64,000 bases of DNA from Candidatus Saccharimonadales bacterium. Its GTDB lineage: Bacteria > Patescibacteriota > Saccharimonadia > Saccharimonadales > UBA10212. Positions 1 to 64,000 of the stretch are shown here, one piece after another. The stretch covers positions 418,717 to 482,716 of the forward strand of contig JBEKOJ010000001.1 in the NCBI GenBank assembly GCA_049521895.1. Reading direction: 5' to 3'. Under the pieces are notes generated by a model. It saw only the letters and a program-made list of their open reading frames with translations. It was not told where the DNA came from and searched no databases. How positions within the stretch are numbered: position 1 is the stretch's first letter; every line of letters starts with the position of its first letter. A program made the position numbers and the translations under genes.

Positions 1-100
1 CTTTTTTATAAGTTAGGGTGCGATTTCTATCTATCAAACAAGCATAAGGAAAGTCTGTGCCAGACCAAATGATGTCATCGTCCATACAAACTATTCTACC

Positions 101-715
101 TTAGGCTTTTCCGGCCCGCTTCTTGGCAGGTTTATAGTGCCGTACCAGTAGAGTACCAGTAATGGCGGCGTTCCCGATCAAAATATAGATTGGAAACACC
201 GCCGCAGTGTAGCTGAAGCTACCAAGAACAATAACGCCTACGGCTGCAACGAGGACACCTATCGCCCAGGCTAGTAAACTTTCGGTTTCCGGGTATCTCC
301 AGGCTTTGCGCAATGTATACCATGCAAAACAAGCATCACCTAACACGGCCAGGGAGGCATGAACGCTAACTGGGAAGAGATTCATAGCTCTAAGGATAAG
401 CAAAATGATACCGGCAATTAGAATAGGCAGGTCCGCCGGTTCAGGTTTGTCAGTTCCTTTGTGTCCGTATCCCGGAATCAGTGAAACTACAAAGACACTG
501 GCAGTGACAGCAACGAACGATGCAGCGATATAAAATCCGAGCCCAGCGCCTCCGCTGTAAGAGGCCCAAGCACCCACTGCGCCAATGGCCGTCCAACCTC
601 CCCAAGTAATTGGCTGTGGCCTAGTGCTACCCTTGAGGATTGTCCATAAATAATAGACGGCTCCAACAAGCTCTACGATAAGACCAACTGCTGTAAGCCA
701 GTCCTTCCAGACCAT
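101..715 (-). CDS. integral membrane protein, unknown function
   Basis: 204-aa ORF with hydrophobic helix-like segments throughout. It starts 2 nt after the pdaD stop on the same strand. Confidence 0.6.
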   Translation of the reverse strand: MVWKDWLTAVGLIVELVGAVYYLWTILKGSTRPQPITWGGWTAIGAVGAWASYSGGAGLGFYIAASFVAVTASVFVVSLIPGYGHKGTDKPEPADLPILIAGIILLILRAMNLFPVSVHASLAVLGDACFAWYTLRKAWRYPETESLLAWAIGVLVAAVGVIVLGSFSYTAAVFPIYILIGNAAITGTLLVRHYKPAKKRAGKA

Positions 716-717
716 AT

Positions 718-1230
718 CTATTTATGCAAGCCCCGTACTTTAGGTCTTATATCAGACTTCCAGCCAGAGGCTTGAAAAATAGCCATGACTACGGCACAGA
801 CCGGCTTTTGTATACAAGTTATACCAACGACCTTCATGTTAACCGGCCCAAAATTTAGATTGCGGGTAGTCTGTAAAGCCTCCAAGCTCGCCTGTATGTC
901 ACGACGCACAGTGCTTTTGTTGGCACCCTCGTGTTCTACAAACAATCCTTGGCCGGATTTTTTGTTTTGGACCCAGCCAATACCAGCCCAGGCTTCAACA
1001 TTGGGGGTGTCCACCCGCGTATCAGCCATAACAACATAGAGTCTGTCGCCCCAGTTACCTGGTTGGGTATCTATCGGCCGGCTGGAAACTTTGACTTTTG
1101 CCCCTAGAGGAATAACAGAGCTGAGTTTAATCAGATTATAATTGGAGACACCGGCCTCGCCTAAAGCGGAGTCAAAAGCGGATAGCTTTGTTGGACCGGT
1201 GCCTACCCCTGATACGATTTGTATATTCAT
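718..1230 (-). CDS. pdaD: pyruvoyl-dependent arginine decarboxylase
   Basis: 170 aa. The N-terminus VSGVGTGPTKLSAFDSAL and the NLIKLSSVIP segment (Ser-Ser self-processing site) are typical of the PvlArgDC family. Confidence 0.8.
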   Translation of the reverse strand: MNIQIVSGVGTGPTKLSAFDSALGEAGVSNYNLIKLSSVIPLGAKVKVSSRPIDTQPGNWGDRLYVVMADTRVDTPNVEAWAGIGWVQNKKSGQGLFVEHEGANKSTVRRDIQASLEALQTTRNLNFGPVNMKVVGITCIQKPVCAVVMAIFQASGWKSDIRPKVRGLHK

Positions 1231-1316
1231 ATGTTTGTTATTTAACCTACTTAAGATAGCATAACAAGAACAACATCTAGACTCCAGTTTTTTAGGAGTG
1301 TAGTATTATTACAGTT

Positions 1317-1682
1317 ATGGTAAAAATTGCGATTGTTGAGGATGATCTGGCAATAGCCCAGATGTACCGCTTAAAATTTGAGGCGGAAGGCTATAAGGTG
1401 GAAATTGCCGAGAACGGCAAGCTAGGCTTGGCCCTATGTGAAGAGATGAAACCTGATATCTTATTGCTGGATTTAATGATGCCGGAAATGAACGGTGACG
1501 AAATGCTGGCCAAGATGCGTAAAACCGACTGGGGTAAAAGTATCAAGGTTATAATTTTGACTAACGTCGGTGAGCAAGAAGCGCCAGAACACCTTAAAAA
1601 TCTAGATGTATCGGCGTTTATAGTTAAGGCTGATATGACGCCCAAGCAGGTGACTGAGCTAGTCAAATCCAAACTTGCCTGA
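1317..1682 (+). CDS. stand-alone response regulator receiver domain (CheY-like)
   Basis: 121 aa. Carries IVEDD acidic pocket, LLLDLMMPEMNG phospho-acceptor Asp context and a conserved K near FIVKA. No output domain. Confidence 0.85.
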   Translation: MVKIAIVEDDLAIAQMYRLKFEAEGYKVEIAENGKLGLALCEEMKPDILLLDLMMPEMNGDEMLAKMRKTDWGKSIKVIILTNVGEQEAPEHLKNLDVSAFIVKADMTPKQVTELVKSKLA

Positions 1683-1713
1683 TTTAGCTCCAAGTGTCAG
1701 GTAGAATGTAGTT

Positions 1714-3159
1714 ATGAAAATAGGGATTGTCGGTTGGGGCTTGGAGAGCCAGAGCGCATTCAGGTATTTTGGCCCTAGCCACGACTACCTGATAGTTAAC
1801 GAGTCAGCGCAGGATAATTTTCCGCCGGAGTCGAACAAGATCAAAGTCCGTTTCCTGGCCAATAAGGCTCCGATTGGAATTCCAGGACAAGTGCAGGATC
1901 TAAGCTATCTGAAGGGCATCGAAGAATGCGATAAGATCATTTATCAGCCCACGGCTTATTTTAACCTCCAGAAGGTTTTTGGCGACAACCCAGAATTTTG
2001 GAAGAAGGCCACTACTGTTTACGATATTTATTTTGAGAATACTCCAACCCAAAATATAATCGGCGTCACCGGCACCAAAGGCAAAGGCACCACATCTACG
2101 CTGATCGCCAAGATACTCGAGGCCAGCGGCAAAACCGTCCATCTTGGCGGCAATATCGGTACGCCCATCTTGGACTTGCTGCCCAGCATTAAAGCAAGTG
2201 ATTGGCTGGTATGGGAGCTGGCTAACTTCCAGCTAAAAGCTGCTTCTTATAGCCCGCATATTGCCGTCTGTTTAATGATTACTGAAGAACATCTGGACTG
2301 GCATCCGAGCATGGAGGATTACCTGGAGGCCAAAAGTAATCTCTTCCGACACCAAAAAGCCGAAGACGTTGCCATTTACTTTGCTAAAAATGAATACTCC
2401 AAAAAAATAGCCGGGTATTCACCCGGTAAAAAAATTCCTTACTACGAACCGCCAGGAGCATACATTCGCGAAGACGGTGTCATTGTGATTGACGAAACAG
2501 AGGTAATGAACAAGAATGAAGTTAAACTACTGGGCGAACATAATTTACAAAATATTTGTGCTGCCCTTACGGTTGTTTTTGAGGCGCAAGGGAGCGTTGA
2601 CCCCAGTAGAATAGTCCATGGCGGAATTCCACAGGGTCAATCCAGTGGAGCTTTAGCCCCGCTAAACGCCGTAGGCGGCTCCACGTGGATTGACAAAGCA
2701 AAAACAGTATTATCTAGCTTTAGCGGCTTAGAACATCGCTTGGAGTTCGTACGGGCCTTAGATGGCGTAAAATATTACAACGATTCTTTTGCCACCACCC
2801 CCGAGTCAGCAGTGGTCGCCCTAAAGACTTTTAGCGCACCAAAGGTTGTCATCTTGGGCGGATCAGACAAGGGTTTGTCCTTTGACCCGCTTGCCGATGA
2901 GGTTGCCAAAGGAAATGTTCGCAAAGCCGTAGCCATCGGGACTACAGCAGATAAAATAGTCAGTCTACTCAAAGAACACGGCTTCACGAATACCATAACT
3001 GGCTTGAATAAAATGACTGATATCGTGGCAGCTGCCCGCGAAGCTTCTCAGCCTGGCGACGTGGTATTACTAAGTACAGGCTGCGCCAGTTTTGGGCTGT
3101 TTAAGGATTATAAAGACCGCGGCGAACAGTTCAAGAAAGCTGTTCAAGCCCAGCAGTGA
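1714..3159 (+). CDS. murD: UDP-N-acetylmuramoylalanine--D-glutamate ligase
   Basis: 481 aa. Shows the Mur ligase P-loop GVTGTKGKGTT, GLEHRLEF and NDSFATTPES motifs in MurD order. Carries an extra ~31-aa segment (see 2597-2694). Confidence 0.9.
   Translation: MKIGIVGWGLESQSAFRYFGPSHDYLIVNESAQDNFPPESNKIKVRFLANKAPIGIPGQVQDLSYLKGIEECDKIIYQPTAYFNLQKVFGDNPEFWKKATTVYDIYFENTPTQNIIGVTGTKGKGTTSTLIAKILEASGKTVHLGGNIGTPILDLLPSIKASDWLVWELANFQLKAASYSPHIAVCLMITEEHLDWHPSMEDYLEAKSNLFRHQKAEDVAIYFAKNEYSKKIAGYSPGKKIPYYEPPGAYIREDGVIVIDETEVMNKNEVKLLGEHNLQNICAALTVVFEAQGSVDPSRIVHGGIPQGQSSGALAPLNAVGGSTWIDKAKTVLSSFSGLEHRLEFVRALDGVKYYNDSFATTPESAVVALKTFSAPKVVILGGSDKGLSFDPLADEVAKGNVRKAVAIGTTADKIVSLLKEHGFTNTITGLNKMTDIVAAAREASQPGDVVLLSTGCASFGLFKDYKDRGEQFKKAVQAQQ
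2597..2694 (+). other. in-frame 93-nt insertion inside murD containing a 16/17-nt inverted repeat, bracketed by TTGAC direct repeats
   Basis: TTGAC occurs at 2597-2601 and 2690-2694, exactly 93 nt apart. The arms are GTCAATCCAGTGGAGC (2636-2651) and GCTCCACGTGGATTGAC (2678-2694). The encoded ~31 aa lie where E. coli MurD, as I recall its sequence, has no residues. Confidence 0.5.
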
Positions 3160-3293
3160 GCTTTCGAGATTTATTCGACTCCTTCCTGAAACTCCAACTC
3201 GCCAACCATACTCTCAACAGCTGGCAGATTATCAACTAAGACAGACTTTCCGTCGAATAAAAACTCTCTTTAGGGGCGAGTCGACTCGAAAGT

Positions 3294-3989
3294 CTACTGC
3301 TGGGCAAGCACTCGTTTGAGCTGGGCGATAACCGGTTGTTCCGGCTGCATTACGGTTGCCCTATTGCCCGCGTAACCCCTCAAAAGTTGCTCTATCCAAC
3401 GGTAATGGGTACAGCCCAGGACGATTACATCGGCACCTGCTTCACAAACCTCGTTTACAGTTTTTGCGATTTTTTCGCGGTCTACGTTGTTATTCTCAAT
3501 CATTAACGCCCATTCGCTGCAGTCCGGTTCTAAAACTTTTACACCTTTGGCGTATTTATCTTTTAACCAACGGTAGCGCTCACTACTAAGTGTTCTAGGC
3601 GTGGCACAAACGGCAATTACTCCTGTTTTTGTGGCTTCGGCAGCCGGTTTGACCGCTGGCTCCATACCTACCATCGGTACAGAGAACTCCTGTCTTAGCT
3701 GGGCGATTAAATTAGTGGTAACGGTGTTACAGGCCACCACGATAACTTGGCAATTTTCTTGTATGAATTCTTGGAAGATGGGCTTTACGAAGCTGTGGAT
3801 TTCTTCTATGCTGCGCGATCCATAGGGCAAGTGAGCTTTATCATCCTTATAGATAATTTCTATGCCTGGCAATTCGCGCTCAATAGCTCTGATCACATGC
3901 AGGGCGCCTACGCCGCTATCAAACACACCGATCTTAACCTTGGGCACCCCGCTACCAAAATCTTGATGTTCCGAAATAGAGTTATTCAT
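3294..3989 (-). CDS. murI: glutamate racemase
   Basis: 231 aa. Carries VFDSGVGALHV, VVACNT and LGCTHY catalytic-Cys motifs. Confidence 0.9.
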   Translation of the reverse strand: MNNSISEHQDFGSGVPKVKIGVFDSGVGALHVIRAIERELPGIEIIYKDDKAHLPYGSRSIEEIHSFVKPIFQEFIQENCQVIVVACNTVTTNLIAQLRQEFSVPMVGMEPAVKPAAEATKTGVIAVCATPRTLSSERYRWLKDKYAKGVKVLEPDCSEWALMIENNNVDREKIAKTVNEVCEAGADVIVLGCTHYRWIEQLLRGYAGNRATVMQPEQPVIAQLKRVLAQQ

Positions 3990-4001
3990 TCTCTTCTTCT
4001 C

Positions 4002-5006
4002 TCAGGATTTGGTACGGGGCAAGTTGTCGGCTGCCCGGATGACGTTTTCGAACAAAGCGCAGACCGTCAGGGGGCCGACGCCGCCTTTTTCGGGAGTGAT
4101 TATTAGATCATCGCGTTGGTAAACTTCGGGGGCTAGATCACCGACGGTTTTGCCCGATTCGGAGGCCACGCCGGCATCGACCACCACGGCACCAGTTTTT
4201 ATCATGTCCGGATAAAGCACTGCCGGGCTACCAGTAGCTGTGATAATAACGTCGGCTTTCTTGGTATAGTCTGACAAATTTTTGACTTCGCGGCCGATAA
4301 CTTCAACCTCGTAGCCAGAGGCCTTAAGAATTTTTTCTAGCGGTGCGCCAACCAGCTTACCGCGGCCGACCAGTAAAATATGCTTGCCTGCCAGATCAAC
4401 CCCGTAGCCGGCTAGCAGCCACATAATCGCCATCGGCGTCGCCGGTTCAAACCAGGTTCCTCGCACCGTGACGTCCTGCCTTCTGGCGGAGCCAGAAGCA
4501 CCGTCGTCACTTAAGGTCCGCTGCGGCGTCAAAGACTGCGCTACTCCTTCACCGTATTTCATATACGACTCAGTCTGTTGCCCGTCTTTTCCTTGCACCG
4601 CACTCTTATGCGAGGCCCTGGATTTTGTCAAAGGTGGCCATGGTGCATCTGGGTCACCTAGGGCGTCCACGTCCTTTTGCGGTGCTACCAAATTAACTAT
4701 TTCATCTGTTTGGCTGGGATCTGTAAGCGGTAGTTGGACGATGATACTGTGTATGCTGTCGTCATTACTTAACTTGTTAAGTAATTTTGGCGCGTCTTTC
4801 TGTTGGAGCGTATGAATATCTACATCAATACCGACATCGGCGCCGTATTGCTTTTTAAGCCGGACGTAAGTATTGATAACCGGATCGTCTTTAACCTGTA
4901 CAATTGCCAGCTTGGGCCGTATGCCGCGCCCTCGCAGGCTGCGCACCTGTTTAGCGTGGCGCTCCTTGATAAAACCGGCCAGCTCTTGGCCATTAAGTAT
5001 TTTCAT
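4002..5006 (-). CDS. folD: bifunctional methylenetetrahydrofolate dehydrogenase/cyclohydrolase with a ~55-aa internal insertion
   Basis: 334 aa. Motifs IIVQLPL, KDVDA, PATP, GRGKLVGAPL and GGVGPLT are present. The spacer between KDVD and PxTP is ~72 aa versus ~17 in E. coli FolD as I recall it. Confidence 0.85.
   Translation of the reverse strand: MKILNGQELAGFIKERHAKQVRSLRGRGIRPKLAIVQVKDDPVINTYVRLKKQYGADVGIDVDIHTLQQKDAPKLLNKLSNDDSIHSIIVQLPLTDPSQTDEIVNLVAPQKDVDALGDPDAPWPPLTKSRASHKSAVQGKDGQQTESYMKYGEGVAQSLTPQRTLSDDGASGSARRQDVTVRGTWFEPATPMAIMWLLAGYGVDLAGKHILLVGRGKLVGAPLEKILKASGYEVEVIGREVKNLSDYTKKADVIITATGSPAVLYPDMIKTGAVVVDAGVASESGKTVGDLAPEVYQRDDLIITPEKGGVGPLTVCALFENVIRAADNLPRTKS
4764..4785. repeat. 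hairpin palindrome copy 1 (ATTACTTAAC-TT-GTTAAGTAAT), inside folD
   Basis: Read directly from the sequence: 10-2-10 dyad. It encodes LLNKLSN of FolD on the minus strand. Confidence 0.95.
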
Positions 5007-5014
5007 AGTTCATG

Positions 5015-5091
5015 TGGAGGGCCAGGAGGGACTCGAACCCTCGACATTCTGCTTAAGAGGCAGACGCTCTAACCAGCTGAGCTACTGGCCC
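5015..5091 (-). tRNA. tRNA-Lys (anticodon CTT)
   Basis: Cloverleaf folded by eye. Anticodon arm is TCTGC-CTCTTAA-GCAGA, T-loop is GGTTCGAGTCC, and CCA is encoded. Confidence 0.9.
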
Positions 5092-5156
5092 GCTTTTGGG
5101 CATCCGAATACTAGCACGCTCACCCCTGTTTTGTAAACCGATGATACAATTGCTTC

Positions 5157-5660
5157 ATGAGTAGGGACAAGACCAGCCTGAGGCAAAATTTGGTTTCAGC
5201 ACGGCTCAATATGTCGGCACAGGAAGTCCAAGCTAGGAGCCGCGCTATTGCCAATCAACTGATACGCAACGTGGATTGGGCAAACATCGGCAGGATGCAT
5301 ATTTATTCTTCGGTAACTAAATGGAACGAGGTGCAGACCGATCCGATCGCTGAATATGTACGGAGACAATGGCCAACAATTAAAGTTATACGCCCGCTGA
5401 TAAAAGCGGGCCAATTACTACCAAACCAGAAATTTGATCTGATAATCGTTCCGTGTCTGGGATTTGACGAAGAGTTGTACCGACTGGGCCTAGGTGGCGG
5501 GTTTTATGACCGTTTCCTGGTAAACCAGCCAAAAGCCTTAAAAATTGGACTGTGTTTTGCCAATGGATTTATAAAAGATGGCTTGCCCGACGAGCCACAC
5601 GATATTCCGCTAGATGTAATCGTCACTGAAGAGGATATAATTAAGGCCCATGATAGTTAA
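5157..5660 (+). CDS. 5-formyltetrahydrofolate cyclo-ligase
   Basis: 167 aa. The C-terminal motif LIIVPCLGFDEELYRLGLGGGFYDRFL is typical of the MTHFS family. It sits next to folD. Confidence 0.8.
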   Translation: MSRDKTSLRQNLVSARLNMSAQEVQARSRAIANQLIRNVDWANIGRMHIYSSVTKWNEVQTDPIAEYVRRQWPTIKVIRPLIKAGQLLPNQKFDLIIVPCLGFDEELYRLGLGGGFYDRFLVNQPKALKIGLCFANGFIKDGLPDEPHDIPLDVIVTEEDIIKAHDS

Positions 5661-6408
5661 GGCCATAAAAACCAGAAAAGTTACGGCTGGTTCAGGCACG
5701 CTCTTGGAACTGTTGGACGAATATCTTACTGAGCTTAAAGAGAACAGCGTCATTGCTATAACTTCTAAAGTAGCGGCCTTGTGTGAAGGTCGGATTGTAC
5801 CCAAAGACCAAGCGAACAAACAAGACTTAGTAGTTCGTGAGGCCGATTATTACTTGCCGAAAAACCTCAGTAAGTACGGTTTTAGTTTTACTATCATCCA
5901 TAACACGTTAGCGCCGGCAGCCGGAGTTGATGAATCTAACGGCAACGGTAACTATGTTTTGTGGCCCATCGACCCGCAAAAAACTGTTAATGAGGTACGG
6001 CATTACTTAAAGAAACGTTTTGGTCTAAGAGAGATCGGCGTAATTTTAACCGACAGTACTGCCCGCCCACTGCACTATGGTACTGAGGGGGTGGCCATCC
6101 GTTATAGTGGTTTCTCGCCCAGTAATAACTATATCGGTACACCGGACCTTTTTGGACGTACGCTGGAAGTCAGTATTTCGAATGTAGTTGATGCGTTGGC
6201 TTCGGCGGCTGTGGTAGTTATGGGTGAAGGCGCCGAACAGACTCCGATAGCCGTTATTTCTGACATCCCGTTCGTGGCTTTCCAAGACCATGATCCAACA
6301 CTAGAGGAGTTAAAGAAGTTTTACCTGGAGCATATGGAAGATGATTTATTTGAGCCTTTCCTACGCCAAATGGGTTGGCGTGAAGGCGGCCATCGCGGAA
6401 AAGGATAA
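5650..6408 (+). CDS. CofE-like gamma-glutamyl ligase family protein (putative folate/F420-type glutamate ligase)
   Basis: 252 aa. The call rests on family-like segments AITSKVAALCEGR, AGVDESN and VVVMGEGAEQTP, an 11-nt overlap with the upstream cyclo-ligase gene, and my recollection of the family. Confidence 0.6.
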   Translation: MIVKAIKTRKVTAGSGTLLELLDEYLTELKENSVIAITSKVAALCEGRIVPKDQANKQDLVVREADYYLPKNLSKYGFSFTIIHNTLAPAAGVDESNGNGNYVLWPIDPQKTVNEVRHYLKKRFGLREIGVILTDSTARPLHYGTEGVAIRYSGFSPSNNYIGTPDLFGRTLEVSISNVVDALASAAVVVMGEGAEQTPIAVISDIPFVAFQDHDPTLEELKKFYLEHMEDDLFEPFLRQMGWREGGHRGKG

Positions 6409-6485
6409 TGGTACCCCCGGCAAGACTTGAACTTGCGGCCTCTTGTTCCGAAGACAAGCGCTCTAATCCACTGAGCTACGGGGGC
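6409..6485 (-). tRNA. tRNA-Arg (anticodon TCG)
   Basis: Cloverleaf by eye. Anticodon arm is CTTGT-CTTCGGA-ACAAG. CCA is encoded. Confidence 0.9.
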
Positions 6486-6493
6486 CTAACACA

Positions 6494-6838
6494 CTACAGT
6501 ATAGAAGATAGTCCAGTGATTCGTTTATAAGTTCTGGTTCGATGACAATTTGCGCAGACCAATTCACAATTGGCGATTTCTTCTTCTAGCTTTTCAATGC
6601 TGCAATTTTCTATTAGATCGTTTATTGTCGCCGTTTTCTTACCTACGTGATCGAAGTCCATAACGTAGTAAGGATAATTTTTACCGCAGTCGAGGCATGG
6701 GATAACTTCTTTTATGAGATTGATCAGTTCTCTAATGTCTTTTTTTCTTTTTGCTGCCTTTTCAATATAATACTGCCGATTAGCATAGTAATGTCGACGG
6801 ATTGCGGCCCGGCTGTCTTCTATATCTTTGTAGGCCAC
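6494..6838 (-). CDS. HNH endonuclease-like protein
   Basis: 114 aa. The pattern CLDCG...DFDHV...CANCHR matches a Cys4/His-Me finger. Confidence 0.7.
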   Translation of the reverse strand: MAYKDIEDSRAAIRRHYYANRQYYIEKAAKRKKDIRELINLIKEVIPCLDCGKNYPYYVMDFDHVGKKTATINDLIENCSIEKLEEEIANCELVCANCHRTRTYKRITGLSSIL

Positions 6839-6937
6839 GATACCTAATATTTTATCATTTTTAAGGTGTTAATTGGCTATTTTAGCTAATTTTACAATGA
6901 TACAGCACGATTGACGAAGTTAGAACCGTCTTAGTTG

Positions 6938-7663
6938 CTAACTGCTACTTCTAAACCAGCCGTTTTTTGCAACCTTATTCCATATGAATTCGTATAAAAT
7001 CTGATTTCCCTCAGCGCTTAAGTGAAGGCGATCTTTACCGACATTTTGAAGGATCCTAGGCTCCTCGGTTGTATTTGCATAAACTGCACCAACTCTCTTA
7101 GCTGCATCTTGAAATATTTTTGCTACAACTTTTTCTCGTCTTTTTAGGATAGGTCTTAACCACCAGGGAAATATAGTGAGCGTTGACATGTCGCCGGGTC
7201 CCGCAATAACAATTTTAGGACTGTGTCTTTTCATTTTATCGACAAGCTCATAGCAGTGGTGCCGGAATTTAGTTGACGCAAAACCATGCAACACGTCATT
7301 CGACCCAACAATTAGCGCTATCAGGTCCCATCTGCCTTCAATTTGGTCGTTTTTAATATCCGTAATCCACTTACCAAAACCCGCTTCATTAAGATAGATA
7401 ACATGGTGGTTCTTGGCTAACTCATTGGCTATCTTGCTGCCTACTGCGTTGTCAAACTGCTTCATGCCGTGACCGGAGCCGGCACTGTCTCCTAGGACCA
7501 ACAGTTTAAATTTCGGATTTTTTGTATCGCCTAACTCAAAACGCCCTGCTTGATGCGTCTCGCTGTGGGCAAGCTCGTAAGTCCGGTTCAGTTTTGGATA
7601 GGCATAAACGACTGCCCACAAAAGTGCCAACAAAATAAGAACGAGGGCTATAAGAAGTATCAC
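6938..7663 (-). CDS. SGNH/GDSL-type hydrolase with N-terminal membrane anchor
   Basis: 241 aa. Has an N-terminal TM helix, block I LVLGDSAGSG, and GSNDV. Confidence 0.7.
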   Translation of the reverse strand: MILLIALVLILLALLWAVVYAYPKLNRTYELAHSETHQAGRFELGDTKNPKFKLLVLGDSAGSGHGMKQFDNAVGSKIANELAKNHHVIYLNEAGFGKWITDIKNDQIEGRWDLIALIVGSNDVLHGFASTKFRHHCYELVDKMKRHSPKIVIAGPGDMSTLTIFPWWLRPILKRREKVVAKIFQDAAKRVGAVYANTTEEPRILQNVGKDRLHLSAEGNQILYEFIWNKVAKNGWFRSSS

Positions 7664-7708
7664 CTGTTAATAATATCAAAATCTACACGCCTTATTATGG
7701 TTGTGCTT

Positions 7709-7785
7709 TGGTACGCGTGAAGGGATTCGAACCCCCGACCTTTGGTACCGGAAACCAACGCTCTATCCATCTGAGCTACACGCGC
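7709..7785 (-). tRNA. tRNA-Arg (anticodon CCG)
   Basis: Cloverleaf by eye. Anticodon arm is TTGGT-TTCCGGT-ACCAA. CCA is encoded. Confidence 0.9.
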
Positions 7786-7809
7786 TTAACAGAGGTTATT
7801 ATATCATTT

Positions 7810-8373
7810 TTAAGCGCTATTTTCAGGGGTGCCGGTGTCTGGTGCAATCAATTTCTTAGGCAGACCTGACGATTGTTTTTCGGTTTGGGACAGCGTGACT
7901 TGCAGAATTTGCAGCACGCTTTTAGCGTGCTCGCGGCTCATGCCAACCCGGGCAACGCTGGCAGGTTTGGCGTTGGGGCCGGTACTTTGCATAAAATTCA
8001 TTACCACGCCGTAGTTATTGACCATAATGTCCACGATGTCGGTAAACAAAATTCGTGGATCATGATTGCCGGCGGGCAGTTGGGACTGTGGTTTATCATT
8101 GACTACCCGCATAGAAGAGACCCGGCTTATACCATAGCCGGCCAGTCTCCAAAGCCTGACAGCTTCATCGTCACGAACGCCAAAATGGCTAATGAGTAGC
8201 AGCAAGACGTCTTCGGACGGCCGGTTATGGCCAAGCTCAAAACTAGCCAATTGTTTAACGTCAATCTCCACGGCACCAGAGGCCTCGGCCAAGCTTTCGC
8301 GGGCGCGCTCGCGCAACGCTTTAAGTGTCTTACCAAGTTGCTGCATGGAACCCTCTGGTTGTGTTTTGCTCAT
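7810..8373 (-). CDS. XRE-type helix-turn-helix protein with uncharacterised C-terminal domain
   Basis: 187 aa. The N-terminal segment LGKTLKALRERARESLAEASGAVEIDVKQLASFELG is HTH-like. The gene is divergent from murB. Confidence 0.65.
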   Translation of the reverse strand: MSKTQPEGSMQQLGKTLKALRERARESLAEASGAVEIDVKQLASFELGHNRPSEDVLLLLISHFGVRDDEAVRLWRLAGYGISRVSSMRVVNDKPQSQLPAGNHDPRILFTDIVDIMVNNYGVVMNFMQSTGPNAKPASVARVGMSREHAKSVLQILQVTLSQTEKQSSGLPKKLIAPDTGTPENSA

Positions 8374-8416
8374 TAGCGTTTATTGTATCACTACTTTTAG
8401 CCGTATAATTGACGTA

Positions 8417-9445
8417 GTGAACTTAAAGCAAAACGTCAGCTTGGCAAACTATAGCACCATGCGTTTGGGCGGCAACGCCCGTTATTTTGCCGAGGCTGCG
8501 TCTCTGCAGGATGTAGAGCAACTTGGCAAATGGGCTAAAGAGCAAGCTTTGCCGATAATTACCGTCGGCGGCGGCAGTAACATTGTCTGGCGGGACGAGG
8601 GTTTTGACGGCTTGGTGATAGCTGACTGCATCAAAGGTCGGGAGATAGTTAACAAAGACGGCAATGCAACGGTTAAGATTGGCGGCGGCGAAAACTGGGA
8701 CGAAGTTGTTGGCTGGAGCGTAGAACAGGGCCTAAGTGGTATTGAAGCGTTATCTTTGATCCCAGGTACGGCCGGCGCCACACCAGTACAAAATGTTGAA
8801 GCCTACGGCCAGCAAATTGCTGACTCATTGCAAAAAGTCCTGGTTTACGATTTTCGAGACAATACGTTTCGCGAGTTGACTCCTGACCAGTGTAGTTTAA
8901 GCTACCGCAACAGCCGTTTTAAGGATGTTGACCACGGCCGGTTTCTAATTTGCGCCATCTGGCTTAAGCTCAACCGCGGGCAGATGAGCCCGCCCTTCCA
9001 CCATGGCTTGCAAACGTACATTGACCAACGTGGTATTACCGATTTTTCGCCAGTTAGTATCCGCCGAGCAGTTATAGATATCCGCAGTGCTAAACTCCCC
9101 GACCCCGCCAAAATGGCTAACAATGGCTCCTTTTTTAAAAACCCGTTTGTCCCACAAGAGCAATTTGAGAAGTTATCTAGACAGTTTCCGGATATTCTCA
9201 ACTATCCAGCCAATGATGGCAGTATCAAACTTTCGGCTATGTGGCTAATAGAGCATGCCGGTTTTAAGGCCGGTTACCGCGACGAGCCTACCGGCATGGC
9301 TTTGTGGCCCAAGCACGCTTTGGTATTTATAAACGAGCACGCTAAATCCACTGCCGACCTGTTAGCTTTCAGGCAGAAGATTGTTGACAAAGTCCAAGAA
9401 AAATTCGGCATCACACTCGAGCAAGAACCCGAATTACTGCCCTGA
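8417..9445 (+). CDS. murB: UDP-N-acetylenolpyruvoylglucosamine reductase
   Basis: The FAD-binding N-terminus is LANYSTMRLGGNARYF...GGGSNIV, and the family C-terminus is present. I start it at the in-frame GTG 8417, downstream of a TATAAT at 8404-8409, because the 8192 ATG lies inside the divergent gene. Confidence 0.85.
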   Translation: MNLKQNVSLANYSTMRLGGNARYFAEAASLQDVEQLGKWAKEQALPIITVGGGSNIVWRDEGFDGLVIADCIKGREIVNKDGNATVKIGGGENWDEVVGWSVEQGLSGIEALSLIPGTAGATPVQNVEAYGQQIADSLQKVLVYDFRDNTFRELTPDQCSLSYRNSRFKDVDHGRFLICAIWLKLNRGQMSPPFHHGLQTYIDQRGITDFSPVSIRRAVIDIRSAKLPDPAKMANNGSFFKNPFVPQEQFEKLSRQFPDILNYPANDGSIKLSAMWLIEHAGFKAGYRDEPTGMALWPKHALVFINEHAKSTADLLAFRQKIVDKVQEKFGITLEQEPELLP

Positions 9446-10714
9446 ATTATCGCTGGGAAGCGGAAATTGTTTGCAAAATTCCCGTATTTGTCTTTTTAAG
9501 CCGGCCAGTTTTTTAGAATTCTGGGGGTTGGCGATAGCCTCATCAATCCATTGAGCTATTTGAACCATTTCTTTCTCTTTCATGCCGCGGGTAGTTAATG
9601 CCGGAGTACCCAGACGAATACCGGAGGGACTAAACGGCGAGCGTGGATCAAAAGGCACCGTATTTTTATTTACCGTAATCCCGGCTCGGCCCAAAGCTTT
9701 TTCAGCGTCAGCTCCAATGATTTTTTTATTCGTTAAGTCTATCAACAACAGATGATTGTCGGTACCGCCAGTGACCAGTTTATAGTCTTTTTTAAGAAGT
9801 TCTTCGGCTAAAGTCTTGGCATTTTTGACAATCTGCTGACCATATTTCTTAAAACTCGGTTGAGCTGCTTCATATAAAGCCACGGCAATGGCGGCTGTTT
9901 GATGGTTGTGCGGCCCACCCTGCAAGCCTGGAATGATTGCCCTATCAATTAAGGTTGGCAGGTTCTCGGGTTTACGCTCGACCGCCTTGAGAGGATTAGA
10001 AGGATTACCGTTGCATAAAATCATCGCCCCGCGCGGCCCGCGCAAAGTTTTGTGGGTTGTGGTGGTGATCACATCAGCGTATCCAACGGGCGAAGGGTGA
10101 GCACCGGCTACCACCAAACCAGCGATATGCGCAATATCAGCAACCAGCCAGGCTTTAGAAATATCGGCGATTTCTCTAAGCTTTGCCCAATCAAATATTC
10201 TCGGGTAGGCAGTTGCTCCTACAAAAATAAGCTTTGGTTTTTCAGTTTTAACCATTTTTGTCATTTCACCGTAGTCCAAATAGCCGTCTTTACCCGTATG
10301 GTACTGAACGGAGTTGTAAAGCGTGCCGGAAAAATTGACTTTTAGCCCATGCGTCATATGGCCGCCATAATAGAGATGCATACCCATAATGGTGTCTCCT
10401 GGGTCAACCAACGCGAAGTAAACAGCTTGGTTGGCCGGTGAACCAGAATATGGCTGAACGTTGGCGTGGCTAACACCAAACAGTTTTTTAGCCCTATCGC
10501 GGGCGAGATTTTCCACGGCGTCAACGCACTCACAGCCTCCGTAATATCGCATTCCGGGATAACCCTCAGAATATTTATCGGTCAGCCGCGAACCTAGAGC
10601 TTTTAGAACCTCGCCGGAGGTATGATTCTCGCTGGGAATCATTTCCAAGCCCTCGCTTTGACGCCTTTTTTCGGCGGCAATCAATTTTGCTACCTCTTTA
10701 TCTTTCATCGCCAA
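9434..10714 (-). CDS. glyA: serine hydroxymethyltransferase
   Basis: 426 aa. Contains the PLP-Lys motif TTTTHKTLRGPRG and SENHTS. Confidence 0.95.
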   Translation of the reverse strand: MAMKDKEVAKLIAAEKRRQSEGLEMIPSENHTSGEVLKALGSRLTDKYSEGYPGMRYYGGCECVDAVENLARDRAKKLFGVSHANVQPYSGSPANQAVYFALVDPGDTIMGMHLYYGGHMTHGLKVNFSGTLYNSVQYHTGKDGYLDYGEMTKMVKTEKPKLIFVGATAYPRIFDWAKLREIADISKAWLVADIAHIAGLVVAGAHPSPVGYADVITTTTHKTLRGPRGAMILCNGNPSNPLKAVERKPENLPTLIDRAIIPGLQGGPHNHQTAAIAVALYEAAQPSFKKYGQQIVKNAKTLAEELLKKDYKLVTGGTDNHLLLIDLTNKKIIGADAEKALGRAGITVNKNTVPFDPRSPFSPSGIRLGTPALTTRGMKEKEMVQIAQWIDEAIANPQNSKKLAGLKRQIREFCKQFPLPSDNSGQ

Positions 10715-10815
10715 ACTCCCTCTTTCTTTAACTTGGTAAAACTCTATAAGAGACGAGGATTGTTATATCATTGCTTAATTGTATCAGTGTGAACCTGAAA
10801 TGTAAGTTGTATTTT

Positions 10816-10836
10816 TGGTATAGACATTTTATACCA
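10816..10836. promoter_or_regulatory. candidate operator: dyad TGGTATA-N7-TATACCA just upstream of a TGtGATATGAT -10-like box of the HTH-murA gene
   Basis: 7-bp perfect inverted arms read directly from the sequence. The position relative to the ATG at 10861 fits an autoregulatory site. Confidence 0.4.
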
Positions 10837-10860
10837 TCTGTGATATGATTCGATGGTTTT

Positions 10861-12384
10861 ATGCAAGAAACAAACGAGAAAATCGGTCGTTTAATTTACC
10901 AGATCCGGCAAGAGCGCGGTTTAACGCAGTCGTCTTTTGCCAAAAAACTCGGTACCAGCCAGTCGGCTGTTAACCGGATTGAGCACGGCAGGCAAAATCT
11001 AAGCCTGGACACGCTAGGGCGCATCAGTGATGTACTTAATAAACAGATCATTAGCCTTGGCGAGGGTGGTATCAACCTGCGTGTAGAAGGCGGCCACGAG
11101 TTGCACGGCGAGATTACACTAAAAACCAGCAAGAACGCTGCTGTAGCTCTTTTATGCGCGAGCTTACTAAACCGAGGTATGACCCGCTTTAAATCTTTTC
11201 CACGCATTGAGGAAGTTTTTCGTATCATTGAAGTTCTGGAGAGCATCGGCGTACGGATCAGGTGGCTGAATGGCAATGATCTGGAAATCAAAGTGCCCGC
11301 CCAGCTCGACCTGGAAGCTATGAATAAAGAGTCGGCGCGTAAAACGCGTAGTGTACTAATGTTGCTGGGGCCGTTGATGCATCACCATTCCAGTTTTAAA
11401 ATCCCGTATGCCGGCGGCTGTAAGCTAGGCAGACGTACTGTGGCGCCACACCTATTTGCGCTGGAGCAATTTGGCGTTAACGTAATTGCCACAAGCGGGC
11501 ACTACAATGTGAGAGTTAAAAAGAAAGTTCCCCAGGAAAGAGTCGTGTTATATGAACAAGGTAATACCGTAACTAATAACGTCCTTATGGCCGCGGCGCT
11601 CACCAAAGGCACCACCGTTATTCAATCAGCCAGTGCCGATTACATGGTCCAGGACTTGTGCCACTTTCTAGCCAAACTTGGTGTTAAGATAGACGGCATC
11701 GGCTCACCGGTGCTGACAGTCGAAGGTGTCGGCTCCATAAAGAAAAATGTAACTTACACTCCAACCGAAGATCCGATTGAAGCAATGCTATTTATTGCCG
11801 CTGCCGTAACTACCAATTCGCAGCTGACTATCCGCAGGGTTCCACTCTACTGGATTGGCTTGGAACTTCTTAAGCTACACAAGATGGGGTTAAAGACAGA
11901 AATCAGCCCCACCTATAAAGCTGATAATGGTGTGGTTGATCTGGCTGACATAAAGGTCCATAAACACAATGGCGAACTAACTGCACTAGAAGAAAAATTG
12001 CACCCCAATCTTTGGCCCGGTATTAACCCTGATAATATTCCCTACTTTGTCCCGATTGCGGCTGTTTGCCGTGGTCGAACGGTTATCAACGACTGGATGT
12101 ACGAAAACCGGGCAATTTATTTTACGGAGATGACCAAAATCGGTATGAATATAGAGCTGGCTGACCCACACCGTCTGTATATAGAGGGGCCGACCAAGTT
12201 CAATAAAGCCGACGTAGTTTCACCACCAGCGCTCCGGCCGGCTAGTTTACTGTTGATTGGCATGCTAGCAGCCGATGGTGTCAGTATGCTTCGTAACGTT
12301 TACACCATCAACCGTGGCTATGAGGACTTGGCTGAGCGTCTCAATGGTTTGGGCGCCCATATCGAAGTCATCCACGAAGTCTAA
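10861..12384 (+). CDS. murA: UDP-N-acetylglucosamine 1-carboxyvinyltransferase fused to an N-terminal XRE-type HTH domain
   Basis: 507 aa. Residues 1-65 are HTH-like (GLTQSSFAKKLGTSQSAVNRIEHG). The remainder is an EPSP/MurA fold with the catalytic Cys context PYAGGCKLGRR. Confidence 0.85.
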   Translation: MQETNEKIGRLIYQIRQERGLTQSSFAKKLGTSQSAVNRIEHGRQNLSLDTLGRISDVLNKQIISLGEGGINLRVEGGHELHGEITLKTSKNAAVALLCASLLNRGMTRFKSFPRIEEVFRIIEVLESIGVRIRWLNGNDLEIKVPAQLDLEAMNKESARKTRSVLMLLGPLMHHHSSFKIPYAGGCKLGRRTVAPHLFALEQFGVNVIATSGHYNVRVKKKVPQERVVLYEQGNTVTNNVLMAAALTKGTTVIQSASADYMVQDLCHFLAKLGVKIDGIGSPVLTVEGVGSIKKNVTYTPTEDPIEAMLFIAAAVTTNSQLTIRRVPLYWIGLELLKLHKMGLKTEISPTYKADNGVVDLADIKVHKHNGELTALEEKLHPNLWPGINPDNIPYFVPIAAVCRGRTVINDWMYENRAIYFTEMTKIGMNIELADPHRLYIEGPTKFNKADVVSPPALRPASLLLIGMLAADGVSMLRNVYTINRGYEDLAERLNGLGAHIEVIHEV

Positions 12385-12406
12385 GATGTCGAGATAGTCC
12401 TAAATC

Positions 12407-12425
12407 TGATATAATCACCTCTGTT
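12407..12425 (+). promoter_or_regulatory. tRNA promoter: extended -10 TGATATAAT followed by conserved CACCTCTGTT
   Basis: TATAAT lies at 12410-12415. The same TGnTATAAT + ACCYCTGTT module recurs at 15150, 16641 and 44756 (minus strand). Confidence 0.6.
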
Positions 12426-12500
12426 GCGGGTGTGGTATAGCGGCTATTACTCCAGTTTTCCAAACTGGTTACGGGGGTTCAACTCCCCCCACCCGCACCA
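12426..12500 (+). tRNA. tRNA-Gly (anticodon TCC)
   Basis: Cloverleaf by eye. Anticodon arm is CCAGT-TTTCCAA-ACTGG. CCA is encoded. Confidence 0.9.
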
Positions 12501-12652
12501 ACTTTGACTAAAGTCAAAGCATTTAACAATTACACGTTTACCATTTACCAATTATTTTTCATCTAACATTTGTCGAGTCTGGAAAATGACAGTTGGTAAA
12601 TTAATGTAAATTGTGAATTGAAAAATGTAAAATGTCCGCCAGAGGCGGACTG

Positions 12653-12729
12653 TGCCCCGGTAGCTCAGCTGGATAGAGCAGGAGACTTCTAAGCTCAAGG
12701 CCGCAGGTTCGAATCCTGCCCGGGGTACC
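12653..12729 (+). tRNA. tRNA-Arg (anticodon TCT)
   Basis: Cloverleaf by eye. Loop is CTTCTAA and T-arm is GCAGG-TTCGAAT-CCTGC, with CCA encoded. The anticodon stem has only three Watson-Crick pairs (G27/A43 and A31/G39 are mismatched). Confidence 0.8.
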
Positions 12730-12734
12730 ACAAA

Positions 12735-12760
12735 AATGCCCAGCCTCGCGTTGGGCATTT
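12735..12760 (+). terminator. rho-independent terminator after tRNA-Arg(TCT)
   Basis: ATGCCCA-GCCTCGCGT-TGGGCAT stem-loop followed by TTTTT. Confidence 0.7.
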
Positions 12761-12813
12761 TTGTGGTTCTCTGGTAGATTCGGTTCTGCGGCTCGACAGC
12801 TTTAGCTGGCGAT

Positions 12814-12898
12814 AGCCGCAGGTTCGGTCATCCAGCTCGCCTGCAGGAGCTTGCTTCGAGAACGAGCGCAGATGTGCGCTCACCCTGCCCGGGGTACC
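12814..12898 (+). repeat. second, interrupted copy of the tRNA-Arg(TCT) 3' part (GCCGCAGGTTCG + 57-nt insert + CCTGCCCGGGGTACCA)
   Basis: The 12 nt before and the 16 nt after the insert are identical to tRNA positions 12703-12714 and 12718-12729... in order. The insert (12826-12882) replaces only the last three T-loop bases. Confidence 0.85.
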
Positions 12899-13003
12899 AA
12901 AGTTCCGTGCCTGCCAACCTTAAATACGCCTAGTTAGCATTAGAGATCGAGAAATCACAGACCGGTAGTGGGGTGATTTGGCCTCTTTTGTTAGTATGTA
13001 AGT

Positions 13004-13693
13004 ATGCCATCAGTTCAAGAAAAGCACTTTACGGCTTCCGCAACTGTCCGAGATGTTGTTATCGGCATGTCAGATGGCTTGACTGTACCTTTTGCTCTAG
13101 CTGCTGGTTTAACAGGTGCTATAGCTGCCTCCCATTTAATTATTACAGCCGGACTAGCAGAAATTGCCGCGGGCTCGATATCTATGGGTCTAGGCGGTTA
13201 TCTGGCTGCTAAAAGTGACGTTGAACATTATTGGAGAGAGCGCGGCCTCGAGGAACAGGAAGTTCAGGACACACCAAGGGTCGAAGCCCAAGAAGTGCAA
13301 GATATATTCAGACAATATGGCCTAAATAACCACCAGATTGAACCTATCATACGAGGCTTTCAGTCCAATCACAAAGCTTGGATTGATTTTATGATGGCTA
13401 ATGAGCTGGGGCTAGAGAAACCCAAACCCAAGCGTGTGCGTAATAGCGCTCTAACTATCGCCCTAGCCTATGTTACAGGCGGTATAGTACCGCTTTCGCC
13501 CTACTTTTTCATTAGTAATGCTAGACACGCTGTATTGCCTTCGATAGTCGTAACACTTATTGCTTTATTTTTGTTTGGTTTTTTCAAAGCTAAAGTTTCA
13601 GGCACAAAGGCTTGGCGAAGCGCCTGGCAGACAGTTCTGATCGGCGGAATTGCCGCAGCTGCGGCGTTCTTTATCGCTAGGGCTATATCTTAG
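13004..13693 (+). CDS. VIT1/CCC1-family iron/manganese transporter
   Basis: 229 aa. Has the N-terminal RDVVIGMSDGLTVPFALAAG motif and C-terminal TM helices typical of the VIT family. Confidence 0.75.
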   Translation: MPSVQEKHFTASATVRDVVIGMSDGLTVPFALAAGLTGAIAASHLIITAGLAEIAAGSISMGLGGYLAAKSDVEHYWRERGLEEQEVQDTPRVEAQEVQDIFRQYGLNNHQIEPIIRGFQSNHKAWIDFMMANELGLEKPKPKRVRNSALTIALAYVTGGIVPLSPYFFISNARHAVLPSIVVTLIALFLFGFFKAKVSGTKAWRSAWQTVLIGGIAAAAAFFIARAIS

Positions 13694-13704
13694 GCTGGTT
13701 ATAC

Positions 13705-14745
13705 CTAGCTTGTTAAGGTAAGAGCTATAAGGCCAAGAATGTATACGGCTAGAACTATTATCGAATCAACCCCCATACGAAAATAGATTCGCTTCGGTCG
13801 AACCACCAGACCAATTATGTAGATTCCCGTTAGTAGTACGCCTAGTGCTGCAAACCATATATCGCTAGTCGACGCATTCTTTAAGATAGAGTGGCCGGCA
13901 ATCAAATCACAGATTACAAACAGTGCCGGCATGAAGGCATTGCCACCGAAAATATCGCTCATAGCTAGTTTGTAGTCCCCCAGGTCTATGGAGCCGAACC
14001 CCGTACTTATGTTTGGCAAAGCACCAGCAAAAGCGATGAAAGTCGCGGCAAATAAACCTGTGCCAATTCCCCAGGCGTTCGCCAACTGCGTACCGCTAGA
14101 TTGCAATCCAACTCCGGCAACCAAAGTAGCTAGTGCAGCAACTCCAAAAATGAGGAAAATCTTCGAACTGGAGGCACTTTTCAAAGATGGATGGTTAATC
14201 ATAGCCCGTCTCTCATGGTGTTCTCGCCCGGGATGAGCATGAATTGCTTCGCTACGCCAGGGTAAACCCTTTCTGGCCCGAAATATTAACCATAGGCCAA
14301 AAATCCACAGTACAAAAATTAAAGCCGAGGACAGGCTTACTCGCGAATAAATAACCACTGGCGTTTTAATGGCAATAATCGAGGCAACAGCAACCAATAT
14401 GACAATTACTGCTTCCAGAACTAGGGTTAAAGAAGCGGCCGAGAACGTCAGCGGACTGTCAACTTTCATACGAGCATCAAGCAGGCTAATAACTACCGTC
14501 TGAATAGCAATTCCGCCCAGTAAAGTGCCAATGATTACATCGTAATGATGGGCCAGCGCCGCCGACACCACAATGGCGGTTTCTGGCAAACTGGTGGCTA
14601 TACCTAGAATTAACAGGCCGCCAAAAGCGCTCCCAAGCTTATATTTAGCATCTATGGCATCGGTAGTTCGTGTAAGCCATATTCCTGCCACCCAAATCAT
14701 TGCTGCAGAGATTAAAAACTCTAATATCAAACTCAGGTGCGGCAT
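13705..14745 (-). CDS. sodium/calcium exchanger (CaCA) family membrane protein
   Basis: 346 aa, polytopic. Contains the alpha-repeat motif GIATSLPE and a second repeat GALPN. Confidence 0.75.
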   Translation of the reverse strand: MPHLSLILEFLISAAMIWVAGIWLTRTTDAIDAKYKLGSAFGGLLILGIATSLPETAIVVSAALAHHYDVIIGTLLGGIAIQTVVISLLDARMKVDSPLTFSAASLTLVLEAVIVILVAVASIIAIKTPVVIYSRVSLSSALIFVLWIFGLWLIFRARKGLPWRSEAIHAHPGREHHERRAMINHPSLKSASSSKIFLIFGVAALATLVAGVGLQSSGTQLANAWGIGTGLFAATFIAFAGALPNISTGFGSIDLGDYKLAMSDIFGGNAFMPALFVICDLIAGHSILKNASTSDIWFAALGVLLTGIYIIGLVVRPKRIYFRMGVDSIIVLAVYILGLIALTLTS

Positions 14746-14852
14746 TCTGCAACCATCATATCATCAGCCGGATGGGTTCTAATATCGTTCAGCACCGATT
14801 GCCAACATTTACTGCAGACCCTAAACACAAATACTGTTAAACTTGTGTCAGA

Positions 14853-15152
14853 ATGTCCGTAGCTGAAGGGCTCAAGCCAAATTGGTGGGAAGTGCAAGCT
14901 TTGGGTATGGTGGAGCCAATCGAGATTGTGCTCGGTGCCATGGTATGTGATGGATGCAGGCAGGAGATAAGAGCACATAGGCTAAACCCCGAGTTTTTTG
15001 AGCTCGGACCGCCCTTGGAGTCTACGAGAATACTATGCGGCGCTAGCGAAAAAAAGGTTGCTCCGCTCCCGCATGGAACGAGTATTACCATTTATGATTT
15101 TTCAGTGCAACGTAAGCCCGACGAAGCTGTGGTGCCTCTAGGCGTACTCTGA
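14853..15152 (+). CDS. hypothetical protein
   Basis: 99-aa ORF in an otherwise empty interval with no recognisable motif. Its stop overlaps the tRNA-His promoter. Confidence 0.3.
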   Translation: MSVAEGLKPNWWEVQALGMVEPIEIVLGAMVCDGCRQEIRAHRLNPEFFELGPPLESTRILCGASEKKVAPLPHGTSITIYDFSVQRKPDEAVVPLGVL

Positions 15153-15170
15153 TATAATTACCTCTGTTCT
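15150..15170 (+). promoter_or_regulatory. tRNA promoter module TGATATAAT + TACCTCTGTT
   Basis: TATAAT lies at 15153-15158. It has the same architecture as the other tRNA promoters in the window. Confidence 0.6.
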
Positions 15171-15299
15171 TTCAGATTATTTTTCAAATTTTCAAAGCGG
15201 CGGTCTACTAACCGTTTGAAAAATTGAGAGGAGGAGCATAGCGCTAAGCCGAAGCTTTTGCGAAAAAGCAAAACGAGGCCGGCGCGCAAGCTCCGACGA
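15165..15299 (+). ncRNA. L-type structured leader, copy 1 (precedes tRNA-His)
   Basis: Contains an A/T-rich 12-bp hairpin (15185-15226), a purine block GAGAGGAGG and a closing helix GGAGC/GCTCC. It ends in CTCCGACGA directly at the tRNA 5' end. Homologous copies lie at 44612, 47933 and 55360. Confidence 0.55.
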
Positions 15300-15377
15300 G
15301 GCGAATGTAGCTCAGTTGGTTAGAGCGTCGGGTTGTGGTCCCGAAGGTCGTGGGTTCGAGACCCATCATTCGCCCCA
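15300..15377 (+). tRNA. tRNA-His (anticodon GTG) with encoded G-1
   Basis: Cloverleaf by eye. Loop is TTGTGGT, there is an extra 5' G opposite the discriminator C, and CCA is encoded. Confidence 0.9.
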
Positions 15378-15385
15378 AGTAAATT

Positions 15386-15922
15386 ATGGCAAGAGATATT
15401 GATCCTTTTTCGCAGCCAATCGGTTTAGGCGGCCAAAGGCCACGCAACCAAGAAGAATATAACCGCTTTGTCTTGCAAACGGTACAGCCAGGTCTGGCTG
15501 GATTGATGGACGGCTCGGTATCCACTTTGGCGCCGATTTTTGCCGTCGCCTTTGCTACCCACAAACCTCACTTCGCTTTTTTGACTGGAATCGCGGCGGC
15601 CGTAGGCGCCGGAATCAGTATGGCTTTCGCCGAGGCTTTAAGCGACACCGGTGAGTTAACTGGCCGCGGACGACCTTTACGCCGCGGTATTATAATCGGC
15701 ACCATGACTTTTTTGGGCGGCATTTTCCATACTCTGCCTTTCTTAAGCTCCAATTTCCATACCGCTCTGAGCTTGGCCTACTTAATAGTGGGCATGGAGT
15801 TGGTTGCAATCGCCTATATACGCTACCACTACTTTGATATGAGGTTTTGGCTGTCAGTTTTACAGGTGATTGTCGGTGGCGGGCTGGTATTTACGGCCGG
15901 TATTTTAATAGGTAGCGCCTAG
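15386..15922 (+). CDS. VIT-family (CCC1-like) membrane protein, short form
   Basis: 178 aa. The motif GLMDGSVSTLAPIFAVAFAT plus TM helices makes it a paralogue-like relative of 13004-13693. Confidence 0.65.
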   Translation: MARDIDPFSQPIGLGGQRPRNQEEYNRFVLQTVQPGLAGLMDGSVSTLAPIFAVAFATHKPHFAFLTGIAAAVGAGISMAFAEALSDTGELTGRGRPLRRGIIIGTMTFLGGIFHTLPFLSSNFHTALSLAYLIVGMELVAIAYIRYHYFDMRFWLSVLQVIVGGGLVFTAGILIGSA

Positions 15923-16581
15923 GTACTTTGGGCGACTTGCAGAGCTATTAGCACGGCTAGCGGCACAAAGATATTATCCAGCCCCAGGCCGGTGACATTT
16001 TCTACCATGGTTAGCACGGGCGGCAACAGCAACAAAACCCAGACATAGTGGCTGAAGTTTATGAAGCTAGAGGTGTACAGCAGGCCTGCCCCTAAGATAC
16101 ACAGCGATACGAACCAAAAGGCCATAGAGCCGACAACCGTTTTGAGCTGATGAAACACTTTATACTTCCAGCGACGACCATAGCCTTGGCCTACCACTGC
16201 GGCAAAACCGTCGGCCAGCGCCATGTTTAAAACAGCCAAGGCAAAGAAGATTTTGTTAGTAGTAAGTAGCGCACAGAGCAGGATAGCTAGCGCTAGCATT
16301 ACGTCACCGTAACTTTCACGGGTGTCTTTGGTAATGCCGCGCAGGTGCAGCCATTGATAGCGACGGTTAATAAGCACGACCACCGCCATAGCCAACGCAA
16401 TAAGTTGGATAGAACGCCAGCTTATTAGCCACGGCCAGAAAGCTGCGAATGTGCCAACCGAAATGTGGGTAAACTTACGCAAGTTTTCACCCTTTAGAAT
16501 TTTGTAGCGCCACAGGATTTCGGCGATAACCAATAGTCCGAATACGCTAATCAGGCAATAAATAACCGCGAGCATTATCAA
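15919..16581 (-). CDS. polyprenol/dolichol kinase - CdsA-like membrane protein
   Basis: 220 aa, polytopic. The segment MALADGFAAVVGQGYGRR resembles the CTP-dependent kinase/cytidylyltransferase family. Confidence 0.5.
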   Translation of the reverse strand: MIMLAVIYCLISVFGLLVIAEILWRYKILKGENLRKFTHISVGTFAAFWPWLISWRSIQLIALAMAVVVLINRRYQWLHLRGITKDTRESYGDVMLALAILLCALLTTNKIFFALAVLNMALADGFAAVVGQGYGRRWKYKVFHQLKTVVGSMAFWFVSLCILGAGLLYTSSFINFSHYVWVLLLLPPVLTMVENVTGLGLDNIFVPLAVLIALQVAQST

Positions 16582-16640
16582 TATTGTAGCTTATTTGAAA
16601 AGCGGTACACTCGGGGCGGGTAGTTCATCTATCTGTTTTC

Positions 16641-16660
16641 TGCTATAATTACCCCTGTTG
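16641..16660 (+). promoter_or_regulatory. tRNA promoter module TGCTATAAT + TACCCCTGTT
   Basis: TATAAT lies at 16644-16649. Confidence 0.6.
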
Positions 16661-16674
16661 CACTTTCTGTTTAA

Positions 16675-16762
16675 GGGGAAAGGTAGTAGCGCCGATTCGG
16701 CTTTAGCCGAAGACGGATTCATTCCGGCAGGCGCGTTGAAGGAAAACCGTAGGTTGTCTTTC
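16675..16762 (+). ncRNA. R-type structured element, copy 1 (leader of tRNA-Pro CGG)
   Basis: About 88 nt homologous to 41097-41186. The two copies share identical ends (GGAAAGGTAG... and ...GGAAAACCGTAGGTTGTCTT). Two internal hairpins keep their pairing through compensatory changes. Confidence 0.55.
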
Positions 16763-16773
16763 AAAAATGGTTA

Positions 16774-16849
16774 CGGGGTGTGGCGCAGTTGGTAGCGCGC
16801 AGCGTTCGGGACGCTGAGGTCGCCGGTTCAAGTCCGGCCACCCCGACCA
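16774..16849 (+). tRNA. tRNA-Pro (anticodon CGG)
   Basis: Cloverleaf by eye. Anticodon arm is CAGCG-TTCGGGA-CGCTG. CCA is encoded. Confidence 0.9.
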
Positions 16850-16866
16850 CGTCCTAGCTAATTCCA

Positions 16867-17019
16867 GCCCCGCTAGAAATTTTGGCAATCAAGTGGCCAA
16901 AATTTAGCGGGGCCTTGCATTGCTACTCCTTTCCCCACAAAATCGTTAGCACAATTTTGCGGGGACCCCAAAAAACCGGCTCAATTCTAACCCCATTGCA
17001 TCTGAGCCATGCAATGGGG
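16867..17019 (+). repeat. three tandem CCCC...GGGG hairpins
   Basis: H1 spans 16867-16913 (about 19 bp with 1 bulge). H2 spans 16933-16964 (10 of 11 bp). H3 spans 16991-17019 (11 bp perfect). Confidence 0.8.
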
Positions 17020-17073
17020 ATCCCCAGAGAGAAGCTGTTTTACAAGAAAGGCATAAGCTGATATAAACCAAGC

Positions 17074-17889
17074 ATGCCTGGCGCGCATTTTTTTAATTCG
17101 GTGGTTATCGCGATCAAGGGGGCACTGGAGGTTGTCCGGCAATCCCTAAAGGTCATAAAAAAACATCCGGAAATTTCGTCTTACCCTTTCACGGCCTTGC
17201 TGTTTGTCTCTGTTACCTATCCGCTGATTGGAGCTTCTATTTTTGCCCGGTGGTATAACCGGATATTCAATGATGCCGGCAGTATAGCCCCACACCACTT
17301 GCGCATAATTTTAGGCCTAGTCGGTTTTTCGGCATTCTACACGGCTCTAGTCACAGCCTATTTCAGCTGTATCGTTTCGGCTGGCGTATTGGCCAAATTA
17401 GAAGGCCGGCCCACGCCACCGTTATATGGCCTGCGCAAGGTTCTGCGGCATTTCTTCAGGGTCACGCGTTTTGCTATCTTATCTGTTTTTTTCTTCCCGG
17501 TCGGTATCTACGCGCAAAGAGGGAGGTTGCCTAAGGGTTGGCTGGGTGTCTTGGGCAGCTCAATCACGCTCCATATCGCCCAGGTGGCTCCAGCAATTCT
17601 AAGTACCAGAAAAAAATTTACTGCCACGATACGTGACGCGGTGGATATTCTTGGCAAAACCTGGAAGGTGGGATTAACGCTAAAAATTGCTATGTATGTA
17701 GTGATTTTTGTGGTTGTAGCGCTGCCAAAACTAATACAACACGGTTTGTTCAAAGGCCACGTGGCCAGTAATGTGAGCTGGTTAGTCAGTCTAGAGCTAG
17801 CTGCCTCAAGCTATGTGACGCTTAAGGTAATAAACAGTTTGTTCACGACCGTCCTCTATTACCAAGCGAAAACCCAGGGAAATAACTAG
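17074..17889 (+). CDS. polytopic membrane protein, unknown function
   Basis: 271-aa ORF with several hydrophobic helices. Confidence 0.55.
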   Translation: MPGAHFFNSVVIAIKGALEVVRQSLKVIKKHPEISSYPFTALLFVSVTYPLIGASIFARWYNRIFNDAGSIAPHHLRIILGLVGFSAFYTALVTAYFSCIVSAGVLAKLEGRPTPPLYGLRKVLRHFFRVTRFAILSVFFFPVGIYAQRGRLPKGWLGVLGSSITLHIAQVAPAILSTRKKFTATIRDAVDILGKTWKVGLTLKIAMYVVIFVVVALPKLIQHGLFKGHVASNVSWLVSLELAASSYVTLKVINSLFTTVLYYQAKTQGNN

Positions 17890-17933
17890 CTGGTTTCTAC
17901 CTCTGTTTTTTGCTATAATCCGAGCGCGATGAT

Positions 17934-18010
17934 CGGGGTGTGGCGCAGTTGGCTAGCGCGCCGCGTTTGGGACGCGGAGGTCGGAGGTTCAAGTCCTCTC
18001 ACCCCGACCA
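17934..18010 (+). tRNA. tRNA-Pro (anticodon TGG)
   Basis: Cloverleaf by eye. Anticodon arm is CCGCG-TTTGGGA-CGCGG, with CCA encoded. It is preceded by TGCTATAAT at 17920-17928. Confidence 0.9.
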
Positions 18011-18021
18011 TTTTTTAGATT

Positions 18022-19536
18022 CTATTTGGCGAATTCGATGGCGCGGGTTTCGCGGATGACGTTAACCTTGATAGTACCCGGGTACTGCATAGTGGATTCA
18101 ATCTTAGTAGCGATATCGCGTGCCAGCCTAATGGCCTGCAGGTCATCAATAGCTTTAGGCTTTACGAATACACGCACTTCGCGACCGGCGCTGATGGCAT
18201 AGGCTTTTTCTATACCGTCAAAGCCCAGTGCCGTGTTTTCTAAGTCCTTCATACGCTCGGCAAAGTTTTCGGCACTAATGTTACGGGCGCCAGGCCGGGC
18301 GGCGCTAATGGCGTCACAAACACGGATGATCATCGCCTCTACGCTGGTAGCTTCCATGTCATCATGGTGCTGCTCGGCTGCCAAAGCCACGGCTTCAGGA
18401 GCGCCATATTTACGCAACATCTCACCCGAAATATGGTGATGTTTGCCCTCCAGTTTATGACTAAGAGCTTTACCGATATCGTGCACCAGCCCAGCGTATT
18501 TGGCAATCTTCACATCTGCGCCAAGCTCATCAGCCAACACACCGGCCAGTTGGGCGATCTCGGTGGAGTGTTTCAGGACGTTTTGGCCGTAGCTGGTGCG
18601 GTATTTAAGCTCACCCAGTAGTTGCAAGATTTCTTTAGGAATACCAATTACGCCCACTTCACGGGCAGCGTCTTCGCCAGCGCGCATAACGTCTTTTTGA
18701 ACCTGTTTTTGAGCTTTTTCAACTACCTCTTCGATGCGGCCCGGGTGTACACGCCCGTCTTTAAGCAACATTTCCATGGCCTGGCGGGCAATCTCACGCC
18801 GCACTGGGTCGAAGCTGGAAAGAATAACCATACCGGGTGTCTCGTCTACTAAAATATCCACGCCAGTAGCCCGCTGCAGGGCTTGGATATTGCGGCCTTC
18901 TTTGCCGATGATACGGCCTTTCATCTCTTCATCTTCCAGCTTGACGGCTGTAACTGTGCGCTCAGATGTAACCTCATTAGCCATGCGTTCCATGGCAGTT
19001 GTCAGAATTACTGCTGCTTGTTCTTCGGCTTCGTCCTTAGCATCGTTCTGCAATTTGACGACCAAACCTAGCAGATCATTTTTAATGTCACGTTCGGTCA
19101 TTTGCATTAGTTTCTCACTGGCCTCGTCTTTACTTAGCTTGGCGATTTTTTCCAACTTCTCCTGTTGTTTACCACGGATGTCACGGATTTCATTTTTGAG
19201 TGCCTCTACTTCGTCTTCAGCTTTGCGCAAGTTCTCAGAGCGCTTATCTAGCTCATCTAGTTTTTTGTCGAGTGATTCTTGGCGCTCTAGCAAGCGTTGT
19301 TCTAAGTTCTTAATTTCATCGCGGCGTTTTTGCTCATCTTTACGGGCTTCTTCGACTCGTCTGTCGGCTTCCTCACGGGCCTTACTGATAGTCTCCTCAG
19401 CCTCTTTTTTGGCTTTAGCCAACTCTTTTTTGACTTTGTCGGTCTGGGTTTTATTAAGCCGTCGATTAAAAACTGTGGCTCCGCCACCGCCCACTAATAA
19501 GCCGGCTATTGCCAGCACAATAGTTACTACTATCAT
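18022..19536 (-). CDS. rny: ribonuclease Y
   Basis: 504 aa. Has an N-terminal TM helix, a long charged coiled coil, a KH domain (GRIIGKEGRNI) and an HD domain (HDIGKA). Confidence 0.95.
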   Translation of the reverse strand: MIVVTIVLAIAGLLVGGGGATVFNRRLNKTQTDKVKKELAKAKKEAEETISKAREEADRRVEEARKDEQKRRDEIKNLEQRLLERQESLDKKLDELDKRSENLRKAEDEVEALKNEIRDIRGKQQEKLEKIAKLSKDEASEKLMQMTERDIKNDLLGLVVKLQNDAKDEAEEQAAVILTTAMERMANEVTSERTVTAVKLEDEEMKGRIIGKEGRNIQALQRATGVDILVDETPGMVILSSFDPVRREIARQAMEMLLKDGRVHPGRIEEVVEKAQKQVQKDVMRAGEDAAREVGVIGIPKEILQLLGELKYRTSYGQNVLKHSTEIAQLAGVLADELGADVKIAKYAGLVHDIGKALSHKLEGKHHHISGEMLRKYGAPEAVALAAEQHHDDMEATSVEAMIIRVCDAISAARPGARNISAENFAERMKDLENTALGFDGIEKAYAISAGREVRVFVKPKAIDDLQAIRLARDIATKIESTMQYPGTIKVNVIRETRAIEFAK

Positions 19537-19713
19537 CTTTTACCCCTTTCTAAGGGCAGCCGGACCGGCGAGTTACTTATGCGTCACTATCACTTCTTTA
19601 GCTAGTTCCTCGGCCGGTCAGTATGCTATCAAATAATTTATGTGTCCGAATAAGGACTCTCCCAAAACAGAAAATCCTACCTAGATAATATCACAATTTT
19701 ACGTTTCGCTTAT

Positions 19714-20097
19714 TTATTTGCTCGGGGGTGGCGTAGCAGCTGGGGCACCGTATTTGGGCAGCGCGAGACGGTCACTCAGACCAGCGCTTAGGGCCTGAAG
19801 GCCTTTGTTAACCCAATCCTCGCCAGCAGTAGCAACAATTGGGATATCATAGCTGTACGCCAGAGCATTAGCGACTGTCAGGCCGATGCGCAGCCCGGTA
19901 AAACTGCCTGGGCCTTTAAAGCACACTATGCCCTCAAGCTGGTCTATGGAAATACTTAACTTGTTAAGTATTTCCTGAATCTTAATATGAATAGTCGCAG
20001 CCAGTTGGCGGTCGGCTGGCCATGCTATATATGCCAATTGCTGGTCGCCATCGTAAATTCCTAGCTCGGCCCCAGGACTATCGGTTTTTAGTGTCAA
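19714..20097 (-). CDS. tsaB: tRNA t6A biosynthesis protein TsaB (short form)
   Basis: 127 aa. Carries the GPGSFTGLRIG motif and sits directly downstream of tsaE. Confidence 0.75.
   Translation of the reverse strand: MTLKTDSPGAELGIYDGDQQLAYIAWPADRQLAATIHIKIQEILNKLSISIDQLEGIVCFKGPGSFTGLRIGLTVANALAYSYDIPIVATAGEDWVNKGLQALSAGLSDRLALPKYGAPAATPPPSK
19950..19973. repeat. hairpin palindrome copy 2 (AAATACTTAAC-TT-GTTAAGTATTT), inside tsaB
   Basis: 11-2-11 dyad read directly from the sequence. It encodes EILNKLSIS. Confidence 0.95.
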
Positions 20098-20102
20098 GAC
20101 TC

Positions 20103-20588
20103 TTATGGTTCAACTCCTTCGAAACGAGCTCGCAGCTGCTCAATCAAACCAGCCAACGATTGCGGGTAAGTTATCTCTACCGCTCTTTCATCGGGACTAT
20201 CTGGCACAGGCTTGAGTCCAACGACCATACGGCTATCCGGCAATACACCGCGCACGATATCACTCCATTCCACCACTGTAATTACCCGGCTTTTTTGCAG
20301 TGACTCTTTCAGCTGGTCAGACACCACGCCGGGCTGGCTCAAGCGGTAAAAATCAAAGTGGTGAATCTCCAGACTTTTAGCCTTGTAGATTTTGCTGAGC
20401 GTGAAAGTCGGGCTGGCAACTTTATCATCGCTGCCCAAACCCCGAGCCAGTCCGCGTACAAAGGTCGTTTTGCCGCCGCCCAGATCAGAGCGCAATTCTA
20501 GGAGTATTGGCGGACTCAGTAGTCTGCCCAGCTGCTCGCCTAGCCTCTCGGTATCGGCGGAAGTGGTAGAGCGCAGCTGCCAAATCAT
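20103..20588 (-). CDS. tsaE: tRNA t6A biosynthesis ATPase TsaE
   Basis: Contains the P-loop SDLGGGKTTFVRGLARGLG. I chose the start at the MIWQL Met; the ORF could begin at 20609. Confidence 0.8.
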   Translation of the reverse strand: MIWQLRSTTSADTERLGEQLGRLLSPPILLELRSDLGGGKTTFVRGLARGLGSDDKVASPTFTLSKIYKAKSLEIHHFDFYRLSQPGVVSDQLKESLQKSRVITVVEWSDIVRGVLPDSRMVVGLKPVPDSPDERAVEITYPQSLAGLIEQLRARFEGVEP

Positions 20589-21876
20589 GTCGGTACTCAT
20601 ATAATGCATATATTACGGCTAGGCCTCCCACGCCGGCAAGTATCGCCGGGTGCAAACTGCCGGATGTTGATGTACCAGCCGTGCTGGAATTCCCTCCTGA
20701 TGAGTTACCGGTACTTATGCCCAGAACAGTCGTACTGTTTGATTTGGTGCTGGAGTTTTTGGCAGCCGGCGGCGCACTGATGACATTTTTGGCGCCGGGG
20801 GTGGCAGCGGTTGTCCATTGCCACAGGCCATCGGCATAAACCCAGGCATAGCCGTCCTTGGCTTTAGTGTAAACATCTGATTGCTCGAGGGTATTGCCCG
20901 AAGGATCAAGAAGCATTACCTGACCACCATTGTTGCTGAGGCTTAACCCGGTTTCTGAAGAATAATATACCCCGAACTGTAGCGGCTGCAGCATAGTGCC
21001 GGCAGGAAAAGTGTATTTATGGGTGGTGCTGATACCGACTTGGATCATAAAACCACTGAGATCGAACGGATGGTTGTTGGAGTTATAAAGCTCAACAAAC
21101 TCATCGTCGGCATCAGTCTGCGGTGGCGCCGGATTGGGTAGGATTTCGGACAGTCGCGGCGCGGCTAGACCAACATCGTCGGCAGGCAGCCCGGCATCTG
21201 AAGAGTTGCCGGTAACGCCTACAACACTAGGCACAGCGCCGCCGGCCTGTTCCAAGCCGGTGGACACGCTGCCGCCGGTACTGACGTCAAGCTGGCAGGC
21301 GTTGTTGCTGTCCAAATCAGCCAGCTGCCACTTATAAATGCCGCCGTTGGCGTAACGATAGTACATGCCTTTGGGGTCCTTACTGCTGGAGGGTACATTT
21401 TGAATCTGGCCGTTAGTGGCAGAAGACCACGATAAGGCGTCAACCGGTGTTTGCGATACGCCCAAGCTGCCCAGGCCAGTTTGTACTATTTGCAAAAATC
21501 CGGCAGTGTCGCCCAAGTTAACAGACAGTTTGCCAGTTGCTACCGCGCCGCAAGTATTCATCCCAACCGAACTGAGCAGAATGGTTTGGCCAATTGCCAG
21601 CTTGACGGCCGGTAGTTGCTGCGAAGACTTACTGACTCCAATATCCAGTGGATTATAACTGTTAAATTCATCCAGCCAATAGCTGCTGAGGTCGGCGATG
21701 TCTTTATCGCTATTGTTTTGTAGAACTAGAAATTCATCACCGGTGATTTTAATTTCTGCAACAGCTAGGGTGGGTGGCACCGCCATCATAGATGGCCCAG
21801 CAGCTAATGTCAGCGGCTGGACAGCCATAATTAGCCAGGTAAGCATAAGAAATACTACTATAAAATATTTCTTCAT
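20485..21876 (-). CDS. secreted/anchored protein with two lamin-tail-like domains and a C-terminal TM helix
   Basis: 463 aa with a signal-like N-terminus. LSEILPNPAPPQTDADDEFVELYN and AEIKITGDEFLVLQN are LTD-type motifs. The 3' end overlaps tsaE by about 100 nt in another frame. Confidence 0.7.
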   Translation of the reverse strand: MKKYFIVVFLMLTWLIMAVQPLTLAAGPSMMAVPPTLAVAEIKITGDEFLVLQNNSDKDIADLSSYWLDEFNSYNPLDIGVSKSSQQLPAVKLAIGQTILLSSVGMNTCGAVATGKLSVNLGDTAGFLQIVQTGLGSLGVSQTPVDALSWSSATNGQIQNVPSSSKDPKGMYYRYANGGIYKWQLADLDSNNACQLDVSTGGSVSTGLEQAGGAVPSVVGVTGNSSDAGLPADDVGLAAPRLSEILPNPAPPQTDADDEFVELYNSNNHPFDLSGFMIQVGISTTHKYTFPAGTMLQPLQFGVYYSSETGLSLSNNGGQVMLLDPSGNTLEQSDVYTKAKDGYAWVYADGLWQWTTAATPGAKNVISAPPAAKNSSTKSNSTTVLGISTGNSSGGNSSTAGTSTSGSLHPAILAGVGGLAVIYALYEYRHDLAAALYHFRRYREARRAAGQTTESANTPRIAL

Positions 21877-21978
21877 ATGCTCAAATTAGGCACTTATACC
21901 CGCACTTACAGTAAACAGATTATACCTTATCTCCCCAAAGTCCTTGACGACTTAGGGTACTTGGTGTACCATGACTTT

Positions 21979-22359
21979 ATGATTAATGGGATGAATGAAA
22001 AGCAAGCGAGGGAAGCGCTTAAGCGCCTGTTTAACGGTGTGAACGGCAATCAGATAACCCGCAAACAAATACTGGATAAAATCAGCTATAAGACCCTGAC
22101 AAACTACAGCCCCGCTCTAGTAGGCTATGGGTTGTGGACTCCTAAGAGAAGTGGCCGCAAGTATACGTCTTGGGAATTGACCGATAAGGGTAAGGAGGTG
22201 CTAGTTCTAGGCGCCCCGACCATACCAGAACAACAGACGCTAGTCCCCCGAGTAACTTCTGACTCCGATATCTACGCTGAGGCTATCCGTATCACCAATG
22301 AGTTCAATGACCGCTACAAGGCCGGTAAACACGAATGGAGGTTAGTAGAGAAAGGATAA
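21979..22359 (+). CDS. hypothetical IS passenger protein (possible winged-helix DNA binding)
   Basis: The ORF-track start at 21877 lies outside the IS boundary, so I start at the first internal Met. The protein is basic and helix-rich with no firm motif. Confidence 0.45.
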   Translation: MINGMNEKQAREALKRLFNGVNGNQITRKQILDKISYKTLTNYSPALVGYGLWTPKRSGRKYTSWELTDKGKEVLVLGAPTIPEQQTLVPRVTSDSDIYAEAIRITNEFNDRYKAGKHEWRLVEKG

Positions 22360-22377
22360 GCTGTTAATGCTCATTGC

Positions 22378-22547
22378 CCTGAACAGGCCTAAACGGGGAG
22401 AATCACCTTGAGAAAGTGCCCCAAACCTGTTCAGGACAGTGCGCACTAGCGATAGCGTACAGGTGGGGTGATACGGGAGGTCTCCGTAAATCCACGTGGT
22501 GGTGACTAGGCTGGCCAAGCTGAAACCCCGTATCCGCCCATCTGTAC
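22378..22547. ncRNA. strongly structured non-coding segment inside the IS
   Basis: A perfect 10-bp stem joins CCTGAACAGG (22378-22387) and CCTGTTCAGG (22426-22435). A second 21-position stem (18 Watson-Crick pairs, 1 G-U and 2 mismatches) joins 22457-22477 and 22527-22547. No ORF is present. Confidence 0.45.
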
Positions 22548-22585
22548 ACTATCAAGCTTATTTTAACTTTTTAATTCCTAATTGT

Positions 22586-22624
22586 CAACAGCTATCTCTG
22601 TTGATTACGCTGTACTGCTATAAT
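22586..22624 (+). promoter_or_regulatory. internal promoter TGCTATAAT preceded by dyad CAACAG-N6-CTGTTG
   Basis: The dyad spans 22586-22603. TATAAT lies at 22619-22624, followed by AAGGAG and a GTG start. Confidence 0.45.
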
Positions 22625-22646
22625 AATAGCATAAGGAGCAAGCCTC

Positions 22647-22766
22647 GTGCCCAAAAAAGACAACCCAATCCCTTCTACAACCAAAAATGAGTTTTTTAGG
22701 GTATTAAAAAAGGTTAGTCGCAAGACAAAGCAGAAACCCAAAGAAGCATCACCGAAAGCGCATTAA
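22647..22766 (+). CDS. possible 39-aa lysine-rich micro-protein
   Basis: GTG start 8 nt after AAGGAG. The peptide is VPKKDNPIPSTTKNEFFRVLKKVSRKTKQKPKEASPKAH. It is not in the ORF track because it is below the size cutoff. Confidence 0.3.
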   Translation: MPKKDNPIPSTTKNEFFRVLKKVSRKTKQKPKEASPKAH

Positions 22767-23230
22767 TGAATCCGGCGGTCTATTAATATCTGTAGTGTTT
22801 TAATCACACCCTCTATAATTGCCAAGATAGCGCCGCCAACTACCGCACCTGTATAGAATCGTTGAGATCTACCGTACGCTTTCAAAGAATCATCTACTAA
22901 ACCAGCGGGGTATATAAAAAACTTCTTACCTATAAAGTGGCGGCCTTTAATAGAAGTTACATATAAAGTCCAGTTACTACTAAGCCAATCTATGTATCCG
23001 TGTTCCTTAGATGCAACTAATATTGCGGCAACAGTACTCTCGCTTGGTTTTCTGAGTTTCCGAGATTTTATGTAGTCTTGAGTGAGGGCGAGCAATGCCT
23101 CGTTTTGTGCCTTGAAGGTTTGGGTGTGAGAAAGTATCTCGTACCTATTAGAATCTATGTACCTTACTAACTTGTACATATCTTTCATCTCTGCCATACG
23201 CTGAATTATACCTCTTGTCTGCGCAATCAT
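22763..23230 (-). CDS. hypothetical IS passenger protein with C-terminal hydrophobic helix
   Basis: 155 aa. Its start overlaps the transposase stop by 4 nt (ATGA), implying co-translation with the transposase. Confidence 0.55.
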   Translation of the reverse strand: MIAQTRGIIQRMAEMKDMYKLVRYIDSNRYEILSHTQTFKAQNEALLALTQDYIKSRKLRKPSESTVAAILVASKEHGYIDWLSSNWTLYVTSIKGRHFIGKKFFIYPAGLVDDSLKAYGRSQRFYTGAVVGGAILAIIEGVIKTLQILIDRRIH

Positions 23231-24111
23231 GTCTTACTCCGTGCAGATATGCTTACCTTGTCCATCAAAGCCCAAAACATAGGCTGAAAATCGTTTCTAT
23301 GGCTCTGCCTAAATGCATATTCGTTCACGTAGTTTTGTAAATGCTGAGAGCTAACGTGTCTATATACGCCCCGCATTCCACGCTTCATGTTACCCCAAAA
23401 GTTCTCAATGTTTTGGGTGTGAGTATCACCATCAACGTAATGCCTTTTGCCATGCTGGATAGTCTCATGGTAATAGCCTTTTTTATAAAGGCGTTTGTAG
23501 GAGCGGTGCTCATCAGAATAGATGGTAGACTCTCGCTGGATGTTCTCTTCAACTTCCCGTAATAACACTAACTCACCAGCAGACTTAACGTGCTTGGCTC
23601 TGACTACTCCGCCACGCTCGGCCATACCAAAGACCACAGGATTATCCTTCCTTGACTTATGAGGCTTACGAATGGTAGAGCGCTTTAGCGGGTCGGCGTG
23701 CATATAAGTTTCATCAATCTCAATTTCACCGTATAATCGCTCGCCATCATCACTCATCATAGATCTAATCTGGTGAAACATCCGCCACGCGGTTTTGTAA
23801 GTTACCCCTGTTTCACGCTCTAACTGTTTGGCTGAGATTCCGGCTCTAGTAGCGGCCATAATGAATATAGCCTCAAACCATATAGTTAAAGGTGTACTAG
23901 ATTTGTGGAAGATGGTATTTGCAGTAGGAGATGTAGAACCACCACAGTATTCGCAAGCATAAACTTTCATACTCCTTCGTTTGTGGTGAGGAGTTATCTT
24001 CTCACACTTCTTGCAAGTTATGCCCTCTGGGTACAGATATTCTTTCAACCATTCCAGACAAGCATCCTCATTTGGGAAATCTATCTTTAACTGTTGTCGT
24101 GTATATTTCAT
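23227..24111 (-). CDS. IS1595-family (ISXO2-like) DDE transposase
   Basis: 294 aa. Has an N-terminal Cys-rich zinc ribbon (CKKCE...CEYCG), an HTH (GISAKQLERETGVTYKTAWRM), EIDETY and DEHRSY acidic motifs. Confidence 0.9.
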   Translation of the reverse strand: MKYTRQQLKIDFPNEDACLEWLKEYLYPEGITCKKCEKITPHHKRRSMKVYACEYCGGSTSPTANTIFHKSSTPLTIWFEAIFIMAATRAGISAKQLERETGVTYKTAWRMFHQIRSMMSDDGERLYGEIEIDETYMHADPLKRSTIRKPHKSRKDNPVVFGMAERGGVVRAKHVKSAGELVLLREVEENIQRESTIYSDEHRSYKRLYKKGYYHETIQHGKRHYVDGDTHTQNIENFWGNMKRGMRGVYRHVSSQHLQNYVNEYAFRQSHRNDFQPMFWALMDKVSISARSKT

Positions 24112-24342
24112 GACGATATTAAACCTCCTTTCAATGAGGTTAAACTGAACTTAATTGAATATTTTTAGGTTTTTCGTTAATTAACCCTTTTAATTAACCC
24201 TTACTGTAGGTCAGGGTATAAGTGCCTCAAATTATATCTCTCAGCTTACTCTCAGCAAGCGCTTGTGCTAATAATTATGTTGTGGATATTAACGCAAGTT
24301 CAGTAGTAGCGTGATAATTGCTAGACGGCTATACTGGAGGGT

Positions 24343-24870
24343 ATGTTAAGGTTAAGCGCTAGCCTTAGAAACCAGCCGGTACTGAGTTTAAGGTCCGGCG
24401 ACCAAATCACTACGGCCATCGAACCGATTATTAATCCGCATAACCTAAAAATAGTCGGCTGGTGGTGTAAAGCGCCCGCTGGCAAAGAACTGGTATTACT
24501 AGCAGACAACGTGCGCGAGATTATGCCAAATGGCCTGGCCGTGAACGACGATGCCGACCTTAGCGACCGGAAAGATTTAGTCCGTCACGATGATATTCTA
24601 AAAATCCGTTTCCAGCTGCTAGATAAACTGGTCAAAACCAAGCGTCAAAAGTTGGGTAAAGTCAGCGACTTTAGCTATAACGACGGCTTGTTCGTGCAAA
24701 AACTATACGTAGCGCGCAGTCTGGCCAAAGTTTTCTCCAAAGATGAAACTTTACTGATTGACCGAACGCAGATTTTGGAAGTTACTGATAATTATATTTT
24801 AGTACGCGATAGTGATGTAAAGGCAACCGAAGAAGAGCTGGCTGGTGCGCTGGGTACGGTTGCCGCTTAG
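24343..24870 (+). CDS. PRC-barrel-like domain protein
   Basis: 175 aa with two repeats of a PRC-barrel-like pattern (VLSLRSGDQI..., GKVSDFSYND...). The assignment is tentative. Confidence 0.5.
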   Translation: MLRLSASLRNQPVLSLRSGDQITTAIEPIINPHNLKIVGWWCKAPAGKELVLLADNVREIMPNGLAVNDDADLSDRKDLVRHDDILKIRFQLLDKLVKTKRQKLGKVSDFSYNDGLFVQKLYVARSLAKVFSKDETLLIDRTQILEVTDNYILVRDSDVKATEEELAGALGTVAA

Positions 24871-24897
24871 AAATACCCAGGCATGTTTACTCTGTTA

Positions 24898-24921
24898 AAT
24901 TACTTAACTTGTTAAGTAATT
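24898..24921. repeat. hairpin palindrome copy 3 (AATTACTTAAC-TT-GTTAAGTAATT), intergenic
   Basis: 11-2-11 dyad lying between the convergent stops of 24343-24870 and recX. Confidence 0.95.
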
Positions 24922-24925
24922 GGGG

Positions 24926-25525
24926 TTAGGTATTTTTTAGAGTTCGGTTAATCAATTCGTAATCGAACCCTTGTTGGGCTAAGTATTGTTTAAGCTTAAG
25001 AGGATCGTTTTGATAGCGTAATAGTTTGGTTTTCTTAGCGATTAAGCTTTCCAGGCGTTTTTTCTCATTATTCTCCGAGCCAGCTAGAACTTCATCTGCC
25101 ACTTTCCTATTGATCCCTTTCGTGAAAAGCCCACTGCGGATCGCGCGGTTACTTTTGCCCCGGCGAGTCTGCAAATCTACGAACCAGATAGCAAATTTGG
25201 CGTCATCAAGATATTTTTTTTGACTAAAATCATTGATTAAATTTCTTATCTGCTCGGGCGCGGCTTTTTTTCGGTAGAGATAATCCTTAAACTCACGCTC
25301 CGAGTGCGGCCGGTTAAGCAGCCACTCCAGCGCCCAGGCTTTTAGCTTGCCGTCCTCAGAAATTTTTTTGAATTTTTTAACCTCGGCTACGCTCAGCTCG
25401 TCGTTTTGTTTAACTTTATATCTAATCAGTTCGTCCAGGCTAAGCGAGAAGCTATACTTATTATCTACAAAGACGCTCACCCGCTGTGAATTTTTAACTT
25501 GCTGCTCAAGGGCGGTTATTTTCAT
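24926..25525 (-). CDS. recX: recombination regulator RecX
   Basis: 199 aa with three-helix repeat pattern. It lies in the recA gene cluster, two genes downstream. Confidence 0.8.
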   Translation of the reverse strand: MKITALEQQVKNSQRVSVFVDNKYSFSLSLDELIRYKVKQNDELSVAEVKKFKKISEDGKLKAWALEWLLNRPHSEREFKDYLYRKKAAPEQIRNLINDFSQKKYLDDAKFAIWFVDLQTRRGKSNRAIRSGLFTKGINRKVADEVLAGSENNEKKRLESLIAKKTKLLRYQNDPLKLKQYLAQQGFDYELINRTLKNT

Positions 25526-25534
25526 AAGCTAACC

Positions 25535-26590
25535 TTAAAGAGCCTGCAGAGAATGTGTTTCTATCTGAGAGCGCTCGGCGAGCAGGCCGTGTTTGCCGTT
25601 GGGGTAAACAAAATATTGATGCGGCATATTTAGTTGATTAAGGGCGCGGCTTAAATCGGCGGAGAATCTGGGTGGCACTATACGATCCTTGGCGCCTACA
25701 TATATTTGAATATAGGCATGTGTGTGAATTAAGAAATTAAGCGGCGAGGTATAGTCCCAAAATTTAGGGTTAGTGAGAGGCGTACCATATTTTTTGAGCA
25801 CCGATTTGTGTATAGAAAACGCCACCGGGTTAGCCACATCAGATTTGGGCATATAAGAACTAAACATATCTTGCACATTGCCCACCGGGCCGGATAGCAG
25901 GATAACATTTTTGATATCCGGCGAAAGTACCGCCGCCCGCAGCGCCAAGTAGGCACCCATACTGTGACCCCAAAGACTAATATTTTTAGCATTTAGTCCC
26001 GGGGTATCTTTAATTGAAGCTATCAAACTCAGGATGTCGGTGTTGTAGGCCATGGAATAGTAGGCGCCCTCCGGTTTACCCTGATGGATTGACACCCCCT
26101 GCCCCCGCAGGTCGGGCTTAACAACTGCAAAACCGTGCTGGCTGTAAAATTCCATATCAGGCAAATAAGCTTTTTTAGTAGAATAGGCCGCCGGCTGGAT
26201 GTAGCCATGCAGCAGAATAATCACCGGATAACCAGCTGGTGGTGGTGGAGTACTTGGAGTGGTCATCAATCCATATTCGGTCAATCCGTCTGCCGGTACC
26301 GAAAAATTTATGATCGCCCGCTGGACATTGTGGTCAGGGCCAAGCACTGAGACCTTTTTAAGTAGGTTGCCCCGATAAACAGCCTGGGCGGCAATCCGCA
26401 AATCAAGATTGGCATAAGGCTGGTTGGTGGATATTAGTTGGTTGGTGTTGAACGATTTGGTGGTAAAAGGTTCGCCGACTTCATTGCCAACGATATAAAT
26501 TAAAATCAGTACCGTTAGCAAACAGACAAAAATAAGTATAGATTTTAGTGAAAGGTGGCTGATTTTTGCACTTAGCTGACGGAGTTTCAT
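25535..26590 (-). CDS. alpha/beta hydrolase (S9/dienelactone-hydrolase-like) with N-terminal anchor
   Basis: 351 aa with an N-terminal TM helix and the nucleophile elbow GHSMGA. Confidence 0.75.
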   Translation of the reverse strand: MKLRQLSAKISHLSLKSILIFVCLLTVLILIYIVGNEVGEPFTTKSFNTNQLISTNQPYANLDLRIAAQAVYRGNLLKKVSVLGPDHNVQRAIINFSVPADGLTEYGLMTTPSTPPPPAGYPVIILLHGYIQPAAYSTKKAYLPDMEFYSQHGFAVVKPDLRGQGVSIHQGKPEGAYYSMAYNTDILSLIASIKDTPGLNAKNISLWGHSMGAYLALRAAVLSPDIKNVILLSGPVGNVQDMFSSYMPKSDVANPVAFSIHKSVLKKYGTPLTNPKFWDYTSPLNFLIHTHAYIQIYVGAKDRIVPPRFSADLSRALNQLNMPHQYFVYPNGKHGLLAERSQIETHSLQAL

Positions 26591-26593
26591 AGT

Positions 26594-27040
26594 TTAGCGG
26601 CCTATGACTAGTATAAAAGCTAGGGCTATAGCAAACCAGACCATTTCCACATAAAGTCCTCTTGGCAATTCGACGCGCTGGATCGTTTTATGATAGCGCC
26701 GCAATTGGCCTAATAATCCTGACTGATAAATTTTTGGCGGTTTGCCCTGCAAAATTTCTGGCAGCCACATAACATCCGGCGCCATACACAACAGACCGCA
26801 AGTTATCACCAGCCAGCCAGGGATTACTAACACAATGGCTAAAATTATAAGCAAGATGATACTTAAGGATAAATCGCTGCCCATAGCAATCTTGCGAGCC
26901 AGCCCAGTAAGCCCATAGTCCCAGTGGGGGATAGCATCAATGGCAAAGTGAGCAAGTAGCGCCAGCGGCAAAGCCAGCTCAGGCTGTTTGATAACAACAG
27001 CTACCAGTGCGCCGGTCGCGGCATGATTAAGCCCGGTCAT
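26594..27040 (-). CDS. small polytopic membrane protein
   Basis: 148 aa, hydrophobic, with His-rich HFAIDAIPHWDY. It sits immediately downstream of recA. Confidence 0.5.
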   Translation of the reverse strand: MTGLNHAATGALVAVVIKQPELALPLALLAHFAIDAIPHWDYGLTGLARKIAMGSDLSLSIILLIILAIVLVIPGWLVITCGLLCMAPDVMWLPEILQGKPPKIYQSGLLGQLRRYHKTIQRVELPRGLYVEMVWFAIALAFILVIGR

Positions 27041-27051
27041 CTGACCCTATT

Positions 27052-28083
27052 CTACTCAGCTTGGGCAGCAGCCATGGTCTCTTTGGCAATTTTTTCTAAA
27101 ACTTTTGGATTATCTTTCAGATATTGCTTGGCGGCTTCGCGGCCCTGGGCGATCTTCTGGCCCTGGTATTCGTACCAAGCGCCATTTTTATCCACCACTC
27201 CGTGAGCAGCGGCCAGGTCAATTACGTCACCCTCAATGCTAATCCCTTGGTTGTACATAATATCAAACTCGGCTTCACGGAACGGCGGCGCAACTTTGTT
27301 TTTGACAACCTTGACGCGGCAGTGGTTGCCTATGACGGTATCGCCAGACTTAATTTGACTGAGGCGACGGATATCCATGCGTACGGTAGCATAAAACTTC
27401 AGGGCATTGCCGCCGGTGGTGGTCTCGGGGTTACCAAACATCACGCCGATTTTCATCCTAAGCTGGTTCACAAAAATTACTGTGCATTTGGTACGGTTGA
27501 TGACGGCGGCGAGTTTGCGCAGTGCTTGGCTCATCAATCGGGCTTGCAAACCCATGTGGGCATCACCCATATCACCCTCGATTTCAGCCTGTGGTACCAG
27601 AGCGGCCACGGAATCCACCACAATAATATCGACAGCATTGCTGCGCACTAGTGCCTCAACGACTTCCAGAGCTTGCTCGCCGCTGTCCGGCTGGCTGATT
27701 AGCAGATTATCAATGTTGACCCCCAGACGTTTGGCATAAGCTGGGTCTAGGGCGTGTTCGGCATCTACGTAAGCCGCCGTGCCGCCGGTTTTTTGGACTT
27801 CGGCTACGGCGTGTAAGCAAACTGTGGTTTTTCCCGAAGATTCCGGCCCGTAGATTTCAATAACGCGGCCTTTGGGAATACCGCCGCCAAGCGCCAGATC
27901 GAGGCTTAGGCTACCAGATGGAATAGTCTCGACGTCAATTCTGTGGGCTTCGCCAAGACGCATAATGCTGCCTTTACCAAACTGTTTTTCAATCTGGTCG
28001 ACAGCTAGTTGCAGGGCTTGGGATTTGCCGCTGCCGGCGGCCGATGCGGCGCCATCTTTTTTAACTTTGGTTTTGTCAGCCAT
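27052..28083 (-). CDS. recA: recombinase RecA
   Basis: 343 aa with Walker [10 protein letters not shown] and the RecA signature [14 protein letters not shown]. Confidence 0.97.
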
Positions 28084-28232
28084 AAAGATTCTCCTTACCC
28101 GCCTTAAATCCGACGGATGTGCTTTCTAGTTTCAAGTATATCAGGCGGCACTGCTACAAAAAGTGCTGAAGCTTAAAAATAGCTGAGAAATAACATATCG
28201 TCCCTGTGGATGGTACTCAATTCTTAGCAGTT

Positions 28233-29822
28233 TTAGGGTTTAGTTAGCACTTCCCGCCAGGAAAGAATATTGAAACCGGTTGTCAGTGGATAGCTAGGCG
28301 GCGGCGAATAAAGCATGCTGTAGTCATACTGGGTAACGGTATGTTCTATGCCTGAGACGTAACCGTTGACTGGATCGTTGGCAGCATCACCACAAGCATC
28401 ACCAACTAGCCAGTTCCAAGTCCAAGTTTGGCGGGTGGCAACGGAGCCGTAAAATAATAGTTGCTGATTGGAGTTTATCCAGCCGTGAGTACAGCGATTA
28501 GCATTAGTGCGGTAGTAGACTGGATATTCTACGTTGCCAGATTCGGAGAGTATGGCGGCATCGATTTCGTAAGTAAAGCTACCGCTGGCTGGTGGTGCAT
28601 ACGGCGCAACCAAAATATCTCCCTCGGTCACTAAGCCAATGGAGTCACTGCCATTCTTGGTGGAGTAAAGCAAATCGTCAGCTATGACAATATCGGCGTT
28701 ATTATTGGTCGCCAGACGGCCAGCGGCAATAGTGACACGGCCGTGAAAAGTCGGATTACTCCTTACCCAAACATTATCCTCAGCAAAAATTACCCCAGAG
28801 GACGGCATAGCAATACCGGTAGCAACCGATTGTAGCGTGAGGGCGCTGGAATAGGTGGCAGCCTGGTCATTTTCGGCGTTGACGTTATACAGGTCATAGG
28901 TACCGTTGGTATTTAGCTGGATTAGGTAGCCTTTAGTCAGGCTAAAACTGCCATTGCTGCTGCGCTGCGGCAAATAAGCCGGAGTGCGAGTATTCGGGGT
29001 CTGTGAACAAGCGTTACTTTGGCTGGCCAGACTAGCGGTTGAGCTGTATGAGGCAAAGGCAGTCTTTTTCATAGAGCACAAACTGGTACTAACCTGGTTG
29101 AAGTCCACCGCCGGCTCCGGATATAACCAGTTGCTCTTGGAGCGGCTGTCGCAATTTACTGGAGATGTAACGCTGCTGCTACACCAGACACCCGGCTCAC
29201 TAGTATGGCCATCGCCGCCCAGAGCCACCGACGGCACATAAGTGGAGTTGGTACTGGAGACAGTATCCGTGTTGGGACCATCCATCCTGATTCCCTGGTT
29301 AGAAAAAATTGGCCCGTCAGCTGTTTCGTCGTTACCGAACCATAATGCCGAATCGCCGGCCACCCCGTAACTGGCAAAAGACGGCTCGCCGATTTGCGCC
29401 TGCACAGTGCGGTGAATATTGGTGTTTTTTACCTGTCCGGTAGAGCGTACGGTAGCCACGGTGGAACCGCTGCCCTGCGGATTGATCCAAATGGTAAAGG
29501 TGCCTTCATTGACGGCATTACTATCTACGTAGTTATGTACATAAGGCCCATAGCCCAGCGTCGGATTGGGCGTGGTTGGCGTAGACTGGCCATCTTTAAA
29601 GTCAGTAGGATTATGGCTGAGATGCCAAAGATAGTAATTGATACCTGCTTCGGCTATGTTGAAGGCCTGTTGGCTTTGCACGTTACCATTAACAACCGAC
29701 AAATTGGTATCAATCACTTCTACCAGAGCCGCGGAAATAATAATTGCCACCACTATGAAACTGAGGATAGTCGGTAGAATGAAGCCTTCGTCGCTGGGCG
29801 GAAAAACTTTAAGCCACTTCAT
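28233..29822 (-). CDS. pilus-associated protein with N-terminal hydrophobic anchor (PilX/tip-like)
   Basis: 529 aa. It is the last gene of the pilin-like operon and overlaps the upstream gene by 4 nt. It has an N-terminal TM segment and is Thr/Ser/Asn-rich. Confidence 0.55.
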   Translation of the reverse strand: MKWLKVFPPSDEGFILPTILSFIVVAIIISAALVEVIDTNLSVVNGNVQSQQAFNIAEAGINYYLWHLSHNPTDFKDGQSTPTTPNPTLGYGPYVHNYVDSNAVNEGTFTIWINPQGSGSTVATVRSTGQVKNTNIHRTVQAQIGEPSFASYGVAGDSALWFGNDETADGPIFSNQGIRMDGPNTDTVSSTNSTYVPSVALGGDGHTSEPGVWCSSSVTSPVNCDSRSKSNWLYPEPAVDFNQVSTSLCSMKKTAFASYSSTASLASQSNACSQTPNTRTPAYLPQRSSNGSFSLTKGYLIQLNTNGTYDLYNVNAENDQAATYSSALTLQSVATGIAMPSSGVIFAEDNVWVRSNPTFHGRVTIAAGRLATNNNADIVIADDLLYSTKNGSDSIGLVTEGDILVAPYAPPASGSFTYEIDAAILSESGNVEYPVYYRTNANRCTHGWINSNQQLLFYGSVATRQTWTWNWLVGDACGDAANDPVNGYVSGIEHTVTQYDYSMLYSPPPSYPLTTGFNILSWREVLTKP

Positions 29823-30430
29823 AAGTTGGTCTTTCTGTTGCGGAGGCTAACCTGCAATGATAATCGCTGCTTACCTGAAGCAGTTGGAAAGTTTGCCGGT
29901 ACAACCAGATTAATCTGGATCCCCTTTATGGAATTTTCGTCACTAATCGGCAAACTAAGTACGTTGCCAGAAGCGTCAAGATAGTTAAACAAGTTAACTC
30001 CATTTAGCTGATAGTAATTATCTATGACGCTGTAAGTGGCTTTTTGCGAGGTTATCGGCGTGCCTATGGGCGGATTGGCTGTCATCGGTGTGACATCGGC
30101 GTAGAGCGTGGTGGCGCTGGCATTAAGATAGTAGTGGATTTGTGATACGTAAGCGTCATTGGGTGAAAAATAGGCATAAATTGTCAGGTCATTACCAGAT
30201 TCAGAAACAATATTGGTCAATCCGCGTACGACATTAGCGATACGTTGCGATTCTATGGCCAGATTAGTAAACTCCGAGCCATCAGCCTGCAGCCCGAAAT
30301 ATTGATTAAGCAACGTGCTAAAGATACTATAGGCAGTCAGTGAAACCAGAAAAGCCACGACCATAGCGATCATCAACTCGACAATCGTAAAGCCTCGGGC
30401 TCCCCTGCCTTGTACGTTACGGCGTGACAC
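29819..30430 (-). CDS. minor pilin (prepilin-type N-terminal cleavage/methylation domain)
   Basis: The G|FTIVELMIAMVV class III signal motif is present. Confidence 0.75.
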   Translation of the reverse strand: MSRRNVQGRGARGFTIVELMIAMVVAFLVSLTAYSIFSTLLNQYFGLQADGSEFTNLAIESQRIANVVRGLTNIVSESGNDLTIYAYFSPNDAYVSQIHYYLNASATTLYADVTPMTANPPIGTPITSQKATYSVIDNYYQLNGVNLFNYLDASGNVLSLPISDENSIKGIQINLVVPANFPTASGKQRLSLQVSLRNRKTNL

Positions 30431-32021
30431 TCAAACCTCCCAACTGTGGACTTGCAGGTAAAGTTAGCGTATAGCCATTGGCTGATATCACCAGCTGCGC
30501 ATTGCCTACTGATATGCCAGACAGGTTCACCGTGCAGTTAATTTGGCTACCGCTGGTTCCGGTACACAATGAGACGTAAGTATTGCTGTTCTGGATAAAC
30601 TTGACGCTAGTTCCGCAGCTAGACGGCGAGTTGCTACACGGTAAGTTGGTCCCGTTAACCTGAAAACTAAAGCTGTTTAACGCACCGCCGGTTTGGCTAA
30701 CATCATAGGGCGAAAAACTGGTCACGCGCGGGAAGTTAGCGCTGGTTGTCAACAGCAAACGAACTTTCTGGTAATAGTTGCGGCCACCGTAGGGGAAAGT
30801 GACGGATGGTGGGTTGCCGGGATCATAAATTGGCACGCTAACAGGGTTAAGCGGATTGGTGCCACTGTAAGGCAGTGCAGCCGCCAAATAGTAGGTAGTA
30901 CTACCGACGCTGCAGCTGCTAGCGCCGCTGTCGCCGCAGAAGATGTACGGCCCTGGTACCAAATTGGATATGCCGACCAGACCGCTGCTATCGGTAATTG
31001 GCCGAGTGTCAGAAGGATTAAGGGTGTCGTAGTAATAAGACGTGTCGCTAGTGGAGGTGTATTTTTTATAACCGCCCTTTGTATAAACCTTAACGTTTGG
31101 CAGCGGGTTGCCATTGGTATCTGTGGTCTCCAGCAACAGGCTGTCCGGTCCCTGTAATTTGATAGTTAGTGTTACATAAGAAGATTGCTGGGCAAGGATC
31201 TTTTGGCTGGGGTAGTTAGGCTGCAGACTGCCGGATGGTATTATGGTCGCAAGCGTGGAATATCCAGAGTTAGAAGCAGTTACAGTGTAGTCGTAGTTTA
31301 AGGTGTCTGGCGGCAAGTCGTAAAAGATAGCAATGCCATTCTCGTCAGTGTTATCAGATACATTGACTGGCCCGACCTTAGTGTTTACAACGTTGACGGT
31401 AGCACCAGTTACGGGCGCACCGTTGCTATCTATCACGCTCACAAATAACGCACCGGTGGTACTGGCAGTCTCAGCTACTTTAGCTGATATCTGAGTGTCC
31501 ACCTCTGCCAGTTGTGTGCCGTCAGGGTTAAAGACGGTGACGTCAACGATTTTATAGTCTGCCGGGTTACTATCTACAGCCGGTGCGCCCGAAGGCGGCG
31601 GGTAGCTACGACAGTAAATCTGTTTTAGAGCTTGGGTAGGGTAGCTACCGCAGCCGTCATAAGCATCATCTATATAGCCGATGTTGGTCTTTACAGTGTA
31701 AGTAATACCGTTGAGTGTCTGGCTAGTGCTGGCCGGCAGTGGATTAGTGGTATAGATGCTGCCACCGGCAACTGCCAGACTGTCATAGGGTAAAGACTTC
31801 AAGTACTCCATTTGGTTGGTTGCCAAGGCCGAGGCCACGGCTTTTTCTTTGGCTATTACCGCACTATTAGCCAGGCTGGTAAAAAGCCCTGTCAAGCTGA
31901 AGGCGACTATAGACAGTACGGTCAGCGCAATAACAAGCTCTGCCAGCGTAAACCCACCTGAGTTATTGCAAGATCTTCGGTGGAGAAACTTACTTCTTCT
32001 GCAACTTCGGCCATAACGCAT
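30417..32021 (-). CDS. large pilin-like protein with prepilin N-terminus
   Basis: GGFTLAELVIALTVLSIV motif followed by a ~480-aa beta-rich, Thr/Ser/Asn-rich extension. Confidence 0.7.
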   Translation of the reverse strand: MRYGRSCRRSKFLHRRSCNNSGGFTLAELVIALTVLSIVAFSLTGLFTSLANSAVIAKEKAVASALATNQMEYLKSLPYDSLAVAGGSIYTTNPLPASTSQTLNGITYTVKTNIGYIDDAYDGCGSYPTQALKQIYCRSYPPPSGAPAVDSNPADYKIVDVTVFNPDGTQLAEVDTQISAKVAETASTTGALFVSVIDSNGAPVTGATVNVVNTKVGPVNVSDNTDENGIAIFYDLPPDTLNYDYTVTASNSGYSTLATIIPSGSLQPNYPSQKILAQQSSYVTLTIKLQGPDSLLLETTDTNGNPLPNVKVYTKGGYKKYTSTSDTSYYYDTLNPSDTRPITDSSGLVGISNLVPGPYIFCGDSGASSCSVGSTTYYLAAALPYSGTNPLNPVSVPIYDPGNPPSVTFPYGGRNYYQKVRLLLTTSANFPRVTSFSPYDVSQTGGALNSFSFQVNGTNLPCSNSPSSCGTSVKFIQNSNTYVSLCTGTSGSQINCTVNLSGISVGNAQLVISANGYTLTLPASPQLGGLSVTP

Positions 32022-32087
32022 ACGCTTATTGTACTAGAGTGGGCCAGCCTGCAGGTAGCGATAGATTCTGGGTTATACTTAAAGCAT

Positions 32088-33893
32088 ATGCGTATTAATG
32101 ACAACTTTGTCATTGAGCTGCTTAGGCATAGCCGGAAAATAACTGAGGAGCAGCTCAAGGCCCTCCTGGAGCAGCAGAAGACCGAGAAAAAACCGCTTCA
32201 AGAGCTGGCTCTAAAAGCTAATTTGGTATCGGAAAAAGAGCTGGCCTATCTTTACTCAGGGCTAATTGAGGTACCTTTTGTCGAACTTGCGCCACGCAAT
32301 ATCAATAAAGAGGTGCTAAAACTAATACCGGAACGCGTGGCTCGTCAATATAATGCTGTGGTTTTTGACGTCAAGCTTGATGGCAGCAAGCTGCTGGCCA
32401 TGGAAGACCCCGACGATGTACAAGCCCTAAACTTTTTGCAAAAACAGCTTGGTCCAGATGTGCAGGTTTATCTGGCAACGCGGTCCAACATCCTGGCAGC
32501 CCTTGATCAGTACCGTAGCAACATTACCAGTGAACTTACACAAGTAATCGCTAGTGAGAACAGCTCTCAAAAAAATGATGAAGAGGAAGAAGTTAAAGAA
32601 GAAGACGTGGCCGAGGATAGTCCGGTTGCCCAAACTGTTAACTTAATAATTGATTTTGCGATCAAACAGGGCGCCAGCGATATTCATATTGAGCCACGGG
32701 AGGATTATGTATCTATCCGATATCGCATTGACGGACAGTTGCGCGAAACCAATAAACTACCTAAAAAAATTCTGTTACCCCTCGTCAGCCGCATTAAAAT
32801 TTTATCTAACCTCAAGATTGACGAGCGCCGGGCGCCCCAAGACGGCCGCTTTAAAGTTGTAGTTGGTAGCGGTCAGTACGCGCTACGTGTTAGTACCTTG
32901 CCAATAGCCGACGGCGAGAAAGTGGCAATGCGTATTTTAAATGAGTCCAGCAAAGCTTCGTCGCTGCAAGAGCTGGGTTTCTGGGGAATAAGTCTGGAAC
33001 GTCTAGAACAAGCTCTAACCCGTCCACACGGCTTGGTATTATTTACCGGGCCAACAGGTTCAGGCAAAAGTACCAGCTTGTTTAGTATTTTGAGCCGCTT
33101 AAATCAGCCGGTGGTGAACATCAGCACCGTGGAGGACCCGATAGAATACAAAATCCCAGGTGTTAATCAGGTTCAGGTTAATCCGGTCGCCGGTATGACC
33201 TTTGCTAACGGACTGCGGGCACTGTTACGCCAAGACCCCAATATCATTATGGTCGGCGAGATTCGTGACAACGAGACCGCCAACTTGGCAGTGCAGGCCG
33301 CCCTGACTGGACATCTGGTTTTCAGTACCGTGCACACCAATAACGCTGCTACCTGCTTACCGCGCCTGCTAGACATGGGCATAGAACCTTTTCTGATTGC
33401 CAGCACTGTACGGGCTATCGTTGCCCAACGTCTGGTACGGCGATTAGTACCAGAGGTGATGGAAGCCTACAAGCCCGATGAGCCAACCATCAAGCGCATT
33501 CAAGCAGCATTTGGCGTCGATGGTGCTGAGGGTATAAAACGTGTGCACGAACTGGAAATGCAAGCTATTACTGGTAACATAGGCCAGTTTGGTCCTAGCG
33601 GCAAAACAGCCGAAGCCCTAGAGCCATCCACCACCGAACAGACTATAAGTCGCTTGTGGCGTATTAGTGGCATTGGTGGTACTAGTTCTTTTCGCGGCCG
33701 AATAGGTATTTACGAAGTTCTTACTTTAAGTTCAGAGGTTCAAAAAATGATTGTCAGTAACGATACCAGTGAGAACATCCAGAACCAAGCTATCAAAGAG
33801 GGTATGATTACCATGCAGACCGACGGCTTGATAAAGGCACTACGCGGTCAAACGACGCTTGAGGAAGTATTAAGGGTAACGAGTGAAACATAA
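32088..33893 (+). CDS. pilB: type IV pilus assembly ATPase PilB (GspE family)
   Basis: Walker A GPTGSGKST plus Asp and His boxes. I chose the start at ATG 32088 because the 31980 ATG lies inside the divergent pilin gene. Confidence 0.9.
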   Translation: MRINDNFVIELLRHSRKITEEQLKALLEQQKTEKKPLQELALKANLVSEKELAYLYSGLIEVPFVELAPRNINKEVLKLIPERVARQYNAVVFDVKLDGSKLLAMEDPDDVQALNFLQKQLGPDVQVYLATRSNILAALDQYRSNITSELTQVIASENSSQKNDEEEEVKEEDVAEDSPVAQTVNLIIDFAIKQGASDIHIEPREDYVSIRYRIDGQLRETNKLPKKILLPLVSRIKILSNLKIDERRAPQDGRFKVVVGSGQYALRVSTLPIADGEKVAMRILNESSKASSLQELGFWGISLERLEQALTRPHGLVLFTGPTGSGKSTSLFSILSRLNQPVVNISTVEDPIEYKIPGVNQVQVNPVAGMTFANGLRALLRQDPNIIMVGEIRDNETANLAVQAALTGHLVFSTVHTNNAATCLPRLLDMGIEPFLIASTVRAIVAQRLVRRLVPEVMEAYKPDEPTIKRIQAAFGVDGAEGIKRVHELEMQAITGNIGQFGPSGKTAEALEPSTTEQTISRLWRISGIGGTSSFRGRIGIYEVLTLSSEVQKMIVSNDTSENIQNQAIKEGMITMQTDGLIKALRGQTTLEEVLRVTSET

Positions 33894-35133
33894 AAATAAT
33901 CAAGATAAGGGCTCGGTTGAGTTCAGCTATATTACCCTGGCAGACGGCAAGAAAGTTAGCGGTACTATAGCTGCCCCTTTCCGTGAGGCAGCCATTGCTG
34001 CTCTGCGCCAGCAAAATATCAAACCGCTTAGCGTACGCGAGGTGAAGGCAAAAAAGAGCCTGCTTAATATATCCATCGGCAAAGCCAAGGTTAAAAAGCG
34101 TGATTTGGTAATCTTTACCCGTGAGCTTTCTACTATGGTTAGTGCCGGCGTACCACTGCCGCGGGCACTTGGGACACTGTCCGACCAGTCGGAGAATAAA
34201 TATTTCCAAGAGGTAATTATCGGTATAAATCACGAGGTCGAAGGTGGCGCCCCGTTAGCTGATGCTATGGCCAAATATCCTAATGTATTTAGCGATGTTT
34301 ACGTGAATATGGTTCGGGCCGGCGAAGCCGGCGGGATTTTAGATGATATTCTTAAACGCCTAGCTACCCAGGTAGAAAAAGACGAAACCATCCGTAAAAA
34401 AATCCACGCTGCTATGGCCTACCCGATAGTCATTCTGACCATTACCATCATTGCTTTCTTTGGCATCATGATATTCATTTTACCTAAGATCGCCAAGATT
34501 ATTAAAGACTTAGCTGGCCCCAACGCCCAGTTGCCAGTTTACACGCGGGTACTAATGAGTATCAGTAATTTTATGCAGCACAATTTCATTTTTATCTTCA
34601 TCATCTTGGCACTAGCCATTTGGGGTTTTCAGCACTATATAAGTACCCCTAAAGGACTTTATGCCTGGCACGGTTTTTTGCTACGTACGCCTATAATTGG
34701 ACCAGTAATAGCTAAAATCGTCGTGGCGCGCTTTTCGCGTACCTTTGCTTCGCTTATGGGCTCCGGCGTCAGCATACTCGAGGCTTTGGAGGTAACTGGC
34801 AAAGCAGTTGGCAACCGTGTTGTCCAAAAAGAGCTGGCTGACATTGCTATCAACGTTAAAAATGGCCAACCGCTGGGCAAGCAGCTAATGGAAGCTAAGT
34901 TCTTCCCGCCTATTGTCGGACAGATGATGGCCGTGGGCGAAGAAACTGGTAAAATCGATCAGGTGTTGGTCAAAGTAGCCGACTTCTATGAGGAAGAGGT
35001 AGATGCTGTAATTGATGGTCTGGCCGCCGTTATTGAACCCATCATGATAATCATCCTTGGTGCTATCGTAGGGGTTATTGCGGCATCGGTTATGGGACCA
35101 ATTGCCAATCTATCTAAACAAATCAATGGTTAG
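33883..35133 (+). CDS. pilC: type IV pilus platform protein PilC (GspF family)
   Basis: 416 aa with two GspF repeats and three TM segments. It overlaps the pilB stop. Confidence 0.9.
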   Translation: MKHKNNQDKGSVEFSYITLADGKKVSGTIAAPFREAAIAALRQQNIKPLSVREVKAKKSLLNISIGKAKVKKRDLVIFTRELSTMVSAGVPLPRALGTLSDQSENKYFQEVIIGINHEVEGGAPLADAMAKYPNVFSDVYVNMVRAGEAGGILDDILKRLATQVEKDETIRKKIHAAMAYPIVILTITIIAFFGIMIFILPKIAKIIKDLAGPNAQLPVYTRVLMSISNFMQHNFIFIFIILALAIWGFQHYISTPKGLYAWHGFLLRTPIIGPVIAKIVVARFSRTFASLMGSGVSILEALEVTGKAVGNRVVQKELADIAINVKNGQPLGKQLMEAKFFPPIVGQMMAVGEETGKIDQVLVKVADFYEEEVDAVIDGLAAVIEPIMIIILGAIVGVIAASVMGPIANLSKQING

Positions 35134-35258
35134 GTTTACCTCTATCCACATCTTTGCTTGACAAGCTTATGCTTATATTTATACAATCAAGCTCATGGAA
35201 CGGCTGCGTTCAGCGAATATACAAATTAGTTGATAAACCATATTAGAAGGGTGGGAAT

Positions 35259-35711
35259 ATGCTTTCATTAAAAAAATATAAGAACCAAGGTTTCACCATC
35301 GTTGAACTTTTGATAGTCATCGTGGTAATCGGTATCTTGGCCACATTAGTAATTACTACCTATAACGGTGTGCAGTCCAAGGCCCGCGATACTAAGCGCA
35401 AGACGGACATTAACGCTCTCCAGGGCCAGGTGGAAGCTTTTAATACCAACGCTGGCTACTACCCGACTTTAGCGAATATCAATAGTTCTACCTGGCGCAC
35501 GACCAATATGAAGGGCTTGGATCCATCAGCACTGCAGGATCCGCAGGGTAGCGCACAGACTCTGGTAGCTTCACCGGCGACTGGTTCCTACGCCTATGCG
35601 GCTGCGCCTAGCGGTTGTGATGATGTTACAACCAATTGTACTAGCTATACTCTGACTGCCACGCTCGAGAATCCGGCCGGTAGCACTTATGCTAAGACTG
35701 GTACTGACTGA
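35259..35711 (+). CDS. pilA: major type IV pilin
   Basis: 150 aa. Leader ends ...KNQG|FTIVELLIVIVVIGILA with Glu at +5. A strong terminator follows. Confidence 0.85.
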   Translation: MLSLKKYKNQGFTIVELLIVIVVIGILATLVITTYNGVQSKARDTKRKTDINALQGQVEAFNTNAGYYPTLANINSSTWRTTNMKGLDPSALQDPQGSAQTLVASPATGSYAYAAAPSGCDDVTTNCTSYTLTATLENPAGSTYAKTGTD

Positions 35712-35728
35712 TCCTAGCAATTAGGTAC

Positions 35729-35767
35729 AACAAACCCGGAAGGATGTAGCTTTCCGGGTTTGTTTAT
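35729..35767 (+). terminator. rho-independent terminator after pilA
   Basis: ACAAACCCGGAA / TTCCGGGTTTGT 12-bp stem followed by TTAT. Confidence 0.7.
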
Positions 35768-35849
35768 AGCTAGCCACAGACTGTTGTCTGACTCTTTTCA
35801 AACCCTTTAATGTTATACTCGTAGCTATAAGGATAACCAGTATTAACAG

Positions 35850-36923
35850 ATGAAGCCGGTGAACTTTTATCACGACCAGCCGTTGTTCGGTCTGGACATT
35901 GGGCACTCCAGCTTGAAAGTCATGCAAGTAGACACAACTGGTAAGGCCCCAAAGATACTGGGTTATGGAGTAGCTGATTATCCGCCCGAGGTTATCAAGA
36001 ATGGGGTCATTGTCGACCACAAAACACTATACGACTGTTTGTTCAAGCTTTTGAACAAAGGCTTACTGGGTTATATCGATACCGGCCGGGTAGTGTGTAC
36101 CATTCCAACAGCTTTTACCTTTAGCCGCTCGATGAAATTACCGCCCATGGACCGTTCGGACCTTACCGAGGCCGTCAATCTTGAGACCGAACAATATATC
36201 CCCGTACCGATTGCTAACTTATATATTGATTACGAGATTGCGCGCGAGGATAAAGATGGCATAGAGTTGCTGATGGTGGCTTCGCCAAAAAATATTGTTG
36301 ATAGCCGCGTACAATTTTTAGAGAAGGTCGGCTTAGAACCAATAGCGCTGGAGCCGACTATGAATGCTGCCGCTCGGTTGTTCGCCGTTGCGGACTCGTC
36401 GCATAACCAGCCGTCTATCTTGATCGACTTTGGCTCGGTCGCTATAGATGTGGCGGTTTTTGACCAGACGATGTTTGTCAACACTACTGTGATCGGTGGT
36501 AGTGATAACCTTACTGATCTTATTGCCAAGCAACTAGGAGTTTCTGCGACTAAAGCCTACGAGCTCAAGAATAGCCACGGTATTGCGCCTGGCCCCAGGC
36601 AGCACGAGATTAAAGAGGCAACTAAGCCAATGCTGGACAACTTGATCCGTGAAATCCAAAAGATTATTCGCTACTATGACGAACGACAAACACAACTCCA
36701 CCACAAACTCGTCCAGATTATTACTATTGGTGGTGGCGCCAATATGCCCGGACTTAGCGACTTTATATCCGCCGAGCTACATATGCCCACACGCAAACTT
36801 GACCCTTGGCAAACTATTGACTTTAACAGTTTGCCTACGCCCGATGATCTAGACCGCTCGATGTATATAACTGTCGCTGGCGCGGCCATTTTAAATCCAA
36901 AGGAGATTTTTTCGCGTGATTAA
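35850..36923 (+). CDS. pilM: type IV pilus assembly protein PilM (actin-like ATPase fold)
   Basis: 357 aa with LFGLDIGHSSLKV and IGGGANMPGL motifs. Confidence 0.85.
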   Translation: MKPVNFYHDQPLFGLDIGHSSLKVMQVDTTGKAPKILGYGVADYPPEVIKNGVIVDHKTLYDCLFKLLNKGLLGYIDTGRVVCTIPTAFTFSRSMKLPPMDRSDLTEAVNLETEQYIPVPIANLYIDYEIAREDKDGIELLMVASPKNIVDSRVQFLEKVGLEPIALEPTMNAAARLFAVADSSHNQPSILIDFGSVAIDVAVFDQTMFVNTTVIGGSDNLTDLIAKQLGVSATKAYELKNSHGIAPGPRQHEIKEATKPMLDNLIREIQKIIRYYDERQTQLHHKLVQIITIGGGANMPGLSDFISAELHMPTRKLDPWQTIDFNSLPTPDDLDRSMYITVAGAAILNPKEIFSRD

Positions 36924-37515
36924 TCTATTGCCACCAGAAAGGGCTATACGTATCCGTTACGGCCGTGGTAACAGTCTGCTTATTCAGTGGTTGATCTCTA
37001 TGGGCATAGCCATAGTTGGCTTAGTGCTGATAGTAGCTAGTGGCGTAGTTTATATTAATCAACAATCAGGTGATCTGAAAAAAAATATTGCTACTGATAA
37101 TGAACAGCTAACTACTGGAGATATCGGCCAGGTGGAAGCTAATGTTAAGGCCATAAGCAGCGATGTCAAACTCATCAACCAGGTCCTCAGCCGCGAAATC
37201 CGTTTTTCGGACCTGATGCAACAAATCGGCAAGGTCATGCCAGCTGGTACTGTTTTGAGTTCTTTGACCCTGACAAACATCAATGGCGCTATGGATATTA
37301 CTGCCAATACATTAGATAACCCTTCGGCGGCTCAGATTGCAATTAACCTAAGCGATCCTGGTAATAATCTGTTCACGCACGTTGATATTGTCAGTATTGC
37401 CTGCGCGAATGACCATCCTACTTCGCCTTATCCCTGTGTTGCTACTTACAGAGCCCTATTCAGTAAATCAGCCTCCAGCCGCTTTTTGAACGTAGCTAAA
37501 GGGCCAGACCAATGA
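36916..37515 (+). CDS. pilN: PilN-like pilus assembly protein
   Basis: Starts MINLLPPE (the INLLP motif) and has a single TM helix. It overlaps pilM. Confidence 0.7.
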   Translation: MINLLPPERAIRIRYGRGNSLLIQWLISMGIAIVGLVLIVASGVVYINQQSGDLKKNIATDNEQLTTGDIGQVEANVKAISSDVKLINQVLSREIRFSDLMQQIGKVMPAGTVLSSLTLTNINGAMDITANTLDNPSAAQIAINLSDPGNNLFTHVDIVSIACANDHPTSPYPCVATYRALFSKSASSRFLNVAKGPDQ

Positions 37516-38168
37516 AACCTTTTGACAGCAAACAGTTGCGCTGGATACTGCTAGGGGTTTTAGGGCTGACAGTTATATTATTCATCGGCATTGCTTATTT
37601 TGGGTTGTCCATGCTGGGCAGCAAAAGCCAAAAAATGGTCGACTTAAAACTGCAAAGCGCAGCCGCGGAAAATCAGCTTACCAGTCTTGACGTGGCAAAG
37701 AAAGAAATCAAGCAATACGGTTACTTTAAGACAGTTACTGGGGAAGTTATACCCAATGATAAAGACCAAGCGGCAGCAGTACTCCAGATAAACCAGTTTG
37801 CCGCCAGTGCCGGTTTTCGGCTTCAGGGTATATCTTTCCCAAGCAGCAACTTAGGTTTGACTACCAGTGGCGCCTCGGCCAACGCCCAGACCGCTTCACC
37901 ATCAGCTATAATCAGCCAAGCTACCCCTGTAAATGGTATACCGGGTCTATATAGTGTCCTGCTTACTATTACTCCGCAGACTGACCAGGATCTACCTGCC
38001 AACCAACAGGTTACATACGACAAGCTGCTGGCTTTTCTAAACAGCATAGAAAATAACCAACGTACGGCCCAAATCACCCAGGTAACAGTTACGCCAGTAT
38101 ATAATAGCGACGGCTCATTCCGCTGTCTGAATTTTACACTTTCTATTAATATATTCTTAAAGCCATGA
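37512..38168 (+). CDS. PilO-like pilus assembly protein
   Basis: 218 aa with a single N-terminal TM helix and a coiled segment. It is translationally coupled within the pilMN operon. Confidence 0.5.
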   Translation: MKPFDSKQLRWILLGVLGLTVILFIGIAYFGLSMLGSKSQKMVDLKLQSAAAENQLTSLDVAKKEIKQYGYFKTVTGEVIPNDKDQAAAVLQINQFAASAGFRLQGISFPSSNLGLTTSGASANAQTASPSAIISQATPVNGIPGLYSVLLTITPQTDQDLPANQQVTYDKLLAFLNSIENNQRTAQITQVTVTPVYNSDGSFRCLNFTLSINIFLKP

Positions 38169-38476
38169 AGAAAAATCTTAACTTTGATTTCAAGGCCGTC
38201 TTGCCGCGTCTTAAAAAACTGCAAAAACAATTAGCCGCGCACCGGGCCTTTATAACTATCCTGGCTGTGCTGCTGGCCTATGTCTTCATACTCTGGCAGA
38301 TCAACCGTCTCGCCACCGCTGAACCTTCACCGGACGCCCTGTCTGCCACTAACTCCACCAGCAGCGTTCCATCAATTGACAGTAATGCCATCAAACAGAT
38401 ACAAACCCTAGAACAAAATAGTCCTAGTGTGCATGTACTGCTGCAAGCGGCCCGCAATAACCCCTTCCAAGAGTAG
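38165..38476 (+). CDS. small membrane-anchored protein, last gene of the pilM operon
   Basis: 103 aa with a single TM helix and a 4-nt overlap with the upstream gene. Its stop codon lies inside the inverted repeat arm at 38470-38487. Confidence 0.45.
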   Translation: MKKNLNFDFKAVLPRLKKLQKQLAAHRAFITILAVLLAYVFILWQINRLATAEPSPDALSATNSTSSVPSIDSNAIKQIQTLEQNSPSVHVLLQAARNNPFQE

Positions 38477-38642
38477 ATCTTCGCACCGCCCGTCCTGTTG
38501 CCTGGCAAAGCCAGGCATGCCGGCGGACTTCTGGCGCATTACTACGTCAGCGTCTCCGTTGCTCGTTCGCCGTATGTTAGATACGACTTACTGCGCTACT
38601 CGTCGCTTCCTTGTACTGTATCCAGGTGCGAAGATCTACTCT
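38470..38642. repeat. 18-bp perfect inverted repeats enclosing 137 bp (MITE-like or long-stem RNA)
   Basis: AGAGTAGATCTTCGCACC (38470-38487) is the exact reverse complement of 38625-38642. An internal 7-bp hairpin GCCTGGC-AAA-GCCAGGC spans 38500-38516. Confidence 0.8.
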
Positions 38643-38696
38643 GCTCCGCAAGCTCAAATGCGTAAACCCTTCCTCTTGAAAGCAAGTTTCTGGAAT

Positions 38697-38718
38697 AATA
38701 CTTAACTTGTTAAGTATT
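38697..38718. repeat. hairpin palindrome copy 4 (AATACTTAAC-TT-GTTAAGTATT), intergenic
   Basis: 10-2-10 dyad lying between the pil operon end and the convergent stop of 38723-39379. Confidence 0.95.
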
Positions 38719-38722
38719 TATG

Positions 38723-39379
38723 CTACAGGCCCTCTTTGCCGGCTTCGCTTTCGGCATAACTTTGCCGGGCTTCCAAAATACGCTCGGCATAGATGTCTGG
38801 AGTTGGACACCAAGGAAAAACAAAATTATCCTCTTCGCCAGCGGTTTCTATAGTCAATGTCCCGTAACCAAAAATAGTAGCCAAAAAACCCTTGTGCTCG
38901 GCTGTTACGTCCTGCACATTAGACATGGAAAGCCTTGAGATCTTACGGATAAATAGACCTCTTTGGATAACTTGTATCAAACTCCTATTACTGACAACCA
39001 GCCGGCTCTGCCGGTAAATATAGGTTGCTACCAGCAGCACCAATGCCACTAGCGCCACTACTATGATTGCAATAGCTATCATCAGTGTGTAGGCCTGCCC
39101 GGAGAGGTTATCCAAAAAGCTCGGCGCTAAAACTTTTATCAAAACCACTACGGCGATTAAGCCGGCCAAGGCCTCGAGGTAAATCGCTATAATGCCAATC
39201 GGGTGGCGGTGCACAATGGTAACTATGCGCTCGCCAGGCTCCAACATATCGCTATTTGATTTGGATATCGGGGGAGACGATGGCTGTAGATTAACAGGTG
39301 GTGGAGATGGCACCGGTATTTGAGCAGGGGGTGGCGGAACTGGTACCGGAGGTGTTGGCATGGGAGTCTCAGGCTGCAT
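38723..39379 (-). CDS. membrane protein with bacterial PH (YdbT/bPH_2-like) domain and Pro-rich N-terminus
   Basis: 218 aa. The segment GERIVTIVHRHPIGII followed by two TM helices and a C-terminal beta-rich domain resembles the bPH_2 family. Confidence 0.6.
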   Translation of the reverse strand: MQPETPMPTPPVPVPPPPAQIPVPSPPPVNLQPSSPPISKSNSDMLEPGERIVTIVHRHPIGIIAIYLEALAGLIAVVVLIKVLAPSFLDNLSGQAYTLMIAIAIIVVALVALVLLVATYIYRQSRLVVSNRSLIQVIQRGLFIRKISRLSMSNVQDVTAEHKGFLATIFGYGTLTIETAGEEDNFVFPWCPTPDIYAERILEARQSYAESEAGKEGL

Positions 39380-39469
39380 GGCTCGATTATATAGCTTCGC
39401 GCCAGGAAAACTTTATTTTTAAGGATTGTTTTCTTGGGCTCGGCATATAATTCTCCTTAATCAGCTGAA

Positions 39470-40507
39470 TTATAACAGGCTAGGCTGGGATTTTGTGGCT
39501 TTTGGTTTCTTACCTAGGTGCTGCCAGGCTTTCGGTGTAACCTTACGACCGCGCGGTGTGCGTTCCAGTAACCCAATCTGCATCAGGTATGGCTCAATAA
39601 AATCCTCAATGGTGGTACGCTCTTCGGCGGTCAAAGCCGCCAGCGTTTCTACGCCCACCGGCCCGCCATTGTGGTGTTCAATGATCACGCCGAGTAAATG
39701 TCGGTCGGCGGGGTCCAATCCCAGATCATCAATTTCCAGCAGCGCCAGAGCTTCTGTAGCCAAAGCCTCATCAATTATGCCATCACCGTTAATATCGGCA
39801 TAATCACGCACTCGCTTTAGCAGACGGTTGGCAATGCGCGGGGTCAGGCGAGCGCGGCCAGATAATAAATCAGCCGCCTGCTTGTCAATTGGCACATCTA
39901 GTATTTTGGCCGAGCGGTTGATAATCCGACTTATCTCTTCCGGCGTATAAAATTCCAGTCGGTGGATCATACCAAAACGGTCACGCAACGGCGGCGCCAG
40001 CGCGCCGGCACGAGTAGTAGCGCCAATGATGGTAAATTTGGGCAAATCCAGCCGCAAACTGCGTGCGCTCGGGCCTTTGCCCAGCATTATATCTAGCTTG
40101 AAGTCTTCCATGGCCGCGTATAGCACTTCTTCTATCACGCGGTGCAAACGATGGATCTCGTCGATAAACAAGATGTCACCATCCTGTAGATTAGTCAGCA
40201 GGGACGCCAAATCACCGGCCCGTTCGATTGCCGGGCCGCTGGTTACGCGAATTTGCGCCCCCATTTCATTGGCTATCACACCGGCTAATGTAGTTTTGCC
40301 CAAGCCCGGTGGTCCATAAAGCAAGATATGGTCGATCGGCTCGCCGCGTTTTTTGGCGGCATCAATTGCCAGTTTAATGTTTTTTTTCAGACGTTCCTGG
40401 CCAACGTAATTTTTAAAATCACGCGGGCGCAGAGTTTGTTCCAACTCTAACTCTTCCGGCTCGTCCTTGCCGGCAGTATTGATAATCCTTTCAACCGCCA
40501 TACCCAC
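39470..40507 (-). CDS. ruvB: Holliday junction branch migration helicase RuvB
   Basis: 345 aa with Walker [10 protein letters not shown], Walker B FIDEIHR and the RuvB C-terminal winged helix. Confidence 0.95.
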
Positions 40508-40533
40508 ATTCTAACATTTGCTATGATGAACCC

Positions 40534-41109
40534 ATGAAAGAGTTCCTAGCCATAGACATAGCTTTGCTGCCACCTGACGAAGTTATGGACACAGTAATAG
40601 CTATAAACAAAAGCCATAAACCTGATTTTTTGTTAAATAAAACCTCTCGGTTGCCTCACATAACTCTTTGCCAAGCAACTATAAAAAACAGGGATATCCC
40701 AAAACTTGCATTACTACTAGAAGAAATTGCCTCACGGCACAATCCTCTTATTTTGAAAGCAAAACTTGTTAATACACCCTACAGGTATTTCAAAATAGAT
40801 AGGACCAAGGACATTGATAATCTACATGACCAAGTAATGGCTAGCTCTAAAAACCTTATATTATATGACATAAAACCAGAGTACTTCTACGATTCTCCTG
40901 TAAGAGAAAGCAGTGTTGAATATGTGCGTAATTTTCAGAAGAAAGCTGCTTATGAGAAATATGATCCTCATATAAGCCTAGGTATAGTCAAGCCCACTTC
41001 GCATGAACAGGCCATTAGTTTTGTTACTAAGCGTTTAACTATCTGTCACCTCGGTAACTACAACACCTGCCGTAAGATTCTTTTTGAAACGGTACTGAAG
41101 GAAAGGTAG
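40534..41109 (+). CDS. 2H phosphoesterase superfamily protein (LigT-like)
   Basis: 191 aa with two H-x-T/S-x motifs (PHITLCQ and PHISLGI). Confidence 0.65.
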   Translation: MKEFLAIDIALLPPDEVMDTVIAINKSHKPDFLLNKTSRLPHITLCQATIKNRDIPKLALLLEEIASRHNPLILKAKLVNTPYRYFKIDRTKDIDNLHDQVMASSKNLILYDIKPEYFYDSPVRESSVEYVRNFQKKAAYEKYDPHISLGIVKPTSHEQAISFVTKRLTICHLGNYNTCRKILFETVLKER

Positions 41110-41186
41110 CAGCGACCGGTTCCGCGTAGCGGAAACTGGATTCACTCCAGTAGGGAGCGCCGGAGGAAAACCGTAGGTTGTCTTCC
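41097..41186 (+). ncRNA. R-type structured element, copy 2 (orphan, between the 2H phosphoesterase gene and ftsH)
   Basis: Homologous to 16675-16762 with the same ends and covarying hairpins. No tRNA follows it. Confidence 0.5.
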
Positions 41187-41189
41187 GGA

Positions 41190-43061
41190 TTAATTCAAAA
41201 TGGCGGCTTTGGGGAGATGTGAGCCCTTAAGGATTGTTAGAACTTCTTTGGCTTCCACGGTTTCTTTTTCTAACAGAGCCTTTTTGAGGTCTTCCAATTT
41301 GTCCATGTTAGCCTTAAGCACTGCCCGGGCCCGGGTGGCAGCTTCGGTAATCAAAGCTTCTACTTCATCATCGATAACCTTAGCGGTTTCGTCCGAATAC
41401 TGGCGTTCGTGGACTAATCTTTCTAGCATCATGCCCTCGTCCACTTGGAAGACCTGATCGCGCAGTTTTTTGCCCATGCCTTGGTTTACAATCATGTCAC
41501 GGGCCAGTTCGGCCGCCTTTTGCAAATCAGAGCCCGCCCCAGTTGTTACCCTATCAATACCGTAGATTAACTCTTCGGCAACCCGTCCACCCAACATGCG
41601 CGCCAACACATCTTTATATTCAACAATGCTGTGGTAGCTTTTATCCTCGGGCGGGATGAACCAAGTTACACCGCCAGTTGCCCCGCGTGGGATAATGGTA
41701 ACTTTGTGGACCATGTCGCTATCTGGCAGCACGTGGCCGACTATGGCATGGCCAGCCTCGTGATAGGCTGTTAGTTCCTTTTCTTTATCGCTCATGATCT
41801 TACTTTTGCGCTCTGGGCCAATGGCAACTTTTTCAAAGGCTCCAACTACATCTTCGTCCTCAATAACTTTGCGGTTATGCCGGGCGGCCAAAATTGCCGC
41901 CTCGTTGGCTATGTTAGCCAGATCTGCGCCGCTGCTACCGGCACTTTTGGCTGCCAACGAATCCAAATCCACGTCTTTGCTGACCGGCTTTTCAGCAAAA
42001 TGCACTTTTAGTATGGCTTCGCGGTCTTTGCGGTCGGGTAAATCAATATTTACCCGCCGGTCAAAACGTCCGGGGCGCAGCAGTGCCGGGTCTAGCACAT
42101 CCGAGCGGTTTGTAGCCGCCAGAACTATTACGTTTTGTCCCTGCTCAAAGCCATCCATCTCTACCAATATTTGATTGAGTGTTTGTTCGCGCTCATCGTG
42201 TCCACCGCCCATGCCGGATCCGCGGCGGCGGCCAACGGCGTCAATTTCGTCTATAAAAATGATGCATGGGGCGTTTTTCTTGGCCTTGTTAAACAGATCG
42301 CGCACCCTACTGGCGCCCACGCCTACGAACATTTCTACGAACTCTGAGCCACTGATGCTAAAAAATGGTGCGTTGGCTTCACCAGCTACCGCCCGTGCAA
42401 GCATGGTTTTACCGGTACCCGGTGGCCCAATTAACAGAACTCCCTTGGGAATTTTGGCCCCTACGCCCTCAAATTTCTTGGGGTATTTAAGAAACTCCAC
42501 TACTTCTTGCAAATCTTGTTTAGCTTCGTCGCTACCAGCAACATCTTTAAAACTGATGCGGTTTTTCTCATTACCATAAAGCCTAGCCCGGCTTTTGCCA
42601 AAACTTAAGGCCTGGTTCCCTTGCCCTTGGGCGCTACGGAACATAAATATAATCAGTACAACTATAATCACTACCGGAAGTACCCCTGTGAGTAAGCCAA
42701 TCCAGATACTGTTGCTGCTGGAGGGCGGAGCATTGGTCAAGACGACTTTGCCTTGCTGCAACCCCTGTTGATAGATACTGGAGCCGTCTTCTTTATAGGA
42801 TTTTTCGGTAGCTTTGGCCTGGCCTTTAGGGGTGATGTCCAATTCATCGCCCTTAACGGTTATCTGCTGGGTTTTACCACTGTTAGCATCGCTAATTACC
42901 TGCGAGAATGGAACGGTTTTAAGTTGGCTTGGTTGATTAAAGGCCGCAAATATAATCAGCCCAAAAAGAATGATTAAAGCCAAGAAGCCAACGTTCTTAA
43001 AATTGTTACGCCGTCGGTCATCGCTCCCGCCTCCAAGGCGAAACTGGTTTCTACCATCCAT
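41190..43061 (-). CDS. ftsH: ATP-dependent zinc metalloprotease FtsH
   Basis: 623 aa with AAA+ Walker A GPPGTGKT, the SRH region and the HEAGH zinc motif. Confidence 0.97.
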
Positions 43062-43088
43062 ACTGCAGATATTATAGCAGGCAGATCA

Positions 43089-43994
43089 TCATCTGTTGCT
43101 AAAGTGTGCTTCTGTAGCACCAACTACCAAGCTTAAGTTCTTGCCGACATCAACCTTAGTGTTTGGTCTGGCAGTTTTTAGCGCAAGATTCAACCGCTCG
43201 ATAGTTTTTTCATCAAACTGATTGTTTCCATTGGCTTTTAACCAAAAAATAATCAGTTCGTTGGCAATTACCGTAGGCATAGTTGCAAATTTACTACGAT
43301 CAACATGATCATTACTAGTAATAGTATGCGATAAGGTCGCAATTATATTGTTTAGCTCTAGTCTATTTTTTGCGACTTTTTCTATATTTTTAACTAATTC
43401 TTGTTTCTGTGAAGCTTTTAGTCTAGGGATAATTTGCAGGCGGATATAGTTGCGCAGATACTTCGAATCCTTGTTGGTGCTATCTTCGTGCCAGCCAAGC
43501 TTGTGGTATTTAGCATACCTGACAATTTTAGTTTTAGGAGTATTAATTAACGGCCTGACAATCCCGGGATTGTCCATTATTGATGTTAGTCCCCGTCGCC
43601 CAGTACCGCGTAAGATGTTAATGAGAGCCGTTTCAATCAGATCATCCTGGTGGTGGGCGGTAATTATTGCTCTGGCTTTATGCCGCTTTCTCAGCGCGTT
43701 TAAAAATGCGTAGCGGGCATTTCTTGCCTTTTCCTCGCTAGCTGCAACGCCGAGTTCACCATGCCCGACCTCAAATTGCAGCCCGTATCTTTTGGCCGCT
43801 CGTTTAACAAGCTTCTCGTCCTTTGAGGCATCACTTCGTATACCGTGGTTGAAATGAGCTACAACTAGCTCAACATCTGGCTTTTTTGATAGCAAATCAA
43901 GCAGAGCCATAGAGTCTACGCCGCCACTGACACCAAGAACGTACTTGCCGGGTTCTATCTGAATATTCATAATCAAACCTCCTCTATTCGGCAT
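43089..43994 (-). CDS. tilS: tRNA(Ile)-lysidine synthase
   Basis: PP-loop LGVSGGVDSMAL. The start could alternatively be the Met at 43970. Confidence 0.85.
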   Translation of the reverse strand: MPNRGGLIMNIQIEPGKYVLGVSGGVDSMALLDLLSKKPDVELVVAHFNHGIRSDASKDEKLVKRAAKRYGLQFEVGHGELGVAASEEKARNARYAFLNALRKRHKARAIITAHHQDDLIETALINILRGTGRRGLTSIMDNPGIVRPLINTPKTKIVRYAKYHKLGWHEDSTNKDSKYLRNYIRLQIIPRLKASQKQELVKNIEKVAKNRLELNNIIATLSHTITSNDHVDRSKFATMPTVIANELIIFWLKANGNNQFDEKTIERLNLALKTARPNTKVDVGKNLSLVVGATEAHFSNR

Positions 43995-44490
43995 TTGTGG
44001 GTTGACGCCGGCAGCTATATTCTTTACCGGTCAGATAGATGATTATCAGATCAAAGATAGTTAGTGCTATTAAGCCAACAGAGAATTTATAGCTAATCCT
44101 ATAAACCTGGTAAACCACGAACAAGCTAGTTACTGTTATTAGCGCGACGTATGCCCAAAGGTGATTTCTTAGCACCTCAACCACTAAAACCAGCTTTACG
44201 ATGCCGTGGCTCAGTAGATAAGCAGCACCAAAGGTCAGTGAAGTACCGCTGAGGCCATGGGCGGTTTTTAGAATATGGTTAGCGATAAAGTCATGTGGAT
44301 CCTCTGACAGTTCGCCTTGGGTCAGTCTGGCTGCCCAGCGGTTAATCTCATCGGGTGTGATGAGTAACAGCAAAATTCCACCAAGCGCCTCTAGTAGGCC
44401 ATCTAGTCCCTTAAGATAAAGGCCGATCCTAAAAGCTTTGTCGGTGGCGGTTTTAGGGTGTTCGACCGGATTATAGTCGAGTTTATTCAT
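43984..44490 (-). CDS. small polytopic membrane protein (DUF2127-like)
   Basis: 168 aa with four hydrophobic helices. Confidence 0.55.
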   Translation of the reverse strand: MNKLDYNPVEHPKTATDKAFRIGLYLKGLDGLLEALGGILLLLITPDEINRWAARLTQGELSEDPHDFIANHILKTAHGLSGTSLTFGAAYLLSHGIVKLVLVVEVLRNHLWAYVALITVTSLFVVYQVYRISYKFSVGLIALTIFDLIIIYLTGKEYSCRRQPTNAE

Positions 44491-44534
44491 AGGTTAACGG
44501 GTTAAAGAACCCAGACTATGAGTTCCAGCACTTT

Positions 44535-44611
44535 TGGTAGCAGCGACAGGAATCGAACCTGTGACCTCGGGCTTATGAGTCCCACGCTCTAACCAACTGA
44601 GCTACGCTGCC
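44535..44611 (-). tRNA. tRNA with anticodon CAT (elongator Met or Ile2/lysidine substrate)
   Basis: Cloverleaf by eye with loop CTCATAA and CCA encoded. There is an A31/G39 mismatch at the base of the anticodon stem. tilS lies about 0.5 kb away. Confidence 0.8.
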
Positions 44612-44741
44612 TCGTCAGAGTCGACGTGCCGGCCTCCGTACTTTTACTATTTAGAAAAAGTACTTGCGGCCTCAGGTCGTCTCTCCCTCTTCAATTTCAC
44701 AAGCAAGACAACTACTTGTCTTGTGAAATTGCTAAAGAACA
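44612..44741 (-). ncRNA. L-type structured leader, copy 3 (precedes the CAT tRNA)
   Basis: On the minus strand it runs: promoter TGCTATAAT (TATAAT 44753-44748) + ACCCCTGTT, a 12-bp A/T hairpin (44692-44731), the purine block AAGAGGGAGAG, then CTCTGACGA abutting the tRNA. Confidence 0.55.
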
Positions 44742-45107
44742 GGGGTTATTATAGCACAAAACAGATTAGCCCGGGGCTATTCTTCGTTTATCACTTCGTC
44801 TATCGCCAGAAGTTGCGGGTCTTCTGTCGGCAGCAGCACGTATGTTAGCGCGTCAGCCATTTTTTACCTCGTTTTTGTATTTTTTTGATCTGCTATTTAT
44901 TATCATAAGGCTTTTGTTTTGCCTGTCAACAACTTTTAAGCTTGTTTTTATGCTAACTTCGTGGTTAACTATCGCCGTTAGGATCTTATCTGTTCTTGGT
45001 CAAGAGAGAACTAGTGAACGGCCGCAAGGAGATTGTCCGAGTTCAACCGTAGCCAGACGAGTAAGGGGTCGTTCCTAAGTTAGTTAAAGAAATCAAGGAT
45101 ACACTCA

Positions 45108-45362
45108 ATGTACAAATTATTTGTAGGCGGTTTGCCTTTTTCTACTACCGATGATGAGCTCAAAGAACTTTTTGCTGCTCACGGTACCGTAGCTTCAGCT
45201 ACCGTTGTCCGCGACCGCGATAGCGGCCGCAGCAAAGGCTTTGGCTTCGTCGAGTTCGAAAACGACGAAGAAGGTAAAGCTGCCGAGGCTGCCCTTAACG
45301 GCACCGAGGTTGGTGGACGCAACATTTCTGTTGCCCAAGCCCGCCCCAAAGAAGAGCGCTAA
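45108..45362 (+). CDS. RRM-type RNA-binding protein
   Basis: 84 aa with RNP2 LFVGGL and RNP1 KGFGFVEF. Confidence 0.9.
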   Translation: MYKLFVGGLPFSTTDDELKELFAAHGTVASATVVRDRDSGRSKGFGFVEFENDEEGKAAEAALNGTEVGGRNISVAQARPKEER

Positions 45363-45383
45363 GTTTACTTCGACGCTTAAACA

Positions 45384-45412
45384 AAACTCCCTCGATCTGG
45401 GGGAGTTTTTTT
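45384..45412 (+). terminator. rho-independent terminator after the RRM gene
   Basis: ACTCCC-loop-GGGAGT stem followed by a T7 run. Confidence 0.75.
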
Positions 45413-45455
45413 GATAACTAGACAGACTTGACGCATCGCATAGGGAGGAATCTGG

Positions 45456-46844
45456 TTATTTGATAGTTGCGTATTGTTCGACCTTATCGGTCGTGGTGTT
45501 GTATATAGCGATGTACTCGTGGTTCGTAGAGGTAGCGGTATCTAGAATCTGAAGGATAATTTTATCATCGCCAGCCCAGCCCTTGGGGATTATCTGGCTA
45601 ATCTGAGTTATACCATCCGGTACGGGGTTAAAAGAGCTGGTGTCCTTGGTGTTAGTATCAATTACTGTATACCCGTTACTTTTAAACAAAACCGGGAAGA
45701 GATAAAGCTTGTCGCCCTTGGGAGACAGGCTGGTAAAACTATCGGTGGTTACGGCTAGCACTTCAGGTTTATTATCGAGCGACTGTTCGGAGAACTGGTT
45801 TACAGCCGCGCCAACCGTAACTTCATTAGTAAAAATTAAGCCGCCATCTTCTCTGGTGTAGATATCGTAAATGCCACTGCCATCGGTAGTCAATTGGCTA
45901 CTTTTACCAGTAGTTAAATCAAGCTGGAATAAATCGCTGCTGACTGCTGGCTTGGTGGTTGCGCCGCCGGCCTCGACATATTTGGTGGCTGGTTTATCGG
46001 CATAAATAACGGTGTTATTATCTGCCCAAGCCGGGCTGGCATAGCTCATTTCTACCGCATAATCATTGGCGGCGGTCCGACTAAAGCCCTCGCCTATCGG
46101 GTTTAGTGTGGCTGGATAGTCTTTCGTTGTGTTGCTGCGTATATCCCACACTGTTATTTTGTTTTTCTGTGGCAGCGCGAGCTTGTAGCCGTCGGGCGAA
46201 ACGCTACAACAGATTGTGTCAGATACTTCTTCAGGGGTCGCCGAAAAAACTATCTTGTTCTCGCCGGTGTTCAAATCAAGCAGCCTCGCGCCGAGCTTTT
46301 TGTCAACGCCACTGCCTTCGTCAAAACCATACACTACAAAATGGTCACTCATAATATGCGGGGTTCCGCCTCCAGACGTAAGCTTATAGGCTTTATTGGT
46401 CTTCAAATCGTAAAGATAAAGACCGCTATCTCCATAACTGACCACGTTCGCGGAGACTATGACAGTATTGACGTCCGGGTTCGCGCTTTTTACCGTTGGT
46501 AGACCGATAGTCGAGAGTTCTTTGAACTTGCCGGCGTCATAAGTCAGATAGCCTGCTACCGAATCGCCAAACGAAAATTGAGGTTTGGCGCTGGCAAGAG
46601 TAGTGTTGGATGTTTGGTTTGGCGATGAGTTTTTGGAAGTGCTGTGGTACTTAACGAAATAAACAGCTGTTCCGACGGCCAGTATTAGAATTCCGATAAT
46701 AATTATCCAAAGCTTGCTTCTTTTTTGTGGCAAATTCCCAAGGGGAGGCGGCGGAACCGGTTGTTGGCTAACAGGTGGTGTCTCGACCAATTGGGGCTGG
46801 GGTGCAGGCGTTATGGACGGTGGAGCAGTAGAATCATCGTTCAT
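45456..46844 (-). CDS. membrane-anchored protein with beta-propeller-like (TolB/WD40-like) ectodomain
   Basis: 462 aa with a Pro-rich N-terminus, one TM helix and a repetitive beta-strand pattern. Confidence 0.55.
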   Translation of the reverse strand: MNDDSTAPPSITPAPQPQLVETPPVSQQPVPPPPLGNLPQKRSKLWIIIIGILILAVGTAVYFVKYHSTSKNSSPNQTSNTTLASAKPQFSFGDSVAGYLTYDAGKFKELSTIGLPTVKSANPDVNTVIVSANVVSYGDSGLYLYDLKTNKAYKLTSGGGTPHIMSDHFVVYGFDEGSGVDKKLGARLLDLNTGENKIVFSATPEEVSDTICCSVSPDGYKLALPQKNKITVWDIRSNTTKDYPATLNPIGEGFSRTAANDYAVEMSYASPAWADNNTVIYADKPATKYVEAGGATTKPAVSSDLFQLDLTTGKSSQLTTDGSGIYDIYTREDGGLIFTNEVTVGAAVNQFSEQSLDNKPEVLAVTTDSFTSLSPKGDKLYLFPVLFKSNGYTVIDTNTKDTSSFNPVPDGITQISQIIPKGWAGDDKIILQILDTATSTNHEYIAIYNTTTDKVEQYATIK

Positions 46845-47018
46845 TAAACTTAAGTATTACAGAACAGTTGATGAAATACAAAAAGGCGCTAAAGCGCCTT
46901 CTGAATCTAACTTGGTAGCCCGAGTTCATTCGAATTGGAACAACCTCAGGGCAGAATTGGCCAGATGGAAAGCTTTATCTAGGAGCGGTAATCTGTTTGC
47001 TAGCTCTACCGCTCAGTA

Positions 47019-47543
47019 CTAGAACAGGCCGAATGTTGGCAACGATTGGCTACAGGAAATGCTTTGGTAATAAGTTAGAGCCCCGTTATGCGCTGGGTCT
47101 GCCGAATTAAAGCTGATTACGACCGAACAGTAGTTACTGGCTAGAAGCTTATGGACATTGACGCCCATGCTTCTATAAATGTATCGGTTGCCGTTGTTGT
47201 CAGAGCCGTATATGTATGCACCCCAACCATTACTTTTAAGTGAGGCTGTGGCTGTTTGAATATAGTTTTTCAGGTAAGAAGCGGGCTTTCCGTTTGCTCC
47301 AAAAGTGAGCTTGGACTGACACACGGTCTCAAATTCCGAGGGAGCACACTTTACTTCTGTCGGCGTTAAATTATTGGTGACTTGAGATGCTTGCGACAAA
47401 CTAATCGCACTTTTTATGGAACTATTAACATTACGCGGTGCTATATAGTATCGAATTACTAAAACAGCGAAGACCGTAATTAGGATGATTGCCACAAGCA
47501 CAATTAATAAGTTTTTTAGCGGGAGTTTTAAATACCGTTTCAT
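47019..47543 (-). CDS. hypothetical anchored/secreted protein
   Basis: 174 aa with an N-terminal TM helix and no recognisable motif. Confidence 0.5.
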   Translation of the reverse strand: MKRYLKLPLKNLLIVLVAIILITVFAVLVIRYYIAPRNVNSSIKSAISLSQASQVTNNLTPTEVKCAPSEFETVCQSKLTFGANGKPASYLKNYIQTATASLKSNGWGAYIYGSDNNGNRYIYRSMGVNVHKLLASNYCSVVISFNSADPAHNGALTYYQSISCSQSLPTFGLF

Positions 47544-47581
47544 TGACTAGAATATAACCTATTTTTTGAATTTAGGATAAT

Positions 47582-47594
47582 AGGACTCGAACCT
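47582..47594 (-). repeat. third, isolated copy of the tRNA-fMet T-arm (AGGTTCGAGTCCT)
   Basis: 13 nt identical to the tRNA T-arm, preceded on the minus strand by ACCCCTGTT (the promoter-module motif). Confidence 0.6.
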
Positions 47595-47670
47595 AATTAA
47601 CAGGGGTGAGTTTTGATGTAAATCAAAAAGAGACTGGTTTTGGAACCAATCTCTATCTGTAATTATCACT

Positions 47671-47774
47671 TGGTAGCGGGGAGAGGACGGCGTCAGGGCT
47701 AACACGCCTGACTATATCCGCTCCTGCGTTACTCGGAATAAATTCCTGCGTGACTTAGTCGCTACACGAACCTC
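47671..47774 (-). repeat. second, interrupted copy of the tRNA-fMet 3' part (GAGGTTCG + 80-nt insert + CCTCTCCCCGCTACCA)
   Basis: The 16-nt 3' end is identical to the tRNA. The T-stem 5' strand is repeated at 47767-47774. The insert spans 47687-47766. Confidence 0.8.
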
Positions 47775-47823
47775 CCGCTCACTACGTTCGCTCAACGAGG
47801 TTCTCGCCCTTCTCCGAACCATG

Positions 47824-47850
47824 AAAAAAGACCCATCAGAAGATGAGTCA
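47824..47850 (-). terminator. rho-independent terminator after tRNA-fMet
   Basis: On the minus strand: GACTCATC-TTCT-GATGGGTC followed by TTTTTT. Confidence 0.7.
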
Positions 47851-47857
47851 TTTTTCA

Positions 47858-47932
47858 TGGTAGCGGGGAGAGGACTCGAACCTCTGACCTCGTGGTTATG
47901 AGCCACGCGAGCTGCCACTGCTCCACCCCGCG
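47858..47932 (-). tRNA. initiator tRNA-fMet (anticodon CAT)
   Basis: 5' CGCGGGGTGGAGCAG as in bacterial initiators. Position 1:72 is a C/U mismatch. CCA is encoded. Confidence 0.85.
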
Positions 47933-48085
47933 TCGTTGGAGCAAGCCACCAGCTTGCAACGACGAACAGCTAAACTTACGTTTATTGTTCGTGTCTTCAG
48001 CTTTATGCTGCTCCTCCTCTCAAATTTTCAAACCGTGATCAGACCCCCGCTTTGAAAATTTGTGGAAGACCAAGTACATATTCTA
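47933..48085 (-). ncRNA. L-type structured leader, copy 2 (precedes tRNA-fMet)
   Basis: On the minus strand it has a perfect 12-bp A/T hairpin (48021-48062), the purine block GAGAGGAGGAGCA and a closing helix GGAGCA/TGCTCC. It ends in CTCCAACGA at the tRNA 5' end. A -10-like TATAAC lies at 48095-48090. Confidence 0.55.
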
Positions 48086-48104
48086 ATCTGTTATAAGGTG
48101 TTTG

Positions 48105-48569
48105 TCAATCGCTGAAGAGTTTGCGTCCGAGCAAAAAATCCCGCCAATCCTCTAAGTTTTTGGCTACTCCTGTCGGGCCATTTGTTGTGTTGGCATTATT
48201 CGCCGTAGTGGGGGAGACGGCCAAAGATGGATCAATATATTTCATAGCCACACTCTTTGGAATCAGCAAGACCGTTTCGCCGGGGGCGGCTAAGCCAAAA
48301 TTCTGCCGGGCGGCCAGTTCCAGATACTGGTTAGTCTGCAGATATTCATTCTGTAAGGACATATTGGCATTCTGCAAGCCAAGTACACTGTTCTGCTGCC
48401 TCAGGGTAGAGATTTGCTTTTGCAACTCGTAGTTATTCTGAACAGTTTTTACACCGCTCCAGGTAATAGCCAACACGATGACGGCAAAAATATAAAGGCC
48501 GACGTTACGAATATCGGTTAGCTGCCTAATGCGAGCACTGTTCCACTTGGTTTTATTTTTTTTAAACAT
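48105..48569 (-). CDS. septum formation initiator (FtsB/DivIC-like)
   Basis: 154 aa with an N-terminal TM helix followed by a Leu/Gln-rich coiled coil. Confidence 0.6.
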   Translation of the reverse strand: MFKKNKTKWNSARIRQLTDIRNVGLYIFAVIVLAITWSGVKTVQNNYELQKQISTLRQQNSVLGLQNANMSLQNEYLQTNQYLELAARQNFGLAAPGETVLLIPKSVAMKYIDPSLAVSPTTANNANTTNGPTGVAKNLEDWRDFLLGRKLFSD

Positions 48570-48576
48570 CTTAAGC

Positions 48577-48652
48577 TGGTGGGGATGCCTGGACTTGAAC
48601 CAGGGACCAATCGGTTATGAGCCGACTGCTCTAACCACTGAGCTACATCCCC
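48577..48652 (-). tRNA. tRNA with anticodon CAT (elongator Met or Ile2)
   Basis: Cloverleaf by eye. Anticodon arm is GTCGG-CTCATAA-CCGAT. CCA is encoded. Confidence 0.85.
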
Positions 48653-48687
48653 GTATACCAAGTATAACAGATAGGGAAGGTCTGGTT

Positions 48688-49629
48688 TTAGTCTAAATAA
48701 CTTAAGAGTTCTTGTAAGCTTCTAGCTGCCATTAGCTTTTCGCGTAGTTCTTTGGCATCGTCAAAGCCGTTTATATAGATCTTGCAGAATTTATTAAGAG
48801 TTTCTACCCTCCGCTCACCATTTTTCCAAGTTCTCGCAAATAGCCTGACGTGTTTGCGATATAGCTCTATCTTCTGCTCTTTACCAAAGCTTGCCCACGG
48901 GCTGGTTCTGGCAAATACGAACGGATCATTGAATACTCCGCGACCGATCATTACACCGTCCAGCTCATATTTTTTGGCCAGCTTCTCGGCTTGCTGGCGG
49001 CTCATAACATTGCCGTTACCAACAATCAGCGTAGAAGGGCAGAGGGCATCGCGCGTTTCCCGGGCTTGGCCGACTAAATCCCAATTAGCCGGAACTTTAG
49101 AGAGTTGCTTAGCTGTCCGGCCATGAATACTTAACATGTTAAGTTTTTTCGTCAGCAGGAACTCGATCCAGCCCATATCTACTGTTGTAAATCCTACGCG
49201 CGTTTTGATGCTAACAGGGAAGTCCTTGCCCACCCCCTCTCTTGTTGCATCAATAATTTCCGCCGCTAGCTCTCTGTTGTTCATCAGTGCTGCGCAAGCG
49301 CCATTTTTGATAACTGTTTTGACTGGGCACCCCATGTTAAGGTCTATCCCATCAAACCCCATGGCTTTTATTTCGGTTGCGGTTTTTTTAAAATTTTCGG
49401 GTTTTAGCCCCCACAACTGGGCAAAAATCGGCCGCTCTTTATCTGTAAAACGCAATTTTGGCAGCAGCTTTTCCCGCCCTGGGCTCTGTAGGCCATCAAC
49501 GTTTACAAATTCAGTGATAAACAGATCCGGCTTGGCACAATCGGCTACGATCTGGCGGAAAACTGTGTCCGTAACATCGTCCATTGGCGCCAACACCAAA
49601 AACGGCCTCGGTAATTGATTAACATTCAT
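48688..49629 (-). CDS. dus: tRNA-dihydrouridine synthase
   Basis: 313 aa with LAPMDDVTD, DLNMGCP (catalytic Cys) and HGRT motifs. Confidence 0.85.
   Translation of the reverse strand: MNVNQLPRPFLVLAPMDDVTDTVFRQIVADCAKPDLFITEFVNVDGLQSPGREKLLPKLRFTDKERPIFAQLWGLKPENFKKTATEIKAMGFDGIDLNMGCPVKTVIKNGACAALMNNRELAAEIIDATREGVGKDFPVSIKTRVGFTTVDMGWIEFLLTKKLNMLSIHGRTAKQLSKVPANWDLVGQARETRDALCPSTLIVGNGNVMSRQQAEKLAKKYELDGVMIGRGVFNDPFVFARTSPWASFGKEQKIELYRKHVRLFARTWKNGERRVETLNKFCKIYINGFDDAKELREKLMAARSLQELLSYLD
49129..49144. repeat. variant of the hairpin palindrome (ACTTAACATGTTAAGT, perfect 16-mer), inside dus
   Basis: It has the same arms as the main motif with a CATG centre. It encodes KLNMLS. Confidence 0.8.
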
Positions 49630-49643
49630 AATATTTAGAAAAA

Positions 49644-50069
49644 CTAGTAAGTTTTTCGGGCATCCTCCACGTTTGGAGGCGGCCCGTCTGCGTTTATTAG
49701 TTGTCTAGATCCTAAACCCCTTCTGGTTTTTTTCCTCTTTGCCTTAGGCCTGCTAGCCAGCACTCTCCTAGCAGCACGCCCTATCAAGATATCCTCGTCT
49801 TCCGGTGTCAAAGTTTTAGATCTTTCGCGAGTACCAAATGCGGTAGTTTGACCCTGTTGATCCACAATACCACGTCTAAAATCTATGTCTTTCTGTATGT
49901 CATCTACGACTGGTCTTATTTTACTAGGTGGCAAGTGGGGCTTTGGCGGCAGCGGCTCGACTGGTATTGATGGTTCAAGCTCCGGTATGGGTATTGCAGA
50001 TTTTATAGGTAGCCGGCCTTGGCCATCATCGGGCTGTGCTGCATAGTCACTCTCTGGATCCTTTAACAT
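49644..50069 (-). CDS. hypothetical Pro/Arg-rich protein
   Basis: 141-aa ORF of low complexity, positioned between ruvA and dus. Confidence 0.4.
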   Translation of the reverse strand: MLKDPESDYAAQPDDGQGRLPIKSAIPIPELEPSIPVEPLPPKPHLPPSKIRPVVDDIQKDIDFRRGIVDQQGQTTAFGTRERSKTLTPEDEDILIGRAARRVLASRPKAKRKKTRRGLGSRQLINADGPPPNVEDARKTY

Positions 50070-50086
50070 ATTTATATCCTAACATA

Positions 50087-50659
50087 CTAGGTTTTGAGGG
50101 CGGCTTTTATGCGGTCTTCAGGCGAGAGTTTGGAATCAACTTTACTGAGGGCTTGGGCGGCATCTTGGACAGAGTAACCTAAAGCTACTAATCCCTGCAG
50201 AGCTTCGTCGTTGGGATTGGCACTGGCAGTTAGAAAATCTGTAGCATCTTGGCTGGCGGTCAGGCCAACTTTGTCCTTCAGATCCACCACAACCCGTTCG
50301 GCCACCCTTTTGCCCACGCCGTTAGCTTGAGTAATAAACTTGGTGTCGCCGGCAGCAATTGCCTGGCGTACATGCGACAAACTCGCAATACTCATAATGG
50401 CCAACGCCATCTTGGGGCCTACTCCGTTAACGCTCAGCAACTGTTCAAAAAGCAGCTTAGCTGGGACTTCACGAAAGCCAAATAAATCATGGGCGTTATC
50501 CCGGATATGTTCATAAATATAAAGTTTGGCTGGCTTACCAGTTTCTAGCGCGCCAAAATCTTCAAAACTGACGTTCAGGCCATAGCCAACGCCGGCACAC
50601 TCCAAAATTACAGTATCGCCAAGTTTTTCGGTTACCTTACCTTCCAAAACTGCAATCAT
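50087..50659 (-). CDS. ruvA: Holliday junction DNA helicase subunit RuvA
   Basis: 190 aa with an OB N-terminus and HhH motifs (LLSVNGVGPKMA, ANGVGKRVAERV). Confidence 0.9.
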   Translation of the reverse strand: MIAVLEGKVTEKLGDTVILECAGVGYGLNVSFEDFGALETGKPAKLYIYEHIRDNAHDLFGFREVPAKLLFEQLLSVNGVGPKMALAIMSIASLSHVRQAIAAGDTKFITQANGVGKRVAERVVVDLKDKVGLTASQDATDFLTASANPNDEALQGLVALGYSVQDAAQALSKVDSKLSPEDRIKAALKT

Positions 50660-50663
50660 GGTC

Positions 50664-51143
50664 TTATTCTACACGAGATGTCATAGCATGGGTTATAGCG
50701 GCGGCTAAGGCGTCGGCGCAATCGTCCGGTTTTGGTACTTCTTTCAGACCCAATATTACCCGCACCATTTCTTGCATTTGTTTTTTATCGGCACGACCGT
50801 ACCCGGTAAGCGATTGCTTGATTTGCAGCGGCGTGTACTCGGCAATCTCTAAACCAGCTAGCTTACCTGCTAGCATAGCCACGCCGCGAGCGTGGCTGAC
50901 ACTAATTGCCGTAGTAATATTTTGGGCGAAAAAAAGCTTTTCTATCACCATCACGGTCGGTTTAGTGTGTGCTATTTCGCTAGCTAAGTGGCGATAAATC
51001 TCAATCAACCTCTCGTCCAGGGGCTGGTGGACATTTGTGCGGATCACCCCTCCGTCAATTAATTTAGCTTTGCCGCCCGCAGAGGTTTCTATAACCCCGA
51101 ACCCTAAAATCCCCGTCCCTGGATCAATTCCGATGATCCTCAT
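50664..51143 (-). CDS. ruvC: crossover junction endodeoxyribonuclease RuvC
   Basis: Starts MRIIGIDPGTG (catalytic Asp). The ATG overlaps the upstream stop (ATGA), so the longer ORF-track start at 51236 is rejected. Confidence 0.9.
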   Translation of the reverse strand: MRIIGIDPGTGILGFGVIETSAGGKAKLIDGGVIRTNVHQPLDERLIEIYRHLASEIAHTKPTVMVIEKLFFAQNITTAISVSHARGVAMLAGKLAGLEIAEYTPLQIKQSLTGYGRADKKQMQEMVRVILGLKEVPKPDDCADALAAAITHAMTSRVE

Positions 51144-51958
51144 CTGTATTCTTCGGTTATTGGCTGGATGATGTCCAAAATCTCTTTGTGCATATCCGGC
51201 GCAGCAACCAAAACGCCGTTTATATCCTCGTCCCATCTCGGGACCTCTTCACCAAAAATATCTGTGACTTTTGCCCCGCTCTCCTGGGCAATCAAACAAC
51301 CGGCGGCTAAATCCCATGGGTTAATCACACTAGTGATACAGGCATCAAAATATCCAGCTCCAACCATTGGCAAGATGTAGGCAATCGGGTGGTCAAAGAT
51401 GGTGAACCCACCCTTTTTACCAAATGCCGCTGCCAGTTTGCCATCGATGTCGTTACTCTTAAAAACTGCTTGGTTGACGCCGCCAACTACCCAAGCTGAT
51501 ATTACCTTTTTCCCTCGATGAACGTGGTTGCTTAAATCCAATTTGTTGCCATTCTCGTAAGCACCACCCCCTTCTACAGCCCAAAAAATCCGCTCGGTAT
51601 TGGGGTCGGACACTACTCCAAGTTTTGGTTGACCGTCTTCCACGAAGGCAACGCTAAACGCAAAAACCGGCACACCACGACCAAAATTCGGTGTGCCATC
51701 CAGCGGATCAACTATCCACAGCTGCTCGCTGTTTAGCATATAGCTTTCTTCTTCACCTAAGACCCCGTGATCGGGAAACTTTCGCTTGACCCTGGAGATT
51801 ACCATTGAGTTGATCTCAGTGTCCGCTAATGTGACGGGTGTGAGATCTTCCTTGATGTCCATCTGGAGGGATTTTGTAAGAAAATGCTTGAGCATAATCT
51901 TTCCGGCTTCTTCGGCTAACTCTTTTGCAAATTCTAAATAGTTCTTCGGGTCATTCAT
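51140..51958 (-). CDS. inositol monophosphatase family protein
   Basis: 272 aa with WIVDPLDGTPNF and the GEE metal-site motif. Confidence 0.85.
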   Translation of the reverse strand: MNDPKNYLEFAKELAEEAGKIMLKHFLTKSLQMDIKEDLTPVTLADTEINSMVISRVKRKFPDHGVLGEEESYMLNSEQLWIVDPLDGTPNFGRGVPVFAFSVAFVEDGQPKLGVVSDPNTERIFWAVEGGGAYENGNKLDLSNHVHRGKKVISAWVVGGVNQAVFKSNDIDGKLAAAFGKKGGFTIFDHPIAYILPMVGAGYFDACITSVINPWDLAAGCLIAQESGAKVTDIFGEEVPRWDEDINGVLVAAPDMHKEILDIIQPITEEYR

Positions 51959-52602
51959 TTTAAAAATTCTTCTCTAGTTCCGTCTATTAATATAACCTGT
52001 CCATCCTCCAGTGGCTTGTATGAAATCTTGTGCTTTTTAAAATACTGGATTGATTTATCGGCCTCTGCACCAAACCAATCAGACTTGCAGTGTGGAACAA
52101 TCATAAAATCGACCAGACCTAATCCATCCCAGATAATTTCTTTGTTAGGATAATTATCTGGAACCGCATCCGGCTGTGGTCTATCGCCGTATTCAATACC
52201 GCGCAGTGACGGGGCGGTAATACAGGCTCCGGCACTCCAACCACCGTAAAGAATTTTATCTTCTTTTAGCAATTTTTTAAGGATCATATCGAGGCTGCTG
52301 GCTCTCATAGCTCTGCGCAAAATGAAAGTATTTCCGCCTGATGACCAGAGTGAGCCAAAATTACTTAACTTGTTAAGTAATTTCTCCGATTCACCGAAAT
52401 AATCGCGCAGGTCTATTTCTTCAAATTCAAATCCGGCGGCTTCAAACATCTTTTTCTTTTCTGGGGTACTCCAATTTCTCTCCTCTGGAGACAAATCATC
52501 TTGGGCATTCTTTAAATAGGCAGCTTTTTTGTTCTTGCCCGCCAGTTTTGCGGCGACTTCAGGGTAATTTCCAAGGTCTTGTGATGACAAAAATAGGCGC
52601 AT
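51955..52602 (-). CDS. peptidase E-like (S51 family) protein
   Basis: 215 aa with SSGGNTF and GWSAGA (nucleophile Ser) motifs. Confidence 0.7.
   Translation of the reverse strand: MRLFLSSQDLGNYPEVAAKLAGKNKKAAYLKNAQDDLSPEERNWSTPEKKKMFEAAGFEFEEIDLRDYFGESEKLLNKLSNFGSLWSSGGNTFILRRAMRASSLDMILKKLLKEDKILYGGWSAGACITAPSLRGIEYGDRPQPDAVPDNYPNKEIIWDGLGLVDFMIVPHCKSDWFGAEADKSIQYFKKHKISYKPLEDGQVILIDGTREEFLK
52358..52383. repeat. hairpin palindrome copy 5 (AAATTACTTAAC-TT-GTTAAGTAATTT), inside the S51 peptidase gene
   Basis: 12-2-12 dyad. It encodes EKLLNKLSNF. Confidence 0.95.
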
Positions 52603-53018
52603 TATTTTCTCTGCTCAGCTTTACGAATGCTATCTACGGCCCACTCATCCCTGATTTTACCGTCTTTGAGCATTTTCTCTATTGCTTGCAGGCTAAACCA
52701 TTTTGCATCTAATATTTCCTCTGGCTGGGGTGTGATCTCCCCATCCTCAATCTTGGCTTCAAAGGAGTAAAGTGCCCTACCCGACCTATCGCTGTCTTTT
52801 ATATAGAGCGGTTCTGGATCTATAATCTTGACTACTAATCCCACTTCCTCTAAGGCTTCACGCGTCGCAGTTTCTGGTAAGGTTTCTCCCTTGTCTTGAA
52901 TGCCTGCTGGCAGGTTCCACAACCCTCGCACTTTTTCCCATTTTTCTTGCACAAGTAGATACTCACCGCTTTCATTCCTCAAAACTACGCCTGCGGCTGG
53001 GACATTTTCATCGCTCAT
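52602..53018 (-). CDS. NUDIX hydrolase
   Basis: 138 aa with the Nudix box GIQDKGETLPETATREALEEVG. Confidence 0.85.
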   Translation of the reverse strand: MSDENVPAAGVVLRNESGEYLLVQEKWEKVRGLWNLPAGIQDKGETLPETATREALEEVGLVVKIIDPEPLYIKDSDRSGRALYSFEAKIEDGEITPQPEEILDAKWFSLQAIEKMLKDGKIRDEWAVDSIRKAEQRK

Positions 53019-53746
53019 ACGTTAACTCCTTCGGGGATATCAAAATTGGTGTGGGTGGCTATAACATCATCTAAATCATCAAGGGCGTTCATGAGATTAA
53101 TTACTTTGCGGGCAGTTTCCGGATCGCTGATTTCTACGGTATTGTTGGGCACGTAGGTAAGCTCGGCGTCAACCACTTCCAGCCCGGTGTCTTTTAGCCG
53201 ATCCCGGACTTTAGCCAAATCGTGCTGAGCAGTATAAATAACGGTTTCGCCTGTTTCCTTTTCTTCTACCACATCCTCGGCACCAGCTTCAATTGCCTGT
53301 AATTGAATGTCTTCGCCAATACCTTTTACCCGAATTACCCCTTTGTGGCTAAATTGGAAGGCCACGCTTCCTTGCTCGGCCATGTTACCGCCGGACTTAC
53401 TGAAAGCCGTGCGGACCTCGGGCAGTGTACGGTTCTTATTATCCGTTGCCACGTCCACCAAAACGGCTATGCCGCCTGGCCCGTAGCCTTCGTACATTGC
53501 TTGCTCGAGCTGAGTAGTAGATTTGTCGGACGCCCGCTGAATGGACCGCTCTATGTTGGTATTAGGCATGCTGGCTTTCTTGGCTTTTTCAACAACCATA
53601 GCTAGCGCCGAGTTAGTGGCTGGGTCGGTGCCGCCACGGGCAGCTATGGCAATCTGGTTACCAAGTTTGGTAAACAGGGCGCCGCGCTTAGCATCGTTGG
53701 CGCCCTTTTGGCGTTTGATAGTCGCCCATTTGGAATGTCCACTCAT
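53015..53746 (-). CDS. yebC: YebC/PmpR family DNA-binding regulator
   Basis: 243 aa starting MSGHSKWATIKRQKG. Confidence 0.95.
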   Translation of the reverse strand: MSGHSKWATIKRQKGANDAKRGALFTKLGNQIAIAARGGTDPATNSALAMVVEKAKKASMPNTNIERSIQRASDKSTTQLEQAMYEGYGPGGIAVLVDVATDNKNRTLPEVRTAFSKSGGNMAEQGSVAFQFSHKGVIRVKGIGEDIQLQAIEAGAEDVVEEKETGETVIYTAQHDLAKVRDRLKDTGLEVVDAELTYVPNNTVEISDPETARKVINLMNALDDLDDVIATHTNFDIPEGVNV

Positions 53747-53829
53747 ACAATAATTATCTCATTGATTAAAGTTTCTGTTAATCTGCCTGCCCCTTACCAA
53801 AACCTGAGCGAAGAAGAGGCTGGATAAGC

Positions 53830-55272
53830 CTATTCCGCAGAATCAAGTTTTTGGTGAGGGGTTATTATAGCATTTTTTAGGTGGACGTGCCTTTGAGCCG
53901 CTAAAACCGCCAACAGCACCAGACCATAGCAGGCAACCATTAGGGCTGGGGCAATGGTCAGATGCAAAAATTCGGAGGGAATACTTGCTAATATATGCAC
54001 AACATCAAGCATATATGTCAGTAGCAACCGGGCCGGCAACGCAAACCAGCCGGCGACCGGCGCGGCCAAGCTGCCGGCCGCAGCAGCAATAGCTGATAGT
54101 AACATTGCTACTGATACCAGAGGCACAATCAAGAGATTAGCAATTAAGGCGACCAGTGAAAGTTGGCCAAAAGTCATCATAATCAACGGCTGGGTCATGA
54201 TTTGGGCCGAAAAAGTTTCAATCAGAACCGAAGTCAATATCTTTGGTGGCCGGCTAAATAGGCGGGCGGAAATTATTGGCGCTATCACCAAGACGCCAAA
54301 AAAGGCCAGGAACGACAGGTACCACCCCAAATCGCCCCAAACGTAAAATGGGCTAATCATCCCTGTTAAAGCTGCTGTGAAGCCGATAAGAACCAGGGGC
54401 TTGATTCGCCGGCCATAAAACCAGGCCCACAAAGTCAACAGCGAGACGATTGCCGCCCGCACAATAGACGCGCTAAAACCAGTTATAAGCACAAAGCCGG
54501 CGATAAAGGTGAGCGACAGCATCAGCTGCTGGTATTTGGAGGGCAATCTCAACCGCGCTATAGCCCGGGCAATAATCGTTACATTGTAGCCAGATACCGC
54601 CACGATGTGCACCAGGCCCACCATCGTTAAAGCAGCCAGAACGTCTTGCGGTAGGGTAACCCGTTGGCCAACCAGTAACCCCATGGCAAATGAGGCTACC
54701 GGCTCGGGCAAAGCGTTCTGCATGCCAGCGGCAAAACGCCGGCCAACACTGATAAGCCAGCTATGGCCGATGCCGATGCGGGTTAGCTGCGCATAAGCTA
54801 TGGTCGCCTGGTTGGCGCCACGAGTAGGATAAAGTTTGCCGGTTACTTGCACCCTATCACCCCTGTAAATCATGTGCTCGCCAAAACCACTGAGTTTAAA
54901 CGAACCAGCTAGCGGCTGGTTCTTGGGGGCTATAAGCTGGACATTATTTGCCGTGAATTGGATTTGCGATTTCGTAGAATAGACAGAGTCGCTAGTAGCT
55001 GTAGCCTGAATAGTCACTTTTTGCAGGCTGTAGTCCTGCAGGACATGCAGCCGCTGCATATAAATTCCGCCACGCCACATGCCTAAGCCTAAACCCAGCA
55101 AACAAATTACAATCAGGCTGGTGAAATTTTTTGATTTCAAAAGTAAAAACAGAGGAGTAAATATTAACCACCAAATCTGCGGCGTAATCTGTAATTTACG
55201 CGATAAACCCAGCCCCGCCAGAACCGCAGTGCAACCAGCGGTAATCAGAGTAGTTCGCCTAAACTTTCTCAC
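53830..55272 (-). CDS. comEC: DNA internalisation channel ComEC/Rec2 (competence domain, no beta-lactamase domain)
   Basis: 480 aa, polytopic. The N-terminal OB-like region plus competence-domain pattern (HIVAVSGYNV) is present. The apparent start is GTG. Confidence 0.8.
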   Translation of the reverse strand: MRKFRRTTLITAGCTAVLAGLGLSRKLQITPQIWWLIFTPLFLLLKSKNFTSLIVICLLGLGLGMWRGGIYMQRLHVLQDYSLQKVTIQATATSDSVYSTKSQIQFTANNVQLIAPKNQPLAGSFKLSGFGEHMIYRGDRVQVTGKLYPTRGANQATIAYAQLTRIGIGHSWLISVGRRFAAGMQNALPEPVASFAMGLLVGQRVTLPQDVLAALTMVGLVHIVAVSGYNVTIIARAIARLRLPSKYQQLMLSLTFIAGFVLITGFSASIVRAAIVSLLTLWAWFYGRRIKPLVLIGFTAALTGMISPFYVWGDLGWYLSFLAFFGVLVIAPIISARLFSRPPKILTSVLIETFSAQIMTQPLIMMTFGQLSLVALIANLLIVPLVSVAMLLSAIAAAAGSLAAPVAGWFALPARLLLTYMLDVVHILASIPSEFLHLTIAPALMVACYGLVLLAVLAAQRHVHLKNAIITPHQKLDSAE

Positions 55273-55359
55273 TATTCTGCCATCATGGCAGATATTTGTT
55301 CATAAATTAATTGCTTAAGGTTGATTTTTGGCCTAATAAAACAGATAATGTAAGGTGTT

Positions 55360-55478
55360 TCGTCGGAATCGAGGCACCGGCTTCCGTGAGCTTGTAGACC
55401 GTGCTCACTTTCAGCCTCGGCTCGCTTCCTCCTCTCAATTTCGCAAACGGTCGCTAGCGCCCCGATTCGCAAAATTGC
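55360..55478 (-). ncRNA. L-type structured element, copy 4 (orphan; lies in the comEC upstream region, same strand)
   Basis: On the minus strand it has an 11-bp hairpin with two G-U pairs (55437-55476), GAGAGGAGGAAGC and a closing helix. It ends in ATTCCGACGA, but no tRNA follows. The comEC start is 88 nt downstream. Confidence 0.5.
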
Positions 55479-55664
55479 AAGAGAAATTTTGGACGCCCAA
55501 ACTCACACACTTGGATGCAGTGCAAGACGCCGCCGAGGAACGCCCGCAGGTGTATTACAATACATTGAGGACGTACCGCCGGCGAGCAACGTAGCAGTGC
55601 GCCAAAAAGCCAGCAGGGTTTACGGCTTTGCCGGGAAGCAGTGTTGGCTGGTGTGTGAATTTGG

Positions 55665-55740
55665 GGGCCCATAGCTCAGTTGGTAGAGCAGAGGCCTTTT
55701 AAGCCTCGTGTCGCGGGTTCGAGACCCGCTGGGCCCTCCA
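55665..55740 (+). tRNA. tRNA-Lys (anticodon TTT)
   Basis: Cloverleaf by eye. Anticodon arm is GAGGC-CTTTTAA-GCCTC. CCA is encoded. Confidence 0.9.
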
Positions 55741-55748
55741 ATGAAAGT

Positions 55749-55775
55749 GCCCGGCCTTGCGCCGGGTATTTTCAT
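55749..55775 (+). terminator. rho-independent terminator after tRNA-Lys(TTT)
   Basis: CCCGGC-CTTGC-GCCGGG stem-loop followed by TATTTT. Confidence 0.65.
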
Positions 55776-55827
55776 TGGTTGTCTTAGTCGGTTTCGGTTC
55801 CGCGACCAAGACGCAAAGCGGATTGTA

Positions 55828-55916
55828 GTCGCGGGTTCGGTCATCCAGGTCGCGCGCAGTCCGCCTGAAGCGGACGAGCACGGCTGCAGATGTGCGCTGT
55901 CCCGCTGGGCCCTCCA
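55828..55916 (+). repeat. second, interrupted copy of the tRNA-Lys(TTT) 3' part (GTCGCGGGTTCG + 61-nt insert + CCCGCTGGGCCCTCCA)
   Basis: The flanks are identical to the tRNA. The insert (55840-55900) shares GTCATCCAGSTCGC and GCAGATGTGCGCT blocks with the insert at 12826-12882. Confidence 0.85.
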
Positions 55917-56021
55917 ACCATAAGCATTTTGACCTCTATAATTAACAGGCTACAATCTTATATAATTGCACACAACAAGCTAATTATTGACAACAGTTTA
56001 TAATTATGCTTATATGTGTGT

Positions 56022-56261
56022 ATGTCTCGGGAAAGAAATTCCACTTACTACAGGGATTATGCTGATATGGCACAAGAAATGATTAATGGCTTAAGCGATG
56101 GTGATATGCCACACGTAGGAACACTGCAATATATGTACGGCATTAGTGAAGCGGGTCGTGTGCAAGCAGAACTTGTTATGGACCATATTTTGGCTGACCC
56201 TCAACTAACAGAACAGTTTGACGCTACTGTTACTGCGTTTCAAGCAGAACAAGCGGCTTAA
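56022..56261 (+). CDS. hypothetical small acidic protein (island cassette 1)
   Basis: ORF in the A+T-rich cassette. TTGACA-N17-TTATAT (55987-56015) ends 6 nt before this ATG, so the mRNA may be leaderless. The ORF-track start is 56016. Confidence 0.4.
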   Translation: MSRERNSTYYRDYADMAQEMINGLSDGDMPHVGTLQYMYGISEAGRVQAELVMDHILADPQLTEQFDATVTAFQAEQAA

Positions 56262-56271
56262 TCTTGATAAT

Positions 56272-56499
56272 ATGGAAAGCAGGATTGGTTGGCTACATAA
56301 TACTTCAGGGGATGAAATACCTGTAGATCCGACATTAATTACAGATACATCTGGTGAATTAGTGGACGTAACGCCACAACAACTAGAGCAAATACTTGCC
56401 AATGACCCTGACTCTATTTTGCAGTTAATGGCTTGGGGTAGTTTTCAGAGCAGACAAGAAGCTGAGGCATTTCTTGCTGAGAGCGAGCAAGCCTCTTAA
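56272..56499 (+). CDS. hypothetical small acidic protein (island cassette 1)
   Basis: 75-aa ORF starting at MESRIG, 8 nt after the previous stop. No recognisable motif. Confidence 0.4.
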   Translation: MESRIGWLHNTSGDEIPVDPTLITDTSGELVDVTPQQLEQILANDPDSILQLMAWGSFQSRQEAEAFLAESEQAS

Positions 56500-56506
56500 T
56501 TTCGGC

Positions 56507-56534
56507 TGCTACAGCCTTCACGGTGGCCCTCCAC
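56507..56534 (+). repeat. 28-nt cassette-boundary repeat TGCTACAGCCTTCACGGTGGCCCTCCAC, copy 1
   Basis: Identical to 57660-57687. Its 3' half resembles the tRNA-Lys acceptor end (TGGGCCCTCCA). Confidence 0.9.
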
Positions 56535-56647
56535 AGATAAGACCTAGTGCATCTTCCAAACAGATACTCCCGCCCAGTAATTAATTGACAATCTAGGCAA
56601 GTGATAGTATTCTTAACTTTTTAAAGAGTCGAGGTAGTATTGTTACC

Positions 56648-57613
56648 ATGACAGAACGCAATCCGCAGTTATCGCAGAAGGTTATTGATCTCGCTTGGGA
56701 AGCTGCACAGGCCAGTGACCGAGCATTCGATGAGCGTGATCTAGCCAACTTTAAAATACTAAGTGATATGGCTGCAACTGTTATGCTATTGCCCACTACC
56801 GCGTTTAATTTTCAACGTGCTGAAATTCCATCTGCCCAAGTACCGGAAATTGACGTTGAAACAACTGAACGGCTGGAGGTTCTACCCACTGATTACCGTA
56901 AATTAGTACTAAACCGCTATACCGAAAAAAATGAAGTAGTAGGTACCCAAATTAATGCCAACACCCTGCCTGAACACTATCGGCTGCCGGGGTTAAGTGA
57001 ATTTATAGAAGAGGTCATAGCTTTAGCTCCGGTCTATGAAGCATTTATCAAAAATAGCTGGGAGCCAGAAGTAGTTTTTGTGCCCAACAACCTAAGCCTC
57101 GAGCAGTGGGACAGCCTGCTCATGGGCCATACATTGCCAAATGGCCGTAAGTCCAAGGGCCTATCACGTGCCTGGAGAGTTAATGAAGTTTATGACCAAG
57201 GAACCGACGCTAACCCATGGTATTTAGCTATTGTATGTAGTACTGAAAGACCCCCGCTTACTAATGTAAGTCCTGACGGTGAACACGGCTCTCGAGCCAA
57301 TAAAACCATTAGAATATTGTCAGAACTGCCAAACATAGCTGACGTCTCATCTCCAGAAGCCATTATTAATCAAGCTAGTCCATCAGAAGAAATGTATTGT
57401 GCTTTTCAGCTTGCTCGCTTAGAGCGTGGTGAGCAACCCGTAGACACCGAGACCTGGACCATTGGCAAAGAAAATATTAGCCTGGGATCTCTGTTCTTTA
57501 GCTTTCCTATATACAAGCGGCAGGTTTTCTCTTTCTTTAGCGATCGTGCTCACCGCCTTGAAGGTAGCGGTGTCCGCCCCTCAGCTAACGGTAAAGATCT
57601 AGTTCTCGGCTAG
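56648..57613 (+). CDS. hypothetical protein (island cassette 2)
   Basis: 321-aa ORF with no motif I recognise. It is preceded by TAATTAATTGACAA, a promoter-like sequence homologous to that of cassette 1. Confidence 0.55.
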   Translation: MTERNPQLSQKVIDLAWEAAQASDRAFDERDLANFKILSDMAATVMLLPTTAFNFQRAEIPSAQVPEIDVETTERLEVLPTDYRKLVLNRYTEKNEVVGTQINANTLPEHYRLPGLSEFIEEVIALAPVYEAFIKNSWEPEVVFVPNNLSLEQWDSLLMGHTLPNGRKSKGLSRAWRVNEVYDQGTDANPWYLAIVCSTERPPLTNVSPDGEHGSRANKTIRILSELPNIADVSSPEAIINQASPSEEMYCAFQLARLERGEQPVDTETWTIGKENISLGSLFFSFPIYKRQVFSFFSDRAHRLEGSGVRPSANGKDLVLG

Positions 57614-57659
57614 GGACATAATTACTAATATGTAGGTGTTGGCTACCCTGAATTGTAGT

Positions 57660-57687
57660 TGCTACAGCCTTCACGGTGGCCCTCCAC
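57660..57687 (+). repeat. 28-nt cassette-boundary repeat, copy 2
   Basis: Identical to 56507-56534. It is followed by the terminator hairpin at 57692-57716. Confidence 0.9.
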
Positions 57688-57691
57688 GGAA

Positions 57692-57716
57692 AGCTCATCA
57701 TTTGGATGAGTTTTTA
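57692..57716. terminator. terminator hairpin between the island and the convergent membrane-protein gene
   Basis: CTCATC-ATTTG-GATGAG stem-loop followed by TTTTT. Confidence 0.65.
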
Positions 57717-58193
57717 TTTGTGTCTCTTAATATAATGACTTCTACTGAACCAGACCAGCAATAGGCTTACTAGAGTACCAATACCAATAATTATTGCTTC
57801 TTGCTTTTCTAGCTGGTTCCAAATGCTAAGGTTGCTAAAATTAATGTTCGCCCAGTTGCTCAGTAGCGGACCGACCGTTAGGGCCAGCAAACCGCCGCTA
57901 GCCAGAGCTGGTACGATTTGTAAGTAAAAACGTGAATGTGTGGCGTGTTTTCTAGTCAGTAAAAGCGTTATCGCCAGCGGCACGGCAATCATTATTAGAT
58001 TGATGGCGTTGCCGCTTAGCAGCTGGCCTGATGACACCAAGTGGCTCAACCAATGCTGCGTGCTACCGCTAGCATAGGTGGCAGCTGTAAAGCCGGTGCA
58101 GAGCGCCAAAAATCCCAGGGCCGCATCGGCCCGTAACAAAAAAGTTAACACCAGAGGCGCAGCAAGCAGAGCAATCAGTACCAATTCGGCCAT
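57714..58193 (-). CDS. polytopic membrane protein, unknown function
   Basis: 159 aa with four to five hydrophobic helices. Confidence 0.55.
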   Translation of the reverse strand: MAELVLIALLAAPLVLTFLLRADAALGFLALCTGFTAATYASGSTQHWLSHLVSSGQLLSGNAINLIMIAVPLAITLLLTRKHATHSRFYLQIVPALASGGLLALTVGPLLSNWANINFSNLSIWNQLEKQEAIIIGIGTLVSLLLVWFSRSHYIKRHK

Positions 58194-58296
58194 ACACTGT
58201 TATTTTAGCACTAGCGCTTAGAAAAGTACGGCTGTTCCAAGGTCAATATTTAAAATTTTTGAATACGGCTACTAATTGCGAACTCTTTATTTAGGC

Positions 58297-59214
58297 TTAT
58301 GCGCCAACACGGTCTTTACGGTGCCTAGCTTTGGCATTAACTTCTACGTACTCAATAATTTTTTCGGCGACGTTGCGACTCGTAACCAGCTCTATGCCAA
58401 ACCCAGGACTGGAGTTAACCTCAAGCACAAGCGGTCCTCTATTACTCCTCATAAGATCCACGCCACAGATAGATAGACCCATAGCCCTAGCGGCCTTGAT
58501 GGCCACGTGTTTTTCTTCATCTGTTAGCTTTACCGTACTCCCCTCTCCGCCTTGGTGAAGGTTAGAACGGAATTCCTCCTCAACATTAATGCTTTGGCGT
58601 TTCATACTGGCCACTACTTGACCACCCACCACGAAAGCCCTGATGTCGGTTCCGGCTGACTCCTCTATATACTCTTGTAGCAAGATGTTAGTGCCATCGT
58701 CGTCCATCATATAAAAAGATTGGATAACTGACTTTGCAGCCTTTCTGGTTTCTGCCAGCACTACACCCCGGCCATGGGTGCCACGAGCCAGTTTGATGAT
58801 AATTGGCGGGCCGTCCAGTTTTTCCATTACTTGGTCAACGTCGGTGGCGCCGCGGGAGAAAATGGTTTTTGGAATACCAATACCAGCCCGCGCTAACAGT
58901 TGCACAGAGCGGAGTTTATCACGGGAACGCACAATGGCAATTGAGCTGGCAGTAGTAAAGACACCTTGCATCTCAAACTGCCGCACAATAGCCGTACCGT
59001 AGCGGGTATAGCTAGCCGCAATACGCGGGATAATGGCATCAAAGCCAGTCAGAATCTCGCCTTCGCAGGTAACGATTGGGTTGCTTTTTTCTATCTTGGC
59101 CTCGCATAGCACATAGTTAATAATGCGCACTTCGTGTCCGCGCTTGATGGCTTCTTCTTTCAGCCGTTTGGTTGAGTAATTGCCTGGCCCCTTGGATAAG
59201 ATTGCTATTTTCAT
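58297..59214 (-). CDS. rimK: RimK-family ATP-grasp alpha-L-glutamate ligase
   Basis: 305 aa with ATP-grasp motifs (IIKLARGTHGRGV, LQEYIEES, EVNSSPG). Confidence 0.9.
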   Translation of the reverse strand: MKIAILSKGPGNYSTKRLKEEAIKRGHEVRIINYVLCEAKIEKSNPIVTCEGEILTGFDAIIPRIAASYTRYGTAIVRQFEMQGVFTTASSIAIVRSRDKLRSVQLLARAGIGIPKTIFSRGATDVDQVMEKLDGPPIIIKLARGTHGRGVVLAETRKAAKSVIQSFYMMDDDGTNILLQEYIEESAGTDIRAFVVGGQVVASMKRQSINVEEEFRSNLHQGGEGSTVKLTDEEKHVAIKAARAMGLSICGVDLMRSNRGPLVLEVNSSPGFGIELVTSRNVAEKIIEYVEVNAKARHRKDRVGA

Positions 59215-59221
59215 ATTGCTA

Positions 59222-59641
59222 TCATTTTACATGGCCACGATACTTGGTTCCCTTAGTAGCGTCAACCAAGAACCCATGGTCCCTTAAAAACTGTCGACCG
59301 ATTAAGACACCCTTTTTCATAAGTGTACGGTCGGCCAGAGTTACGGATATCGGATACTGCACACCCCGGATAGTAACTGTGGTTGGGATGCAATAGCGTA
59401 GAGAGACAGCTCCGTTGCTGCTACGCACCTCCTTAAGGGTAAACCCGGTTGCTGTTACTGCCTTGTCTAGACCAAAGGGCAAAAATTGTACCGCCTTTTC
59501 GCCCGTGGATAGCAAAACCTCTTTTATGCGGGTAGCATGTACGGATCCGCTAGTGGCACCGGTATCCACTTTGGCAACCACGTCAAAAAGCCCGAAATCC
59601 GGGAGGCTGACTTTTTCAAATGCACCGATTACTTTTTGCAT
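59222..59641 (-). CDS. RimK-associated retropepsin-like protease domain protein
   Basis: 139 aa. AKVDTGATSGSVHA is an aspartic-protease-like motif. It occupies the conserved position upstream of rimK. Confidence 0.7.
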   Translation of the reverse strand: MQKVIGAFEKVSLPDFGLFDVVAKVDTGATSGSVHATRIKEVLLSTGEKAVQFLPFGLDKAVTATGFTLKEVRSSNGAVSLRYCIPTTVTIRGVQYPISVTLADRTLMKKGVLIGRQFLRDHGFLVDATKGTKYRGHVK

Positions 59642-59709
59642 CTGTTAATAATAACATATTCGCGTTAATTAAGCAACGTTTGGCCCGTTGTGTGCGTTCT
59701 CCTATACTT

Positions 59710-60309
59710 ATGGACGTGAGCGATTCAAATTCTACTCATAATTATCTTAGAGCTTTTAGTGAACACGGGGAAAGTCCTAAATCTTTAAAATGGATTAGCT
59801 ATAAATCTGTGGCAAAAAGATACAGACAACTGGTGCGCGACCTAAATTTTGAGAATAAAACTATTCTCGATGCTGGCTGTGGGATGGGAGATCTTTTACC
59901 ATTTATCTATGCTAAAAGCTCAAATTTCGACTATTTGGGTGTAGACATTATTCCCGAGTTTATCGATATTGCTAAAAAACGCTACGAAGGCAATGCATTC
60001 AAAGTAGCAGATGTATTTGGCAAAGACTTTAACCAAAAGTTCGACGTGATCGTATCCTCAGGAATTATGAATCATAATATCTCTGATTGGCTGGAAGTAA
60101 GAAAAAAAATGATAGTCAAGCTCTTTGATTTAGCAAATGAGGTACTGGCTTTTAATATGGCCGGGGCACTAAATCCTATACCTTCAGACCAAAAAATCGC
60201 CTACGCCAATGCTAAAGAAATTTTAGACTTTTGCGCTACCCTTACACCAAAGTTAATCCTTAAAACCCATTATCACCCCAAAGACTTCACGGTAGTGATG
60301 TTCAAGTAA
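59710..60309 (+). CDS. class I SAM-dependent methyltransferase
   Basis: Motif I ILDAGCGMGDL. I chose the start at ATG 59710 to avoid overlap with the divergent gene. Confidence 0.7.
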   Translation: MDVSDSNSTHNYLRAFSEHGESPKSLKWISYKSVAKRYRQLVRDLNFENKTILDAGCGMGDLLPFIYAKSSNFDYLGVDIIPEFIDIAKKRYEGNAFKVADVFGKDFNQKFDVIVSSGIMNHNISDWLEVRKKMIVKLFDLANEVLAFNMAGALNPIPSDQKIAYANAKEILDFCATLTPKLILKTHYHPKDFTVVMFK

Positions 60310-60531
60310 AACTGATTGTCATTAGTTGTTCTAGGCAAAGGGTGCCGCCTTTTTCGAGGTAGGATCGGAGAGATTTATTTCTACCCCTGGGCTTTATGAA
60401 CCCTTACGTAAACAATTACAATGGCCACCGCCAGAATTAGCAGCAACAGTATTAACATAGGGATAAAACCTTTTTGGTTTTTATGCATCCTAATTTTATT
60501 TTAGTACTGCTGAAAATAAACACAACCTTCT

Positions 60532-61179
60532 TTGACAATACCGAGCACATGTTATAGTGATATCGTGAACGATTTAGAACGTGTCCGAGCCGATTCTGGC
60601 TTTGATAAGATGACTAGCTTGCCAGACCGGGTAGCTTTCTTGACTCAACTGGAAACCCTGGCAAGTGAAAGGCCTGGCGATTTCGGCGTCCTCATTGCGG
60701 ATCTTGATAGGTTAAAGGTAATTAATGACGCGGGGGGGCATGCAGCTGGAAATTTTATGATAATAAGTGCGGGTAATATTATATCATCGAGTATCCGTGT
60801 TGAGTCTGAAGGTACAGGAGTAGACCCAGAGAGAAGAGCAAAAATCAGCGGGCCCGACGCAGTAGCAGCTAGGATTCATGGTGATGAGTTTGGCATCATA
60901 CTGCCCGGGGTAAATAGTCCGGACATCTTGGAAGTCATCCGACAGCGCGTGGAACAAGATTTAGAAAGAGGAGGAATAGATGCCTCTATCGACGGCCGAG
61001 TACATATGCAGGGAGAAGCTGTTGATACGCTAGTCCATGAGGCAGACCTGCTAATGTTAAAAAGGAAAAACGAAAGAAAAAAAGCAGTCTTTGAAGCACT
61101 TCCTAAGCATAAGCGTGTCGCTGCCAGATTGGGTTTATTAATGCTGCATTATGCGGGAATGAATCCGCCTCGCCAATAA
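60532..61179 (+). CDS. GGDEF-domain protein with altered active-site motif (HGDEF)
   Basis: Carries DLDRLKVINDAGGHAAGN and RIHGDEFGIILPG. It has no sensor domain and an apparent TTG start. Confidence 0.6.
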   Translation: MTIPSTCYSDIVNDLERVRADSGFDKMTSLPDRVAFLTQLETLASERPGDFGVLIADLDRLKVINDAGGHAAGNFMIISAGNIISSSIRVESEGTGVDPERRAKISGPDAVAARIHGDEFGIILPGVNSPDILEVIRQRVEQDLERGGIDASIDGRVHMQGEAVDTLVHEADLLMLKRKNERKKAVFEALPKHKRVAARLGLLMLHYAGMNPPRQ

Positions 61180-61181
61180 GT

Positions 61182-62294
61182 CTAGCCGAATAGGCCTTTT
61201 TTGCCCTCGGTTTTGCGCAGCTGCTCTAGCAGCTGTTTTTGTTTGGAGCTAAGTTTAGTTGGCGTGTCTACTAGTATGGTTACGATGTGGGCACCGCGCA
61301 GGCCGTCGCTTAGCCGCGGTACGCCGTGGCCGGAAAGTTTGAAGTCTGTACCGCTCTGGGTGCCGATAGGCACGCGCATACGTACCGGGCCATCTACTGT
61401 ATCTACCTCTATTTCAGTACCCAGCGCGGCATCTATCATGGTGACGTGTTCGCTGGAAAGAATTAAATCACCTTCGCGGGTGAATTTTTTATGCGGTTTC
61501 ACTCTTACGTTAACGTATAAGTCGCCCTTGGGGCCGTTGGCGATAGCCTCGCCGTGCTCACGAAGGCGAATAGTAGCACCGTCGTCTATGCCGGCTGGCA
61601 CTTTAAGATTAATGGTTTGATGACGGCCTTTAGTCCCCTTGCCGCCGCAAACACTGCAGACTTTTTCGGGAATTCGTCCACGACCATGGCATTTGGTGCA
61701 AGTGGTAGCCTGTTGGATATTGCCAAAAATAGTGCGTGTAACCCGTTTGATCTGGCCAGAGCCGTCGCACTCGTCGCATTTTTTGAGCTCGTAGCCGGGC
61801 TCTACGGTGGTGCCGTTACAGTGCTCGCAGGTGTCTTCCATGTTGAGGCGCAGTTCCACCTCGGTGCCAAAAACAGCTTGCTCGAAAGTAATTTCAACAG
61901 AGGTTTCGACGTCGCGGCCACGGTTTTGGCGCCGGCGGCCCGCACCACCTAAATCGCCAGTAAAGAAGCTGCCCAAGATGTCGCCGAGACCCAGGTCGCC
62001 AAAGTCAAAGTTGACATTCTCTGTTCCGGTGCCAAAACCGCCAAAGCCAGCGAATGGGCTACCATCAGAGGCGGCACTGCTACCCACGCCGGCGTGGCCG
62101 AACTGGTCATAGCGTTTACGCTTAGAGTCGTCCTTTAGAACTTCGTAGGCTTCGTTAACTTCCTTGAACTGCTCTTCACTGCCGCCACGATCCGGGTGGT
62201 GCTCTACCGCCAGCCGGCGGTAAGCTTTTTTGATCTCATCAGCACTGGCGCTCTTGGATACACCGAGCACCTCATAGTAGTCTCTTTTAGCCAT
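61182..62294 (-). CDS. dnaJ: molecular chaperone DnaJ
   Basis: J domain DYYEVLGV...HPD, a G/F region and four CxxCxGxG zinc motifs. I chose the start at MAKRDYY. Confidence 0.95.
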
Positions 62295-62520
62295 GGTCAG
62301 GCGTTCCTGTTTGGCGTTCAATCCGTTTTTCGATTATCCAACCGTATACGTCTCTTGTTGAAAGACCGTGGACACGCGCCAAACGTGCCAGCTCTAAAAC
62401 GTGCCTTGTTGACACGGGTAAATCGATCGGAGCCTCATCTAAGATTCTTAAAACTTCCGGGTCAGTTTCTATCCTTTTCATTCTTTCCTCGACTGTAAGC
62501 GGTCGCTCAAACTCAGTCAT
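62287..62520 (-). CDS. hypothetical small protein
   Basis: 77-aa ORF coupled to the flanking genes by 8-nt overlaps. Confidence 0.4.
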
Positions 62521-62836
62521 TTTTGAGCTCCCTATTCAGCCATTCTTGGGCGCTTTTAGAAATTCGTGAAACTGGTACGGCTTCCAAAACAAAGGTTTCG
62601 TAGCTATGGAGTTTAGTAACTTCGGCTTCGATTTTATCGAATAAATCCAGTTTACTTAACATGCCAAGGAAAACTTCGTCGGCCTGCTCTACTTTACCGT
62701 GCCACCAGAACTCTCCAGCATAAGAGGAAAGTTGCCCGTAGCAAGCAATCAGTTTTTTTTGCAGCAAAGTTGAACCGATTTTATCTGCTTCTTTTTTATT
62801 AGCGCATGTCAGCCACAACTGGCAAAAATCAGCCAT
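62513..62836 (-). CDS. cutA: divalent-cation tolerance protein CutA
   Basis: 107 aa with CutA-like pattern (ACANKKEADKI..., YWWHGKVE, HSYETF). Confidence 0.75.
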   Translation of the reverse strand: MADFCQLWLTCANKKEADKIGSTLLQKKLIACYGQLSSYAGEFWWHGKVEQADEVFLGMLSKLDLFDKIEAEVTKLHSYETFVLEAVPVSRISKSAQEWLNRELKND

Positions 62837-63193
62837 TTATAAAGCGCCTATCTCCTCTTGAACATCTTTTAACTGCTCCAGCCAGTAGGGAAATAGCTCT
62901 TTGGCAGTAGCAATAGTAAAACCTGTAAATGGCTGCTCGCGCTTTTGGTTAACGATGGCACTAAGGACACTATGGGTCTCCCTGAGAGGCGAGTAAAGAG
63001 AGCTGCGCTCATCATCAAATACGTGGTTCGGCATAGCGTTTATTTCGGCGTCCCAGCGGTTTACTATAGACCTCATATGTTCAAGCGGTGTTATATCGTG
63101 TTCTGCAAGCATTGGATCAAGCCTCGCCCAGAAAGTCTCAGGATCAATTCCGACAGTTCTTTTACCATCTGCTAAAGCTTCGGGTCCTATCAT
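62837..63193 (-). CDS. hypothetical protein
   Basis: 118-aa ORF abutting the cutA start. No recognisable motif. Confidence 0.45.
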   Translation of the reverse strand: MIGPEALADGKRTVGIDPETFWARLDPMLAEHDITPLEHMRSIVNRWDAEINAMPNHVFDDERSSLYSPLRETHSVLSAIVNQKREQPFTGFTIATAKELFPYWLEQLKDVQEEIGAL

Positions 63194-63345
63194 TGTTTCT
63201 TCTCCTTATCTATTACTTCACCATTGATGAATTTGCGGTCTTTGCTGACGTAGGTTTCCTGGGCGTATTTGATGCCCAGCTTAACTCCTGCGCTTAGTGC
63301 CAATATTGGCAGCAGGACATAGTGCAAGAAGTTAGCTAGTTTCAC
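63190..63345 (-). CDS. possible 51-aa single-TM micro-protein
   Basis: The GTG starts immediately after the dnaK stop, and the TGA overlaps the next ATG (ATGA). It has a hydrophobic N-terminal helix. It is below the ORF-track size cutoff. Confidence 0.3.
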   Translation of the reverse strand: MKLANFLHYVLLPILALSAGVKLGIKYAQETYVSKDRKFINGEVIDKEKKQ

Positions 63346-64000
63346 CTATTCTTCTTTCTTGCCGTCAGGTCCTGAGCCTGTCGAAGGATCGTCGATGACT
63401 TCGCCTTCAACCGGTTCGTCTTTGTCCTTCTTGTCGGATTTCTTGCCGCTGGTCTTATCTTCACCGGTTTCTTGTTCCTTGTTCCCTGTTTCTGAATCGG
63501 CTTGGGCCGATTCGTATATCTTGGCGCCGATAGGCATGATCTTGTCGCTTAGGTCTTTGGCTGCCTTTTCCAGCTCTTCCTTATCGGTGGCTTCAAGATG
63601 GGTTTTGGCTTCGTCTATTGCCCCTTGGATGGTCTTAGTATCTTCCTCGGATAGTTTATCTTTGTAGTCGGTCTTCATTTTTTCGGCCTGGTAGACAGCG
63701 TTGTCCAAATGGTTTTTAACTTCGATGGCTTCGCGCTTTTTCTTGTCTTCTTCGGCATGGACTTCGGCCTCTTTTGCGGCCTTTTCTACTTCTTCTTTGT
63801 CAAGATTGCCGCTGCCCTGGATAGTAATGCTCTGCTCTTTACTGGTGCCTTTATCTTTGGCAGTAACATTCAAAATACCGTTGGCATCAATGTTGAAAGT
63901 AACCTCAATTTGCGGCACGCCGCGCGGCGCCGGCGGAATACCGTCCAACACAAAACGTCCTAAGCTTTTGTTGTCGGCCGACATTTCGCGTTCGCCTTGC
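63346..64000 (-). CDS. dnaK: molecular chaperone DnaK, C-terminal part (gene continues beyond the window)
   Basis: Substrate-binding and lid region ([34 protein letters not shown]) with an acidic tail. The reading frame is open to the window edge. Confidence 0.95.

What the first reader, a model, noticed from the sequence alone, without database searches (positions are those of the whole stretch)
47582..47857. Third case on the other strand: initiator tRNA followed by terminator, interrupted 3'-end copy and a further T-arm fragment
On the minus strand the elements run in this order:
- tRNA-fMet (47932-47858)
- a terminator
- GAGGTTCG (47774-47767), an 80-nt insert and CCTCTCCCCGCTACCA (47686-47671)
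- a second terminator-like hairpin
- a promoter-like GTGATAATTAC and ACCCCTGTT motif
- an isolated AGGTTCGAGTCCT (47594-47582)

This insert is unrelated in sequence to the Arg and Lys inserts, but it interrupts the T-loop at the same place. The recurrence at 3 of 14 tRNAs, in both orientations, argues for a systematic process such as repeated site-specific integration and decay, or a family of tRNA-end-mimicking modules. It does not look like random duplication.
Basis: partly seen in the sequence, partly recalled or inferred. Interest (0 to 1): 0.6.

Follow-up and report, generated by a model that had tools for sequence, protein, structure and literature searches.

The report
Conserved tRNA-end mimic module family
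Behind the initiator tRNA gene sits one copy of a previously undescribed, conserved, folded non-coding module of Saccharibacteria. It contains both an antisense and an interrupted sense copy of the tRNA's own 3' end, so it is not a decaying integration scar.

Summary
The described sequence is real: tRNA-fMet, a terminator hairpin, GAGGTTCG, a 78-nt insert, an exact 18-nt copy of the tRNA 3' end, a second terminator and a 13-nt T-arm fragment.

Three points in the finding are wrong.
- The insert is a divergent homologue of the Arg and Lys inserts, not unrelated to them.
- ARAGORN finds 12 tRNAs, not 14.
- The second terminator and the T-arm fragment belong to the ancestral flank, not to the element.

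The organism is a Saccharimonadales (TM7) bacterium. I found 16 further related elements, all behind tRNA genes or tRNA 3'-end copies: Arg, Lys, fMet, Met, Asn, Ile and Tyr.

Each full module has the same five parts:
- a hairpin that also pairs the tRNA's NCCA;
- an arm antisense to the tRNA's last ~30 nt;
- a small variable hairpin;
- a sense copy of those ~30 nt;
- a conserved rod hairpin replacing the T-loop from A58.

Covariation and G·U bias show selection on a fold of the tRNA-sense strand. Orthologous modules stay 80-98% identical where flanks are unalignable. No Rfam family, phage, plasmid, viral contig or paper matches.

I favour a read-through tRNA-trailer RNA. A non-autonomous site-specific insertion module is the main rival. 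Function is unknown.

The parts
47858..47932 (-). tRNA-fMet (CAT), initiator-like, with encoded CCA.
   Evidence: ARAGORN and Rfam RF00005 at 61 bits. C1xU72 and A11:U24 were read from the sequence.
47822..47857 (-). T1, a terminator-type hairpin that starts directly after the CCA. The extended stem pairs the tRNA's ACCA (47861-47858) with TGGT (47821-47818).
   Evidence: Inverted repeat 47818-47837 / 47842-47861, 90% complementary. Terminator scan stem 47849-47830 followed by TTTTTT. All 13 fully assembled type-1/2 modules have an equivalent hairpin, and the discriminator base covaries: GCCA/TGGC in L012 and L017.
47797..47821 (-). Antisense arm (a-b), TGGTTCGGAGAAGGGCGAGAACCTC. It is an imperfect reverse complement of the tRNA's last 27 nt, and GAACCTC pairs with GAGGTTC.
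   Evidence: Inverted repeat 47797-47810 / 47871-47884. Across 15 modules the arm pairs with its own sense copy at 81/90 tRNA-specific positions, against 60.0 +/- 3.5 when partners are permuted (0 of 20000 permutations reach 81).
47775..47796 (-). Connecting segment at the P2b position. In other modules this is a small hairpin of variable sequence.
   Evidence: Sequence. Hairpins at this position in other modules include CAGC-TTTA-GCTG, CGC-AAA-GCG and GTCCG-TGGA-CGGAC.
47767..47774 (-). Sense copy, left part (c): GAGGTTCG, matching tRNA nt 50-57.
   Evidence: The equivalent copy is 12 nt in the Arg and Lys modules.
47689..47766 (-). Type-2 rod. This 78-nt structured insert replaces A58 of the copied T-loop.
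   Evidence: It shares its core with the type-1 rods (A2). Model R1 hits 47755-47725 at 16.9 bits. It is 58/59 identical to L025, with a compensated apical hairpin, GTCAGGCGTGTTAGCCCTGAC versus GTCCGCCCAAGCGGAC.
47671..47688 (-). Sense copy, right part (d): an exact 18-nt direct repeat of the tRNA 3' end, GTCCTCTCCCCGCTACCA.
47629..47654 (-). T2, the ancestral terminator of the tRNA-fMet flank. It is not part of the module.
   Evidence: Terminator scan. The same sequence follows the module in L021 and follows the tRNA directly in L014.
47582..47607 (-). Conserved flank motif ACCCCTGTTAATTAGGTTCGAGTCCT, which contains the 13-nt T-arm-like fragment. It is older than the module and shared with L014 and L021.
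12731..12899 (+). Sibling type-1 module behind tRNA-Arg(tct). Parts: T1 12731-12763, arm 12764-12792, P2b 12793-12814, c 12815-12826, rod 12827-12883, d 12884-12899.
   Evidence: R1 scores 84.9 bits. Orthologues are present in L010 and L018.
55741..55916 (+). Sibling type-1 module behind tRNA-Lys(ttt). Parts: T1 55741-55775, arm 55776-55806, P2b 55807-55827, c 55828-55839, rod 55840-55900, d 55901-55916.
   Evidence: R1 scores 75.8 bits. A Lys module is present in L016.

Best explanation
What it is (shown). The fMet feature is the type-2 member of a family of non-coding modules, 169-187 bp in this window. The family has so far been found only in Saccharibacteria or unassigned metagenome contigs. 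Each module lies as a unit directly after the CCA of a particular tRNA gene, on the tRNA's strand.

Order of parts:
- hairpin T1, whose stem extends to pair the tRNA's NCCA with UGGN;
- an arm antisense to the tRNA's last ~30 nt;
- a small variable hairpin;
- a sense copy of tRNA nt ~46-57;
- a conserved rod-shaped hairpin in place of A58-60;
- a sense copy of nt ~59/61-76, including the CCA.

Selection acts on a fold of the tRNA-sense strand.

How it most likely works (inferred, about 40%).
1. The module is transcribed when RNA polymerase reads through T1 from the tRNA promoter.
2. The antisense arm zips onto the interrupted sense copy. This gives an imperfect helix of ~30 bp, rich in G·U pairs, that closes the RNA and presents the rod at a three-way junction.
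3. The arm could pair equally well with the real tRNA's 3' half. The built-in mimic therefore acts as its preferred partner, leaving the tRNA free to fold.
4. The result is a compact RNA whose 3' end looks like a tRNA end (NCCA).
5. The rod, whose primary sequence is almost invariant, is the working part, probably a binding site for a protein or another RNA.

What the RNA does in the cell is unknown.
For: Family and architecture:
- Three copies lie in the window.
- Pattern scans found more behind tRNA-Arg, Lys, fMet, Asn, Ile and Tyr. All six genome hits are from Saccharibacteria assemblies.
- Further copies came from synteny look-ups (L025 and L022).

Fold under selection:
- The modelled fold (rod helices plus the copied T-stem) is 95.3% paired against 81.5% in shuffles. 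Thirteen pairs changed on both sides, 0 of 500 shuffles reach the observed values, and slid controls give 33-46%.
- The arm and sense copy pair at 81/90 positions against 60.0 +/- 3.5 permuted.

Strand:
- G·U outnumbers A·C 14 to 3 in the rod and 30 to 3 in the arm helix. The opposite strand would therefore fold worse.

Purifying selection in place:
- Arg modules of the window, L010 and L018 align throughout with compensatory changes. The Gly-Arg spacer and the downstream flank do not align.
- The type-2 rod is 58/59 identical between the window and L025, while T1, the connecting segment and the apical hairpin differ.
- In L016 and L021 the sense copy departs from the tRNA in ways that improve pairing with the arm.

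Transcription and context:
- Terminator-like hairpins follow the module at fMet and Arg.
- No mobility gene lies next to any of the three modules.
- Nothing matches in viral contigs, phages or plasmids.
Against: - No expression data exist, and no conserved promoter was found.
- A good intrinsic terminator (T1) lies between the tRNA and the module, so an RNA would depend on read-through.
- The closing helix between the arm's 5' part and the acceptor copy is only weakly specific (-11.4 versus -10.3 kcal/mol). It is lost in L011 and L012, although their rods are intact.
- The module is patchy at the fMet site: present in 6 of 11 lineages, in three types.
- It is bounded by a direct repeat of the tRNA end, which is what an inserted element looks like.
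- A purely RNA role gives no proven reason why the copies track each genome's own tRNA variant.
Confidence: 0.4

Rival explanations
1. The module is a non-autonomous, site-specific insertion element. It would enter by recombination within the last 16-21 nt of the tRNA gene, supplying a new tRNA 3' end and the terminator T1. The original 3' end would be displaced to sit behind the rod. As a single strand (ssDNA or RNA), the antisense arm paired to the interrupted sense copy would rebuild the duplex 3' end of the target gene, with the rod looped out. That makes a target-like site for a recombinase acting in trans, comparable to the folded attP(+) of CTX phage or an integron attC.
For: - The unit is bounded by a direct repeat of the tRNA 3' end.
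- L014 has the native flank directly after the CCA, while the window and L021 have it after the module.
- Three insert types occupy the same position at the same tRNA. L015 combines a type-2-like arm with a type-1 rod.
- There are accretion-like arrays in L014 and L015, and tandem partial repeats of the rod-end/d junction in L025.
- In L015 a free-standing rod lies between elongator tRNA-Met and an uninterrupted 33-nt repeat of its 3' half.
- The family is multi-copy, with 3 copies in 64 kb.
- The strand-specific G·T bias fits an ssDNA fold equally well.
- T1 has an obvious role as the replacement terminator.
- A relative carries a serine-recombinase element at the same tRNA.
Against: - No recombinase is adjacent.
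- At least seven tRNA specificities would need either many recombinases or one that recognises structure.
- No free or phage- or plasmid-borne copy turned up in six searches.
- Copies within one genome are no more alike than orthologues between genomes: L010 versus L014, and window Arg versus Lys. There is thus no sign of recent spread.
- Divergence within one module is uneven (rod 98%, T1 about 70%). That argues for long residence under selection rather than recent transfer.
- All sampled contigs of the same species have the same layout.
Confidence: 0.3
2. One reading: these are ordinary att-site scars. Prophages or islands integrated repeatedly at the tRNA 3' end and were then deleted, leaving decaying fragments.
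For: - A direct repeat of the tRNA 3' end is the classic signature.
- An old T-arm-like relic sits further downstream.
- A recombinase-bearing element occupies the same tRNA in L006 and L007.
Against: - Scars should decay at the neutral rate. These elements are conserved with compensatory changes where flanks are randomised.
- Integration does not explain an antisense arm that covaries with the sense copy.
- It also does not explain the same structured insert at the same T-loop position behind seven kinds of tRNA.
Confidence: 0.04
3. The module is a guide-type RNA for a nucleic-acid-guided enzyme encoded elsewhere. It carries sequences able to pair with both strands of the tRNA gene's 3' end: the arm with the top strand, and the two sense segments flanking the rod with the bottom strand. 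This resembles a bridge RNA's target loop. Alternatively the TGG-initiated arm acts as a primer-binding site for the tRNA in a retroelement-like cycle.
For: - Four short tRNA-specific segments change together from one tRNA to another, while the scaffold stays the same.
- Module size (~135-150 nt without T1) and branched fold.
- The arm starts with TGG opposite the CCA.
Against: - No DEDD/IS110-type recombinase, reverse transcriptase or other candidate enzyme lies next to any copy.
- The sense and antisense segments are complementary to each other, so self-pairing is the simpler reading.
- No second (donor) guide loop has been identified.
Confidence: 0.08
4. The module works at the DNA level. 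A resident unit that occupies and disrupts the attB site in the tRNA 3' end, and offers interrupted pseudo-sites, would protect the tRNA gene from phage integration.
For: - tRNA 3' ends are used by integrating elements in relatives.
- The copied site is interrupted exactly in the T-loop.
Against: A double-stranded DNA role predicts equal numbers of G·T and A·C departures and no need for covarying hairpins. The observed counts are 14 to 3 and 30 to 3. The near-invariant rod sequence is also unexplained.
Confidence: 0.05

Closest known systems
tRNA-gene att repeats of integrative elements (prophages, genomic islands, cis-mobilisable CIMEs)
   Same: - The 3' end of a tRNA gene is repeated directly at the far side of an inserted segment.
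- The tRNA stays intact.
- Occupancy differs between relatives.
   Different: - The segment is only 169-187 bp and carries no gene.
- No autonomous partner was found.
- The distal repeat is split in the T-loop by a conserved structured insert and is preceded by a covarying antisense copy.
- The whole unit is under purifying selection instead of decaying.
Folded single-strand recombination sites: CTX-phage attP(+) and integron attC (from my own knowledge of these systems)
   Same: - An imperfect inverted repeat folds, on one strand only, into a stem resembling the duplex target.
- The stem carries unpaired or looped-out material at its centre.
- G·T pairs are tolerated but A·C pairs are not.
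   Different: - No XerCD/dif or IntI/attC consensus has been identified, and no cognate recombinase is known.
- The target would be a tRNA gene.
- The looped-out part is a 57-125-nt conserved hairpin.
tRNA-like non-coding RNAs (bacterial YrlA, tmRNA tRNA-like domain, viral 3' TLS, mascRNA)
   Same: They contain T-stem and acceptor-strand sequences and end in NCCA, so they could be handled by tRNA end-processing enzymes.
   Different: - No Rfam model matches.
- The T-loop is destroyed rather than mimicked.
- The sequence is a literal copy of the neighbouring tRNA's 3' half rather than a general mimic.
- The 5' partner strand is a G·U-rich antisense arm, not an acceptor 5' strand.
Interrupted tRNA genes: group I introns at 35/36 in Patescibacteria tRNAs (PMC13011429) and archaeal non-canonical or split tRNAs
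   Same: - Same phylum for the group I introns.
- A structured insert sits inside a tRNA loop sequence.
   Different: - The interrupted copy lacks tRNA nt 1-45, so it cannot yield a tRNA.
- The insert lies in the T-loop, is 57-125 nt long and gives no group I model hit.
- Joining the flanks would not restore a T-loop.
sRNAs derived from tRNA 3' external transcribed spacers (for example E. coli 3'ETS-leuZ; from my own knowledge)
   Same: They are encoded directly downstream of a tRNA on the same strand and depend on the tRNA's transcription.
   Different: Those RNAs lie upstream of the terminator, carry no copy or antisense of the tRNA, and do not form a multi-copy family attached to many tRNAs.

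Membership tests
att-site scar or miniature integrative element at a tRNA gene | A direct repeat of the tRNA 3' end bounds the inserted DNA. | tested here: met
   18 nt exact at fMet. Arg and Lys have 16 nt plus 12 nt. L022 has 21 nt and L015-Met has 33 nt.
att-site scar or miniature integrative element at a tRNA gene | An integrase or other mobility gene lies inside or beside the element, or a related autonomous element shares the same ends. | tested here: not met
   The Pfam scan of 40 window ORFs, including all flanking ORFs, found housekeeping or unassigned genes and no mobility domain. Nothing matched in IMG/VR, phages or plasmids.
att-site scar or miniature integrative element at a tRNA gene | The same chromosomal site is found both occupied and empty. 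| tested here: inconclusive
   Empty-type junction in L014 versus filled junctions in the window and L021. These are different species, all same-species contigs are filled, and the direction of change (gain or loss) is unknown.
att-site scar (decaying remnant) | Neutral decay of the remnant. | tested here: not met
   The modules are conserved with compensatory changes.
Folded single-strand recombination site (CTX attP(+), integron attC) | A strand-specific imperfect hairpin rebuilds a target-like duplex. | tested here: met
   The arm pairs with the sense copy at 81/90 positions versus 60 permuted. G·T outnumbers A·C 30 to 3.
Folded single-strand recombination site (CTX attP(+), integron attC) | A cognate recombinase and its consensus boxes, and a free single-stranded or circular form. 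| not testable with these tools
   Whole genomes and population reads are not available here. No consensus boxes were searched.
tRNA-like ncRNA families in Rfam (YrlA, tmRNA, TLS, mascRNA) | A match to the family covariance model. | tested here: not met
   Only the true tRNAs score. No module hit comes near any family's gathering score.
tRNA-like ncRNA families in Rfam (YrlA, tmRNA, TLS, mascRNA) | A stable transcript exists. | not testable with these tools
   No expression data.
tRNA intron (group I, or archaeal bulge-helix-bulge) | It interrupts a complete tRNA gene, and removing it restores a tRNA. | tested here: not met
   The interrupted copy starts at about nt 46. ARAGORN finds no tRNA there. 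Joining GGTTCG to the downstream flank gives no 7-nt T-loop.
tRNA intron (group I, or archaeal bulge-helix-bulge) | A group I catalytic core. | tested here: not met
   No RF00028 hit in the modules at E<=10. RF00028 is detected elsewhere, in L022, so the test works.
IS110-type bridge RNA | It is encoded next to a DEDD recombinase gene inside an insertion sequence. | tested here: not met
   No such gene lies beside any copy.
tRNA 3'-trailer (3'ETS) sRNA | It lies directly downstream of a tRNA on the same strand. | tested here: met
   True of every fully assembled copy adjoining a tRNA gene; the displaced L012, L014 and L015-fMet copies follow a tRNA 3'-end copy on the tRNA's strand.

The most novel reading that the evidence does not exclude
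The modules could be programmable, nucleic-acid-guided homing units. In this reading one conserved scaffold (T1, small hairpin, rod) carries four short replaceable segments that together match both strands of the 3' end of one tRNA gene. A trans-acting enzyme would use the folded or unfolded module to insert it behind exactly that tRNA. Retargeting from one tRNA to another would need only those segments to change. That would make it a gene-free, guide-only mobile element, or the orphan guide of an undiscovered recombinase in a phylum with tiny genomes.
Probability: 0.12. Interest if true: 0.9.

Novelty: categorically new. Interest (0 to 1): 0.72.

Why it matters
Saccharibacteria have genomes under 1 Mb with very little spare DNA. 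Even so, 3 of the 12 tRNA genes in this window carry a conserved structured appendage built from sense and antisense copies of the tRNA's own 3' half.

Two outcomes are possible, and either would be new.
- If it is an RNA, it is a new class of tRNA-linked RNA. Its nearly invariant rod domain should have a dedicated partner.
- If it is a mobile unit, it is a gene-free element that recognises tRNA genes through a folded mimic or guide of its target.

In both cases the finding gives a concrete, testable handle on tRNA gene biology in an uncultured-majority phylum, and a covariance model for annotating these regions. It also explains why tRNA-fragment and 'pseudo-tRNA' signals appear behind tRNA genes in these genomes.

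Tried and rejected
- Rfam at gathering and E-value thresholds on the window and on related loci: only tRNAs and one unrelated group I intron.
- Four exact or degenerate patterns against IMG/VR, and blastn of a module against phages and plasmids: nothing.
- Phage origin of the window: only tRNA-sized matches. The window is a core chromosome region with FtsH, TilS, Dus, RuvA, DivIC, SHMT, Mur enzymes, RNase Y, ComEC and DnaJ.
- Reading the insert as an intron: rejected. The copy lacks the tRNA 5' part, there is no group I core, and by eye there is no bulge-helix-bulge with a restorable T-loop.
- Comparison by eye with hammerhead, hairpin-ribozyme and kink-turn consensus motifs: no fit.
- Apparent resemblance of the rod's inner hairpin to the anticodon arm of tRNA-Arg: rejected, because the Lys and other modules do not follow their own tRNAs there.
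- GGTTCAACTCC at 20107-20117: a chance match inside a TsaE ORF.
- ORF 47712-47918: it overlaps the tRNA and has no family, so it is spurious.
- A closing helix between the arm's 5' part and the acceptor copy: only weak specificity, so I do not claim it as established.
- RNAalifold on the two type-2 rods: too few sequences to define their fold.
- Literature searches for a prior description: none found. The nearest paper concerns group I introns at position 35/36.

Full report
**Observation.** On the minus strand, ARAGORN and Rfam place a tRNA-Met(CAT) at 47932-47858. Its sequence shows a C1xU72 mismatch and A11:U24, so it is initiator-like. Directly after the CCA comes a hairpin with a T-run (stem 47849-47830). 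Its inverted repeat extends to pair the tRNA's ACCA with TGGT. GAGGTTCG lies at 47774-47767. A 78-nt insert follows, then an exact 18-nt copy of the tRNA 3' end at 47688-47671 (about 0.02 matches expected by chance). A second terminator lies at 47654-47629 and AGGTTCGAGTCCT at 47594-47582. A k-mer comparison of every tRNA with its surroundings shows the same split copy behind tRNA-Arg(tct) and tRNA-Lys(ttt), and behind none of the other nine. The window has 12 tRNAs, not 14.

**Organism and surroundings.** The neighbours are FtsH, TilS, DUF2127, Dus, RuvA/RuvC, DivIC, SHMT, Mur enzymes, RNase Y, TsaE, ComEC, DnaJ and DnaK. The DivIC protein is 100% identical to one from a Candidatus Saccharimonadales assembly with a contig of about 770 kb. 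No integrase, transposase or reverse transcriptase domain was found in the 40 window ORFs scanned, which include those flanking all three modules. The window is not phage-like.

**A hidden part: an antisense arm.** After the first hairpin, each of the three elements carries an imperfect reverse complement of the tRNA's last ~30 nt. For Arg this is TGGTTCTCTGGTAGATTCGGTTCTGCGGC, against the perfect complement TGGTACCCCGGGCAGGATTCGAACCTGCGGC. Single-sequence folds pair this arm with the downstream sense copy. Each module therefore holds four tRNA-specific segments: anti-acceptor, anti-T-arm, sense nt ~46-57 and sense nt ~59/61-76.

**The family.**
- A two-part pattern taken from the Arg and Lys inserts found six loci in the genome collection. 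All six are Saccharibacteria assemblies: Arg, Ile, Asn, Tyr and two fMet.
- The same approach found five more in metagenomes: Lys, Asn-like, Arg, fMet and one truncated copy. A sixth hit was a chance match.
- Aligning 13 modules shows that the window's fMet insert shares the core of the others: CGCAG, a hairpin, then GAG-AAC. It also has an extra hairpin.
- A covariance model of the rod (R1) scores 76-94 bits on the standard (type-1) rods. It scores 38.7 bits on a free-standing rod behind an elongator tRNA-Met in L015, and 16.9 bits on the window's fMet rod.
- L025 has the same 16.9-bit hit. Its rod is 58/59 identical to the window's, while the first hairpin, the connecting segment and the apical hairpin differ with compensation. 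DivIC of that genome is only 68% identical. This defines a conserved type 2.
- L022 has the same scaffold with an unrelated ~125-nt insert and a 21-nt repeat, which I call type 3.

**Selection and strand.**
- The modelled fold, which comprises the rod helices plus the copied T-stem, is 95.3% paired against 81.5% in shuffles. Thirteen pairs changed on both sides, 0 of 500 shuffles reach the observed values, and slid controls give 33-46%.
- The antisense arm pairs with its own sense copy at 81 of 90 tRNA-specific positions. Permuting partners gives 60.0 +/- 3.5, and 0 of 20000 permutations reach 81. Duplex energies agree.
- G·U pairs outnumber A·C by 14 to 3 in the rod and by 30 to 3 in the arm helix. 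The folded strand is therefore the tRNA-sense strand.
- The Arg modules of the window, L010 and L018 sit in the same Gly-Arg context. They align throughout with compensatory changes, while the Gly-Arg spacer and the downstream flank cannot be aligned.
- This is purifying selection, not decay.

**What belongs to the unit.**
- The sequence after the copied 3' end in the window includes the second terminator, ACCCCTGTTA and the T-arm-like fragment. It is homologous to what follows the module in L021 and to what follows the tRNA's CCA directly in L014.
- So the unit runs from just after the tRNA's CCA to the copied CCA, 187 bp in the window.
- Across 11 lineages the fMet site varies:
  - type 2 in the window and L025;
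  - type 1 in L021;
  - type 1 displaced behind a degenerate ...GCTACCA in L014 and L015;
  - type 3 in L022;
  - the first hairpin alone in L023 and L028;
  - the first hairpin plus a truncated arm in L024;
  - no module in L008;
  - a serine-recombinase element in L006.
- Sampled contigs of the same species are all alike.

**Interpretation.**
- The data exclude chance and ordinary scars.
- They establish a conserved element, folded on one strand, that is tied to tRNA 3' ends.
- I favour an RNA made by read-through of the first hairpin (about 40%). The antisense arm and the mimic would close the molecule, and the near-invariant rod would be the working surface. The reasons are the G·U-rich covariation, in-place conservation, terminator-like hairpins after the module at fMet and Arg, and the absence of mobility genes or extrachromosomal copies.
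- The main rival (about 30%) is a gene-free site-specific insertion module whose folded strand imitates its duplex target. It explains several things better:
  - the bounding direct repeat;
  - the patchy and mixed types at one site;
  - the accretion arrays;
  - the L015-Met variant;
  - the terminator placed ahead of the module.
- Both readings leave one point open: why the copies track each genome's own tRNA variant.

**Comparison with known systems.** No Rfam family matches. Searches of phages, plasmids and viral contigs found nothing. The literature search turned up only group I introns at position 35/36 of Patescibacteria tRNAs. The module shares single features with several known systems: att repeats, folded attP/attC sites, tRNA-like RNAs and tRNA-trailer sRNAs. 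It fails at least one defining feature of those whose defining features could be tested here, and the rest could not be fully tested (see the membership table).

**Verdict.** The feature is real and conserved, and to my knowledge undescribed. Its architecture is well supported. Its mechanism is inferred and its function is unknown.

Noticed in passing
window 44535-44611 (-), next to 43089-43994: The 'tRNA-Met' here has a G1:C72 pair and lies beside a TilS-type PP-loop gene. It may be tRNA-Ile2(CAU), read as Ile after lysidine modification, rather than a Met tRNA.
   Followed up: no
window 12654-12730; L010 2446-2522; L018 1038-1114: By my reading, tRNA-Arg(tct) has an anticodon stem with only three Watson-Crick pairs (GGAGA / GCTCA). 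The same sequence is found in all three genomes.
   Followed up: no
L022 403-601 (-): A group I intron (RF00028, 72 bits) lies near DivIC, with weak tmRNA/tRNA-like signal beside it. This fits the reported abundance of group I introns in Patescibacteria tRNA genes (PMC13011429).
   Followed up: no
L006 4663-6244; L007 3107-4688: In a relative, a 516-aa large serine recombinase gene (Resolvase plus Recombinase domains) ends inside the 3' part of tRNA-fMet. HTH and small genes follow. This is probably an integrated element at the same tRNA.
   Followed up: partly
L015 5330-5640 (-): Elongator tRNA-Met is followed after 14 nt by a free-standing rod (R1 38.7 bits). Two hairpins and an uninterrupted 33-nt copy of the tRNA 3' half (3 mismatches) come next. 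This variant layout has no antisense arm and no first terminator.
   Followed up: partly
L025 3880-3960: Three tandem partial copies of the rod-end/3'-copy junction (GCTGTCCTGYCC) follow the type-2 module.
   Followed up: no
window 47818-47861, 12727-12767, 55737-55779, and all related loci: The hairpin after each tRNA pairs the tRNA's own NCCA with UGGN, and the discriminator base covaries (GCCA/TGGC in L012 and L017). The same type of hairpin follows tRNA-fMet in L023 and L028, which have no module.
   Followed up: partly
window 47582-47607 (-): ACCCCTGTTAATTAGGTTCGAGTCCT, which includes the T-arm-like 13-mer, is conserved in the flank of three divergent genomes (window, L021, L014). It lies about 40-60 nt upstream of the next gene. 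It may be an old tRNA fragment reused as promoter or leader sequence.
   Followed up: partly
window 55929-55956 (+): A good promoter-like site (TTGACC, 16 nt, TACAAT; 10/12) lies 13 nt after the Lys module, so the downstream gene probably has its own promoter.
   Followed up: no
window 20107-20117 (+): The T-loop-like GGTTCAACTCC lies inside a TsaE ORF and is a chance match.
   Followed up: yes

Follow-up and report, generated by a model that had tools for sequence, protein, structure and literature searches.

Bacterial pre-tRNAs ordinarily carry short, unconserved 5' leaders that are removed by RNase P. Other RNAs are known to depend on tRNA processing, such as the E. coli 3'ETS-leuZ spacer, an sRNA sponge cut from a tRNA precursor, and the eukaryotic MALAT1/mascRNA transcript, the 3' end of which is set by RNase P. 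T-boxes, which bind tRNA in trans, are located in front of aminoacyl-tRNA synthetase genes and amino-acid genes.

The L-type element resembles a pre-tRNA leader in following a promoter or an earlier tRNA, in ending 0-3 nt before the mature 5' end at tRNA +1, and in also preceding tmRNA, another RNase P substrate. Unlike ordinary leaders it is about 125-140 nt long, conserved and covarying, and it is found before at least 18 tRNA species; one copy, here called the orphan copy, departs further from such leaders in that no tRNA follows it. By analogy with 3'ETS-leuZ and MALAT1/mascRNA, L may represent a non-tRNA RNA that is transcribed together with a tRNA or tRNA-like structure and that would have one end set by tRNA-processing enzymes, but it has no similarity to either in sequence or structure and is situated 5' of the tRNA rather than 3'. 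The orphan copy, with its structured RNA of some 130 nt ahead of a same-strand gene (comEC), is also reminiscent of riboswitch, attenuator and T-box leaders. However, in contrast to riboswitch and attenuator leaders, L is not conserved upstream of comEC, no terminator or anti-terminator lies in between and no Rfam family is matched, and in contrast to T-boxes L precedes the tRNA genes themselves. The locus further recalls fimS-type invertible switches, with short inverted repeats between divergent genes and an orientation that differs among related genomes, but no recombinase was found nearby, the assemblies compared have one orientation only, and the repeat does not flank L.

The L-type family

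The window, i.e. the whole stretch of 64,000 nucleotides that was analysed, belongs to a Saccharibacteria genome and contains exactly four L copies. Besides the orphan copy these are three canonical copies, which abut one tRNA-His and two tRNA-Met genes and have either the promoter module TGnTATAAT..CCYCTGTT or an upstream tRNA directly 5' of them. The orphan copy is a full-length L-type element, as the earlier note had proposed, with the hairpin, the purine block, the 3' helices and the TTCCGACGA end all present. A covariance model (R2), built from 76 metagenome copies only and with no window sequence in its training, gives it 91.4 bits (E=5.9e-19, model positions 1-125), equal to the 91.8 bits of the tRNA-His leader, while a model which included the orphan copy in its training (R1) gives 113.5 bits. 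The note had limited the element to 55360-55478; the end at 55360 stands, while on the other side the element extends to about 55489 and includes a pyrimidine tract (Table 1).

The secondary structure is supported by covariation in the 76 metagenome copies, in which 91.9% of the cells are paired and 24 of 27 pairs have changed on both sides, while none of 500 shuffles was as good and slid controls reached 30-47% paired. At least 27 covariation-supported pairs are thus combined with conserved single-stranded blocks. About 55 of these copies lie 0-3 nt from the 5' end of a same-strand tRNA, representing at least 18 anticodons, and one further copy abuts tmRNA. The sense strand, defined by the purine block, folds more stably than the antisense strand in 96% of 68 L copies, with a mean difference of -7.1+-4.2 kcal/mol for the 68 canonical copies. 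For the orphan copy the difference is -12.6 kcal/mol (-52.8 kcal/mol, z=-4.0, on the minus strand; -40.2 kcal/mol, z=-1.4, on the plus strand), the strongest sense-over-antisense bias among all copies.

Among Rfam 15 families the gathering score is reached in the window by tRNAs only, the region 55200-56000 gives no relevant match at E<=10, and no relevant family was matched at E<=1 in six other L-carrying loci; permissive matches consist of tRNAs, 5S rRNA and spurious miRNA-hairpin matches on the P1 hairpin. L-type elements are a widespread, undescribed and covariation-supported family of structured RNAs, absent from Rfam 15. In Saccharibacteria and related metagenomic bacteria the element takes the place of the leader or spacer directly 5' of tRNA and tmRNA genes. 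Since L abuts tRNA +1, RNase P cleavage at this position presumably releases it, which follows from established knowledge of tRNA maturation. A small ORF after the purine block, with the block as its Shine-Dalgarno sequence, was rejected, as the distance to a start codon is not constant across copies. Literature searches on structured tRNA leaders in Saccharibacteria or the CPR and on CPR RNase P yielded no description of the L element; one paper only mentions that RNase P RNAs have diverged in the CPR (PMC8172020).

Not all copies are placed as sense leaders. Copies without an adjacent tRNA, with either an intrinsic terminator or a convergent gene after them, are present in three of the compared loci (L092, L032 and L087; numbered handles denote compared sequences), of which L092 and L032 have terminators of their own. 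This suggests that L can act apart from a tRNA. Reverse-oriented copies occur in tRNA spacers in at least three lineages other than that of the window (L021/L050/L054, L097 and L030), and the reverse copy between tRNA-Thr and tRNA-Tyr is intact in the three diverged contigs L021, L050 and L054. Relics consisting of L and a 5' tRNA fragment are found in L026, L052, L070 and L086.

Table 1. Features of the comEC/tRNA-Lys locus and the other L-type copies in the window.
Feature	Position	Strand	Basis
L-type element, orphan copy	55360..55489	-	R2, R1, strand-biased fold, structure map
Orphan copy: pyrimidine tract	5' end, to ~55489	-	pairs with purine block
Orphan copy: long P1 hairpin	~55477-55436	-	structure map
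Orphan copy: purine block GAGAGGAGGA	55436-55427	-	structure map
Orphan copy: nested 3' domain / helices	~55429-55365	-	structure map
Orphan copy: single-stranded tail GACGA	55364-55360	-	structure map
Orphan copy: 3' end ...TTCCGACGA	at 55360	-	structure map
Canonical L-type copy abutting tRNA-His	15172..15299	+	R1/R2 models
Canonical L-type copy abutting tRNA-Met (44535-44611)	44612..44743	-	R1/R2 models
Canonical L-type copy abutting tRNA-Met (47858-47932)	47933..48074	-	R1/R2 models
comEC, 480 aa, Competence domain only, GTG start	53830..55272	-	Pfam PF03772, E=3.7e-44
Invariant block TTAAGCAATTAATTT	55304..55318	-	alignment of window and seven relatives
tRNA-Lys promoter module	55321..55359	+	promoter scan; conserved in relatives
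tRNA-Lys promoter -35, TTGATT	55321-55326	+	sigma-70 scan
tRNA-Lys promoter -10, GATAAT, then gtAAGGTGTT	55344-55349	+	sigma-70 scan
Segment S', 175-nt multibranched hairpin between rc(L) and tRNA-Lys	55490..55664	+	fold
Palindrome TGTATTACAATACA	55551..55564	.	apical hairpin of one S' arm (MFE structure)
tRNA-Lys(UUU)	55665..55740	+	ARAGORN and Rfam
Intrinsic terminator of tRNA-Lys transcript	55738..55778	+	terminator scan: 18 pairs, then T-run

The comEC/tRNA-Lys locus

The gene that follows the orphan copy on the same strand is comEC, as the earlier note had it, with a Pfam Competence domain and 1964 homologues, the best matches being ComEC of Saccharibacteria. The GTG start is backed by an N-terminal alignment with the orthologue in L081, and the distance from it to the 3' end of L is 87 nt, one less than the 88 nt first given. 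This interval is composed of the reverse complement of the tRNA-Lys promoter and a conserved block, and a terminator scan found no minus-strand terminator between 55360 and 55272. The block, 32-46 nt upstream of the comEC start and thus between L and comEC, contains the motif T[AT]AGCAATTAA[TG]TT, which is invariant in all eight aligned sequences, regardless of the state of the tRNA module and of the direction in which it points. It probably holds the promoter or operator of comEC itself, judging from this conservation.

The tRNA-Lys promoter, detected by the sigma-70 scan as TTGATT-17-GATAAT, faces away from comEC and into the antisense strand of L. This module is also located directly upstream of tRNA-Lys(UUU) in eleven relatives (L001, L004-L007, L012, L014, L016, L017, L043 and L081), and positions 55316-55359 of the window (GGTTGATTTTT..AAAACAGATAATgtAAGGTGTT) correspond to the conserved promoter of L001, L012, L014, L016, L017, L043 and L081, with the reverse complement of L, rc(L), starting at the next base. 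On the plus strand the order is accordingly promoter, rc(L), S' and tRNA-Lys. The orphan copy has no same-strand tRNA on its 3' side, the next bases being the reverse complement of the tRNA-Lys promoter, and on its 5' side it is bordered by the hairpin S' and lacks the usual promoter module or upstream tRNA. S' folds at -78.8 kcal/mol (z=-5.3) and is closed by a 21-nt inverted repeat (55490-55510 / 55651-55671, 86% match), the right arm of which reaches 7 nt into tRNA-Lys. A repeat or MITE-like nature of S' was rejected, as no second copy was found in the window or across 0.85 Mb of DNA from related loci. The palindrome that the note had proposed as a -10 region able to fire in both directions, and had placed at about 55549-55562, lies two bases further on; the sigma-70 scan called no promoter there on either strand, and it forms a hairpin tip within S'.

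The earlier note had offered two readings of the orphan copy, one being that L controls comEC. According to this reading L would be part of the comEC 5' UTR and regulate or process the mRNA in cis, which fits its intact structure, its position on the comEC strand 87 nt upstream and the missing terminator in between. The relatives speak against it. An L on the comEC strand upstream of comEC is found in none of L001, L003-L007, L012-L017, L117, L118 and L081, and the ten relatives that have a readable region and in which L does not serve as tRNA-Lys leader, namely five species with 72-79% ComEC identity and five relatives at a greater distance, show no L at all upstream of comEC. The closer group comprises eight loci in five species (L012/L013, L014/L015, L016, L017, L117 and L118), among which L012-L017 carry tRNA-Lys at this position, an arrangement that the earlier note had named as contrary to its proposal; the more distant L001 and L003-L005 likewise lack L upstream of comEC. 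Where L is present at the locus, in L081, L043, L006 and L007, it is on the tRNA strand, opposite to comEC, and constitutes the leader abutting the 5' end of tRNA-Lys(UUU). Moreover, the invariant comEC block is situated downstream of L, the 87-nt interval is a reverse-complemented tRNA-Lys promoter rather than an expression platform, no promoter is predicted upstream of L, and a survey of about 85 L copies found none that demonstrably forms the 5' UTR of a protein-coding gene, with that in L048 left as a candidate because its contig ends. A role of L in comEC expression is thus very improbable.

Origin and expression of the flipped copy

The other reading, a relic of a lost tRNA module, came close as regards the relic, while the tRNA itself is not lost: tRNA-Lys(UUU) is found 186 nt away on the other strand. 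The orphan copy is probably an inverted tRNA-Lys leader, most likely a silent and recently stranded relic, with comEC relying on signals of its own. The ancestral order would have been tRNA-Lys promoter, (spacer), L and tRNA-Lys(UUU), transcribed away from comEC, a sense arrangement which is still present in L081, L043, L006 and L007. The locus in L081 is fully syntenic, with comEC followed by the divergent promoter, a sense L, tRNA-Lys, a terminator and an R-type element, and with downstream genes that match those in the window. In the lineage of the window a small rearrangement within the locus, probably consisting of one or two inversions, would then have flipped L. The region inverts repeatedly within the clade; L012/L016 and L014/L017 carry the complete promoter-tRNA-Lys module in opposite orientations.

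With L flipped inside the leader, the primary transcript of tRNA-Lys would begin with a leader of about 305-310 nt that includes rc(L) and that RNase P would remove. The sense strand of L faces comEC with no recognisable promoter or tRNA-like 3' partner and upstream of the conserved comEC block. Expression of comEC would depend on signals of its own, located no more than about 60 nt from its start.

The kinship of the orphan copy is consistent with such an origin. Among about 85 copies the closest are tRNA-Lys leaders, those of L043 (79% identity globally, 83% by blastn) and L081 (70%), whereas identity to the paralogues in the same genome is 61-62% only. However, the similarity of L copies can cross tRNA loci, the tRNA-Met leader of L012 and the tRNA-Lys leader of L081 being 81% identical, and the leaders of L043 and L081 are accordingly likely rather than proven orthologues of the orphan copy. 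The path of the rearrangement is constrained by S'. While the order in L043 is promoter, S, L and tRNA, that in the window is promoter, rc(L), S' and tRNA, and the first 31 nt of S' match the spacer between promoter and L in L043 at 25 of 31 positions and in the same orientation (score 38; shuffles 20.5+-3.3, maximum 36). A single block inversion of 55360-55664 as the sole event is rejected because of this unreversed match. That S kept its orientation while L was flipped implies two events, or an independent insertion of S or L. An assembly artefact is also rejected, because two further ENA assemblies are identical to the window across the region and a third differs at one base; all three share the window orientation, as judged from assemblies rather than reads.

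Fresh insertion of L in reverse orientation into the tRNA-Lys leader is a possible origin, in which case L would be cassette-like or mobile and the antisense L could pair with the other three L RNAs of the window; in the antisense strand, a 14-nt stretch (CCTCCTCTCAATTT) is perfectly complementary to the purine block region of the tRNA-His leader. At each of the four orthologous tRNA loci compared, the window and L012 differ in whether L is present, while their promoters are conserved, and besides the similarity across tRNA identities, L occurs in both orientations with junctions exactly at mature tRNA ends and as the relics with 5' tRNA fragments mentioned above. Differential loss from an L-rich ancestor would, however, explain this patchiness equally well. 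The closest copies being tRNA-Lys leaders of the same locus also argues against a newcomer, as does the lack of near-identical copies within a genome (the window copies are mutually 52-64% identical). Association with phages or mobile elements was rejected, as the L pattern had no match in a viral collection, and no transposase or reverse transcriptase was found near the orphan copy. Insertion is accordingly given only a slim chance compared with the inverted leader.

A programmed switch could likewise account for an inverted arrangement, with inverted repeats flipping either a promoter segment or L, and so toggling between tRNA-Lys and L/comEC in a phase-variable manner. The 21-nt repeat flanks a 140-nt segment that contains a TACAAT hexamer, related species carry the tRNA-Lys module in one or the other orientation, and the L of L081 is flanked exactly by an inverted repeat of 6 nt (TCGTCG/CGACGA). 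However, the segment flanked in the window is 55511-55650, with L outside it, the repeat does no more than close the stem of a strongly folding RNA hairpin which also pairs with the 5' end of the tRNA, and the hexamer has neither a -35 nor a TG extension. The assemblies with their single orientation point in the same direction. The neighbouring ORFs at 56016-57613 and 57714-58193 have no Pfam, PHROG or NCBIfam match, and there is therefore no recognisable recombinase or invertase nearby; the other neighbours are YebC, NUDIX and a peptidase. A programmed switch is thus hardly credible at this locus.

The silence attributed to the stranded leader may be questioned on the grounds of its structure. 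The flipped copy could be a working, stand-alone minus-strand L sRNA, acting in trans and independently of tRNA and comEC, and driven by a weak or unconventional promoter inside S'. Copies free of a tRNA elsewhere (L092, L032, L087) and the reverse copy kept intact in the diverged L021, L050 and L054 are in line with this, and among all copies it is the orphan copy that shows the best structure and the most pronounced sense-strand bias. In addition, sense-strand pairing is kept in all four of its lineage-specific helix changes, and antisense pairing would be lost with two of these (A to G, giving G-U), although this pattern has a probability of about 0.25 by chance and is not significant. On the other hand, neither consensus scan nor inspection predicted a minus-strand promoter within about 200 nt upstream, the best candidate by eye being the poor TGCTACGTT, and upstream the next gene on the minus strand lies over 2 kb off, on the far side of convergent genes. 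Terminator and tRNA scans also revealed no terminator or tRNA-like structure after the GACGA tail to set a 3' end. The intact structure and the helix changes fit a recent inversion and a continued minus-strand selection equally well, and an sRNA of this kind is considered unlikely, while a recently inverted and silent leader is the preferred reading.

Consequences for the organism and the family

As the reading of L as a comEC regulator fails, nothing new on DNA uptake in Saccharibacteria follows from the orphan copy. Rather, the flipped copy shows what tRNA genes may tolerate: the only tRNA-Lys(UUU) gene seen in the window appears to accept an inversion of L inside its leader. The differing presence of L at all four orthologous tRNA loci in two related species suggests a dispensable cassette with a rapid turnover. 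The flipped copy may also serve as a natural control for the family, as it shares structure and genome with the other copies but lacks a tRNA partner and, it appears, a promoter.

There is a small chance that L is a new, autonomous class of functional RNA, which uses the downstream tRNA and RNase P only to set its 3' end, or a cassette moving among the boundaries of tRNA genes, and that the flipped copy is still expressed as a stand-alone RNA or that its antisense, as part of the pre-tRNA-Lys leader, pairs with the other L RNAs. If so, it would represent a natural uncoupling of L from the tRNA and would show that L functions in its own right. The L family is a more interesting object than the orphan copy, which helps to define a widespread, covarying RNA family located directly 5' of tRNA and tmRNA genes.

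The L-type element as an RNA family

Twelve tRNA genes are present in the window, tRNA being the sole Rfam family that reaches gathering score there, and the printed flanks of all of them reveal, at tRNA-His and two tRNA-Met genes, a block of about 130 nt, the L-type element (L), between the promoter module (TGnTATAAT-nn-CCYCTGTT) and tRNA +1. A fourth copy, the orphan, lies between comEC and tRNA-Lys(UUU). Read 5' to 3', it comprises a pyrimidine tract, a long A/U-rich hairpin and a purine block (GAGAGGAGGA) whose final bases pair with a CUCC close to the 3' end, followed by nested inner helices and the tail ...TTCCGACGA. Its minus strand folds at -52.8 kcal/mol (z=-4.0) against -40.2 kcal/mol (z=-1.4) for the plus strand. 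A covariance model of 76 metagenome copies, with the window sequences left out, assigns it 91.4 bits (E=5.9e-19), equal to the tRNA-His leader. The complete set of features and this independent score confirm that the orphan is a genuine copy, as an earlier note had claimed. The location and strand reported there also hold, with a 5' limit that reaches ~55489, and the GTG of comEC does follow on the same strand, at 87 nt by recount.

Features of the window discussed in the text
Feature	Position	Strand	Remarks
L copy before tRNA-His	15172-15299	+	between promoter module and tRNA +1
L copy before one tRNA-Met	44612-44743	-	between promoter module and tRNA +1
L copy before second tRNA-Met	47933-48074	-	between promoter module and tRNA +1
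Orphan L copy (fourth)	55360-55489	-	all features of the other three copies
comEC	53830-55272	-	480-aa ComEC-type protein, Pfam Competence, E=3.7e-44
Palindrome TCTGCCATGATGGCAGA	55276-55292		perfect, 17 nt, directly upstream of comEC GTG
Invariant block TTAAGCAATTAATTT	55304-55318		32-46 nt upstream of comEC start
tRNA-Lys promoter module	55316-55359	+	called as TTGATT-17-GATAAT by the promoter scan
Segment S'	55490-55664		175 nt
Inverted repeat of S'	55490-55510, 55651-55671		terminal, 21 nt
Palindrome TGTATTACAATACA	55551-55564		tip of one S' arm
tRNA-Lys(UUU)	55665-55740	+
tRNA-3'-like element	~12731-12905	+
tRNA-3'-like element	~47857-47670	-
tRNA-3'-like element	55779-55917	+
Segment without counterpart in L081	55920-57713		~1.8 kb

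The consensus fold of six copies shows compensatory changes in 17 of 27 pairs. Of 99 stretches picked up by a pattern scan of metagenome contigs, 76 are strong model matches. In their alignment paired cells make up 91.9%, and 24 of the 27 pairs show two-sided changes; none of 500 shuffles reaches these values, and slid partners leave 30-47% paired. In 96% of canonical copies the sense strand folds more stably than its complement (mean difference 7.1±4.2 kcal/mol). No Rfam 15 family matches L at permissive thresholds, the viral collection gave no match, and no description was found in the literature. L is a real RNA family absent from Rfam 15.

A same-strand tRNA 5' end adjoins L at 0-3 nt in about 55 of the 76 copies, covering at least 18 different anticodons with Met the commonest, and one copy adjoins a tmRNA. 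The latter (L075:1380-1663; three-digit handles denote loci or contigs from relatives or metagenomes), where L directly abuts an apparent tmRNA (GGGGGCTGATTTAAGCTCGACG...), suggests that L precedes RNase P substrates generally, beyond tRNAs alone. Given this spacing from tRNAs and tmRNA, the 3' end of L would arise where RNase P cuts at tRNA +1, L-type RNAs probably being co-transcribed leaders or spacers. Several copies have their 3' end 0-2 nt from the CCA end of an antisense tRNA (L021:2146-2341, L054:5221-5509, L050:828-1052, L097:12057-12260 and 13256-13478, L030:4564-4843), so that the reverse complement, rc(L), fills the tRNA-tRNA spacer of a tRNA operon. The arrangement Thr-rc(L)-Tyr is kept across the three diverged contigs L021, L050 and L054, and in L030 one P1 hairpin is common to two L matches on opposite strands. 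A few copies stand alone, with no adjacent tRNA and with an intrinsic terminator or a convergent gene after them (L092:860-1050, L032:880-1086, L087:2100-2385); they look like independent small-RNA genes, possibly from lineages of lower GC.

In several of the 76 copies, a fragment of the tRNA 5' end and an insert separate L from the full tRNA. Such duplicated 5' fragments, with inserts of 55-150 nt before the complete tRNA, occur after L (L026:4689-4981, L052:33-315, L070:8206-8474, L086:2593-2874) and after a promoter alone (L004:9530-9800, L005:9544-9800), the insert sometimes holding an inverted D-arm piece and a new promoter; they are scars of rearrangement that recur at the 5' ends of tRNAs. 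An extended module, (CTGTTTT)-N-TGnTATAAT-nn-CCYCTGTT, is common to window tRNA promoters (tRNAs at 7785, 12426, 15301, 16774 and 44611), the tRNA or L starting immediately past ...CTGTT, and in L004-L007 the module is palindromic (AAAACAGAG-ATAAT-..-CTCTGTTTT). tRNA-Pro genes (window 16660-16773; L058:3198-3233) have a different conserved leader motif (...GAAAAACCGTAGGTTTGTCT...), placed in L058 between an L element and tRNA-Pro(GGG).

The tRNA-Lys/comEC locus across relatives

The ComEC relatives are all Saccharibacteria, and the closest species with available DNA show 72-79% ComEC identity. In these (L012-L017) the gene immediately upstream of comEC is tRNA-Lys(UUU), whose ~17-nt leader lacks L; the tRNA runs in the same direction as comEC in L012, L013 and L016, and L014, L015 and L017 have it divergent. 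Close relatives thus differ by a flip of the entire promoter-tRNA module (L012:9790-9925 and L016:9800-9920 versus L014:2489-2640 and L017:4545-4700). L117 and L118 have lost tRNA-Lys, tRNA fragments only being left in L117 and none in L118, and have no L at this locus. The region upstream of comEC is a hotspot for small-scale inversion and deletion.

In all these cases the tRNA-Lys promoter is of one form (GTTGAyTTTT..AAAACAGATAAT-nn-AAGGTGTT), and in the window it is directed away from comEC, towards tRNA-Lys. As the base next to its end, 55360, is the 3' end of the orphan read backwards, the orphan does not stand outside a tRNA unit: it lies antisense between this promoter and tRNA-Lys, followed by S' and the tRNA. 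L006 and L007 (40-44% ComEC identity) have promoter, L and tRNA-Lys, divergent from comEC. More telling are the metagenome contigs L081 and L043. L081 is fully syntenic with the window (ComEC N-terminus MRLRRTTLITVGC... versus VRKFRRTTLITAGC...) and has the same upstream block and promoter, then ATTCGTCGC, sense L, tRNA-Lys, a terminator, the same tRNA-3'-like element and genes matching window 57747-59076; L043 has promoter, an 82-nt spacer S, sense L and tRNA-Lys. Among about 85 copies the nearest to the orphan is the L043 tRNA-Lys leader (79% global, 83% over 127 nt by blastn), the L081 leader ranking fifth (70%); the three paralogues of the same genome are 61-62% identical. The orphan and L043 differ by 15% in helices and 36% in loops, with three compensatory pairs.

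The tRNA-3'-like elements lie downstream of tRNA-Arg(UCU), one tRNA-Met and tRNA-Lys(UUU), the last example being conserved in L081 (~440-650). Each tRNA is followed by a terminator, a stretch partly antisense to the tRNA 3' half, and a second copy of its T-arm, acceptor 3' strand and CCA, in which the T-loop is broken by an insert of ~60-80 nt (GGTTCG|GTCATCCAG...GCAGATGTGCGCT... for Arg and Lys). A simple att remnant was rejected as an explanation. The segment lacking in L081 sits between the tRNA-Lys downstream element and a 159-aa gene; its ORFs of 81, 93 and 321 aa have no Pfam, PHROG or NCBIfam match, and it may be a small island inserted beside the tRNA.

Segment S' and possible routes of the proposed flip

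The first 31 nt of S' (TGGACGCCCAAACTCACACACTTGGATGCAG), to which the resemblance is limited, match the start of the L043 spacer at 25 of 31 positions (score 38 versus 20.5±3.3 for shuffles, maximum 36). Since the orientation is the same, the window order is promoter, rc(L), S', tRNA versus promoter, S, L, tRNA in L043, which excludes a single block inversion as origin. Two inversions, the second across S' via its own terminal inverted repeat, would fit, as would an in-place flip of L in an L081-like ancestor with later acquisition of S', L in L081 being flanked exactly by a 6-nt inverted repeat (TCGTCG/CGACGA); re-insertion of L would fit too. The arrangement recurs exactly in two further ENA assemblies and with a one-base difference in a third, which rules out an assembly artefact, and no second orientation was seen in these three.

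The fold of S', directly 5' of tRNA-Lys, is a multibranched hairpin (-78.8 kcal/mol, z=-5.3). It is closed by the 21-nt inverted repeat, which extends 7 nt into the tRNA acceptor strand, and the left end of S' could pair with the first 7 nt of tRNA-Lys. No second copy of S' turned up in the window, nor in related DNA totalling 0.85 Mb. The palindrome at the arm tip, placed slightly differently by the earlier note and read there as a possible bidirectional promoter, has a TACAAT hexamer with neither a -35 nor a TG extension; the promoter scan gave no call at this site on the plus or the minus strand.

comEC and the standing of the orphan

The evidence speaks against an action of the orphan on comEC. 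The suggestion that L is a cis device for this gene is not supported: no relative examined has L upstream of comEC on the comEC strand, and the block T[AT]AGCAATTAA[TG]TT, invariant in all eight aligned sequences (window and seven relatives), lies downstream of L in the window and persists through every state of the tRNA module. As it follows the tRNA terminator in L012 and L016, only that short interval can hold the comEC signals. L and GTG are separated by 87 nt, made up of this block and the tRNA-Lys promoter in reverse complement, with no terminator-type platform; no minus-strand promoter is predicted upstream of L, and the nearest upstream minus-strand gene is >2 kb off, beyond convergent genes. 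L in the 5' UTR of a protein-coding gene is shown for no other copy, one possible case being L048, whose contig ends ~130 nt past L, just beyond a possible start codon. The 17-nt palindrome before the GTG, partly conserved in L016 and L081, and the invariant block are candidate comEC operator or promoter sites.

The orphan is in perfect structural condition, with the largest sense-strand stability bias of all copies (-12.6 kcal/mol). Four lineage-specific helix changes all keep sense pairing and two would break antisense pairing, an outcome with a chance probability of ~0.25 on four changes only; a recent flip would account for it, and so would continued use of the minus-strand RNA. Residual independent function as an RNA is conceivable, as other lineages keep reverse-oriented L intact (L021/L050/L054) and some copies stand alone. 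A fresh insertion in reverse orientation is also possible, in keeping with fast turnover of L, whose behaviour is that of a dispensable cassette. At each of the four tRNA loci orthologous between the window and L012 (three tRNA-Met, tRNA-Lys), the two disagree in L state while promoters are conserved. The three tRNA-Met genes (window 44535-48652, L012:17465-19775) are pairwise orthologous and 81-97% identical, L standing on Met1 and Met2 in the window and only on the Met3 orthologue in L012. The tRNA-Met leader of L012 and the tRNA-Lys leader of L081 share 81% identity.

We consider it probable, taking the proposal as a whole, that L leaders are processed by RNase P and that at the window locus the resident tRNA-Lys leader has flipped. 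The tRNA-Lys precursor would start near 55356 and carry antisense L and S' as a leader of ~305-310 nt, discarded by RNase P; the sense strand of the orphan would be untranscribed, or transcribed only incidentally, and comEC driven from its own conserved proximal signals. The earlier reading as a relic of a lost tRNA module was nearly right: the orphan is probably a stranded tRNA leader, but the tRNA itself remains. The orphan is an ordinary small rearrangement, and the novel object is the L-type family rather than this copy.

Follow-up and report, generated by a model that had tools for sequence, protein, structure and literature searches.

What is the sequence that follows immediately on the tRNA-Lys(TTT) gene of this Candidatus Saccharimonadales genome, in which a terminator is succeeded by a second and interrupted copy of the tRNA 3' end? 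The genomes of Saccharibacteria, like those of other CPR bacteria, are tiny and contain few recognised mobile elements, so that the route by which they gain genes is a standing question. We analysed the whole stretch of 64,000 nt that contains this gene (hereafter the window). The order downstream of tRNA-Lys(TTT), namely a terminator and GTCGCGGGTTCG, then an insert of 61 nt and finally CCCGCTGGGCCCTCCA, was confirmed as the initial annotation had described it, together with the insert ends held in common with a unit behind tRNA-Arg. Coordinates are collected in Table 1.

The sequence is a gene-less insertion module of 176 bases at the 3' end of tRNA-Lys, with no ORF inside it. The tRNA itself is undamaged, and its 3' third (S) was found to be copied twice within the module, once inverted (S*) and once in direct orientation (S'), the latter including exact repeats of 12 nt and 16 nt. 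The interrupted copy lacks the 5' two thirds of a tRNA and lies 87 nt downstream of the uninterrupted one. The first part of the inserted module is the long hairpin, at the base of which the CCA of the tRNA pairs with TGG. It has the form of an intrinsic terminator, the 18 pairs being followed by TTGTCTTAGT and a T run, TATTTTCATT, lying within the 3' arm of the stem. The 3' end of S*, CGGTTCCGCGAC, is referred to here as the anti-T segment. Within the insert, P1 is formed by GUCAUC/GAUG.UGC, P2 covaries, a conserved GCA faces GA in an internal loop, and P3 is GTCCGCCTGAAGCGGAC (55859-55875). The tail forms the right-hand direct repeat of the module: the same 16 nt stand at 55725-55740 and 55901-55916 beside an intact tRNA, as at the attL and attR ends of integrated elements, and the Arg and fMet units show the same arrangement.

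Table 1. Positions in the window of the Lys module, its sister modules and the neighbouring features.
Feature	Position	Strand	Description
tRNA-Arg(TCT)	12654..12730	+	bears a sister module; ARAGORN, Rfam
Arg module	12731..12899	+	terminator; S* 12764-12792; T' 12815-12826; insert 12827-12883; tail 12884-12899; CM 102 bits
fMet module	47671..47857	-	after tRNA-fMet (47858-47932, minus strand); diverged; CM 18 bits, E 0.013
P1-P3-like hairpin	55529..55587	+	in the long leader upstream of tRNA-Lys; shares CGCCCGCAG ... GAGGACG; CM 16 bits, E 0.05; fold z -3.3
tRNA-Lys(TTT)	55665..55740	+	intact, encoded CCA at end; ARAGORN; Rfam tRNA 70.3 bits
S (tRNA-Lys 3' third)	55710..55740	+	T-stem 5' strand, T loop, T-stem 3' strand, acceptor 3' strand, discriminator, CCA
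Long terminator hairpin, Lys module	55738..55778	+	18 pairs, flanked by an A run and a T run
S*	55776..55806	+	degenerate inverted copy of the tRNA-Lys 3' third; C-to-T changes preserve G.U pairing
Small variable hairpin, tip of helix H1	55807..55827	+	compensatory changes in 5/5 pairs
T' = GTCGCGGGTTCG	55828..55839	+	exact copy of tRNA T-stem 5' strand plus TTCG; forms helix H1 with anti-T
Insert P1-P3	55840..55900	+	61 nt; single hairpin domain between T-loop positions 57 and 58; CM 95.8 bits
Tail = CCCGCTGGGCCCTCCA	55901..55916	+	last 16 nt of tRNA-Lys, copied exactly (T-stem 3' strand, acceptor 3' strand, U, CCA)
Cassette 1	55917..56533	+	two small ORFs (56016-56261, 56218-56499); 27-nt repeat TGCTACAGCCTTCACGGTGGCCCTCCA at end, 56507-56533
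Cassette 2	56534..57686	+	321-aa ORF (56648-57613); same 27-nt repeat at end, 57660-57686
Hairpin and T run (AAAGCTCATC..GATGAGTTTTTATTT)	57690..57720	+	read from sequence

A scan of the 64-kb window with the covariance model (CM) gave two strong and two weak matches. Three of these are tRNA-flanking modules, and the fourth (16 bits) is the hairpin in the leader upstream of tRNA-Lys; no unit is present behind 9 of the 12 window tRNAs. The Arg copy is broken after the same T-loop TTCG as the Lys copy, as the initial annotation had noted. The segment TTCGGTCATCCAGSTCGC occurs in the window in the Lys and Arg units only (chance expectation 0.04; two matches in 0 of 100 shuffles), and GCAGATGTGCGCT is exact in both. 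The flanking arms are specific to each tRNA and the insert blocks are shared, as had also been observed, indicating that these are two copies of one architecture. A further shared segment, TTCGGTTC.GCG, is indeed present in both units (55792-55803 in Lys, 12779-12790 in Arg) but, beyond being a shared block, is part of the inverted copy of the local tRNA 3' third. The fMet module consists of a terminator, S* (47797-47821), a partial T' (GAGGTTCG, 47767-47774) and a tail (47671-47686); its insert has diverged, and there is an extra hairpin at 47692-47712. This third unit had been missed, as had the identity of the spacer with S*, the folding of the insert as a single hairpin domain and the position of the Lys unit at the head of a two-cassette array. 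For the leader hairpin at 55529-55587, membership of the module family is uncertain. No Rfam match was obtained in this leader, and the idea that it represents a mirror-image unit was rejected, the tRNA-derived segments being absent from it.

The same unit was identified in one GTDB genome and at 33 metagenome loci, the latter number being what is left of 36 matches after subtraction of three chance matches in GC-rich genes (L035, L046 and L049). Seven tRNA types were counted as carriers, Asn, Lys, Met, Arg, Pro and Asp tRNAs among them, and the arms match the local tRNA. The unit measures 166-190 nt, and terminator hairpins equivalent to that of the Lys module are found in nearly all cases. 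Among the metagenome tails, seven are identical to the last 16 nt of the local tRNA and six more carry one or two differences. A different Saccharibacteria species, in which ComEC is 40% identical (L014), has a unit behind its own tRNA-Lys with arms altered to fit, and between genomes at this distance the inserts keep about 84% identity. One locus (L008) is devoid of a unit. The Arg insert of the window differs at three positions from the Lys insert of L020 and at more than 14 from the Lys insert of the window, and insert variants thus cross tRNA types and genomes in a modular manner. Module shuffling had originally been proposed on other grounds, namely the likeness of the hairpin GTCCGC-CTGAA-GCGGAC in the Lys insert to GTCCGCC-AGA-GGCGGAC just 5' of tRNA-Arg. 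Both hairpins exist (55859-75 and 12634-12650, the latter having been placed two positions off at 12636-12652), but their likeness is weak evidence of shuffling; on the minus strand, the hairpin preceding tRNA-Arg scores as a terminator, and its 7-bp GC stem turns up in several contexts. A single gene conversion between the Lys and Arg loci, offered as the explanation should no other copies exist, does not account for the unit since many further copies were found. When 305 kb of loci were scanned with the CM, only the known units were detected. In viral contigs, scans for the two-block pattern and for the cassette-end 17-mer gave zero matches and then two chance matches in GC-rich coding DNA. 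At Rfam gathering and E-value thresholds only the 12 window tRNAs pass, the Lys and Arg units giving sub-threshold noise, and literature searches returned the general phenomenon of partial tRNA repeats and nothing on the module.

The fold of the unit is conserved. In an alignment of 20 distinct sequences, compensatory changes with both sides altered were detected in 20 of 31 base pairs. Paired cells amount to 92.6%; shuffling lowered this share to 77%, with 0 of 500 shuffles attaining the observed value, and sliding the partners lowered it to 30-39%. The tally of pair types comprises 81 G.U cells and 15 A.C cells, an excess which points to the tRNA-sense strand as the folding strand. As in attC-like sites, structure is thus kept over sequence, in the form of imperfect inverted repeats with double changes. 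The insert P1-P3 is one covarying hairpin domain in which P1 pairs insert with insert and not with exon, and P3 is frequently capped by a stable G-CUUG-C loop. The stretch 55710-55810 folds as one hairpin composed of S, the terminator and S* (-67 kcal/mol, z -10.6), and in 15 of 17 tRNA-adjacent units S* is complementary to the entire tRNA 3' third. Pairing of anti-T with T' was specific to the cognate unit in a duplex test. A duplex test of spacer against tail was uninformative, the spacer segment containing the GC-rich terminator, and the point was settled by folding the tRNA 3' third with S*. According to these models, S* should be able to pair either with the tRNA itself or with the interrupted copy S'.

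Modules stack in tandem and alternate with cargo cassettes (a reverse transcriptase, toxins, an IS) behind one tRNA. At one locus (L029), a type-A module has been inserted precisely at the CCA of tRNA-fMet, directly ahead of a second module, the terminator of which matches that of the fMet module in the window, so that this locus holds one module more than the window. Stacked modules are also found at L024 and L043, and at L030 the order is tRNA, cargo, unit, cargo, unit. L026/L048 and L028 look like an empty and an occupied site: their modules share about 90% identity, and in L028 an island with a reverse transcriptase is inserted at the CCA. For the type-A module, a strict empty site at the same locus of a close relative was not found. 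Polymorphism between strains, as suggested by the initial annotation, was not seen at the window's own loci among the contigs sampled; the Lys unit is present in all five ComEC-spanning loci (on contigs encoding identical ComEC), and on the RimK side the same genes lie across the array in all four distinct places shown by the 24 contigs read. Two contigs end inside tRNA-Lys, which could hint at variants and proves nothing.

In the window, the Lys unit stands at the head of an array in which each of two ORF cassettes terminates in a tRNA-Lys-like ...GGCCCTCCA, and 2 kb contain four occurrences of this sequence. At L021, too, cassettes have this end. The ORFs of cassette 1 have no Pfam, PHROG or PADLOC match, and PHROGs and PADLOC gave no match for any of the window cassette ORFs. 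The hairpin with a T run behind cassette 2 is, as judged from its sequence, probably the original terminator of tRNA-Lys, displaced by three insertions. The ends of the window cassettes differ from the module in being an unstructured tRNA-like site, and for this reason the cassette array may mix element types. No recombinase was detected in or beside any unit by Pfam on the flanking ORFs. A crude screen for the tyrosine recombinase motif HxxR[HKR][ST] found none in 85 ORFs of the collected loci, and in the window gave only a false positive inside the IS1595 transposase; by Pfam, the tested window ORFs are housekeeping genes and this one transposase, several ORFs being without a match.

What, then, is the module? 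Its first base directly follows the CCA of the tRNA and a repeat of the tRNA's last 16 nt closes it; it is therefore bounded by tRNA 3'-end direct repeats, like integrated elements at tRNA genes. It supplies its own terminator for the tRNA, carries S* together with S' (T', the hairpin P1-P3 and the tail) of the local tRNA 3' third, and has a fold that compensatory changes on the tRNA-sense strand have preserved. It is established for integrative elements that they leave partial tRNA repeats and accrete in tandem at tRNA genes (bioRxiv 10.1101/2020.12.28.424599; PMC9897764). Our preferred explanation, to which we give a probability of about 0.45, is that the unit serves tRNA-anchored cassette arrays as a gene-less integrative module, the fold being a structure-specific recombination site. 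Site-specific recombination at the tRNA 3' end would put the modules in, and perhaps remove them, by means of an enzyme whose gene lies elsewhere. In folded single-stranded form, the recombination site would be the S*:S' duplex from which the hairpin is extruded, and it would mimic the double-stranded tRNA-gene target in the manner of integron attC and of the attP that CTX phage folds. Such folding would also account for the mobility of a unit of only 166-190 nt. Against this reading weigh the negative recombinase searches in and beside the units, the lack of a strict empty site, the uniformity of the ComEC and RimK loci compared, the negative viral scans, the weak fold under DNA energy parameters, the missing integron core motifs and the different ends of the window ORF cassettes.

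Of the closest parallels, the first is with attL/attR elements at tRNA genes (P4-like islands, ICEs, tycheposons) and their CIME-type integrase-less derivatives, in which, as in the module, direct repeats of the tRNA 3' end flank the insert, the tRNA stays intact with the element supplying the sequence after the CCA, and insertions with cargo such as toxins and defence genes stack behind one tRNA. Unlike these elements, the module has neither integrase nor gene within its approximately 176 nt, a conserved, covarying hairpin divides its distal repeat within the T loop, an inverted copy precedes this repeat, and it is conserved as a whole across distant genomes and tRNA types. The second parallel is with integron attC sites and CTX-type folded attP: a site defined by structure, imperfect inverted repeats with a disturbed centre, and strand-specific folding. 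Integron arrays likewise have units after cargo genes, in tandem and from a fixed anchor, gene-less cassettes being known among them, and the imitation of a double-stranded target by the fold, predicted for the module, is shared with CTX attP. In contrast to attC, no link to IntI or Xer was seen, and the anchor is a tRNA gene and not attI or dif, the array head being a tRNA gene with ComEC upstream in place of intI, attI and a promoter. The core sites R'' (RYYYAAC) and R' (GTTRRRY) are absent, as GTTCGGT has a C at an R position and no RYYYAAC partner, and the G.U-rich helices point at least equally to RNA.

This last point leads to the main alternative, possible if rather doubtful, in which the unit works at the RNA level, as part of read-through transcripts of the tRNA or as a stand-alone ncRNA, and constitutes a three-part switch. 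In one state S* would zip onto the tRNA 3' third, extending the terminator to a hairpin of about 48 bp and leaving the tRNA unfolded; in the other, S' (helix H1 and tail) would capture S* and leave the tRNA free. P1-P3 would be a protein-binding or tertiary-contact domain and the tail a mimic of the tRNA 3' end, and the device could serve to check or process tRNA precursors that extend past the terminator, or to titrate a factor with affinity for tRNA 3' ends. The compensatory changes on the tRNA-sense strand with conserved G.U pairs agree with this view, as do the maintenance of about 84% insert identity despite 40% identity of ComEC, the frequent G-CUUG-C loop of P3, and the fact that S, S* and S' all follow the local tRNA in seven tRNA types. 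The RNA fold given above (-67 kcal/mol, z -10.6) is strong and becomes weak under DNA energy parameters, where P2 of the Lys unit requires G.U pairs, and this difference favours RNA. On the other hand, little RNA is expected, given the strong terminator ahead of every unit and the lack of an evident promoter; no Rfam family matches; and an RNA role needs no tandem stacking, no kilobase cargo between tRNA and unit, and no exact CCA boundaries. Attenuators, T-box leaders and sRNAs from tRNA 3' external spacers resemble the module in having three segments with mutually exclusive pairings around a terminator, and in matching tRNA sequence or lying in the tRNA 3' flank. They differ in that the competing segments of the module come after the terminator and not before, that it copies the tRNA instead of reading the anticodon or the NCCA end, and that no common regulated gene lies downstream.

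The identical T-loop position of the break in all units raises a different and unlikely explanation, in which P1-P3 alone is a small mobile hairpin, derived from IS200/IS605 or REP-like, that targets the T loop (GGTTCG|A) of spare tRNA 3' copies, the remainder of the unit being att debris. The crossing of insert variants between tRNA types and genomes agrees with it, as do the hairpins without T' stem that immediately follow a YafQ toxin gene at L023 and L047, and other small inserts within tails. Only two or three copies exist in 64 kb, however, in place of the many dispersed copies of such elements and with none away from tRNA arrays; a TnpA- or RAYT-like gene was not seen, and S* is left unexplained. 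Moreover, units with unrelated inserts, namely L013 and the second modules of L024 and L029, are interrupted at the identical place, so that the interruption seems to belong to the design and not to be the trace left by a single element.

Still less probable is that the units are inert scars of larger tRNA-integrated elements, almost wholly deleted to a terminator, arms and attR and later entered by a small hairpin. Displaced partial tRNA copies are a usual by-product of integration (bioRxiv 10.1101/2020.12.28.424599; PMC9897764), gene and recombinase are both absent, and the tails of L018, L039, L050, L032, L019 and L041 are decayed or further interrupted. Independent decay would not, however, yield one five-part layout behind seven tRNA types, nor does it explain an inverted copy complementary to each local tRNA, 20 covarying base pairs, and near-identical blocks across distant genomes; covariation and the cognate-specific S* largely refute the scar reading.

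Other candidates were rejected. Archaeal split tRNAs and non-canonically placed tRNA introns, and tRNA mimics (tmRNA, YrlA, viral TLS), share with the module a T arm and acceptor interrupted in the T loop and a CCA end, but the module holds the 3' third only, adjoins a complete tRNA of the same sequence, has no bulge-helix-bulge and lies in a bacterial host. An archaeal-type intron or split tRNA is at odds with the uninterrupted tRNA upstream and the insert-insert pairing of P1, and neither tmRNA nor YrlA was found in the module by ARAGORN and Rfam. T-box-like sensing was discarded as the unit runs in the sense of the tRNA and lacks complementarity to the anticodon, a TnpB/IscB-type guide RNA or IS110 bridge RNA as no nuclease or recombinase gene adjoins it and the would-be guides pair with each other, a kink-turn in P2/P3 for misfit of the register, and a resemblance to SRP RNA for want of Rfam support.

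Under the preferred reading as a recombination module, or as an RNA, the unit may belong to a new class, an idea that we hold only tentatively and consider rather unlikely: either an attC-like cassette system on tRNA 3' ends with the recombinase acting in trans and the arms rebuilt for each tRNA, or a three-state RNA device that unfolds the neighbouring tRNA. In the latter version it would replace the tRNA 3' third and control in cis how tRNAs mature in ultra-small bacteria. If the new-class reading is true in either form, Saccharibacteria would contain a widespread and hitherto undescribed structured nucleic-acid element. If the fold acts as DNA, the folded single-strand principle of attC and CTX would extend to tRNA-gene targets; if it acts as RNA, it would be a new tRNA-linked riboregulator. 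The covariance model provides a marker for variable regions of CPR genomes, and the units are a caution to annotators of tRNA-like fragments. The modules mark tRNA genes that collect cassettes, including reverse transcriptase, toxins and unknown ORFs, and may be the recombination sites of that traffic.

Twelve tRNA genes were predicted in the window by ARAGORN and all were confirmed with Rfam; they are mostly singletons amid housekeeping genes, and CCA is encoded in every one. Gene-less units follow three of them, tRNA-Lys(TTT), tRNA-Arg(TCT) and tRNA-fMet, and a scan of all 12 tRNAs detected none at the remaining nine. The initial annotation had described the Lys and Arg units as alike, each with a terminator and an interrupted copy of the tRNA 3' end, and its coordinates and sequence blocks were confirmed. 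Both copies are indeed interrupted at the identical T-loop position, after TTCG, and the insert blocks assigned to the two units are common to them, the left one occurring at only two sites in the window (chance expectation, 0.04) and the right one matching exactly in both. The spacer type of the fMet unit, GGAGAAGGGCGAGAACC, is common to units behind tRNA-fMet in the loci L037 and L033, both of type A.

Positions of the tRNA-associated units and other features in the window
Feature	Position	Strand	Remarks
tRNA-Lys(TTT)	55665-55740	+	ARAGORN, Rfam
Long hairpin and T run, 3' of tRNA-Lys	55738-55778	+	
T' of Lys unit, GTCGCGGGTTCG	55828-55839	+	exact copy of tRNA T-stem 5' strand plus TTCG
Lys-unit insert, 61 nt	between GTCGCGGGTTCG and CCCGCTGGGCCCTCCA	+	unrelated sequence
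Lys-unit tail, CCCGCTGGGCCCTCCA	55901-55916	+	exact copy of final 16 nt of tRNA
27-mer TGCTACAGCCTTCACGGTGGCCCTCCA	56507-56533, 57660-57686		ends two ORF cassettes downstream of Lys unit
Arg unit, 3' of tRNA-Arg(TCT)	12731-12899	+	built like Lys unit; broken after same TTCG
fMet unit, 3' of tRNA-fMet (47858-47932)	47671-47857	-	third unit; same layout, diverged insert
Extra hairpin of fMet unit	47692-47712		
7-bp GC hairpin GTCCGCC-N3-4-GGCGGAC	12634-12650, 55859-55875		
Region upstream of tRNA-Lys	55318-55664		promoter-like TTGATT..GATAAT about 310 nt from tRNA-Lys
P1-P3-like hairpin in tRNA-Lys leader	55529-55587		
IS1595-family transposase	23227-24111	-	DDE_Tnp_IS1595 plus zinc ribbon
MurA (EPSP_synthase fold)	10861-12384	+	fused to N-terminal Cro/C1-type HTH domain

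The order of elements is S (the tRNA 3' third, within the gene), terminator, S*, a small hairpin, and S', which consists of T', the insert P1-P3 and the tail. The spacer S* repeats the tRNA 3' third in inverted orientation, with many C-to-T changes that retain G.U pairing. The segment 55710-55810, covering the T-stem 5' strand, CCA, the terminator and S*, forms one near-unbroken hairpin of -67 kcal/mol, against -32.7 +/- 3.3 kcal/mol for shuffled sequences (z -10.6). In 15 of 17 tRNA-adjacent units, S* pairs with 19-28 of the 31 nt of the tRNA 3' third; S* is able to pair with S or with S'. Its 3' portion, termed anti-T, forms helix H1 with T' in a cognate-specific manner: in most units the own T' is bound better than every non-cognate one. 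The block TTCGGTTC.GCG, reported initially as shared by the Lys and Arg units, is real but more than a shared block, as it represents the anti-T of S*. The insert interrupts the T loop between positions 57 and 58, often with nucleotides 59-60 retained after it, and makes a single hairpin domain composed of P1 (GUCAUC/GAUG.UGC), the variable helix P2, an internal loop with conserved GCA facing GA, and the variable hairpin P3, often closed by a G-CUUG-C loop. When folded alone, the module gives a closed three-way junction, with the final CCA pairing with TGG located 3' of the terminator.

The 7-bp GC hairpin is recurrent, being found also in L026, L028, L048, L019, L032 and L030, and its contexts include P3 of the insert, the tip of H1 and positions just 5' of tRNA genes; in L030 it lies immediately 3' of the unit's tail. 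The copy 5' of tRNA-Arg scores as a minus-strand terminator. In L008, L020 and L027 the promoter-like element is conserved immediately 5' of tRNA-Lys. The leader that separates it from the tRNA in the window is highly structured (-123.7 kcal/mol), and neither an Rfam match nor a tRNA-derived segment was found in it.

For the analysis of covariation, 20 distinct units were aligned. The consensus structure has 31 pairs, 20 of which show compensatory double changes. Paired cells amounted to 92.6%, versus 77.1% with shuffled partners (none of 500 shuffles reached the observed level) and 30-39% when the partners were slid by 1-3 columns. These values are uninformative for P1, because it was fixed by the search pattern. 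G.U cells exceeded A.C cells (81 versus 15; 31 versus 15 without three invariant wobble columns), indicating that it is the tRNA-sense strand which folds. The covariance model derived from the units scored 102 bits for the Arg unit, 96 for Lys and 18 for fMet in the window, plus 16 bits on the hairpin upstream of tRNA-Lys, with no further match; on 305 kb of related loci, only known units were detected.

Neighbouring proteins, namely ComEC, YebC, RuvABC, type IV pilus proteins and RecA, together with related GTDB contigs, identify the window as part of a Candidatus Saccharibacteria genome. In L014, from another species (ComEC 40% identical), a unit follows the tRNA-Lys(TTT) that adjoins ComEC. 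Its insert shares about 84% identity with the window Arg insert, and its arms are altered to fit its own tRNA (T' GTCCTGGGTTCG, tail CCCAGTGGGCCCTCCA, anti-T TTCTGGTTCCAGGAC). The closest GTDB relative, L008, lacks the unit. A single scan of JGI metagenome contigs for both insert blocks yielded 36 loci, of which 33 were real units and three were rejected as chance matches in GC-rich genes. Among contigs that include the tRNA, the unit lies behind a gene for Asn(GTT), Lys(CTT), Lys(TTT), Met(CAT), Arg(TCT), Pro(TGG) or Asp(GTC), and insert variants showed no correspondence with tRNA type. The tail equals the final 16 nt of the local tRNA exactly in seven loci and with 1-2 mismatches in six more. 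Some tails are degraded or carry extra small insertions: 24 nt separating the T-stem strand from the acceptor strand in L032 (about 9357-9400), about 57 nt within the acceptor strand in L019 (oriented, after 9567; repeated GAGCCTGAGCG/AGTCGAA motifs), and about 125 nt ahead of CTACCA in L041 (after 9619).

Behind tRNA-Lys the unit forms part of an array, in the order tRNA-Lys, the unit (176 nt, without ORF), a 617-nt cassette with two small ORFs, a 1153-nt cassette with one 321-aa ORF, and a hairpin with a T run, which is probably the original tRNA-Lys terminator. Within 2 kb, four same-strand copies of the tRNA-Lys end GGCCCTCCA occur: one belongs to the tRNA, one to the unit tail, and those at 56525 and 57678 end the identical 27-mers, which resemble a degenerate tRNA-Lys 3' half. 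This likeness includes a pseudo anticodon arm, and the cassettes start in common with CCA + N2-3 + (C/G)ATAAG. An array of this kind, sharing the cassette end, is present in another organism (L021), and the order in L030 is tRNA-Asn, cargo, unit, cargo, unit. In L025 the unit lies 3.6 kb from its tRNA, the interval containing an IS3 transposase, a CAAX protease and an HTH protein, and an ORF called Fic from its HPFREGNGR motif only lies just past the unit. L028 carries an island between the unit and the site occupied by the tRNA, tRNA-Arg, in the otherwise about 90% identical L026 and L048; the island encodes a 278-aa reverse transcriptase (1735-2571, minus strand; RVT_1, YVDD motif) that may be of retron or defence type. 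A YafQ toxin gene directly abuts the insert hairpin in L023 and L047. Two modules each are present in L024 and L043, and in L029 a type-A module sits exactly between the tRNA-fMet CCA and a second module, whose terminator matches that of the window fMet module at 33 of 35 positions. L043 (oriented, about 800-900) also carries, just upstream of tRNA-Asp, a truncated pseudo-tRNA with the tRNA-Asp body, a differing anticodon region and no acceptor 3' strand; behind the module tail of this locus, the same terminator and S* occur a second time. Two contigs from the window's population, L004 and L007, end inside tRNA-Lys (contig position 1 in both) at tRNA positions 67 and 34, possibly because the assembly broke at a variable or repeated region.

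The tRNA 3'-end direct repeats, own terminator, exact CCA boundaries, stacking and cargo association together form a pattern characteristic of insertion at a tRNA gene. Such insertion by integrative elements is well documented, with tandem accretion and scattered partial tRNAs (bioRxiv 10.1101/2020.12.28.424599; PMC9897764). We favour, at a probability of about 0.45, a gene-less integrative module whose fold serves as the recombination site. On a single strand, S*:S' pairing would imitate the double-stranded tRNA-gene target, and crossover would take place in the T-loop region, as it reportedly does for integrases using the T arm. In the folded state, wobble or mismatched pairs, together with the extruded hairpin, would disturb this region, in parallel with the unpaired central regions of integron attC and the folded CTX phage attP. 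Such folding would also make a unit of 166-190 nt physically able to recombine. Against this reading, Pfam analysis of neighbour ORFs and a motif screen detected no recombinase near any unit, neither a circle nor a strict empty site was seen among the compared loci, the spanning loci of the window's population showed no unit polymorphism, and the helices are stable when folded as RNA but weak under DNA parameters. Among the window ORFs scanned (about 20 by Pfam; 43-64 kb also with precomputed annotations), the IS1595-family member was the sole transposase.

A less likely alternative is an RNA device, in which S* zips onto the tRNA's own 3' third upon terminator read-through, and S' then recaptures S* or replaces that third. 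The G.U-rich covariation and strong conservation agree with such a role, but a strong terminator precedes every unit, no promoter is evident, units occur stacked, and some lie kilobases away from their tRNA. Improbable is a mobile hairpin targeting the T loop: the constant insertion point and the mixed insert lineages would be accounted for, while S* and the presence of unrelated inserts at the same place would not. Inert scars, least probable of all, are contradicted by covariation and by the cognate-specific S*. The RNA device and the mobile hairpin could both hold alongside the integrative reading, and a module that is mobile may at the same time encode an RNA.

Split or intron-bearing tRNA was rejected as the identity of the module, and no Rfam family matches it. 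No description was found in the literature searched, the coverage of which was incomplete. The module behaves like the attL/attR repeats of tRNA-integrated elements, differing in the lack of an integrase, and is like attC and CTX attP in principle, without their motifs and enzymes. Compared with known integrative elements, the module is new in being gene-less and very small, in carrying the inverted copy and in having a conserved fold that covaries. The system would represent tRNA-anchored integration with a structured, tRNA-mimicking module, which might, as a tentative proposal, constitute a new class of recombination site or riboregulator.
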